The notes under the pieces were generated by a model. That model was not told the DNA's origin. It saw only the letters and a list, made by a program, of their open reading frames with translations, and made no database searches. A DNA stretch of 64,000 nt from Octopus vulgaris (lineage: Eukaryota), in the NCBI GenBank assembly GCA_951406725.2, contig OX597824.1, positions 43,958,001-44,022,000 of the forward strand. Direction: 5' to 3'. A program made the position numbers and the translations under genes. Positions 1 to 64,000 of the stretch are shown in pieces (positions within the stretch are counted from its first letter, which is position 1; each line of letters begins with the position of its first letter).

Positions 1-246
1 ACAGATCATCATTTCACATCCATTTTCCATGCTGATATAGTTGGATGATTTGGCAGGAGCTGGCAAGGCCAGGAGCCACACCAGGTTCCATAGCCTGTTT
101 TGGCATGGTTTCTACAGCTGGATGCCCTTCCTAACACCAACAACTTTACCGAGTATACTAGATAGTTTTTTACATGGTACCCTCATCAGTGCTTTTTATA
201 TGCACCAACACCAGTGCTTTTTATGTGGTACCAGCATCAGTGTTTC

Positions 247-590
247 TTACATGAAGCTATCACTGACAGAATCATCAAGAATTTTGCTGAGGACTGAGAC
301 TTGGTGAATACCTACCTGTACTCTAAATTTGTCACTGTATTCATGGCTAATTCTTACCTTACTAATAGCACCCCTGTACATGGCCTGTATTACTTTTACA
401 AGCCACTCACCTACACCTAGCTTCCTCAGAGCCCACCATGTCACACAGCTGAATCCGCTATCAAAGGCTTTCTCCAGATCAACAAATGCCAAGTACAACA
501 GCTTATTCTTTGCTAAATACTTCTCTTGCAGTTGCCTGACTATGAAAATAGCATCAGTAGTAATGACTTGTAGGGACCACCATATTTTGC
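247..590 (-). mobile_element. RTE-clade LINE reverse transcriptase fragment
   Basis: ORF 247..597 reads TTDAIFIVRQLQEKY...LAFVDLEKAFD...GIHQVS.LS, typical RTE RT motifs; degraded. Confidence 0.85.
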
Positions 591-912
591 TATGCAACCA
601 TAATATACTACAAAGTATAATACATGCTTTTATATGTCAATATTGTGTTCTATTGTGTTAGTAGTGCTATTACACCACTTGTTCAAGTTATCTCTATAGA
701 TTTTCTATAAAAATTATAGCCAGCACTGATTTTATTACATTTCGTATCTGAGATGCTTAATGTAAACATTTTCTTAATCACTCATCTTTTCTTTGTTATT
801 TGAACAATGTATTTCAATCTCTGTATGATGATAGTGATGAATCCCATATTCAAGGATTTATAGTGGTGAAGTGGATAAGGTGTCAGCTTTACAGTTAAAT
901 ACTTATATATTT

Positions 913-1303
913 GTATTGTTTATGGTCACTTTAATGTGGCTATCCACTAAGAGATGACAATATTGCCATTTAACCCCGGGAAGACATCTCCTCCAGCTGG
1001 TTTATTCAGTGTGTTTCTCACACTCAATATTTATTGCAAGCGGGAGATAATTCCTGCCACCTTAGCTCTGAGAACCAGACCATGTGGTTTTAATCTGTAT
1101 TTGATCTGCTTGGTGACAGGCACTTATTCACCAGGCTTGGCAACAGTTTAACCTTGCTTGCAATATATAGAAAATACAGTGTCATACAATCACTGATTTT
1201 GTAACTAGGAATAAACCAGCTTAAGGAGATGTCTTCCTGGGATTAAATGGCAGTATCATTGTCTCTTAGAGAAGAGATACATTAAAGTGACCATAATCAA
1301 TAC
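913..1303. mobile_element. Non-autonomous DNA element (MITE) with ~95-bp imperfect terminal inverted repeats
   Basis: Left arm gtattgtttatggtcactttaatgt...gggaagacatctcc...ctggtttattc is the reverse complement of right arm gaataaaccag...gagatgtcttcc...acattaaagtgaccataatcaatac. Confidence 0.75.
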
Positions 1304-1638
1304 TTTTGGGTTCATATACTGCTTCTATCTCGAACAGAGGTTTTCTAACGGACTAGTTTCCTAATTATATATTCATAATCTTTAATTGGTGCCATGATTT
1401 AGTTAAAGCATAGATTTAATTTGTTGTCCAATTTAACATCATTCCCTGGTCCTTGGGTACCCTTAGTGGAATTCAGAGTAAGTTCCTCACTTCTTTCCTC
1501 TAAAAAGTGAAGGGTTATGGGCACTGTCCTTTCCTATCTGACTAAGCTGTCACCCAAAATTGGCATCAGAAAAGTTATCTGCTATCTTCTGTAGACCACT
1601 ACAGAAGATAGCAGTAATGGTCTACCATGAAAACTGTC

Positions 1639-1893
1639 AGTTTCTGGCTCAGAATTTCTGGAACCACAGTTGACATTGGTTTATGCTTATTGTCTGATCC
1701 CCATATACTGCATTAATATTCATCACACTTTCTGTTGCGTTGTTGCCTTTATTGAACTCATAAGCAAAATATGCTAAATATGCTTTTTCATCACTTCCAT
1801 TATAGCTTTGAAAAAATAATTTTCAAAGCTATAATTATTGATATCGAACTGCACTCTTCAAAACTACCCATTGTCTTTGGGGCTCGACATTTT
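1639..1893 (-). repeat. Near-identical local copy of 3771-4025 (mariner transposase 5' fragment)
   Basis: Comparison by eye shows ~255 bp with one visible mismatch (ccatt vs ccact). Confidence 0.85.
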
Positions 1894-2102
1894 CCAGTGT
1901 GATAGATTTCTGTATCAATTTAAACTTCTCATACCCTAATTAATACAATATTAATGATATATTTTTTTACTCAATTCAAAGTATAATTTATGCCAGCCTA
2001 TTCTGTTATCATGCTACCAATTGATTACATTGTATTGGATTTTTTTCATGTTGTTTCTTAACTGAGTGTGAATGACTTTTTGTTGTTTTCCATTCGCAAC
2101 AG

Positions 2103-2180
2103 GTGAGGCAAGTGGAGTACAAAGACAAGATGGAAGAAGAATGGGAACTGTTCCAGAAGCAGATGAAAGAAGAAGCTCAT
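2103..2180 (+). CDS. ZNF830: Zinc finger protein 830 (CCDC16) internal coding exon; upstream exons not seen in this window
   Basis: cag|GTG...CAT|gtatgt; 78 nt, VRQVEYKDKMEEEWELFQKQMKEEAH, matching the ZNF830 'KDQMDKEWDEFQKAM' region. Confidence 0.85.
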
Positions 2181-2836
2181 GTATGTAGTAGTTGATGTAG
2201 CTTACTTTTTAACTAATGGTTTCTTAACTCAGCTAATGGCCTCAGGCATGTTTGTGTGGTTAAGAAGTCTGCTTCACAGCCACATGGTTCTGGGTTTGAT
2301 CCCACTACACTGCACCTTGGACAAATATCTTCTACTATAGTATCAGCTTCACCAATGTGTTGTGAGTGAAATTTGATAGAAACTGCTCAGTAGCCTGTCA
2401 TGCTTGTGTTTGTGACTAGTCTAAACTTAGACATTTATACTCTGCTGTTCATATACACAAATATCACACATCCAGCAGATCATGCTCATCTTATTTCTCT
2501 CAAGCCTTCACACACATTTTTTGCATTAAATGCATTCACTGTACATCATCATCATCTTTTAAATTCATCTTCTGTGCTGACTGGGTTGGATGATTTGGGA
2601 GAATACAACATGTCGGAAGGCTGCAGTGTGCTCCAGTATCTACTTTAGTATGGTTTCTACAGCTGGATGTCCTATTTAATGTCAGCCACTTTACGAAGTT
2701 TACTGGGTGCTTTTTTCATGTCACTGGCACTAGTGAGGTCACCATGCAGCTTGCAAGACTAAGATTTCTTCAGTTAAGTGGTGCTACATAGTGAGAGGGA
2801 GACTGATTTATGCTACAGGATGAGAGGTTATATATA

Positions 2837-4675
2837 TTGGGTCATTCCAAAAATTATGTGGTATTTTTATACTTCTTTTATTTTTCAAAATTAAGTTTAA
2901 CAAAGTCCTTTTGCAATCTAAAATATACTCTCCTTCATTTTCTACAATGCTCTTCCATCTATATGGTAGGCTTGCAAGGCCCCTCTTCCAAAATTACTTG
3001 TCCGTGACGAAAAATACTCCTCCAGTACTGTTCTGACCTCATCTACAGAATTCATATTTTTTTTTTGTCTAAACGATTTTGAAGACTGTGGAATAAATGA
3101 TAATCAGATGAGGCAATGTCCGGTGAATATGGTGGGTGGAGCATCATTTCCCATTCAAACTGCTCCAGCATTTGGAATGTCATCCTCACTGTATGTAACT
3201 GAACATTATCCTGATGGAGGAACACCTTTCATCTTGAAACCAAAAATGGTCATTTTCCTTTTAGTGCTGACTTAAGCCACTCAAGCCGCTCACAGTAGAT
3301 CTCCTTTGTTATCGTTTACTTTGGGTTTAAAAGTTCAAAGTGGACTAAACCTTTCATATCCCACCAACCAGATAACAACATCTTACATGGGGAAGACCTT
3401 CTTTAACCTGGGGTGCCAGTGTTTCTCCTTTCCCTACCCACTGTCTTTGATGTTCAACATTCTTATAGAGAAGCCATTTCTCATCACCAGTCACTCTTTG
3501 GTCCAAAACAAAGGTTTGTTCGTGAGACATGACAGCAAAGAAGAACACACGTTCACTCTCTGCGCTTGATTAGACTCGGAAAGTTTGCAAGGAACTCATT
3601 GACCCAATTTGCTGACTTTTCTGATGGCACGCAGTGTCAATGTATGGTTGATCCGAGCTTCTCTGCTAGCTCACCAACAGTTACAATGGGATTTTGTTCC
3701 ACCAGGGTTTTCAGGGCATTCTCATTGAGCTCTACAGATCTTCCAGGACAAGGATCATCTTCTAGACTGTAGTTTCTGGCTCAGAATTTCTGGAACCACA
3801 GTTGACATTGGTTTATGCTTATTGTCTGATCCCCATATACTGCATTAATATTCATCACACTTTCTGTTGCGTTGTTGCCTTTATTGAACTCATAAGCAAA
3901 ATATGCTAAATATGCTTTTTCATCACTTCCATTATAGCTTTGAAAAAATAATTTTCAAAGCTATAATTATTGATATCGAACTGCACTCTTCAAAACTACC
4001 CACTGTCTTTGGGGCTCGACATTTTTATAGCGAACCCATTTCTCATCACCAGTCACTATTTGGTCCAAAAAAGGTTTATTTGTGAGATGTGACAGCAAAG
4101 AAGATCACAAATTCACTCTCTGCACGCGATTACACTTGGAAAGTTTATGAGAAATCCATTGACTCAATTTGCTGACATTCCTGATGGCACACAGGTGTCA
4201 ATGAATGGTTGAATGACCAAATCCAAGTTCTCTTTTAGTTACTCAACAGTTACGGTGGGATTTTGTTCCACCAGGGTTTGCAGGACATCCTCATTGTGCT
4301 CTGCAGATCTTCCAGGATGAGCCTCGTCTTCTAGACTGTAGTTTCCAGCTCAGAATTTCTGGAACCACCATTGACACTGGCATATGCTTATTGTCTGATC
4401 CCCATATACTGTATTAATTGCACTTTCTGTTGCATTGTTGCCTTTATTGAGCTCATAAACAAAATATGCTGAATATGGTCCTTTGTCACTTCCATTATAG
4501 CTTTGAAAAAATAATTGTTGAAATCAAACTGCACTCTTCAAAACTTGCTCTAAGAATAAAGACAGGGTAAAACTACCTGCTCTTATAGCAAGTTGATGCA
4601 GGTAGTTTATCCTATCCCACTCTGACTTTTAGTTCATGCAATTGAACTAACTACATTATTTATAGGATGACCCTA
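2837..4675 (-). mobile_element. Decayed mariner element with internal tandem duplication
   Basis: Imperfect TIRs (TTGGGTCATTCC.../...GGATGACCCTA) in TA context; minus-strand RVTGDEKWLLY and HPPYSPD-like motifs; segment ~3470-3990 recurs at ~4030-4540. Confidence 0.8.
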
Positions 4676-4919
4676 TATATATATATATACACATGCACAC
4701 ACACACATACATACATACTGTGTGTGTGTTTGTAAGATGGAAAGCAATTATGATATTGCCTGTGGGTTTTGAAGTCTGCCTTTGCTGTAATCCATATAGT
4801 TTTGCTAACCACTGTACCAAACTGACAACCTTGAACCACCTAAATTAGTAATTAAATTAAGTAACTACAATGACATACAAGTGACCTGGCCAACAGATTT
4901 CAGTCCATGTAGTATTATA

Positions 4920-5350
4920 GGTATAGTGTGACACATGTGTATGAACATCCATGCTACATGGCAGTGGAACATGGGTCATGACTGCTGAGGACATGTATAA
5001 GCTTGCAAGGAATGAAGCCAGTATGCTCCACTGGATGTGTAATGTCAGTGTGCATACACGACAGTTTAAGTGCCTTGAGAGAAAAGATGGACATAAGAAG
5101 CATCAGATGTGGTGTGCAAGAGAGACAACTCCGCTGGTATGGTCATGTGGTGTGAATGGATGAGGACAGCTGTGTGTCACACCATAGCAGTTGAGGGAAT
5201 CTCTGGAAGTGGTAGACCATGGAAGTCCTGGGATGATGTGGTGAAGCATGACCTTTGAACATTGGGCCTCACCGAGTCAATGAATAGTGACCGAGACCTT
5301 TGGAAATATGCTGTGCTTGAGAAGACCTGGCAAGCCAAGTGAGACCATAA
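4920..5350 (+). mobile_element. RTE LINE 3' fragment
   Basis: MLHGSGTW...RNEASMLHWMC, followed by RLRWYGHV-like and GRPxKTW-like motifs. Confidence 0.75.
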
Positions 5351-5659
5351 CTCATAGCCTATGCTAGCAGTGTAACCAGCCTACATATGCATACCTTTCT
5401 TTCGTTGGACACTAAACTTTGCTTGCAAAGTTGAGGCAAGTGAATACACAATCAAAATCAAATTTGCTGACGTGGTCAATGACAGCACCGCCTTACTGGC
5501 ACTTGTGCTGATGGCACATGAAAAACAATATTCGAGCGAGGTCATTGCCAGTGCCGATGCACTGACTCCTGTGCAGGTGGCGCATAAAATACACCATTTG
5601 AGCATGGCCGTCGCCAGTACCACCTGACTGGCCCTCGTGCTGGTGGCATGTAAAAGCAC

Positions 5660-6010
5660 TCACTACACTCTCGGAGTAGTTGGCGTTAGGAAGGGCATCC
5701 AGCTGTAGAAACTCTGCCAGATCAGATCAGAGCCTGGTGCAGCCATCTGGCTCGCCAGTCCTCAGTCAAACCATCCAACCCATGCCAGCATGGAAAGCAG
5801 GCGTTAAACGATGATGATGATGATATATATATATTTATATATCATTATCATCATCGTTTAACGTCTGCTTTCCATGCCGGCATGGGTTGGATGGTTTGAC
5901 AGGAGCTGGCCAGCCAGAGAGCTATCCAGACTCCAATTGTCTGTTATGGCATGGTTTCTACAACTGGATGCTCTTTCTAATACGAACCACTTTACAGGCT
6001 GTGCTGGGTT
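5660..6010. repeat. Two RTE-tailed repeat copies arranged tail-to-tail, forming an inverted repeat
   Basis: ...ccatgccagcatggaaagcaggcgttaaacgatgatgatg(AT)n followed by its reverse complement catcatcgtttaacgtctgctttccatgccggcatgg. Confidence 0.85.
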
Positions 6011-6084
6011 TTCTTATGTGCCACCAGCATAGGTGTGTTTACACAGTGCCAGCACAAAAGCATTTTACATGGCACTGGCACCTG

Positions 6085-7330
6085 TAATTGCCACAAGCCT
6101 TGGTCCTTTGTCATTCCCTTGCTGAGGCCCAGCATCTGAAGATCCTTCCTCACCACTTCATCCCACTTCTTGGGTCTACCCTTTTCACAGGTTTCCTCCA
6201 CAATTAGAGCTTGGCACTTCATGCAACTGTCCTCATCCATATGCAGCACATAATAAAACCAACATAGTTTTTTCTCTTGCACACATCTTATGCCTCTTAT
6301 ACCCAGTTTTCCTCATAAATCATTTACTCTTTGTTGTGTTTGCAAATTGACATTACCAATCTAACAGAGCATGCTAGCTTCATTTCTTTCAAGCCTTCAC
6401 TAGTCCTCTGTAGTCATAGCCTATGTTTCACTGCCATGTAGCATAGCTGTACATACACAGGGATCATACAATCTACCTTTCACTCTGAAGGAGAGGCTCT
6501 TAGTTACCAACAAAGGTAAAAGCTCTCTGAACTTTGCCCAGCCTGTTCTCATTCAAGCAATTATGCCTTCAGAACTTCCTCCTCTACTGCTAACTTGGTT
6601 GCCTAGGTATCAGAGGCTATACTACTTCTAGGTATCAACCTGTGCATTTTTAGTGCTTATTGTACCCACACATTTGCTACACACAAAGACTATTTTCTCT
6701 GTTAACCTTCCTGTGATACCACTACATCACTTATGTTTCGAAAGCTTGCACTGGGTACAACATATGGAGTTTCTACCAACACCCTTCCTACATATTGAGC
6801 AGAGCCATCTCCCTGAAAGGACTTGTGATTTGTCTGTTTTCCTACTTACTAGGACTTCAGTTTTTTTTTTAATTAACTCTAAGACTGCAGGCCTTCCACA
6901 CCTGAAATTTCTCTAGGTCAGGTCGTGATTCAGCTATAAGAACAAGATCATCAGTGTAGAGAAGCTCCCAGTGGCAGTCAGTTTTGAATTCCTGTTATAG
7001 CCTATGATAAACAAGAGAGGGCTGAGAACTGAGCCTTGGTGAACTCTTACCTATACACTGAATTCATTGCTATATTTGCTATCAACCTTCACCTCACTGG
7101 CAGCATCCCTGTACATGACTTGTACAGCTGTTACTAACTACTCATCTACCTCTAGCTTCCACATTGACCACCAGATAAGGGAGTGAGGGACCCTGTCAAA
7201 AGCTTTCTTCATGTTGGCAAGAACCAAATATGGAGGTTTATTTTTCGCTAAATACTTCTGTAGTTGTCTTACCAGGAATATAGCATCAGTTGTGCTTCTC
7301 CCAGGCATAAAACCAAACAGCATATGATCT
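6085..7330 (-). mobile_element. RTE LINE reverse transcriptase fragment, frameshifted
   Basis: FGFMPGRSTTDAIFLVRQLQ...KAFDRVP at 7138..7323; LLY.DDL-like motif near 6950; GRPKKW.EVV at 5992..6282. Confidence 0.85.
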
Positions 7331-7496
7331 AGAAGGAGGTGGAAAGAAGTTGCAACAGTAAGTGATAAACAACACTGGATAAACTATGGAAAAGTACATA
7401 GAAACTTCGTATAATCAACTTCTTTTTATTTTTAGCTTTTTTATAACACCAGCTGTATTCATATATAACTTGAAGTTATTGAATCTATTTCAACAG

Positions 7497-7573
7497 GTAT
7501 CTGAAGCTATAATTGAAGATGATGATGAACAAGCTAATGTAGATAGAAATATTGATGAAATTGATGAACAAAT
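7497..7573 (+). CDS. ZNF830: ZNF830 penultimate coding exon
   Basis: caacag|GTA...CAAAT|gtgagt; VSEAIIEDDDEQANVDRNIDEIDEQ(I), matching '[25 protein letters not shown]'; frame-compatible with both neighbouring exons. Confidence 0.9.
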
Positions 7574-7688
7574 GTGAGTAATATCCTACTTCTATATTTC
7601 TGCTTACACTCAACTCCATTTTTCCTATATGTGTTTTTCTTTATATGTTTTCATGCCATTATGAAACGCATAAAATATAAAAAATATC

Positions 7689-8160
7689 TCACACTTGTAA
7701 TTTCGTGATCACTAAATAATAAATTAATAAGTTGATGGAGAGGCACTCCCAAGGTCTCAATGCCTGTATTAATTGACCCATAAGTGGTTTGTGGAAGCGG
7801 AGTTTGAGTTTATTGCATGTAGAGCAAGCCAGTGTCATTTCACAGATTTCATTGAGGGAGAACGGCAGGTTTCGTACTTTACAGTAGTGAAGTAGGCAGG
7901 TCACTCCTGGGCGGCACAGTTGTTTCTGAAGAATTACTAGTGTTGTAGTGACTCTTGTTGCTGCACATCTTGATAGTGTGTCTACTGCTTTGTTTTGAGT
8001 TCCTGGTCTATAGGAGATTGTGTAATTTATGTCCAAGAGGTCCAAGTGCCAGTGTATAAGTTTTTAATTTTTTTATTTTTGATGTCCTTTGCTTATCAAA
8101 GATCATCGCTACTGAGCATTCATCAGTGACAATGTTGCATTATGGGGAAACATATCAAGT
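7689..8160 (-). mobile_element. Ty3/gypsy pol remnant (RNase H end and integrase zinc-binding region)
   Basis: YTISYRPGTQNKAVDTLSR, LCRPGV, CSTC motifs; upstream IVTDECSVAMIFD resembles the RNase H TD motif. Confidence 0.75.
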
Positions 8161-10281
8161 TGTACCATTTGCAATGACCATTCTACCTGAATTCCTCCAG
8201 AATACCGGAAGCACAATATTACATTGTTGACATCTCAGAAATAAGGGGGATCCACTTGTAGAAAATATTAAATTGTTGGAGAGGATTATTCCCCACTTTA
8301 CACACATACATTCTGGTAATGGATGAAACGATACAGTGTCAACACACAATCTCGCTCCAGCAGGGCAATCTTTCAATCAAGGAAGCAAAGATAACACACA
8401 AACACAACCAAGGCTAACTAGACAAACAGAGTTTGATACAGAACAATAAAATCCACAAATAATAAATCAAAAGGAACTGACCCTGACGGTACACCAATAG
8501 AAGTAATGCATCAACAAAGAAACAGAGCTCTCATTCCAGCATATGAAAACATGAGCAGATTAGCAACTGGCGAAGAGTACTTGAACAAGAATAATACAGG
8601 TATCAAAATGCCAACTGTTCAAGGACAAAAGAGATGAAGAAGTTGAGATCGGGATGAATTATCAAGATACCTTTTCATCTAAAGTACTATATGTTTTGAA
8701 TGCACTGTGACTAACTTTTCATTCAGCAGGGAAGACTGTTATGAATTATTATATCCTATCATTAATTCCTATCTACAATAGTAAATAATAGATAAAGATA
8801 TAGATACGTTATTTTGTATTGAGTATGAAAATGTTGCATAGTGCCAAATGACATTGATAGATTGATACTGTCTTTACCTGATATAGAACAATGTGTCTTA
8901 ATCGTTGGACAGCCATGATTAATGGATTAAATGGTGAGCAGAATAAAGTTTAAATATTAGCCTTCTTTGAACTGGTTTATGACACATAATAATATTGCCT
9001 TTATTTTGCACTTGACTATCTAAATGAGATTATGTAATGTTTGTGTATTTTCCTAACGCATTTCTGAGATAAAAACATAGAGCTGGAAGTTAAAATAAAG
9101 CAAATGTAGAATAAAGTGTCTGGCCCAGAAACAGATGATCTTTGAACCGATAATCCACTAGCTTATCTGCTTGGCTATTTGACATCTCATGCTCTAGTTA
9201 CCAACTCAAAATATACAGCAGCACCATCATTCATCTTTTTATATTTCTTTTAATATGTATTTATGTAGAACACAGAACTACCCAATATAATTATATATTT
9301 TATTTTGTTTTAGTTATACTAAACATGATTTTTACATGAATTTTCCATTGCTTGCATTACAGTTCTGTAAATTTGTATATCTTCACATGCATTGTTAGCA
9401 CAACTGCTTTTTTGTTTTTTGATTTGTTTTCTTTGGTTCTTAGATGAATGTCATCAGCCACTCAAACATAAAATCAGAAAAAACAGCATATTTCAGCTAC
9501 AGTTATGTCATATTTGTAGCCAAACAGTTATTGTTATAATAAAATTGGTAGACCCTAACTCACCAAGCCAAACGGTGTACTAAATTAAACTGAAATTAAA
9601 CTTGAAAAATATTGTCCACTCTTTTGGCACTAACCCTAGAATTATTGGTATTGAGAGATTGGTCATTTTAACTCTGAATTAAAAGCTACTGAGTAGATTG
9701 TTAATTATCCATTATATTTTCACTGAGCCATTGTCTTGCCTTATATCCATCACAGTTTATCAAGTCATATTTCAGTCAGATTTTTATCCAATCACCAGAG
9801 TTAATACTTAAAACACAAAGAGTATAGAGATTTAGTTTTGCTTATCATATATGAGTATTGAACATTGATTATAAGCTCCTGCTGTATGTGAATACTGTAC
9901 AGTGACCTCTAAGCTCTTGACAAGCTAGTTTGTAAAGTAGGCTCAATTGCCAGTTGAGTCATTTCACATCTTAGTCTTTATCCCTACAATAAAAGATGTG
10001 GCTACACCAGGTTGACTTACCCTCAACATTCTTCATAAGATGAGGCCATCAGACATAATTTGCAGGACCATTAAGAATTAAATATACTTTTTTTTTTTTT
10101 TATGCTTACTGCATTTAATGGGTCTTAATTTAATTCTCTTCTCTTATTGGGCCCAGTCAATTGGCTGAGATCCTATAAACCATATTTCATACAGAGATAT
10201 TTTGGTGCTGATATGCTTTATTTTAGCAATCCTCTTGGTCTTAGTGATGATTTATTGAGTGAATTCTGTATAGTTTCTTAA

Positions 10282-10494
10282 CCTTTTTGATATCAACCCA
10301 CGTGGGTCTGCCCTGCATCTATGATACAAATTTATTGTTTTAAAGTGATCTAAATTAAAACTTTCTATCAAAATTCCACTTTATGTTCTAACACTAGCTT
10401 AATAATTACAAAATAATTTTACTAAATTCTTTGATTTTGAAAATTAATTGAAACAAAGAAAGTGTATTTCAACAGAAATATGATAACAAAAGGG
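10282..10494. mobile_element. piggyBac-like MITE
   Basis: TTAA|CCTTTTTGATATCA ... TGATAACAAAAGGG|TTAA. Confidence 0.7.
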
Positions 10495-11216
10495 TTAAGG
10501 ATTAAAATTCATTATTCAACTTCTAAAAGAATAAATGAGTTGGCAAGACATTGAATTATGTCCTACTATTAAGACTAGTTCAGTCCCGCTGCATTGTAAT
10601 TTGCACAAGTGTCTCCTACTAGAGCCCTTAGCCAGCAAAAGCCTTGTGAGGAGATTTTATAGACAAAAACTGAAAGTTGCCCATCATGTGTGTGTGTATA
10701 TATATGTGCATGCATTTGCATGTTAGCTGTCTCCTTGCCTCCACATTACATAATAGTTGTGAACAAGTGTCCTTCAATTCCAGTCTTCCATGAAAATGGG
10801 GAAATATACCTCACTTGGAAAGAAGTGAGGGTTGCCAACAGGAAGGAAAGTGCATCCAATCATAACAGATCTGCCTCAACAAATTCTGTCTGATGTATGC
10901 AAGCTTGGAAAAATGGCCATTAAATAGTGTTGAGGATGATGTACATACGTGTACCTCATGCTTGCTTGTTCAAACACATGCGTGTGCACACACCCACACA
11001 CAGAGTAGTGGCAGAATACAATGTTTCCAATAGTTTTTCCATTGCTGATACTATTTGTCAGTTGCAATTCCTGACAGAAGTGTCACTGTTTTTTTTTTCT
11101 ATTCCCATGACTGAAAATATGTTTTGAACTTGGAACACACAGATCTAGGACAGATACTACAAAGTAAATATATAATTTGTGTGTATTTGCAATTCACTTT
11201 TTTCATTTCTTTTCAG

Positions 11217-11382
11217 ACATCGCTGGTCACAAATCAATGATTTACAAGATCAGAAAGAGAAGATAATGCAAGTTAAATCTCAGAAAAATCACTGTGGTGA
11301 TGGAAGTGAAGATGAGGATAGCATTTCAACAGATGATTTTAAAGACTTTCTGGACTGGCGGTCAAAAAAGCCATGGACTTGA
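11217..11382 (+). CDS. ZNF830: ZNF830 terminal coding exon
   Basis: tttcag|A CAT CGC TGG... to TGA; HRWSQINDLQDQKEK...EDEDS...DFLDWRSK, with the acidic stretch and C-terminal DWRxK of ZNF830. Confidence 0.88.
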
Positions 11383-14300
11383 AGATTTAACTTGAATTTA
11401 TGAAATGACAACAATAACTTGAAATTGCAGAACACCAAAATAATCTAAGTGAAAATGAAATATCTTAAATATCAATCCATTGACTTCATATGTCAAAGCT
11501 GTTCCTAAGTAAGATATATGGTCAATTGCTTCCTGATCAACTTCGTTTCTGAATTTAGTTTCATGCGTTCTGAAATTAAGTAAAAGTAACTTCCAAATTT
11601 TTTTATCTTCCATACCCAAAGCTCGTTACTCTCCTATGTGTTACTTAAAAATTGGTTACATTCCTACTAAAGCTAGCATCCAGATTTTCTTACTAAAGCT
11701 GCTTTCTAAATTTTGTCTCCTTGTATATTAAATTATGACTGGGACACTAAATCTGTTCTTTAGATTTATTCATCACCATATCAGTTTCTGGATTTATTGC
11801 CAGCAAAATGTCATATTTTCTTACAGGTGTCAATATTTCTAGTAATATAACAGTTGAGAGAATGAAACAATTCAGTTATCAAGTAAAGAATGTTGCTGAG
11901 GTTGACCAACTGACTTTTGTCAGATCTTGTTTCTTAGATTTCTGAGTTTAATTTTTAATTTGCTTCATGCCAGTCTTGTATGTAAAAATGTATGTTATTA
12001 ATTTTAATAACAACAACAACAATAATAATGTATATTAAATAAAAAATTGTTTTTATTTTATTCAATATAGTTCTTTTCACTTTGTTGCAAAAATATGTGA
12101 AAGCACATGGCTGAGTTGTTAGGATGTTGGAGCTCATGTTCATAAGGTTGTGAATTTAGTTACCGGACTGAGTGTTGCATTGTGTCCTTAAGCAAGACAT
12201 TCCATTTCACTTTGCTCTAGTCTACTCAGCTCTGATTAAGTACAGATTAGCACTGGTATCTCTCTCTCTCTCTCTCAGTTGTCACATCCTCAATGTTCCA
12301 CAGTGTCAACAATGAGAAGGTATCTATGTCTGCTTACTACTACACAGATATATAAAAATAATTTGTGAGCAACGTCTATACTTTTGTGAGAATATACTGA
12401 GTTGTCATGCTTGGGAAACTAACATTTTTATATATTTTTAAATGTATATATTATATGCATATATGTATGTAGACAAATGATTTCTGATATTGACACAAGA
12501 CTTCAGATTTGTCAATGACAGAGACAGGGGATTCAAACACCTGCACATGCCTGATAAAATGTAAAATTGGCCTTGACATAATTTGAACTTAGAATGTGTG
12601 TAAGCATTTTGTCCCTAATGTTTACACCACTGCAACTTCATTTTGTAGAGATTAATATCGGAATTGTTGATAATATGAGAAGAAAATAATAGCCATTTTC
12701 CAAGTTGCATCATCTTCGTCATTTTAACATCTTTTCCATGTTTGCATGGGTCAGGCAAGAGTATGCTGAGGCAAAGTTTTCTATAGCTAGATGTCCTTGA
12801 TGTAAACTCACACCTGTAACCCCCACCCAATGTGTTTTCAGTTAAGGTCATATTCTCCAAGTCTATTAAACAACAAATAGCCTGACCATGCGTTCATGAT
12901 CGGCTGCAAGCAAATGACACCATCAACAAGGCCATTGTTTACAACCAGCAACCATGTAAATGAAGGGAAATACAAACTCACACACACACACACATACATA
13001 CCAGATTTCTTTCAGTTTCCATCTACCAAATCTGCTCAGGGCTTTGGTTGGCTTGGGACTATACAAGCAGACATTTGCTCAATTACCCAAGGTTCCACAC
13101 AGTGGGACTGAACTGAAATCACATGGTTGTGAAGTACACTTTCTGACCACGTAGCCATTGAAATAAGTATTAATAGAAAAGTATGTGTTCATTCAATGAA
13201 ACAAAAAATATATGTAAAATATTTAAAATATGTGTTTATCTGAAGAGGTAAATGTTAGGATAAGAGAGAGAACAATTCAACTCAGACTAGAGATAGACAG
13301 TAATAACAGCCATGATCAGTATTTTCATATCACAAGTAGGATTAATGTTATGTCAAGAATTGATAACAGTTAAGTTATCCTTAAAGCTGGAGATTCTTGT
13401 GGACAGGAAAATGCTAACACCAATGAGACACTGGTATGCAGAGATTTTATGATTATTGCAGCCTTGTACCAAATGTATCCAAGTGAAGTTGCAGTTACAC
13501 ATAATCCTTCACATTCAGAAACTTTATTCTGCTGAATATGCATCATTATCATCATCATGATAATGTATTTGCATCTGCTACCTCAGATCCCTTTATGTAA
13601 TCTTTTAAACAATATATTTTATCTGTAAGGTTCATCTTAAAATACACAACCAAAGTTACTTTTTAAGCACACAATAAATTGTAGTTTGTCTTTAATATTT
13701 GAGTATCTTGTTCCAGCTGTGGTTAATTTCCTGACAAATTTAGTACATGATGGCTGTCTTGTGAAAATGTTACTGACATAGCCTTTTTACTTGCATCAGT
13801 TAACATTTTTGTAATATCATGGATCTGGATCACTGAATATGATGCATCAGTTTTATATCCTCAAATGTCTTTTATCATTTGACTCCCCTTCAAAATGGAA
13901 CACATTTTATGAAGTAATGCAATCAGCACTACATGTGGTCTCTAAATAATATATCTCCATAGAAATTAACTATTTCAAAAAAAGATTCTAATTGTTTCTA
14001 TCATGTGGTGGTTTTACCTCTATAATTCATCATCATTTAACATCTATCTTCCATGCTGGCATGGGTTAGACATTTCGCCTGGATCTAATGACCCAGGGGA
14101 TTGTGTCTAGCCCTAGTATCTGCTTTGGTATGGTTTCTATAGCTGGATACTCTTTGTAATGCCAACCATTTTACAGAGTGTATTGGGTGTTTTTTATGGT
14201 ACTGACACTAATGAGGAAACAAGTAATTCGCAAGGTAAATGGAGGTTATTATAAGGAGGGAGATGGTTTTATGCCTGGTGTTGAGAGGTTAAAGTATGAT

Positions 14301-14899
14301 ATAGAGACTGGTACATGTGCCTTGTGATAGAGGAGATACAAGGCTACCTCAACTAGAAAGAGAGATATAGTGTCAATGAGATGTCAAGGTGTACTCTCAA
14401 GGTACAAGAAGGTGAATGTGTGAGAGATTAGGAACAGAGGATTGGCTAGGATGAATAGCTATGTTCATGGGTGTGAAAAAAGAGTGGCAAATGGTTAGAG
14501 ATGAATGACAAACAAGGGTAGAAGCATAGCCAATGGTGAATACCATAATTATCTCTTTAAAATGAGCCTTTGATATACTTATCTTTGTCAGTCTATGTCC
14601 ATAACAAAAAAGACGATTCATCAGTCTCTAAACACAAACTTAGCTCAAATGATCATCATTCCTGATAATTCCAATCTTTTATGATCTTATCTACTCTAAA
14701 ACAGACATTTTCAACAGTTTTAGCACCAATTTATATATCAGTGTCATTTCCAGCTTGTTCTGTTCCAGAAACAGCACTGATTACTTTAATTTCATATGGA
14801 AAAACCTATCCTTCTTAAAAGACCCATTAGAATATTTATTGTTAGAACTTCTCATGCTTCAGAACACATTTTTATATCTGATATATTTGTCTCTTTTAA

Positions 14900-15120
14900 C
14901 CTTTTAGTATTCAAACTAGCCATATCCAGCCCCAAAATTTTACCTATTTTATGGTCAAACTGACCAGATCAGGCCTCTCACACCTACCCTACAATGTCAT
15001 TCTAAAAAATTAACTATCACATTATTGAAATCTTAAAGCTATGAGTTAATGCATGATTAATTCAAAACAATGTGAATAAATAAGCCTTATATTTGACAGA
15101 GTAATATGAATGATAAAGAA
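14900..15120. mobile_element. piggyBac-like MITE, degenerate
   Basis: TTAA flanks with imperfect TIR CCTTTTAGTATTCA / TGAATGATAAAGAA. Confidence 0.55.
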
Positions 15121-15689
15121 TTAAAACTACATTAGAAAAATAGTTCAAGCCAAAGTGGGAATGAAATATTCAGTATGTAGAGTTGCATAAGCTGAATAAA
15201 TTCCTTCATTTCCACCTACTTTATAGTTTCCACATTTTCTGAGATCATCATCAACTTTTCACGCAAGCACTATAGATGAGGCCTGTTTACTCCCTCCAAG
15301 AAGAGTCTTTTCAATTTCCTTAGAGAATAATGTTAACCTTTCAATTTCTTAATCTCCCAAATTCTCCTGAATTTCAATTAATTAACAACTTGTGTTGAAT
15401 CATCAGCATTCATCATATTCATAATAAGCAAGCCTTTCTTTTTTTTTACATTCACATTTGTTCTCTTATCCAACATTCATAAATATTAACAGACTCTTCG
15501 TTTTGAATTTTTTTCAATATCCTCAAACTGCCTGAGGAGTGATATTTTCCCCGGACTCTTTACACATTTTATCAAAATGTAAGCATTTTGATGGTATATG
15601 CTTAGTGACAAAACTTAATATTTAGAAACAGATTTATTCATGTTAGAGTTAGGGACACCTGAAATTTTAAAAATCATTTCAATTTCTGT

Positions 15690-18600
15690 TAATAAATAAT
15701 AAATAAATAATGAAATGATTGTATACAGTGCTCAGGTGCACCACAACTTGTCAGAAAGTGCGTATAAAGTATATGCAGTAATGTACAAATGTCTGGAAAG
15801 CGAACAATGTATGAGTCAGATACATGCTTGTGTGTGTATGGAGGGGAGAAAATCAGATGTAGTGTTGGCAAATCTCAGAACGCATGGAAGTTTTGAAGGA
15901 TGCAGTGCTCTGACAACTAACAACTGATGCCGGCAGTTTGTTCCATGCTTCAGCAACTCTCAGCGTGAAAAAATGTTTCCTAAAGTCATGGGAGCTGTGC
16001 TGTTTTCTGACTTTGTAAATATGTCCACATGTATTAGACGGGTGGAGTTTGAAAAGGTGCTCAGAGTTATTGTTTGTAAGATGGTTAATAATTTTATGGG
16101 TGTCTGCCAAGTCAGCTGCCATACGTTGGAGTTTCAATGTGTCCATGCCCAGGGAAGTAAGGCGTTCAGAATATGGCAAATGCCCGATGGAGGGTATTCT
16201 TTTGGTTGCATATCGCTGAACGGCTTCCAGACGATTAATATCCTGGGCAAGATAGGGGTTCCAGACCGGTGATGCAAATTCCAGGTGAGGTCTTACCATA
16301 GCTATATAAAGCCACAGATAGATAGCCGGAGAGCGGCTCACAAAGGACTTGGTGAGTGATGCCAAGACACCCTCAGCCTTCTTGGCAATTTTAGCGATGT
16401 GTTTTGTCCAACGCAAATCACTGTCGACAATAACACCCAGGTCACGTTCACATGAAGACTTTTTGAGATTAGTGTTGTGGAGTGAGTAAGTGGACGCTAG
16501 GTTTCTCCTCCCAAAATGCATGGTGGTACATTAGTCCACAGCCAGCTTGAGTTGCCAGTCCATGATCCTCTGCTGCATTGTGTCCAGGTCTGCTTGCAAT
16601 AGAGATCTATAGTGTACAGGATCTGACCTCTTTATTTCTAGGTACAGCTTGATGTCATCTGCATATTTCAGCACTGTGACATTCTTTAAGTTGGCATCTA
16701 TGTCATTAACATATGCAACAAATAAAAGGGGGCCAAGAACAGATCCCTGTGGTACACCAGATGTCATCTCATAGGGTGATGAGTGCTGTCCTAGAACTGT
16801 GACAACCTCTTTTCAGCCGAAAATAAAGGACTTCAACCAGTTATGGAGTTCGTCTCTTACGCCCAACGCAGAGAGTTTCACCATAAGTCTTTTGTGTGGC
16901 ACAGAGTTAAAAGCCTTAGCAAAGTCCAGGTAAACAACATCCACCCAGGATCCGCAATCAGTGATTTTGGTAATGTCCTCAAGAAACTCGATGAGTTGAT
17001 TATAGCAGCTGGAGTTAGGAATAAATCCAAATTGTGACGGCTGGATGAGGCTGTGAGACTTCCAGAAGTTCCAGAGGGTTTCCCTGACACAGGATTCCAT
17101 CAGTTTGGCGATGCAGCTAGTAAGACTAATGGGGCAATAGTTGACAGGCGATGTGCGGTCACCTTTTTTGAACAGAGGGATAACACTGGCAGTTTTCCAC
17201 TGCTCTGGAGTAACACCATTGTCAAGACAGAATTGGAAGAATAGAGAAAGTTGACTTAGAAGAAAGTACCCACTGCATTTGAGAAGTAGGTATGTAACAC
17301 CATCGAGACTAGGAGAGGCATAGTTGCATTTATTCTTAAGGAGGCGTTGCAGCATTGCTGGTGTAAATTGCATAGTAGATATAGAGTCTGGTGTCAGTGG
17401 TGATGAAGATGGAACATTTTGGTCTTCGACAGTAAAGATGCCAGTATAGCATCCAAGCAATGATTTCTGCACATTCTTTGGGATTGCCAGTAATCTGTCC
17501 TGTGTGGGGATTGCGAAGGGGACCAACTGGAGAGTGAGGTCTCTGCTTTGAGTGCACATACTTCCAGAACACTTTGCTGTCAGGGTTGGTTGCAACGTGT
17601 TGTTCAAATTCAAGCACTGCCTTTTTTGTCACCTGTTTGAGGTGGTTGGCTGACCTATTGCGCTTTTTCCTGTTGATCTCTGATTTGTGCAATTTGTAAT
17701 CCTGTTCAGCCTTATGGCGTCTTTTCCTGGCAAGTCAAACTGCTGCAGTCTCCCAAATTGCACTATTGGGTGGGTTTTTTTGTGCTTGCATGGTACTGAT
17801 GCTGCACATGCCGCCCATATTGAATTCAGAATGTTCTGGAGTATAGTGTCCACATCTCCAGAGGCATAAAATTCGAGCCAGTTTGGGCATTGCAGCTCAG
17901 TACAATAAGAGCTCTAGTCTGCTTTATTCCAGTCAAAGCGGGCAGTTTAAAGATGGTTGTGGTTTTTGTTACAACCAATCAGAGACAAGTTGGCCATGAT
18001 CATGGAATGATCAGAGTCACCTAAAGGTTCTTCAGTAGTGACACTAATGATTATTTCAGGAGAGGCGGTAAGTAGCAGATCCAAAGTGTTGTTTCCCCTT
18101 GTGGGGGAGGTAACGACTTGGGACCAATTTGAATTCAGCACCAGTTCAAGGAAATCGTCTGCACTTTGCAGCCAATGGAAAGCCTCCCAGTCAATCTCAG
18201 GGAAATTGAAGTCGCCTACAATATAAACATACGGGGCTGTTTTCATGGCAGCAGCTCTGAGGATATCAAAAAGCTGTGTCTTGATGATAATTTAGTGAGC
18301 AGTAAACAACTCCAAGCAGAAGTGTTGACATGGTCATGTGTATATTGCAGAAAAATACTTCCTGCTGAGATTGGTTCAAATCATCACAAGGGATTACCGA
18401 TAGATTTGATCAAACATAAACCATCACACCCACTCCACAGCGATTAATGCGGTCTTTGTGGAACAGGTTGTAGCCGGCTACACTGAAAACTCCACCACAG
18501 AGTGCAGAATGTGCCCATGTTTCCGTAACCATGATGAAATCTGGGTTGATACTTTTGACGTAAGAGTCAAAAAGATGTTCCTTGTTGCATAAACTACGGG

Positions 18601-18900
18601 CATTCAAGGAAAGCAGTTTGTATCTGGATTTCAGATGATGATATACAGGGGATGGCTGATTATTCTTGGTTAGTTTCCCAAGATTTTTGTATTGCCAGTT
18701 GTTGTTGTGGGTGCAGTTTGCTCAGTCCAACTGGTATCCCTTATCCACGACTCACCAGACTTGACAAATTTCCAGATTTGCCCATCATCGCGGAGGTTAA
18801 AACTTTCCTGTGGCACAGAGTTGCGATTTAAGGATGCTACAGATCTTAGCTTTGGGCATACATCAGGTGGTAGGCCAGGACGTGAATCAACTGATTGAAA
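15690..18900 (-). mobile_element. CR1/L2-group LINE with near full-length but disrupted ORF2 (APE endonuclease + RT) and 3' UTR
   Basis: NARSL, VTETW, GDFN, LDLLL, SDH endonuclease motifs; YCPISLTS, YLDFAKAFNSV, SGVPQGSVLGPLLF, YADD RT motifs; AT-rich simple-repeat tail near 15690; several frameshifts. Confidence 0.92.
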
Positions 18901-19943
18901 ATACTCTAATGCTCAAATGATTTTATGCCCTCTAATAGTCTCATTTGAATTGTCTCATCATCTTCATTCTGACCTTGAGTTCCAGTTTTTCAAATTCACA
19001 AAAGCAAAAATTTATTTCTCCAGTTTCCAGAGGTTTAACCATTATGGAAACTTTTTACATGGCCATCTTACCAGCTTCTGATAAAATCAATTTTTTTTTT
19101 TCCCAACAGTGTCCACAGGATATTTTTTATTCTTATTCTAGCAGCAAAAATCAAAACCAAACTTCTGTTATATCTGGGTCATTATATATAAGTTCATTGT
19201 TATTAACCTGTGATACCATTGTCATGTTATATTAAGTTTATGCAAGTAAAGTTGTAGTCATATACAATCCTTTATATCCAAAATCTTTATTCATCTGAAT
19301 AATTAAACACTCTGATGCTGGACTGGTAGTCACCTTAAGTAGTCTTGATCATGTATAAACATGTTAAATTAGCATGGCAATGATATCACAATCATTATTC
19401 AAGAAACAAAAGAAGGATCAAAACTCTTGTGGTTTTGTGGTACAAAAAACCTTACTGTTCACAATGAAAACTTCAGAACATCCACCAACCAACTGTTTGC
19501 CTTCCACTCAGCTAAATATGAAAGCCACATTGACTTGTTCATACCAAAACAAAATGCAGCAAAGGGAAGGTGTGAGAGTTAATTGATTCCATTGTAAGAC
19601 ATAGCCTCTGGTTAATACTAGATTAAGCAATCAACTGCATGCAAGTTCTAAGCCAAAAAGAATGAAACAATTTGTAGTGAGACCAATTTGTTTTATTACA
19701 TATCTAAGACCATTAAGTTTGGTTTATATTGGTTCACCATGCTAATTTGTTATGATTGATTAAAATACCTATCACACAAGTTATTGGACATTTATTGAGC
19801 CCTGTGTCATGATTAGTTAAGTGTTGAGTGGGAATTGGATTGAAGCTCCAGTCACACTGCACGTAATATATATTAGACGACTAATCTTGTATGTGTCCTG
19901 GAGCTTCTTTTTCTCCATAAATTGGTGCCACAAATTGAGTTAA

Positions 19944-21059
19944 CCCTTTCGTTACCAAACAGCCCAAAGCCGCCCGGAAAAACTTTTGGTTAATGTGAAC
20001 AAACCGCCCAAACCCGTCCGAATTTGCCTATTCATATTTAAATGAGAATATCAGAGCAAATCTCTTTAGTACATTCGTGAAAACACGTGATTATGCTTCG
20101 TAAACAGTTCATCTACAGTTTTGTAGAAAGATCGACGTGTAATTTTAATTCCCTGAATTTTGGGAGTTTTTTTCCACATTTTTTTCGGCATCGATTTTTC
20201 TTCAACTTTGAAAATAGATAGGAGTTTCATGTAATCAAGCATTGATTCCGAATTGGAAAATTTGTGAAACAAATACTGGGTACTGTTGTGGATTTAGTTT
20301 TTATACAGGGAAACTAATGTTAGTCAGCATGGCTTAGGGTATGATATGGTCTGGAAGTTATTGTTTGAAGCGATCAATGCGGAAACAAACTTACGCAGAA
20401 CGTAAACAAACGCAAAATGGGGGTTCAAATTTCGGAAAATTTGTGAAGCAAATACTGGGTACTGCGTGAATTTAGTTTTTATACAGGGAAAATAATGGTA
20501 GTCAGCATGGCCTAGGGAACGATGTGGTCTGGAATTTATCACTTCCATACCATAACCAGGGCCGTATATTATTTTTTGACCGATTTCTTTAGTTCGGTCA
20601 AACTTACGGTGGATTCCAATATTTCAGTTTCTTCCACCTTTATGGTACACCTGTTGTGCATTAAATTCAACTGATGATATAGTGATGTGCACAATTCTTC
20701 TTTATAAAAATTTTGTTGCATACCCATTTGAATATTAGCTGATGATTCATTTTCTATGGTGATGTTTAAACAAAATTTTTATATTTTTACTTTTTGTTCA
20801 ATTTAAAATTTTTATATTTTTACCTTTTGCTCAATTTACCTGGATTTACCTGTAATTAAAGTCACTTTGAGACAAAAGTTATGCAATAGAATTGATTAAA
20901 AACCCTTTCTTTAATTATGTTCCAAATATCACATTAAAATGTTGATAAGTAAAAAAGTTACAGTTATTTAATGAAACAAGCCTAGATTCATGATTATTTT
21001 AGAATTTAATTGAAACTCATGAGGGGTGTATTTTGGTCAGAAATATAGTAACGAAAGGG
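19944..21059. mobile_element. Non-autonomous piggyBac-like element (~1.1 kb)
   Basis: TTAA target site on both sides; TIR CCCTTTCGTTAC / GTAACGAAAGGG; internal ~100-bp direct repeat (~20255-20360 and ~20430-20540); CpG-richer than the flanks. Confidence 0.88.
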
Positions 21060-22299
21060 TTAAGAGGGTGAGAGCTTTCATTGAGGCAAGTTTGCAGATC
21101 TTGCTGTCCAGAGGAGAACTGACATGAAAAAGCCCTTGCAACCAATGATGATCCAAGCTGATTTATCAAATTGATGGATAAACAACAACCACCAGAACTT
21201 GTAACGTTTCTTCTTCTGATCCACTGTACCACTTTACAAAGGAATAAAATCCCAATGTTATTATAGTTTCTCTTATTACTAATACAAACAAACATGCACT
21301 ATATTATACAATGATGTACATGATTCATTAGTAAAACCAGGGTGACTTCCTCATTAAAAAATTCAACACAGCAAAGACCAAAGTGCTAGTAATGTAAAGC
21401 ACATCCTAGTACCAGCTGAGAATTTTTTTTTTTATATTTAAGTAGGAGCTCAGTACAAGCATCTGATTCACAAAAGATGCAACAGGATCTCTGGAAGATT
21501 AGCAAGGAACCATAACTTTTAGATGTAATAGATTTATAGTAATTAGCATTAGAGATATTCTTAAAATGAATTCTACTCAATATCATTTCTTTCTTTCAAA
21601 TACAAACACTTGCAACTATGCAAGAAAAAGAAGGACATTAAATAGAAATATACACTTAACCACAGATGTTAACACTAGTAGCAGAATACCATCACTGTCT
21701 CTATGCTTATAAAAAATACAGTTGCTTTGGTTAGTTCTTTGGAAATCTAGTTGCAGTTGTTAAGAGCTATGATAAAAAGCTTTCTTGTTATGACCATCCA
21801 TCCCATTTTCAGACTGAGTGTAGCTAAGTCTACATTATCTTTCCTTTTGTTTTTTGGGGTTTTTAATATTTTTTTTTATTTGAAGATGATTAAATGTGAT
21901 TTAGGTTAGATTTTTGCTGCTATTTACTACCACCTTGGTACATGTTGCTTTTCACATAACATGTCCATACCAGCATGGATATCTCTCAAGCTCACTTATA
22001 CATACCTCTGACAGCCATTTTCTCAACTCACTTGAGTTCATCCTTGTAGATATAACAATGTAGATTCATCATATCATTTATTTCCAATACAAAAGTAATT
22101 TTTCTGTGCTAGGCAAGGCACAAAACTTATATTACCTAGTAATACACTTTAATTAGATTGCACAAACTGGCAGGAATTATAATTAGTACACATCATAGGA
22201 CCGTTGTTATAGGAACAAATATTACAGAAATTTGTCAAAAAATTACATCATTTGTATAAGGCCATAATAATAATTGGTGTTTTTAGACATTTGTGAAAA

Positions 22300-22445
22300 A
22301 TGCGTGTCAAATTATTCTGAAAATTTTACTTCTGGAACTGTATCGCGGAAGAGATTTTAACATGAGGCGCCGTGCGTTGTCTCATAAAGGGAGATAATTC
22401 TTCTCAATTTACAGGTAATTATCCCTATGAAGAATATTTATCAAC
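22300..22445 (+). promoter_or_regulatory. Putative MOCS3 promoter / 5' UTR
   Basis: Local CpG enrichment in a CpG-poor background, an ETS-like CGGAAG near 22346, and a YY1-like AACATGGC overlapping the start codon; inference only. Confidence 0.4.
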
Positions 22446-22541
22446 ATGGCAAATGAAACTGACGAAATCAAAACATTGCGATTGATAATAAACGAACAGA
22501 ATGAAGAGATACAACGTTTAAAGGAGGAATTAGATAAAAAG
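22446..22541 (+). CDS. MOCS3: MOCS3/UBA4 exon 1 (N-terminal coiled coil)
   Basis: caacATGG start; MANETDEIKTLRLIINEQNEEIQRLKEELDKK|gtattg; phase 0 joins exon 2. Confidence 0.8.
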
Positions 22542-23481
22542 GTATTGAAAATATAGACTTTCTATATGACTAATAAGATATTTTGATGTTGGACTTGAAG
22601 AGAGAGGAGAAACTGCGTGTTAACATGTGTATGTTAGCCATTCTAAAACAATTTGGCGGTGTTTTGGAAAGCTGTTCCTCGAAGTCATCATACTTCATGG
22701 AAAAGGATAATAGCATAGGAAGTGGGGTTGGTAAAACCTAAAAAAAAAAATTGGAATTTTTTGTACGTTTTAGGAAAAAATATTTTTTCTGAATAGTTAT
22801 ACGAAGCATGGGAATGCTAAAAATGAAAGAAATAAAAAAAAAACCCCTGTTTTCCTTTTTCATGATGTATGGAACTTCGAAGGACAGCTATTTCGAAAAC
22901 AACACTAACAATTCTATATTAAAATATCCTCATCACCCATTTGTTGTGCGTCACCTGGCTGTTACAAGCTGCACTTCTGCCAAAAGAACAATAAATAGCG
23001 GAGGACGAAATGTAATCAAAATATGAGAGGAACATCACAGTTACATTAGTTAAATACTTGGGAAAGGTCTGTCTTAGCACAACTTACTAAATTTCGTAAC
23101 TACTCAAGTTACTGAATGATTTCCAACCAACCAACACGGGTGCTACTATGTGAAAGCTCGATCTACTAGAAATGCCAACTACATATCTCTTGATTCATGC
23201 TCTACCATCTTATAAAAAAAAGTCAAGGTCTCCGTGGATAAGGTTTTAGACTATATTTGATTGTGAGTAGAAGGCAGAATTGTCACTTTTTGAATGCCTT
23301 TTCATCATAGATCAGATCACTTGGGATTAATTGGGGTAAACAACTGGTGCATATCGATCACAGAGTATTACAAGGCATTGCATTTAGCTATTTCTGTGAA
23401 GTTTCTTGATCTTTTATCTTTTACTTGTTGCAGTCACTGGATTACGGCCATACAGGGACACTGCTTTCAAGGGGTTTAGAA

Positions 23482-24477
23482 TATAATAATAATGAAATTA
23501 TTGTATACAGTGCTCAGGTGCACCACAACTTGTCAGAAAGTGCGTATAAAGTATATGCAGTAATGTACAAATGTCTGGAAAGCGAACAATGTATGAGTCA
23601 GATACATGCTTGTGTGTGTATGGAGGGGAGAAAATCAGGTGTAGTGTTGGCGAATCTCAGAAAGCATGGAAGTTTTGAAGGATGCAGTGCTCCGACAACT
23701 AACAACTGATGCTGGCAGTTTGTTCCATGCTTCAGCAACTCTCAGCGTGAAAAAATGTTTCCTAAAGTCATGGGAGCTGTACTGTTTTCTGACTTTGTAA
23801 ATATGCCCACGGGTGTTAGATTGGTGGAGTTTGAAAAGGTGCTCAGAGTTTTTGTTTGTAAGATGGTTAATAATTTTATGGGTGTCTGCCAAGTCAGCTG
23901 CCATACGTTGGAGTTTCAATGTGTCCATGCCCAGAGAAGTAAGGCGTTCAGAATATGGCAAATGCCGGATGGAGGCTATTCTTTTGGTTGCACGTCACTG
24001 AACGGCTTCCAGACAATTAATATCCTGGGCAAGATAGGGGTTCCAGACTGGTGATGCAAATTCCAGGTGAGGCCACACCATAACTATATAAAGCCTCAGA
24101 TAGATAGCCAGAGAGCGGCTCACAAAGGACTTGGTGAGTGATGCCAAGACACCCTCAGCCTTTTTGGCAATTTTGCAATGTGTTTTGTCCAACGCAAATC
24201 ACTGTCGACAATAACACCCAGGTCACGTTCACACGAAGACTTTTTGAGATTAGTGTTGTGGAGGGAGTAGGTAGACGCTGGGTTTCTTCTTCCAAAACGC
24301 ATGTTGGTTCATTTGTCCACAGCCAGCTTGAGTTGCCAGTCCATGATCCTCTGCTGCATTGTGTCCAGGTCTGATTGCAATAGAGATCTGACCTCTTTAT
24401 TTCGAGGTACAGCTTGATGTCATCTGCATATTTCAGCACTGTGGCATTCTTTAAGTTGGCATCTATGTCATTAACAT
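23482..24477 (-). mobile_element. 5'-truncated second copy of the CR1/L2-group LINE at 15690-18900
   Basis: Highly similar to ~15705-16710 with small indels. Confidence 0.92.
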
Positions 24478-24639
24478 GATTGAAAAAAATTTCGAAAAAA
24501 GATAAAAATTAAAGATTTGGAGTGGGGTTGGAATTAAAAATTTTGAAAACATGGTTTTTTGCATATACAGAATCTCTGTCATTGAAAAAGTAGGAATCCA
24601 GTGAAAGGTAAAAAAAATAGACCTTTTGGTGACCGAGTG

Positions 24640-25070
24640 TTCAACTTGATCCTGAAAGTTATGAGGGGGGAAAAAAATGGATGGTGTGAACTTTCCAACA
24701 GTTCTCTCCCCACCCCTTCAGAAAACATTTTCCCCACAAATTTCATTATAATCGTAATCTATGCTGTTTGAAAGATGTTACTGTAAAATTTAATTAAAAG
24801 ATATCCATTTTTCTGAAAGTTATGAGGGGGAAAAAAACAGATCATGTGAATTTTCCGATAGTCCTCTCCCCACCACTCTGGAAAAAATTTCCCTGAAATG
24901 TCTTTATAATCGTAATTTGTGCCATTTGAACAGTAATTCTATAAAATTTCATCACTATATATCCATTTTCCAGAAAGTTATGAGGGAAAAATCGAATTTT
25001 GTGAATTTTCTGCAAGTCCTATCCCCACTACCCCATGATCGTTTGTACAAATTTTTTTTCATATTCGTTT
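24640..25070. repeat. Three degenerate ~160-bp tandem units
   Basis: gaaagttatgagggg...gtgaa.tttcc...ctctccccac recurs near 24654, 24815 and 24973. Confidence 0.7.
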
Positions 25071-25341
25071 ACCACACAGTTTTTAACACCTAGCAGGCTG
25101 GCTCCTTTTTGTTTTTGTTAACAGGTCTCCAACTTTATATTGCCCTTAATTTCTACATCTGTTATTACTAGATATATTACATTCTACAGCAAATAATGTT
25201 TCATGTGAACAAATTATTCATTCAGTTCTGGCTATTATTTGAGCTATATATGTGTGTAGGATTACTTAGATATTGGATATTGCAGGAATAACTTATTAGT
25301 GTGAGTGTGTGTGTGTGTCTGTATGTATATATATGTATATA

Positions 25342-26357
25342 TAGGGGTTGGACAAAATAATGGAAATAAAATTTCAAAAAAATTAATTTTAATATGGGAT
25401 AGGACTGCCTTTGGCAGTAATTACAGCTTGAATTCTATGAGGTATGGCCTCGTACAAAGTTTGAATTGTTTCCAAAGGAATTTTTGTCCATTCTTCAACT
25501 AAAACAGTCTCCAGTTCTTGTAGTGATGATGGTGGAGGATATCGACTCCGTCCTTGTTTTTCTAAAATGCACCATCAATAATATTGAGATCTGGGGACTG
25601 TGGTGGCCAGCTAAGATGTTCAACTTCACTAGAATGTTCTTTGTGGCATTCAGTAACAACTTTAGCTGTGTGAATTGGTGCATTATCATCCTGAAAGATT
25701 GTGTTTACCTCTGGAAACAGTTCTGCAACCATAGGATGAATTTGATCAGATAAAATGCTTAAATAGTCTTGACTATTAATTCTGCTATAAAGGGAAACCA
25801 TTGGGCTGACAGATTTTCAAGATATAGCCCCCCACTCCCCGATCATTACACATCCTCCTCCATGTTTAACAGATGGAAGAAGGCAGTCTGGGTCAAATGC
25901 TTCTTTTGGCTGTCTCCACATGTATACTAGCTTTACTTTTGTGATGCTTTCTAACAATTCACATAAGAGTCCAACAGTCCCTATCTGAAAGTTTTGGTTT
26001 TCTTCTGAAGTTTTGTTTCGATGAGGAGGTTTTTCCCTCTTTCTCAAAGATTGTCATTACTTTCAAGACAATACTTCTTGATACTCCAAACATTTCGACT
26101 GTTTTCATTATGCTAACGCCTGCTATACAAGCACCAACAATTTGGCCTCTTTGAAAGACTGATAGATCTGTCATTTTAATGAATTTTAATTACCTTTTCT
26201 GATGATATCTGAAAAGAAACAGTAATTTTAGCAAAACATACTAAGCAACACTAATAATAAATCAAAAAACGAAAATAAACAAGCTTTTGACAGTTTTATA
26301 GATATTTCAAAATTATGATGCTATGCTGCTAGGTATTTCCATTATTTTGTCCAACCC

Positions 26358-37675: not shown

Positions 37676-40658
37676 TTGTAACGATACGAAACTAAATGTA
37701 TTTAGTTTCACATTGTTAAATACCCTGTCACGGATAAAAGGCAGGCAGCTCAGTGGCTAGGGGGAACAGCAGTCAAATAGACAACCAGCCTCTCTGCATT
37801 GCGTTATTGGAGTTCTTGTATGTCACAATCTGATGATAGCAATGGAATCTATTCAAGTAATTTCAGTGCCGCATAGACTGTCTTCTGGAGAACATACCCA
37901 AACTATTATTGCCATCACCACCAGTGTTGTTACTACTGCTCATTCCGTTGTTATTGTTTGTAGCTATAGAAGGAGTGTTGTTGTTACTGCTGCTACTGTT
38001 GTTTGCTGACGAGCTGTGGTTTACACTTGTATAGTTACTGCTGCTGCTATTACTGTCACCAGTATTACTGGTATTTTGGCTATTACTACTTCTGACATTG
38101 CCAGTGTTCTCTTTATCAGGAGACATGACCACAGCTGGATCTGAGATAATGGCAGTTGATAAACGTTTGGATGGTGTTTCTGATGCAGGCCTTGTAGGTT
38201 GCTCACAGCAAATTGTTCTTGTAACATTGGTTGACAAACTCAAATCTACCATCGGCAGTTGTCCTTTCTTCCCAGCCATCAGGAAGTTCATTGGGGTCAT
38301 TTAGTATAACTGGCTGAATAGAAGGTGTGATAATGGTAGCAGGGGCTGAACTATCTTTGTCTCTGGATATAAGGCTTATGATAATCTGCATTTCTTTTCT
38401 GTAATTCCAGCTGTTGAAAGCTAGTATCTTTCAACTGTTGGAAGTGATTTGTACACATCCGAAGAAGCCAGCGCCGTGTTTCTTTTGGATCTTTTTATGG
38501 TTCCAAATACTTATGGTAACAGAATCTTTTTGGCCGATATATAAGTCATAGTGTTGGTTCCACTTAGGATCAAGAGTATTTTTACAAAGTTCTGTTGAGT
38601 GGCACTGCTCTGAACCATTAACATTTATTTTGGCACAAGAATCTGGTAACCTAAAGAAATGTCTTTTAGCTAGGTTCTTAGAACAGAGAACTGTAAATCT
38701 GACTTTCATAGAGCAACTGTGTCCGTTACTAGCCATCGTAGTGGAGAAAATCCATAGAGAACATATCCTTCCTTCCTCACTATAGTATTGCACCTGATGG
38801 GGATCACAGAAAAACCCCTTCTTCAAGCACCATGCTGACTACAAAAGATGCTCCAGAAAATTCAGGGATATGGTTTCAAAATCAAATACTGCCCAATTCA
38901 TACCATGACATTGGCCGACACCCTCTCTTACCTCTCAAACCATGAAGACAACGAAGACATTGACCTGGATTTGAAAGTGGATGGGATTGAATTGACTTCA
39001 AGAGAAATCCACCAATCTGAATTTGACCTTGTCAATTTTTCCATCAACAAACGTTACCAACTGCATGAGTTCACCAGCAGAGATTCTACTTTGGCTACAC
39101 TGATGGAAACGATCACCTAATGGGTGACCGGACAGCATCAAACAACTCTTAGATGACATAAACATACTGGTCTTTTTGAGATGAATTGGTTGTAGAAGAT
39201 TCGAAGGGACACAAGTGTTGATACAAGGGACACAAGTGTTGATACAACATGACATTCTAGTACAGCTTGTAAAGGTGTCTATTGGACAAACATCAACAAA
39301 GACATCGAAGAAATGCAGATCCTGTCAAATATGCCAAGAATTTGCAACTGCCAACAACAAAGAACCACTGATGTCATTCCCAGTGCACCATGAAAAAAAC
39401 TAGGAACAGATCTATTTGAAATCAACAGCAAAACTTATCTGCTCATTTGTGACTACTCCATATTTCCAATTGTATCTCACCTCAGCGAAACCACAAGCAA
39501 AGCAGTCACAGAGGAATTCAAAAAGACTATGTCTCTCTTCAGCAGACCTGATGAAATTTTCAGTGACATTGGTCCTCAATATACCGGAAAACCATTTCAA
39601 CAATTCACAGAAATGGAGAATTCAACACACTACATCATCACCAATCAACTGGATTCATAGAGAGAAGGTACAGATAATTAAAAAGACAATCCAAAAATGT
39701 GAACAAAGCAAAGCAAACATAAACAATGCATTGTTGAATCTAAGAGCCACACCATTTAACTCAAAGATGCCGTCACCTGCTGAGATCCTATTGGGCAACA
39801 CTTGTGCCATTACACTGGAGCTATTGTCATGAAACTCAAAGACAGAGAAGACTTCTTGAAGAAAAGAAAATACAAATGAAAACTGCATATGACCAGCATG
39901 CAAAGATGGAATTACCTCCATTGCACAAAGGACAAGCTATATGAATCCTTGACAAAAACAACAAATGTTGGATACCTGGAGAAAAGCAAGACAATGTAAA
40001 GAACCGAAGTCTTACATTGTGAAAACAATGCATGGAGATTTGCAGAGAAGAGAAACAGAAGAGAACTGAGAGATACTAGCATAGACATAGACAGACAGTA
40101 TGAACAGACCAGTCAGATGGAAACACCTGCCAGATCACCCTACAATATAGAGACAGACAACCATCCAGCAGACCCTACAAACTCTATGGAACATGTTACT
40201 CAACTTGACTCAAGGAAAGAAATTACACATGCTCCTCCTGATAACAACACAGAAACACAAAATAATGGCTAGATGCATGAGAAGTGCTCAATGCCAACCC
40301 CCAGAAGAATCACAAGATTAGGCAGAACAGTGAAAACACCGGAGCACTACAAAAACCATAAAACTGTTCATGTTATTTGAAGTGCATGTTGCGTATTGCT
40401 CTTGCAACAAAACAGTTTTTTTTTTCTTTCTTTGAGGGAGAAGAAACCCTATTTTCATTTGTCAGTTTTATTTGTCTGTGAATTGCTTAAAGAAAAGGTG
40501 GACATTGTAATGATACGAAACTAAATGTACTTAGTTTCACATTGTTAAATACACTGTCGCTGATAAAAGGTGGTCAGCTCAGTGGCTAGGGGAACAGCAG
40601 TCGAATAGACAACCAACCACTCTGCATTGCGTTATTGGACTACTTGTATGGCACAATA
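37676..40658 (+). mobile_element. Ty3/gypsy-type LTR retrotransposon remnant carrying a captured gene fragment
   Basis: ~150-bp direct repeats at 37676-37829 and 40505-40657 (TTGTAA...CACAAT); purine-rich tract aaagaaaaggtgga before the 3' LTR; GAAATTG duplicated on both flanks; pol remnants KPL.QAP..LQKML.KIQGY, LADTLS, ALLNLRATP...SPAEILLG. Confidence 0.88.
37860..38740 (-). pseudogene. SMURF: Processed fragment of SMURF1/2-type HECT E3 ubiquitin ligase (C2 domain + WW1 + low-complexity linker)
   Basis: ATG at 38736; VRFTVLCSKNLAKRHFFRLPD...QCHST...KNTLDPKWNQHYDLYIG..DSVTISIWNHKKI.KK.GAGF.GCV, then frameshifted QLKDTSFQQLEL, QIIISL.SRD and ELPDGWEERTTADGR; no introns. Confidence 0.92.
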
Positions 40659-40876
40659 GAAATTGCTGGCCTTCTGCCTAAATTAGAAACCATTATTATT
40701 GTTATTGATTGGCTGGTTTAATGTTGAGTGAAGTATTGTAAGGGTTGCTAGAACTATCCATTTCATTTATATCTCATCTGCCAGAATAGGAGGGAAAAAA
40801 ACGAACATTAATGATAGTAGTCATTAATGATAATGATAATTACTGATATGATGATGATAATGTTATCTTTTTTCAG

Positions 40877-40939
40877 TTCCTGGAATTATTGGATGTTTAC
40901 AGGCCTTAGAAGTCATTAAAATTGCTTGTGGTTTACAGT
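40877..40939 (+). CDS. MOCS3: MOCS3 exon 8
   Basis: tttcag|TT CCT...CAG T|gtatccttc; (I)PGIIGCLQALEVIKIACGLQ. Confidence 0.94.
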
Positions 40940-41354
40940 GTATCCTTCAAATGACAGCTGATAATTGTATTTTGTCTGATCTATATCAGTATTTGTTTTA
41001 CTTTAGGAGCTATTGACAGTTTGGTAAAGTCTAGAATATGCAAATATTGATACATTTGTTTTATGTCCATTTTTCCATAGTTGCTTGGGTTGATGAATAT
41101 GTTATCTGAGGCATTGTTTTACAGCCAGATGCCCTTCCTGATATGAATCTTTATCTGTTTTTTGAATAAGACATCTCTTATTCCACATGGTTTCAAAGGC
41201 TCGATGTGATTGGATAATTTGTTGACAAGAGAAATTGACATCATACCTACTGCATTGTACAAGCAATCACAAGTGTAAAACACACATGCATATGTGTAAA
41301 TATACAATGGTCATCTTTCAGTTTCTACCTACTGAATCTATTCATACAGAATAT

Positions 41355-41620
41355 TAGATTTATAAGCCCTAAATTCACTCCATAATTGCCCATGGGCATA
41401 TGGCGTAGTGGTTAAGAACATGGGCTACTAAACCCAAGATTCTAAGTTCAATTCCAACAATAAGAATAGTAATAATATCAAAAAATATCTTAGAAATGAG
41501 AACCCAGGTTTGAAATTTCCCCTAAGACACCTGATGAAAGCTGGAGGGTATATCAGCTGAAACGTTGTGTTAACAACAAATAAGATGAGGACAAATATCC
41601 ATCGAATGTAAATAATGAAG
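41355..41620 (+). mobile_element. Solo Penelope-associated terminal repeat with a tRNA-like segment and hammerhead motif
   Basis: Reverse-complement match to ~29951-30200; A box TGGCGTAGTGG, B box GTTCAATTCC. Confidence 0.8.
41526..41571 (+). ncRNA. Minimal type I hammerhead ribozyme motif
   Basis: Stem I GACAC/GUGUU; core CUGAUGA; stem II AGCUGG/UCAGCU; GAAA; palindromic stem III ACGU; triplet GUU. Confidence 0.72.
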
Positions 41621-43264
41621 GTGAAGTATGTTTTTTTTCTGTGCAGTTGCTGTGCTGAAAGAATGTGTGTGGAAAACTAGAATGCAAGGACTCGTGACAG
41701 GATCCTTCATCTCTTGCTCTGGTTTTCTATTAGGTTGTCTCTTTTGGAATTTTTAATTTTGGTTTTAAATGATGTATTTTCAAATTAATTTTCATTAAAT
41801 TACTTTGACTTTATATATCATTTTAAAGCCCATTTTTCGCTCTATCCAATCGTGTTACTCTTTTTCTTTTTGAATAATTAGGTCATTTTTTTTCCAGAAC
41901 GTAGAATACATGGACAAAAAGTAAATTTGCACAATTTTCTTATTCCAGTTCAAGCTAGGCCGAAAAGCTGCTGATACAGCTTGCAATATCAATGATGCAT
42001 TGGTCGAGGAACCACTAATGAACAATGGTAGTTCAAGAAATTTCGTAGTGGTGATAAGAGTCTTGAAGATGATAAGCGTAGTGGTTGGCCATTGGATGTT
42101 GACAATGATCAACTAACAGCCTTAGTTGAAGCTAATCCATGCACAACTGTTCGAGATCTTGCTTCTGAATTAGATGTAACGTATACGACAATTTCCAACC
42201 ACTTGAAAGAGATTGAAAAAGCAAAAATTCTTGAGAAATGGGTGCTGAGAAGAACGGCCCTTTTCTTGACCGGATTGTGACTTGCGATGAAAAGTGGATT
42301 TTCTATGACAACTGGTGACACTCAGTGGTTGGACGCTGACGAAGCCCATGGCACTTCCTGAAGCCAAGGTTGCACCAAAGAAGGTCATGGTGACTGGTGG
42401 TCTGCAACCAGTCTCATCCATCACAGCTGTTTGGATCCAGGCAAAACCATTACGGTAGAGAAGTACTGTCAGCAAATGGATGAAATGCATAAGAAACTCC
42501 GACAACTATCAGTATTGGTCAATACAAAAGGACCAATTCTTCTCCACAACAACGCTTGGCCGCACGTCACACAACTGACTCTGAAGAAGTTGAACAAAAT
42601 GGCCTACAGAACTCTGCCTCATCCACCATACTCACCAGACCTCTCGCCTAACTACTATCACTTTTTCAAGCATCTTGACTACTTCCTGTGTGGGAAATGC
42701 TTCAAAAACCAACACAATGCCAAACATACCTTCAACGACTTCGTCACCACCAGAACACAGGATTTTTATACTACTGGCAAAAATAAACTTGTTTCGCATT
42801 GACAAGTGTGTTGATTCTAATGGTGTTTATTTCGATTAATAAAGTTTTGTTTGAGCCAAGATATGTGCATCTGAATTTAAAGGTTAAAAACCGTAAGAAC
42901 TTTCTTGACAACCTAATACAATACTTCAGATATCATCTGAAGAGCAAGATAACGCTGGAGAAGAGAATCCTGTTGCGAAGTGTGTTTGAGGAAAGATGGA
43001 AGGCTGTGTTAAGAAATGTGGGTGCTAGTAACCCTACTTAATCTGCATTGGGAGAAAAAAAACAAGAGGTAGCTGCTGGGCCTTTTAGGCAACTGGGTAT
43101 AATCCCCTCCCCAAAAGGGAGAAAAAAAAAGACTGTATAATATAAAATTCATCTTTTCATTAAAATTTTCAAATAAGGTTCATTTGAACTCACATTAACT
43201 TCATTTGTATGTGTTGTCCTGTGCTGTATTATCTATATGTGACGTTATTGTCTAAATAAAAAAA
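41620..43264 (+). mobile_element. Tx1/L1-like LINE 3' end interrupted by a mariner
   Basis: The frame AVAVLKECVWKTR...GF|QYFRYHLKSKITLEKRIL...FEERW continues across the mariner; ends in aataaaaaaa; clade assignment tentative. Confidence 0.55.
41730..42916 (+). mobile_element. Decayed mariner transposon
   Basis: TA|TTAGGTTGTC ... GACAACCTAA|TA; IVTCDEKW, HNNAWPH, HPPYSPDLSPNYYH motifs. Confidence 0.9.
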
Positions 43265-43286
43265 TTCAGCTAGCAAGCCATTCTAC

Positions 43287-43329
43287 TCCAGACTGATGAT
43301 GAGCAATGACTCTGAAACTAGTCTCTGGA
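43287..43329 (+). ncRNA. Minimal type I hammerhead ribozyme motif (second family)
   Basis: Stem I UCCAGA/UCUGGA; CUGAUGA; short stem II GAG/CUC with a U-U mismatch at its base; GAAA; palindromic stem III ACUAGU; triplet GUC. Confidence 0.7.
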
Positions 43330-45112
43330 TGCTGGCTTTGCTGGGTGGAGGTGCTTATCTCCACTTTGAAAACATAAGGACATAGGAAATGTGTCAAGTC
43401 CAACAGGAAATGGTGTTTCCTTGGGCTAAATAACAGTAGAATTCTTCCCTTTCATGGGACTGTCACATTAAGTTGACAACATACTATCACTTTAGTCTTT
43501 CCTTCTATTCCTTACTAAATGTCTTTCCCTCTTCTTCATTGTTAAAAGTAAAGAAGCTAGAAAAGATCAATTGTATTTCAGTATAATTGTCATTGTAAAT
43601 GACTGAGGCTTTCCTTTCTCTGTCTCTATCGCCTCATTCCTTTTCTCTACGGTTAATAGAGTGCAGGTATGTGGCTAAGTGGTTAGGGATATTGAGCCCA
43701 TGATCGTAAAGTCATGAGTATAATTCCCTGTGGCGCACTGTGTTTTTGAGCAAATTACTCTACTTCACCTTGCTGCAGTCTACTCAGCTGGCAAAACCAA
43801 GGGGCCAGCCTTGTCACATTTTGTGTGAGGCTGAATCTCCCTGAATCTACCTTATGGTATGTATGTCTGTTGGGTACTCAGCCACTTGCATGTTAATTTT
43901 ACAAGCAGACTGTTCCATTGATCAGATAAACAGGAACCTTGTCATCACAACTGACGGAGTGCCATTTTTTTAAAAAAGAGTGAAAGGAAAGGAAATGTTC
44001 CATATCATAAGGCAAAAACGTCATGTGTTTAGTATAAGCAGTGAAAGCTACGACAAAATAATTGTTGTTCTGTCGTGTAATTTACCTTTGACTCATGCTC
44101 AGTTTGATAACAACAGCCTGCTCATTGGTGTTTATCTGGGGGCTTGGCTTCCAGATCTGTGCAACCCACAAAGGCTGCTGTTAGGACCTGATTAACACTC
44201 ATGGTGACCCTAATGACTAAAAGGATTTTCCTGCTCCTGTATAGGATCTTTTTTCTTGATGGTTTATCTTGCTCCAGTCCATTCAGTTGGCCAAAATGAG
44301 TTGTTCTGTGTGAGGCTGAATCTCTCTGAAAACTAAGGTAATCATATACATATCTATGGAGTGCTCAGCCACTTGCAAGTTAATTTTATCCTCATGTGGT
44401 AATGAAAAGTGAAAGTGACATCCAGTATTTGCTGTAGTTATTTGTCTTTGATTTAACAATGTGTGTATGTATCTATATATCAACTTTTCTTTTGATCTAT
44501 GTATCTACTGTCTCTCTCACTTTCTTTGTGTCTCTCCTCTCTCCTGCTTTTAATTTAACAATGTGTGTATGTATCTATGTATCAACTTTTCTTTCGATTT
44601 ATGTGTCTACTTTATGTGTCACCATTCACTATTTCTTTCACTCTCTCTTTCTTTCTCTCTCTCTCTCTCACTCACTCTTTCTCTCTCACTCTCTCTTACT
44701 TCCTCTCTGAAACATTTAAAAACACAAAAGAAACACCGTTACCATTCACTGTCTCTTTCACTCTCTCTCTTTCTCTCTCACTACCTTTTTCTTGCTTTGT
44801 CACTCATACCTTCCTCCGAAGTAAGTGTGACTCATGCCACAGTTCCATATGTATAAAAAGAATAAATTGGCATGTTAATATTATTAATAAGACAGAATGA
44901 TACAAAAATTTCACTTACAAAGTTTAAGTCATTCATTAGTGCTATAGTATCAAACACAGAAATGCATTTGAAAAACATACTGTTTAACCACACTTTCATC
45001 CTTTTTTCTTTTTATAATTAATTTCCTGTACCTGTCACATATTTGCATAAATTTGTAAACACAAAGACAACTGTAATATGGTAAATGCATTATGCCTTAA
45101 CAATAGATTTAG

Positions 45113-45273
45113 CTTCTCTGAAACAGCACTTACTTCTGTTTGATGGTATGGATTGCTCGTTTCACAAAGTAAAACTTCGTCCTAGTCAAAAGAACTGCAT
45201 TGCTTGTGGAGATGGGTCAAAACCAGAGCTGATAGACTACGAACAGTTTTGTGGCTCTCGATCAAATGATAAG
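45113..45273 (+). CDS. MOCS3: MOCS3 exon 9 (second CxxC)
   Basis: SLKQHLLLFDGMDCSFHKVKLRPSQKNCIACGD...LIDYEQFCGSRSNDK|gtaggt. Confidence 0.93.
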
Positions 45274-48200
45274 GTAGGTTTTTATAATGTAGCTATTCTT
45301 CCTTTCACAAAATTTACCATTATTCTCTAGAACAGACACCTGATGAAATGTTTTTTTGCATTAAGGTTGTTTTTGTTTTTGTTTGTTATAAACTGTTCAA
45401 CAATGTGTGTATGTGTCTAATGATAAATGATGTCTTCATGAGCTCTGGATTCAATACTGTTGTAGTGAGACCTAGAATAAAAATCTCACAGTTTTAGTTA
45501 CCAGTACAAGACCACACTCATGCCAGGTGATGTTTTCTGGTTATTAACCAATCAGCTAGCAGAAATATCATGTCATATAGAACATTCTACAAAGTTCTAG
45601 AGGTTCCTGTGCTTTTGTAGTTATGAAAGTAGAAGCTGACTAGATCAAACAAAGAGCAGCCCTTTGAAGCATAGGCAACTAGTCTTTACAACATCAAGTT
45701 TTTCTTTGCTGAAATTCAGCCTGGAGTTTGCCTCTCACATGATACTAATCATTTTATCCATAATTTAATTACAGCTATGTCCAATTATAGCCTTATACAG
45801 TACACTATTAGCAACTACTGGGAAACTTTTATGTATAAATGTAAATATTGTAAATGACTTCAATAACAATAAAATGTATTTCACCAAATTTCACATTTGG
45901 TTTATTATGTAACAACATATGGCTAATACCATTCAACAATGACCCATATACCAAGTCCCACACTGTTATACTGATGAGAGATAAATTCATTCAATGAAAA
46001 TATATTCACAGAACATGAGCCAGGGATGGTGCCTCCATGTGTTATATGACCTTCTAGAAAGAGCAGTCAAATCTCCCTTAAAAAAGGAAGAACACATTGG
46101 GATAATGTGGTTGTAAATATACTTTGCTGAAGTAAAGATGGGATTGTAACATGTGGAACATCTTTCATTTTAGGACTACTCAATCAGGACTCATCTGGAG
46201 CTATAACGCTAAACAACATTCACAGAACATTTTCTGAAGAACATGTACTTATTCCTGGAAACTAGGTTAATTGAGGCAGCTTTTGTTATGCGGGTGACCA
46301 GATTAGTAGTGTAAATGTTTTAAAGCATAGTTCCAGAATAAGAACTGAGTGAACAAAGTTTAGCATACTATTACCTCTGCTAGCAACAAGGATTGATGGA
46401 CAGATTTACAATGATAGTATGTGGAAATGTAATGATGCATTGTAGACACAGACCTTGAATGCAGAGGATTCAGGATAGCTGAAAAGAAATGAGTCAAGCA
46501 GGCTGTACTGGATGTAGAATGTTAGTTTGCATAAGTGATGGAACACAAATGAGCTGAGGGTGAGTGGAAAACTAGATGTAAAAGACTACACTGGTGCCTA
46601 TGGAGTATGTCCATACTATAAAAGAATGCTGAATGCTCCAAATAGATGGAATCTGTGGAAGAGAGAAACCAAAGAAGACATTGGACAAAGTAGTGAAGAC
46701 TAATATTGAGAAGTAGAACCTCATAAGGGAGATGACTGGGGCCTGTGACTTGTGAAATGCTATGCTGCAGTGGAACTACCTAACTTGCGAGCCAGGAAAA
46801 ATACATGTAAAAATGATGGTAGTGGTCATGGGGATTAGGACTGTAATATCTGTGGGTTGCTCATTACTATTAAGTTCATATTGAGCCTGCATTTACCACT
46901 CTCACTCTGTCTTCATTACTTCCTCATCTTTCATTCACCCTTCTATCAATGTGTCTCTCTTCTATAACTTTTCTCTCCCATCACATTATCTGCGTGATGT
47001 GGGATGATATCAAGTTGAATTTGTTTATCTTCAATTTTTTTCACCATCATCCTTTATTGCCAGTCATTGCTCTCCTGTTGTTTCTCTCATTACTCATGGA
47101 TGTCTTGTTTCCAGCAAGGCTAAAGAGTCTGTTCTAGCTTTGTTTCCAACAAGGCAATCTCTCTAGTCCTTCCTACTATATGTTGTCTCTTTTCATTCAT
47201 CATTCACTTTATAGTGTGCACTGTCTCCAATCATAATGCTTATGCTGTTTCTATTCAATCCATTTTCCATCATCATGTACTCTTTACTTTCTCCCTCTCA
47301 TTCATATAAATCTGGTCCACTTCCATTACTCTTCTCCTATCACCCATTTGGTCATGTTGCTTCTATCCAATCTCCTTACAAACAACAATCATGTAGCTAT
47401 CTACCACTCCCTTGCTTTCTCTTTTATCATCCTCTTGCTTCTATTCTTTCTTTCCTCCACTCTGACTCTTTTTCCCATCAGTTGTGTGGGAAAGAAAGGA
47501 ATGAGTGTATGAAGATAATTAAGGGAAGAGGGAAACCAGAATACAGAAAACTCCAGTATTGCTGGGAATGAAACAACCTGGTTAATGCTGGTGTCACAAT
47601 AAATTGCACCCAATACACTCAGTAAAGTAATTGGTGAATGGGTGGTGGCAATGTAGGCAGTGAGGATACAAGTCTTGCTGGGGACACAACAGAATGCACC
47701 CAGTACACTCTCTAAATGGATTGACAAATGAATGAAGACATTATAAAGTTAGAAAGGACTTGAAAGATTGCCTCATCAGAAACAAGGCTAGAGAATGCTC
47801 TTTAGAATTGCCAGGGACAAAGCACTCCCTCTAAGGCAAGTATATGTTGAGCAGTTGTTTAAGAAGCTCACTAATTGTTGGTAGTTGTGGTGGCAGTAGT
47901 TTTTATAGCTATATATGACCAATATGAAGAAAGAAATACTTTTTTAAGTTTCTTTCTTTGAGTAAAATTTTTACCATAAGACTGTTATCAGCAAAGAAAG
48001 ATATAGTAGAATGTATGCAATGTTGAATGCCTCTAGTTGAAATATATGCATGTCTAAATATAGCACATACATGTTTTTGCTTATAAAACCATAAAATCAA
48101 AATTCATCTCTTGATGATTCTGGAGATTAAACATAAGCATGGGTGATTTCACATTGCCTTTTCATACTCAGCTTCTTTTGCCCTGATCCAATATATTTTT

Positions 48201-49232
48201 GCTGTCGCATTTGCTTGTATTGAATTATTTTATTTTAGAATCAGTCTTTGAAATACAATTTAAATTTCTTAACAAGCAATGTTAATTAGCTGGTTGTATT
48301 TGGTAAAATTTTGATATGTAATCTAATTAGAGGGGTGATATAACCCACTATAGCTTAATGTTTTGAGTTGTACTTTTGAAAGTAACAAAGGAATTCATGA
48401 TGGAAGTTTCTACATGGCTGCTTAACCTCCTAGGAATAGCAGTCAAATCTCTCTTGGATATCACTTTATGATGTTGGATAAATAAAGATGGCCAGTTCTG
48501 GAATATCTCTGATCATGGATCTACTTGATTAGGACTGACTAGCACTAAATGACATGGAAAGTTTATTGTATGATACCAATGTCCAGATGGGATGAACAGA
48601 AATGATAAACAAATGCAGTGAAGAGATGAATCCTTCATTATATGATGAATGTAATATTAAATGTGAAGCATGAACACGAATGACAAACTAAACACATGTA
48701 CATTTGAAATAATTGTTTGGTGTATGCGATAAACATCTCATTTTATATTTTTGTTGGTCTGAGGAAGCAGAATTTGTAGCCATAAATTGTACAGAACTTC
48801 AAGTGTGAGGGTAAAGGATAACCAGATAAAGTTGGTGTGGACATGTAAACCAATATGTATATATTGAATTCAAAGTACTTCTTGAATTGGTTAAGGTAGC
48901 AGAGGCAGGCTGAGAAAGATTTAGGACAAAGTAATTAACTCTTAAGATGTGAGGCTTTAACATGAAGCAAAGAACCAGTTTGAGAAACTGTTGTATACAC
49001 ACTGGAAGGTCAATGTTAAGCCAATTATGGTAATGACTTAATATCAATGTTTTTGCTTGTTTTTTTATTTTAACTTTTTATAATATTTTCTGATAAATTG
49101 TGATGTGGCAAATATAATTTTGTGTTCAGTTAGGTTCATAAAACACAAATGGAATGATGTACTTTTGTCTTGGAACACAATAACTCCTTCAAAGCCAAGT
49201 ATCATTAAATTTTGGTCATTATATATTTTCAG

Positions 49233-49280
49233 GAAACTCATGTATCCACTTTGTCAAATGAACACCGAATTTCAGCTGCG
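49233..49280 (+). CDS. MOCS3: MOCS3 exon 10 (linker)
   Basis: tttcag|GAA...GCG|gtaagt; ETHVSTLSNEHRISAA fits the 'L...ERIS' linker; phase 0-0. Confidence 0.85.
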
Positions 49281-50926
49281 GTAAGTTTATACAACCAATT
49301 AGTTGCCACACAACTTGTAAATTTCCTTTTCCTTATTGCAACCAGACATTATGTGTAAGTGTTCTGATTTACAATAGTTTTTAATTTGTGTTCATGGAGT
49401 TGTTAGCTCCATCAAGAAAATCTACGATGCAGCCATAACTGATTGGTTATTTATATCTGATATATAGCTCCTTAAGTATTTGCTCTCGCTCCCCATCACT
49501 ACAATCTTTTTGTCCCATGTAGGCTAGCCATGTATCTTCACTGTAGCAAGACAGGCTTGTTCCTTATTGCATTTAAACTACCCACCAACACTTGGCATAA
49601 ATTCACCTCCACCCTCCTCAAATATTTCCCTCCCCACTTAGGGACTTTTACCTTTTTGTGTTCTTTTCCTGTCTTGCAAGTTACTTGGTGACTTCACTAG
49701 TGCTGGTAGCACAAAGAAAGCACGTAGTACACACTCTAAAATGATTGATGTTAGGAAGGGTATCCAGTCATCAAAACCATGCTAAAGTTGACATTGGAGC
49801 TTGATGCAGACTTGTGGCTCACCAGATCCTGTCAAACCATCCCACCCATGCCAGCATGGAAAACAGATATTAGATGATGATTTCATTCTTTCCTTATACT
49901 TCCTTATTGCTTTCATTGTCCATCATTTTCACTTCATAACTATCTTTGTATTAGTTGTACCTGTAATTCAAACAGCCAGCCTTGTCACATTCTGTGTCAC
50001 ACTGAATCTTTCTGATAACTACATTAAGGGTAAATGTCTGTAGAGTACTCAGCCACTTGTATGTTAATTTCACAAGCAAGCTGTTCCATTGATCGGATCA
50101 ACTGGAACTCTCATCATTGTAACCAACAGTACCAGTTGCATCCATACTCTGTTTTATTTCAGCAATGGCACTCCTTCTCTGTCAACCCACCTGTACCTTT
50201 CTCTTTCTCCTCTCTCATAAGACATCATGAAGCCTTCTTCCTGAATCTCAGACCACCAGTTCTTTTTTGAATTGACCTTTCTACTGGTTAATGGTGTTTT
50301 TCCATCTCCTGGTGTTTAATTTGAGATTTTTACTCGAGGCCTCTCTTTCTCTCTCTATCCATCTGTCCACTTGTCTCTTCTTCCTTATACTTACCTTTCT
50401 ATTTCTTACTCTGTCTACCAGCTCCACTTAATTATCTTTCTATCTTTTTCTCTATGTATCTTTCTTTTTTATGTTTACATCCATTTAGCTTTCTGCTATT
50501 GTATCCTTCTACTCATTCTTGTATCCATTTATCTTTGTTTCACCCTTCCCAGCTGTTTTATCTCTGCAATGGCCCTTCCCCTCCCTATCTGTCTCTCTTT
50601 CTCTATCTTACTCTACTCTTCCTCTCTCTCCTTTCCCAAAAGGCACCACATGACCATCCCATTTTTCAAGCTAGCCATTGTTTTGAATTGATCACTTTGA
50701 CAGTCAGTCTTAATTTTTTTTTTCCCTATCCCCTTGTTTGTGTAAACCAGGCTGAAAGGTACATTATCTTTGCCCTTTATCATGTGATATCTTCTCTTTA
50801 TATCTCTATATATTTATCTACCCTTTCTTATTTCTTTATGCTTAGCTTTCTATGCCTATTGTTTTCATTAAAATAATGTCTTTTCCCATTCTCTTTGTAT
50901 TATTCAAATACAGAGAATCTTGACTC

Positions 50927-52235
50927 TCACAATATAGAAACATTTCTCATGGCACCAGCAGACAATATGTAAAAGGCATTGCCCTGGATGATAGCAAGGG
51001 AGATGCACTGGAACAGCCACTCTGATTCTCTGGGCTTCCATTTGCAGACAGCAATCTCTGCCCTGATAGCAGTGAGCAGGGATATGGTCTGCGGACTAAG
51101 GATGCTGGAGGTCTCAACCGCCACAGGCTCAACCATAAACCTGTCAGAGAGTAACTGATACCCCTGGAGATTATGTCACAACATGTGGCATCCCAGATGA
51201 GTGGTCTACTGCCACAGAATGGGAAAATTGTAATACCTCCCGGCTTTCTACCATCCCCTCGGTCTAGCCCTGCTGGCTTGAGCTGGGAAGGGAAGCCTGT
51301 GACATCTACACCATGCTTTATGATCTTGTTAAAGGCAGTCAGCACTATGACAGCATGACTGTGGGTGGAGGCCAAAAGAATCCATAATGGACCTGCAGCG
51401 GTATTCATGAGGCTCACAGATCTGAAGACCAAGCCTCAGGGAAACACTAATGTGCAGGCAGTTGCCATCAAGGTTAGTGCCATTTGCAAGTGATGGCACT
51501 GCATTGATCCAAGCTTTTCTGTGAGGCTCAGAGGCTGAGCAGAAACATGCCAGACAGTGCTGGTCAAGTTGGTGCACTAACTTGTCTGCTGTCATACTAC
51601 ACTGGATGATGTCCCATTTCTTTTGAGAGGTCCAGACGTCCATACAGGGGAGGAGATGGACAGCAGTGGGACACAGGCTGAGCTGGCTCCATGTTGCATA
51701 AGCTGCTTCACATGCCTCAATCACAGGTGGTTCAGCTGTGTTGTGAAGAACCCTATTAATGAAGACATGGTAAGAAGTCGTCAATGAGAGAAAAGCCAGC
51801 AAGGCCAGTGAGACTGGAAAATGAAGCCAAGGTCGCCATATGTGATGAGTAAGATGACCTGTTGCCATCCACTGTCGTCAAACTGAATGTTGCATATCTC
51901 TTTAGTGACCTGTTGAATACAGGCATTGAGAAGCACTGTGGAGGATGTACAATAGCTTTAGCATGGTGAAGCAGTTCCTTTACAGGAACAGAGCTTGATG
52001 GACATTTTTCAAGCTGCAGGAGCTTAGACCTGAAGGTGGAGAGAATGGCAAGCAGAAAGATCAGTGAACCAAAGGTAAGGATATCCTCCTTTGAGGTCAC
52101 CTGTACTTGATGAAGTAGTGAACATACCTCTAAGATGGAGGCTGCAGTTGATGTTCTTGACCTCTGACTTGGACAAGTTTATCTCAGGGCTGATCTTTGC
52201 TAGAGCGGGAACCACTGATCAGAGATCATGGTAGA
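50927..52235 (-). mobile_element. RLE-type (CRE-like) non-LTR retrotransposon 3' fragment
   Basis: SLRLGL.ICEPH..RC...D.FGLH..SC zinc motif, PAGLDRGDGRKPGGITIFPF..SRPLIWDATC, and F.PVAVET...LFQ.ISLAI.QGNA; frameshifted. Confidence 0.75.
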
Positions 52236-53529
52236 CACTCTCTCCTGGCTCACCTATCATCGCATCATTCAGGTAACCATCCTTATATTTTTCTCTATTT
52301 ACATACCTTTCTTGCATTCATTTATCTCTCTGCTTACCTTCCTTCTTTGTAGCTGTTTATCTTTTTGTTTTTTCCCTTTTTTCATATTACCCCTACTTAC
52401 TCTGTATTATCTCTGCTACAGCCCTTCCTCTCTCATTCTCTGTCTTTGAATCCATCTGCATGAATTCCCTTTTTTCCTTCCCAAAAGATACCATTTGATC
52501 TTCCTGTTTTCAAGTTACCCATTCTTTTTTTCAATTGACTACTCATTCTATTTGTCAGTAGCTTTATTTCCATCTGGTTTGTCTATTTTTTTTTCATTTA
52601 AAAAAAAAACAAAAACCTTTTCTATTTTTTCTCATCTTTGCACAATTTTTTGCACAACTCTGATTTTTGTCATTCAGTCAGAAGACATTTTATATTTCTA
52701 CAAATATCTGTGTTGTTTTATCCTTGCCTATTTTCCTCATAACTCATCTTTATTTACTTTTTGGTTTACAAACCTCTTTTCTTGTTATTGTACTTGTCTC
52801 AATTTCTCTGTCCTTTATACATAAGTAGCGTATGTTGCTGACTCTGACAAACTTGACAATATTGTTAAAAAGCTCAAAATTGTGATGATATTTTGTCAAC
52901 TGATGAGGAGGCTGAATTTGTCTGCATCTGTTGTTTGGGTTTGCTTTTTCTGTTGTCCCACTATACCACACACACATATATCCAGCTCGTACCTGGTTTC
53001 ATTGTATGGTTACTGAAGACAAAATATATTATTTTCTATTTGTTGTATTTTAAGGAAGCTGCAGCTTCTATTGTGGTTGACACTAGATATTCTTATCTCT
53101 ATTGATTTATGGCATGGAAGTAACCACATGAAGAGCAATGTAGGCCATTGTTCCAAAACACAGCAGATATTGTTTTAATATGGTTTAAGGACTGTACTAA
53201 ATATTTTGTTCATTGAAATGGAATGGGATACATTATGCAGTCATAACATCAAAGACAATAAGCTATTGCTTAATGTTTAAACTTATAATTACCATTTATT
53301 GTTATTTAGGTTGAATTTACTTAAACAATTGAGAGATATCTTATTGTTAACTTGGGTTTCTGTTTGATAAATTTTGGTAGTTTGTTACTGTTATTGTCAT
53401 TAAATTGATGCAGTCTTTCTGTTCAAATCAGTATAACAGCTGATTTCATATCAATTTAGCATGATGTATTTTAATTATATTGAGTTTAGTGGTCTTATAA
53501 AAGCATGCTCATCTAATTTACTACCCTGA

Positions 53530-53905
53530 TACTCTTTTACTTGTTTCAGTCATGTGACTGTGGCCATGCTGGAGCACCGCCTTTAGTCGAGCAAATAGAC
53601 CCCAGGACTTCTTCTTTGTAAGCCTACTACTTATTCTATCAGTCTCTTTTGCTGAACCGCTAAGTTATGGGGACGTAAACACACCAGCATCGGTTGTCAA
53701 GCGATGTTGAGGGGGGGGGGACAAACACAGACACACAAACATATATATACAACAGGCTTCTTTCAGTTTCCGTCTACCAAATCCACTCACAAGGCTTTAT
53801 TCAGCCTGAGACTATAGTAGAAGACCTTGCCCAAGGTGCCACGCAGTGGGACTGAACCCGGAACCATGTGGTTCATAAGCAAGCTACTTACCACACAGCC
53901 ACTCG
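53530..53905 (-). mobile_element. tRNA-derived SINE, well preserved
   Basis: Reverse complement begins gagtggctgtgtggtaag...ccgggttcagtcccactgcgtggc; same family as 28888-29335. Confidence 0.88.
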
Positions 53906-55009
53906 CATTCTTGTTGTTGAACAATCTAAGTCACTATACTTGAAAAAAAATCTTAAACATAAAAGATAGGCATCATGGAATTTCCCTTCATATTGCACAT
54001 TTTTCTTTTAATATTTTTTGTTGTGTATTACTGTGGTTTTGTTCTTCACACACTTTAATATCTTGAGTCTTTCACACTATATTGGTTCAGTTTTGTGCTC
54101 ATAATCCCATTTTCTTCCTAGTGAGTGTGCTGTAATCTGATAATTGGTACAAAGTATCATTCTAGGTCTTCTTTCAACCTTTGGAATTTCTTCTCTAATT
54201 CTTTGACAGAATCAGTTATGAGAATTAGGTCATCAACTTACATGGATAGCTGGTCTTAAACTCCTATATTATGGTCTGTTGAACTGTGATAAACAAGGAT
54301 AAGCTGAGAAATTAGTGTTGGTGAGACACCTGTCTACATTGCTAACTTTTACCTTTTTGACTTATCTTTGTATATGGTTGACATGGGTCTCTCACAAACT
54401 ATTTAGCTACACCTCAAAAGGCTAGTTTCCAGAATTCTGTGGCAAATATATTCCCTACCTGGACAGGAAGCTGGTCCATCACAAGATTAGTAAGTTTTGT
54501 TAGCTGAGTAAACTAGAGCAACATGAAATTAAGTATTTTGCTCAAGAATATATGTTGCCCAGTCCAGGTACTATCACAATTGCACACCATAACCACTAAG
54601 CCATGTACCTCCACAATCTGCACCTAACACTACTATTCTAAATATGGTACTCTCTGAAAGACCTTCTTCAGAAGTTGCCTCACTAGAAAGAGGTTATTGG
54701 TAGGACCTCATTATGCATCTCATTTAAGCTAAATCTCTTCCAAATTAACCTATCTTTTTTCTAATTACACTAACAATTTCAGTTTTTCAATCTGGAGACT
54801 TAACACCCCACAATAACCACTTTGGTGTTTTAAGTAGCATAGTGATACAAAAATTGACTCCAAGATTTAAATATTCCACCTTTCCAGGGGTTTTTCAACA
54901 CTAATATCCAACTCTTTATATATGATGAACCACACTTTACCTACCTTTTACATATTTGCTGATAATTCTTGCAGCATCACTGATTTTTAGTGCCTACCAT
55001 AAGAGCAAT

Positions 55010-55640
55010 GAAGGGTGGTGGACTGTCTGAATTGTTAGCATTAGAAAAAGTATTTCCTTCCAGCTCTTTACATTTTGGGTTCAAATCATGTCAAAATCAT
55101 CTTTACTTTTCATCCGTCCAGAGTCAATAAAATAAAGTGCTAATCAAGTACTTGGTTCATATAATGGACTAACTACCTCCCTGTAAAAATTGCTGGCCTT
55201 GTCCATAAATTTAAAATTTATTCTTTTCTATTTTAGGCACAAGGCCCGAAACTTGAGGGAGGGAGGGAGGCAGTCGATTAGATCGACCCCAGTACACAAC
55301 TGGTACTTAATTTATCTGACCCAAAAGGATGAAAGGCAAAGTCGACCTTGAACTCAGAACCTAAAGACAGATGAAATAATGCTAAGTATTTTGCCCGGCA
55401 TGCTTACGTTTCTGCCAGCTCGCCGCCTTAAGCAGAATCTGTGGGATGTTGGATGAAATGTATTACAGTATTTCTCTCAGCTCTTTTACATTCTGAGCTC
55501 AAATCCTTAAGTGAAGTTTTTATTTCATTCCTCTCAGGTCAATAAAAGAAAATATCAGTCAAGTAGTAGGGTCAGTATAATCAACTAACTCTTCCCCTCA
55601 AAACTTCTGGCCTTGTCCCTAAATTAGAAATTATTGTTGT
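55010..55640. repeat. Cluster of three SINE copies (two sense, one antisense) abutting MOCS3 exon 11
   Basis: Same family as 36735-37675; antisense copy at ~55230-55430. Confidence 0.78.
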
Positions 55641-55649
55641 TGTTTGCAG

Positions 55650-55749
55650 GAATACAAAACTTTTCTTGACCAACACTTGTCTCATGTCCTTATTGATGTT
55701 CGGCAACCTGTTGAATTAGAAATCTGTTCTCTGCCAAAGAAGGCCATCA
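55650..55749 (+). CDS. MOCS3: MOCS3 exon 11 (start of rhodanese domain)
   Basis: ttgcag|GAA...ATC A|gtatccttt; EYKTFLDQHLSHVLIDVRQPVELEICSLPKKAI. Confidence 0.93.
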
Positions 55750-57451
55750 GTATCCTTTATGAATTGCATTGAAAACTGTGACAGAATTATTTGGATTACT
55801 TTTGCAAATAGTCAAGAGCCACTGTTTTGGGAAATCTGTAAAACTTATAATTTCAAACAAAAATGTACAATTAATGTAGTTGAAAGAGAAGAAACCAGAT
55901 TTAATATCTACAATAAGTTAAAAACAAAAAGGTATGGTTTCCTAATAGAAAACAATAATCAACCTTTAGATGGATGAAAGAGTAATGTTCTTAGAGATAG
56001 AACGTTTTCAACTTTACATGGCTTTATATGAAAGCCTATAATTCTGCTGCTGTATATAAATGAAACAATCATTAACTCCACTATAGGTTATCAATTCAGT
56101 TATCAACATTGATGTCAATGACGAATGAGGGACAATAACTGCTACACTAAGTTAATGAAATACCCAACTGCACTATATTGCCACAATTTGCTGAATCAAG
56201 CTAATTGCAATACTTATTTCTAGATGGGAGTTGTTCATTGAAAATGTGTTGCCTGTAAATACAATGTATTAAAGGAACGAACCTCTATATGACAGCTCAT
56301 GTATTAAAAGTAGCTAATTTCTGTCATATCATATAACCTAAAACAAGGACATAGTTGTGTGTCTAAGTTACACACTGAATATAAGATTGAATAGTCATGG
56401 CTGGAATGCATTTGATCATAGGTTTGCTGAAACTGAATTGACCTGGAGCTAAACAACAACAACAGTGCTAGGATGTGAACTCAGCAGGATATTCATAACA
56501 GGCTTGGAGAAGGGTATCAAGATATGTAGAGCCCTTTCCAGACAGTTTGGAAAGAGAATATTCAAAGAAATTGTTATAATTCTGCTTTATAAGTGTGAAA
56601 TATGAACACTCACAAGGTCCACGGTCAAATCCTCCAATGTGTACTAGATGTGTACTCCAGATAATCAGTGGAACAAATGATATAAACATAAATTGTAGAA
56701 GAAACTTGAGTGTCTTCAACTATAGCCCCTGGGCCACCGAAAACCTTATGAGTTGATTTGGGAGATGTAAACTGAAAGGCATTTGTTATATACATACACA
56801 CACATATATAGGTGTATCCATGTCTTTGATATCGCTTACTAGTTGTAAAGAAGTATCACCATTGTACAAATGGTGTCCACAATTTCCAATCTTCCATGAG
56901 AACATGTCAGGCCATGAGGCAGTATTACCTTTCATGGAAACAAGTGAAGTTGACAAAAGGAAGGGCAACAGGCCATAGGAAACCTGCCTCATCCAATTCC
57001 CATGCAGGCATGGAAATGTGATGATCATAAATTGTCTCTAGTGTTAAATTTTGTTTTGAAATCTCAACACTATAAATAAATAGGTGGTTTACAATTTTAT
57101 ATTTTCTGTACAATTAATTATGAATTCATTTATATTGAATTCATCTTATGCAATTTGGTGCATTTGTGATGATTGAAAATCTACATAACAAATATGTAAA
57201 ATATTGTATACTTATAGATTTCAGATTCTCATTAAAAACTTTTAAATTTAGGTAATCACAGCTCTTATTCAATATAACAACTTAGTGAAAGTAACCATTA
57301 TCATTACTTCTAAATACTGGTTTTGGGATTTTTTTTTTAATATTTTGGTACTTTTAGTGTTGCAGTAATATTTAGTGTATACATTTATTGCAAGTGATTT
57401 TCTTCTGTACATGATTTTCAGTGGTGTGGAATTTTACTCCTTAACAGAAAG
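55750..57451 (+). other. U12-type GT-AG intron (MOCS3 intron 11, phase 1)
   Basis: 5' GTATCCTTT; branch point TCCTTAAC at 57438-57445; in-frame AG at 57450-57451 restoring N-I-P. Confidence 0.88.
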
Positions 57452-57672
57452 ATATTCCAATGTCTGACGTAAGAAATGCAAAGAAAATCAAGTCACTGCT
57501 TTCAGAAGACCAAGATCAGGGTAAATTGATTGTGGTGGTGTGTCACCATGGTAACGATTCACAAATTGCAGTGAAAAAGCTACAGGAAGTTTTTACCAAC
57601 CTGATTATAAAAGACATACGAGGTGGTATCTCAGCTTGGGCCCAACTAGTACCAAATTTTCCTCAATATTGA
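57452..57672 (+). CDS. MOCS3: MOCS3 exon 12 (rhodanese catalytic loop and stop)
   Basis: IPMSDV...VVVCHHGNDSQIAV...IKDIRGGISAWAQLVPNFPQY*, matching the CxxGNDSQ, GG..AW and FP.Y C-terminus of MOCS3. Confidence 0.95.
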
Positions 57673-57758
57673 TGGAAGAACTTACTTAATGTTCTGAACT
57701 TGCCATAATTAAGCTAAGTTTTGAAAAATTAATCTGATTTTAAAAGTTTTGGCATATA

Positions 57759-57764
57759 AATAAA
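57759..57764 (+). promoter_or_regulatory. Candidate MOCS3 polyadenylation signal
   Basis: First AATAAA ~87 nt after the stop; the motif is common in AT-rich DNA. Confidence 0.4.
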
Positions 57765-60700
57765 TGAGTTGTTTGCATTCTATTCAACAAGGAGCCATGA
57801 TAGTGAATGATATCTCAAAAGCTATTATCAGTGTTGAGAAAACACGACTAGCTGACAGGTACTTTCTCTGGACATTCAGAAGCTTCTGCTTCAACATTGA
57901 CAGTTTTGATTTTTTTTGTTATCACATTTTTTAATACACTTCCTGTATATTTAATATTGAAAATAATTAAAAAATGAAATAATAAACTAACTTCTCATTT
58001 ACTACAATCTTTTGTCTCTGCCTTACAACTTAAATGCTTGTATTTAAACTAACTTGCTATAATAATTTCTTGTAAGAACCCATATTTGTTTACTTATGTG
58101 TGAAACAACAGCATAATGCAGAAATAAGTATAAAAATTAGGTGTTTTAGTAACTACAACCAAATTAGGAAACACTTCAGTTGTCTAATATGGTTAGGGGA
58201 AAGGTTAAACTGTACTTATGTCATCCTCATTTTGATCATCAAATAAAGGACCTTGCCTATCTGAGGCTAATACTCAAATAATATAGAGAAACTAGATTCA
58301 ATCTTTGAGGTAATGAACTGAGGTACAAGTTATAAGAAATGCAATGTTCCTACTTCATTTTTATGTACATTTTAAATAAACTTTCAGGTCATAATATGTG
58401 AGGTGAGATAAATAAAAATCAATAGTAAAAAAAAGAAGAAATCCAAGTAAGATGGATGAAAATATTTTATGCATTTCAATATTTAAGGGTTTTGTTATAC
58501 ATATTTGCAAATATTTTTAGACTCCTCTTTCCAACCACCAGTGGATAAACAATAGGTATGTATATATGTGTAATGAAGTATATATGTGACATATATATTT
58601 ATACACACATAAACACTAGTATATCTGTTACAAGCATTTGTAAAAATGCGAGTTGAAATAAACAGCTTTTTAATAATTTGAGAAAGGACTAAAATAAAAA
58701 TAGGAGAGATAGAAACGTACTCTTTCTTAATCAAAATATTAAATTTTCTCACAAGAATGTGGAAAAAAATATTATCAAACCAAAAATTTGTTAGAAAAAC
58801 CTTTTACTTCCAAAGAGGTTCAATAGTAAAAATATAAAAAAAAAAGGCAAACTAATTAAAACAGAGAAAGAGGGGGGGAAAAGTAGGAGGATTAAAAAAA
58901 AAAGCTTTGAAGTGCTTGCAAAATAATTATTTAAAATGTTTATTCTTTATCCATTGTACAATTTGAAGTCATTGAATTAAAAAAATAGAAACAAGAGCAA
59001 TTTTTTTTCCAAAGGAAACTATATCTGTATGAATATTTACGAAGTTATTTTACATAAACCTCTTTGCACACACAGTATATAGAGAAGCTATATTGTTGGG
59101 CAGGGTGGGAGAAGGTTTGCACAATATCAACTAACACCTCATCTGAAATAATTCTTAAAGGGCCTTAGGGTGGCAGTGGGCATTAAAATACCTATTTTAG
59201 AAAAATTTGTCTTCCATCAAAATTGTATTCTACACAAAAACCATTCATTCATCAGGAATCATATCTTTGATATTAGTGATGAAAAGAATTTGTTTAATTT
59301 ATTTATTGTTTTCATTTGAATAAATATTGTAGTCTATAAGAAATTATGATTGGTTAAAACTTTAAGAGGACTTTTAATTAAAAAAAATATAAAGACTAAA
59401 ATGTGTTCTTTAAAGGCTGAAAAATAACCAAATATTCCACTTTTATTTATTTAATTCTGTATATTATTCAATAATTGTTTTTGTTGTGGTAAGGGAGGAA
59501 ATAATTATCTCAGACCAAGTTACTGTGCTGTTAGCATTTAGTAGTCACACGAAACAAAGTTCTTAAGAGAAACCAGAACAAAAAGCAAATTAAAGTCTTG
59601 AAGAATATATATTTTGTCTGCTATTTGAGATCAAAATAAACTACAGGGCAAGACTAGGCTTGACATTCCAATACAAACATTGAATAGCTGGCCAGGGCAA
59701 GTTAGAATTAATTCTAACAATTCAAATGAAATATTGTGAAAACTATTTATAATAATGATGCCTAAGAAATAAAAATGGAGATTCTAAGAAGATTGAGCAA
59801 TAAATATTTCAAGTAAGACAGAAAATAATAGACTGACAGTTAACAAACATAGGCTTGTGGCTAGATTAGATAAGACAAGAACTGAAATCTTATGGACAGG
59901 ATGTTATAACAATACAACATTCATGAATGGTAGTCATGTCCTGGCTGAGAAAGGGTGCCATGTAAGGTTATGCCTGATTCTGAAGTAATTACGGTACAGT
60001 AATTTACAACTGTACAATCCATAGCAGTCTTCCTATAATCTGCTGCCCTCTCCCTCCCAGCAAAATAGAGGGAGCAACTCCCTCTCCATACCATCCCCCT
60101 TGCATCATGAACCAAGAAAATATTTGTAGAGATGTGTGTAGGTATTTTTATCTGAAATACCAGACAAGACAGGGCTAATAACAGTATAAAAACCCAAGAG
60201 CATAACTGATAGTTGTATAAAGCAGTAGAGATCAAGTGACATTTTCCCTAATTTTAAGAGAGTTATGCACACAATGTGTGGTTCAGACAGCAATAAAGAG
60301 AGAAATAGAATATACAAGAATAGCTTATGGACATGTCAACACAAAATATGGATGGCAGTTAAGATTTGCACATGAGGGACGGCTGGTAAGTTGGACATAA
60401 AATTCTAAGGGAGTGCTGAAGAAAGATTAAAAGGAAAGGCTAGCTCTTCAATCTTAACTCAGTTCTTTTAGGCAAACTACACTATGTCAAGTAATGATGT
60501 AATTTTTCTTTGGATGGAGACATTGTTCATTCTAGCTTACATATTTTAATTTGGGCTGTATTTATGAAGGAAACGAGGTCAACCAGTGTCAAATATGAAA
60601 AATATTTGGAGAAAAATAAGATTAATGAGAGAAAATTCCCCTTTCAAGCTCTTGCCTCATAACAATTTTTCTTTTATACTCCAATTTTACAACCCAAATC

Positions 60701-62959
60701 TTTTAAACAATTTTCTTTTTCTTATGTGAAAAGAAAGAGAAAAATTAACCAAAGAAAACGTATTGAGTTAGAAGACAGTTTTTTTTAAAATAAATATCTT
60801 TTGTGCATCTAGAGTAGAACCATTACAATTGCTCAAAATTAGCAGGACTATGCTCTGACTTCTCCAAGAGATAATAAAAGGAAAAGGCATGAAACAACAA
60901 TGTTCAAAGGGAAGTATCTCCTAGAGTTATTTGAAACTTCATTAAGGTAAATAAATTATGAGGTGACAACTAAATATAATTTTAGATTTTAATGAATATT
61001 GCCATTGATTGCATTCAGAAAGAGATCCATGTACACACCCATTAAATAGAAACCAAGAAAATTCAGCAAGGTAGATTACTTCTTGGTATATTCATATTTT
61101 ATTAGATAACACTGACTTCTTTCAGATATGAAGGCTTGTATAATTCTAAGAGGTAATTATGTACTTCAACAGTCAAAAGAAAATTAGTCACTTGAAATAA
61201 AAGATTTGAAAGGAAGGGAGAAGAAATTGCATAGGTTTAATAAATGGCTCTAAACATGTATCTTTTTAAAAAAAAAATTCTAAGTTTTAATTTCTTTGAA
61301 TGTAGGCTAAAATAAGAATAGAATGTGAGAAGTATTAAGAAGACAGGACAATGACTTAGGACATGATTAAAACAAACACTGACATAGAAACAAAAATAAT
61401 TAAGAAGTGGGGAGGAGGGGACTGATGCAAGAATGCAAATAAATAATTTTTCCTAATTACCACCTTCTTTTATTCATTCTGCAGAGATGAAAGAAAGTCA
61501 ACACTGGAATATTTGAGTCAGCAATACTACAAACACTATAAATCTATTTTTCGGCTCTATCATCCAAGTAAAGAGTTGCATATACTGATGATACAGCAAA
61601 TCAAGTCATGGCAGGGAAATAGGTGATATTCTTTTCAATTGAAATATTGAAGGAAAAAAAAATTTACAATAAAATGTATGAGTTACTGAATAACAAGAAT
61701 ATTTTTTGTTTTTAAAAAGCATATCTACATTTTGTCAGTTTGGTTATTATTAATATCCTAATTGTATATTTGAATCATTTACTATAATAAACCTACTAAA
61801 TCAAATCTATAAATTTCCATGAGGTGAAAGGCAAAGTTGACCATGACAGTCAACTTTGAACTTGATCACAAAGGGATTTGGTTAGGTAATATTTGTAAGG
61901 CATATTTGAGTAGATTACTGTTCTACTGCCTTGGCCATTTGCACCACTGCCATAATAATAATAAAGTCAAAGGTAACTTTTAGGATTGATGATATAGGAA
62001 GTTATGAAGCTTTTCCCAAGACCATTAGTGATGCAAGTAGTTTCAAATTAGGTATCAAAACCAAGTTGGAGATTTGGTTTAGAGATCGATAGCTTGTTGC
62101 TGCAAAGAAGGCTACCATCAGAGTAATTTCTTATGATGGAGTGTAATACCAAATTTTCATGACAGAAGAGTGAATAAGGATATATTAAAATCTTTCATAT
62201 AGGCATTAGCATTCCAACCTGAAGAATGACTGTTTACCAAGAGTATATAGTTGCACCACGAATCCACCACAAATTTTCGTTACGTATGAAATGTTAGAGG
62301 TTAAGAGAGAACTGGAAAACTCATTTATTTCCAAGACTCTTTAATAGCATGCCAAACAGGCAGCTCAATTCATCAAGAGCTTCCAACTGCATCTCAGTTT
62401 CCACACCACTAGCAAAATACTTTGTATTCTGCGTTCAAATCCCACAGAAGCCAACTTAAGTTTTTATCCTTTCAGGACCAGTAAAATAAGCACTGACTTA
62501 ATCAACTACACTCCTCACAAAATTTTGTGGTTATGTGCCTATGTAGAAATCATTATTCTTGAGTGGAGACAATGTCAAATAAAAGGAAAGGATAGTGTTA
62601 CTGGTACTATTTTCTCAACCAAAGGTTAAATCAATTCTGGAGAAACTATCTCAGGAAAGTGTTTAAATATTTATAAAGCATCCAATCTTGCTCTCACGGT
62701 CTTGTCTTCCTCCATCACTGTGATTACAATAATGATTTATATAGGCATGAAGCATCAAATTTACACTAATAGAGAAATAAGGAATTGTAGTGATTATGTT
62801 ATTCCAAAGAACATTAGTAGAAGTTAAAGCAGTTTATGGACATGGTTTGCCAGAGCTTAACATATCACTGCACTCTTATAATAAGGCTTTGATACTCAAT
62901 GAAATGCTGCGATAAAAAAATATTCATGTCTCGCCTTTATAATACAGCTCATTCAACAA

Positions 62960-63270
62960 CATTTTACTTTACAACCACGCAGCCTCCCTGCAAACTCTAG
63001 GACAACAGTGAACCTGACAGCATCTTTATTATGGAAGCAAGCAACTTGCCAACATTTACCACAGCAGCAGACAGCTTCCCTGCAACTTTACCATAGCAAA
63101 CAGGCATCTTGTCAGCAATATTATTGAGACAACAAACATTGACAGTAATATTGCTTATGAAAGCAAAAGTCTTGCCAGCAATTTCACCATGGCAAAATAC
63201 AGTATACTAGCAGTCCCTTATGAAAAATAAAGCAATTAGTATTACTGCCTCTCTGGAAGCAACTCCATAT
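62960..63270. repeat. Degenerate ~35-bp minisatellite
   Basis: Variants of cttgccagcaactttaccatagcagcaaacag recur. Confidence 0.55.
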
Positions 63271-63673
63271 CACCTGAATGCACCACAGCTGTACAAGCAG
63301 CAACAAACAGCAATAAAAAATGGAAGATGTGTACCAGTTTGGTGAAAGATCTATACAGCAGTAAGAAAAGTAAAAAATTCTATTTTAGTAGAAAAATAAT
63401 AACCTAGAGCCCCCTCCTCCAAAATATGAGAAAGCTGAACAAGAAAATATTTTTTTATAGTAGAAAAAGGCTAGGGGTTTGGGCTAGAAGTCTGGTTTCA
63501 GAGAATGATACAGAATAAAACAAAATTAGAATTTTTTAAAAAATCTAAGTAAAATAAATTAATTTTAAATGTGTGTGTGTATATGTATGTATGTATACAC
63601 ACATATATTACATAAAATAATTAAGCTCTAAGGTAATTTAAAGGAATTGTCTCAAGAACACTTGTCAAAATAG

Positions 63674-63716
<43 letters not shown>

Positions 63717-64000
63717 TGTAGTATCAAGATAAATTAACATAAGCAATATAATTTCTTAAAAATAAACTTGCTGCAGGTGATATTTAGAGAAATAAGCTCT
63801 TTTTTTTCCTTTTTATTTTTTAAACCTGGAGTGTGCACTTAAGGCCAAATTAGCCTCAATACCAAACCAATTGTTGGGACCTTATCTATATTACCTTCAC
63901 AAATGCTCAATTCCTTTCCCAAAAGAAGCTGGTTTTATAATTTTACTTTCATCACATTTGGTTTCAAGTTTGAAATCAATAGCTAAGCACTGATTAGTTT

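Follow-up and report, generated by a model that had tools for sequence, protein, structure and literature searches.

Structure of the locus

The window, by which we mean the whole stretch of 64,000 nucleotides of Octopus vulgaris DNA that was analyzed, carries a MOCS3 gene of 12 exons on the plus strand. An LTR element lies between exons 7 (36597..36707, plus strand; approximate ends) and 8 (40876..40950, plus strand; approximate 3′ end), both located by tblastn with Octopus and Argonauta MOCS3; the first-pass annotation had likewise placed it in intron 7. The intron before the element is filled by a very abundant repeat, present as four to five degenerate units, each some 220 bp long (36740-37660 and 40659-40715), and the insertion split the last of these units. 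A weak match to the Pfam Mos1 transposase HTH domain (E = 0.0009, below the cut-off) is found in MOCS3 intron 8 (41925-42113).

The element is a dead Gypsy LTR element of about 3 kb. A repeat search and the sequence itself gave two direct LTRs 2.83 kb apart, where the first-pass annotation had seen a pair of about 150 bp. The 5′ LTR (37674..37830, plus strand) has 157 bp, with limits taken from the repeat search and from the ends of family copies, and the 3′ LTR (40503..40658, plus strand), delimited by comparison with family copies, has 156 bp and has its first two bases changed; 17 of the 156 aligned sites differ between them. The purine tract noted earlier in front of the 3′ LTR was located at 40489..40502 (plus strand) and has the same position in family copies. 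The flanking duplication exists but has 5 bp instead of the 7 bp first reported, once the LTR ends are fixed from the family: identical copies lie at 37669..37673 and 40659..40663, and the extra TG is the LTR's own on the left and host sequence on the right. TG at 37674-75 forms the LTR start in 16 of the 19 other copies whose left end is intact, a comparison that left out two truncated copies and the window's own two LTRs. When the element is removed, the flanks rejoin into a sequence that matches the neighboring host-repeat units.

Genome searches returned at least 30 matches to the LTR and at least 27 to the inner part. Zinc knuckle, RNase H, and integrase zinc and core domains stand in Gypsy order in family copies (by Pfam, with only rve passing the cut-off), while protease and reverse transcriptase (RT) were read by eye from their motifs, two RT pieces and one protease piece having no Pfam match. 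The direct LTRs, the 5-bp duplication, the tRNA primer site, the purine tract and the order gag-PR-RT-RNase H-integrase are those of Ty3/Gypsy elements. The double zinc knuckle and the short LTR presumably reflect a resemblance to the Mag lineage of Gypsy. This lineage is described as frequent in molluscs (PMC6238403).

In the window, the inner part is reduced to a broken remnant (38793..40488, plus strand) that comprises the end of RNase H, the integrase and the 3′ untranslated part. The remnant is 77 to 84% identical to five family copies, has stops in all three frames, and retains an integrase core match (Pfam rve, 39394-39657; E = 1.4e-6, below the cut-off). With the C12 and C13 copies as the reference, SMURF sequence has taken the place of about 2.6 kb that would extend from the primer site to the RNase H end. 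Inner deletions also vary among the family copies L072, L073, L074 and L047; gag-protease is missing from both the C13 and the C3 copies, the C1 copy lacks RT, and the C21 copy passes from gag straight to RNase H. The idea that each family copy carries a different host gene at the place of SMURF was dropped, as the contents were gag-PR or RT remnants with varied deletions. An LTR tree was also set aside as proof of pairing: it places the window's LTRs nearest each other without support, and 16 of its 18 inner branches are open.

A spliced SMURF copy in antisense

The replacing sequence is a spliced SMURF retrocopy (37843..38795, minus strand), identified by genome, protein and Pfam matches and by its exon joins. 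It is about 0.95 kb long, runs antisense to the element, and includes about 60 nt of the 5′ untranslated region (UTR), the ATG at 38736 and 304 parent codons. The coding span covers exons 1 to 6 and most of exon 7, with C2, WW1 and the Ser/Asn linker and no HECT. An antisense SMURF fragment of about 0.9 kb with C2 and WW1 had been proposed from the letters alone, and protein, structure and Pfam matches agree with it: the closest solved structures are SMURF1/2 C2 domains (E = 2e-45), the closest database proteins are Octopus SMURF2-like proteins (83%), and Pfam places C2 above and WW below its cut-off.

The parent gene lies at G000:C6:48.40-48.50 Mb, where seven exons spread over 96 kb match the insert. 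Its alignment bears out the earlier claim of a spliced-mRNA origin. Six parent introns with GT donors (6/6) and AG acceptors (6/6) are absent from the window copy, whose exon joins lie at 38691/90, 38652/51, 38543/42, 38419/18, 38276/75 and 38191/90. An intronless parent had been named as evidence against capture; the parent has introns, so the capture reading stands. The retrocopy ends, on the 3′ side of the mRNA, within exon 7. A poly(A) tract was looked for at the left junction, where the longest A/T run is 3 nt, and none was found.

The retrocopy is 94% identical to the parent coding sequence, and its frame is broken, as had been annotated, by three frameshifting indels (deletions of 10 and 26 nt and an insertion of 1 nt), with a stop after codon 101. 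Parent exon 7 (L002) lost 15 nt in the Ser/Asn linker after the retrocopy had formed, whereas the retrocopy and the related species organism E keep them. The 15 extra bases are ancestral, as the O. bimaculoides protein has the corresponding residues and the organism E runs show no gap. In the parent SMURF locus (L127), 100 to 220 nt before the ATG, there are three short repeats that each contain ATGCAAAT, which we take to be an octamer-type site.

Copy number, age and decay

The first-pass annotation had suggested that the chimera might belong to a family that kept transposing, a suggestion that the junction search did not support. The chimera is single copy: among the seven of seven candidates scored for a second SMURF-pol junction, the window alone spans it, and all nine of nine scored matches to SMURF were either the window or one of eight pieces of the parent, with no other SMURF retrocopy in the assembly. 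Two C16 genome matches to the SMURF insert, considered as further copies, are CAA/CAG simple repeats.

Compared with the parent, the retrocopy differs at 32 of 562 0-fold (5.7%), 12 of 197 2-fold (6.1%) and 7 of 117 4-fold (6.0%) sites, and with an outgroup protein as the reference all 32 0-fold differences lie on the retrocopy side. The diagnostic differences in the coding sequence number 51. The similarity of these values indicates an absence of protein constraint and no slowing relative to the LTRs, that is, neutral decay. LTR divergence, which the first-pass annotation had recommended for dating, is 17/312 or 5.4% per lineage, indistinguishable from the 5.7% of the insert (P = 1.0 by Fisher's test). 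Capture and integration are therefore of one age, within the wide intervals of 3.9 to 7.9% for the insert and 3.2 to 8.6% for the LTRs. The insertion is likely a functionless, neutral fossil.

In organism E, one contig covers the host intron, the LTR and SMURF and differs at 30 of 390 bases, and a second contig aligns without gaps across two exon joins and both deletions. The insertion and both deletions therefore predate the split from that species. Two runs that we guess to be RNA gave element-specific contigs at a depth of 2 to 4 and parent-like spliced contigs at 70 to 130 (X9) and above 1,000 (X20), figures that are unstranded and may include DNA carry-over. Several SMURF exon joins also lie within a parent-like contig of run X9. 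The antisense SMURF RNA that the first-pass annotation expected from MOCS3 transcription is a prediction, as is any effect it might have.

Parent SMURF matches the primer tRNA at the left junction

The 13 nt that follow the 5′ LTR (37831..37843, plus strand) form a now decayed primer-binding site for tRNA-Leu, recognized by its match to family copies and to the tRNA, and SMURF sequence starts at its last base. These 13 nt match seven family copies at 6 to 10 positions and the tRNA at 8, with mismatches that are nearly all transitions, whereas they match the parent SMURF at 6 positions with 5 transversions. They belong to the primer site and not to the insert. In all seven family copies examined, the 13-nt primer site is followed by an A-rich leader, and the next five bases of the tRNA are present in none. 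These five bases (nt 14-18) were read from the genome with a pattern that leaves tRNA positions 59 to 63 open, and 60 of 70 sites found with it show the same five. ARAGORN called three tRNA-Leu genes among 12 loci and one among 4, the intact ones being tRNA-Leu. More than 30 tRNA-Leu 3′-end matches lie about 1 to 2 kb apart at G000:C14:40.77-40.86 Mb, and the one tested is a tRNA-Leu(TAG) gene.

At the left junction (37843..37848, plus strand), six nucleotides are common to the complement of tRNA-Leu nt 13-18 and to the parent SMURF, and five of the six still match in the window. The antisense strand of the parent equals the complement of tRNA-Leu nt 13-18 at this point and departs from it at the base opposite A58. 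Five or more matches to the tRNA-Leu complement occur at 1 of 992 parent exon positions, which is the junction itself (0.0009 by composition). The direct exact overlap between element and parent is 1 to 2 nt here in all seven family copies. At the right junction (38793..38799, plus strand), the bases are shared with the element: the parent match runs to 38799 and the family match begins at 38793, so that the SMURF 5′ UTR and the RNase H end overlap imperfectly by 7 nt, in accordance with the join to RNase H and integrase remnants that the first-pass annotation had put near 38800.

The window agrees with the tRNA at 8 of 13 primer-site and 4 of 5 adjoining positions, a greater loss than the 5 to 6% seen elsewhere. 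The junction has thus decayed beyond its surroundings, and the 6-nt match therefore rests on the parent sequence. Primer-site nt 6 in the window follows four of the seven family copies and not the tRNA, so that a model in which the tRNA was copied has to suppose either a repair that followed the minus strand or a subsequent change at this base. A variant tRNA-Leu was considered as an explanation of nt 6; 0 of 3 candidate loci were called as tRNA.

Proposed mechanism and alternatives

We consider it probable that plus-strand strong-stop DNA primed on a co-packaged SMURF mRNA, and that the antisense insert arose in one round of reverse transcription. Plus-strand synthesis would have proceeded through the LTR, continued for 18 nt on tRNA-Leu and halted before A58. 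As the family primer site has 13 nt, the last five bases would be unpaired in the element and could pair with SMURF exon 7. RT would then have extended on the mRNA toward its 5′ end, so that the plus strand would receive antisense sequence. Having passed the ATG by about 60 nt, RT would have returned to minus-strand DNA at the RNase H end and finished the 3′ LTR. Integrase would have inserted the product into the repeat in MOCS3 intron 7 in the germ line.

Mis-priming on the mRNA would account for the orientation, the position of the junction, the missing poly(A) and the retention of the 5′ part of the mRNA. Retroviral RTs are reported to end strong-stop synthesis after 18 nt, one base before m1A58 (PMC8599865), and for Ty1 and Ty3 the tRNA-bearing first plus strand is described as a dead-end product that accumulates after its displacement (PMC5371799). 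The junction may be read as fossil evidence of where RT stops on an octopus tRNA. The first-pass annotation had proposed LTR-mediated mRNA capture by template switching. Its first part holds, as the insert is spliced, has no poly(A) and matches the two LTRs in age; ordinary template switching does not fit, as it would give a sense insert. An insert in antisense whose junction lies at the primer site points to the plus-strand step. That the outcome would be sense, unless the template were antisense RNA, is our own reasoning and not a statement of Tan et al.

An alternative is that an intact element integrated and that SMURF cDNA replaced its inner part later, through break repair or a LINE-type insertion with deletion. 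We regard this as unlikely. A 6-mer that occurs close to each junction might represent a target duplication of the insert, the age intervals permit a somewhat later event, and inner deletions with later insertions are common among family copies; a shared 6-mer, however, turns up in about 20% of random pairs of segments drawn from the element. The insert also lacks poly(A) and ends inside exon 7, about 2.6 kb were replaced rather than interrupted, and the primer site, not the insert, accounts for the 13 nt that separate the LTR from SMURF. With an element-parent overlap of only 1 to 2 nt at the left junction, a later event would leave both the break at the exact end of the primer site and the tRNA match to chance. 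A later LINE-mediated insertion had been named by the first-pass annotation as the finding that would speak against capture; the missing poly(A), a shared 6-mer at chance level and an insert as old as the LTR pair all weigh against it.

The same junctions and timing would result if the minus strand had switched onto an antisense spliced SMURF RNA, made by an RdRP or from a lost retrocopy, after which strong-stop DNA paired through the same six bases. This route, which we hold to be quite improbable, draws on the published two-switch model (PMC5131818), but it requires an antisense spliced template, and the assembly holds no other SMURF retrocopy. We give very little credence to a chimera that is mobile or functional, whether as a nonautonomous family or as an antisense SMURF regulator. 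Both LTRs and the purine tract are still there, the coding sequence remains 94% identical to the parent, the insertion also occurs in a related species, and SMURF lies antisense within the MOCS3 pre-mRNA; against this stand the single copy, the decayed primer site and the equal divergence at 0-, 2- and 4-fold sites (5.7, 6.1 and 6.0%). Mis-priming of strong-stop DNA on SMURF mRNA is our preferred reading.

Relation to known systems

The octopus copy resembles the LTR-mediated retropositions of Tan et al. (2016; PMC5131818) in that a partial spliced mRNA replaces inner open reading frames while both LTRs are kept, poly(A) is absent, and the site lies within a gene. The likeness in short shared bases at the junctions is partial: on the right there is an imperfect 7-nt overlap with the element, on the left 1 to 2 nt with the element but 6 nt with the primer tRNA. 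In their model, synthesis passes from element RNA to mRNA and back at bases shared by element and mRNA, and shared bases are reported at 25 of 29 junctions (PMC5131818). The octopus copy differs from these in two ways: its left shared bases link the mRNA to a part of the primer tRNA that lies past the primer site, and its insert is antisense. The terms PBS, tRNA and plus-strand are absent from the main text of Tan et al. (PMC5131818). Some of their cases may be antisense too, as their table S8 has an orientation column (PMC5131818), and the junction data of their supplement 1 may include similar cases. The standard account of LTR-mediated copying has minus-strand switches that lead to sense inserts; the octopus junction fits another step.

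Aberrant plus-strand transfer in retroviral vectors was reportedly described by Dunn, Olsen and Swanstrom in 1992, and the same phenomenon is said to appear in the vector work of Pathak and Temin in 1990 and of Pulsinelli and Temin in 1991. These studies of 1990 to 1992 reportedly found cell-derived or inverted inserts beside a copy of the primer site and ascribed them to strong-stop DNA on a wrong template. The vector products reportedly came from a single round in cultured cells, whereas the octopus case is germ line, integrated, made from a spliced host mRNA and present in two species. The dead-end plus strands of Ty1 and Ty3 (PMC5371799) are alike in that the primer site is shorter than the copied tRNA and the strand is displaced; unlike them, the octopus strand appears to have gone on to copy an mRNA and to have been integrated. 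A processed pseudogene made by a LINE would also have its introns removed and a dead frame, but here the 3′ end of the mRNA and the poly(A) are missing, there is no duplication of the insert's own beyond chance, and the 5′ part is kept.

LTR-mediated retrocopies are already known; what is likely new is a plus-strand step in which the primer tRNA supplies the pairing bases. In the literature searched, which covers subscription and older papers thinly, we found no title or abstract on a plus-strand route for a germ-line host retrocopy, and no host-mRNA case of this route beyond the SMURF locus was found in the genome comparisons made. As a tentative extension, mis-priming of tRNA-tailed strong-stop DNA on cellular mRNA might be a second route by which retroposition generally occurs in animals, favored where primer sites are shorter than 18 nt. 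It would leave a fixed signature of LTR, 18 nt of tRNA, and antisense mRNA with the T-arm hexamer, and host genes placed antisense behind an LTR promoter could readily supply RNA that silences the parent gene. The pattern of LTR, tRNA and antisense mRNA is a precise search target for any genome, and yeast Ty systems offer a way to test it.

A second tRNA-Leu family as an internal comparison

A second LTR family primed by tRNA-Leu, with an 18-nt primer site, gave 30 matches to a search pattern that itself demanded the 18-mer. L122, considered as another capture, has no LTR upstream and was dropped, which left 29 LTR-linked matches. In 21 of these the leader follows, and two clusters of near-identical copies account for 14 of the 21. 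The other eight break directly after nt 18 (on G000, L078 and L126 on C20, L087 on C2, L088 on C3, L090 on C8, L091 on C17, L120 on C4 and L121 on C5).

In four of the eight breaking copies, what follows is the copy's own LTR in inverted orientation, with a match that begins at nt 13 or 14 of the 18-mer, and the other four read through into the tRNA for 13 to 40 nt. L091 and L120 are units of about 300 bp, composed of LTR, primer site and inverted LTR, with perfect 5-bp target duplications. L078 jumps after the inverted LTR into protease in sense, a layout like that of the SMURF element; no second LTR was found for L078 and L126 in the approximately 4 and 6 kb examined. These breaks show that a 3′ end at nt 18 mis-primes and that some of the products integrate. 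They copy their own LTR or the tRNA, with host mRNA in none. Their template may be DNA, and L088 and L091 may be one event.

Several features of these copies stand apart. L087 (1524-1570) contains about 40 nt of further tRNA-Leu complement followed by antisense protease sequence, and it is the one of the four read-through copies with a mismatch opposite A58. In L090 (1524-1900), the start is repeated about 850 bp on without an LTR, and the sequence after the tRNA read-through has a motif that may mark the end of a Tc1/mariner transposase. The near-identical short copies of this family are clustered, with ten at G000:C2:14.64-14.74 Mb and four at C27:22.8-23.6 Mb.
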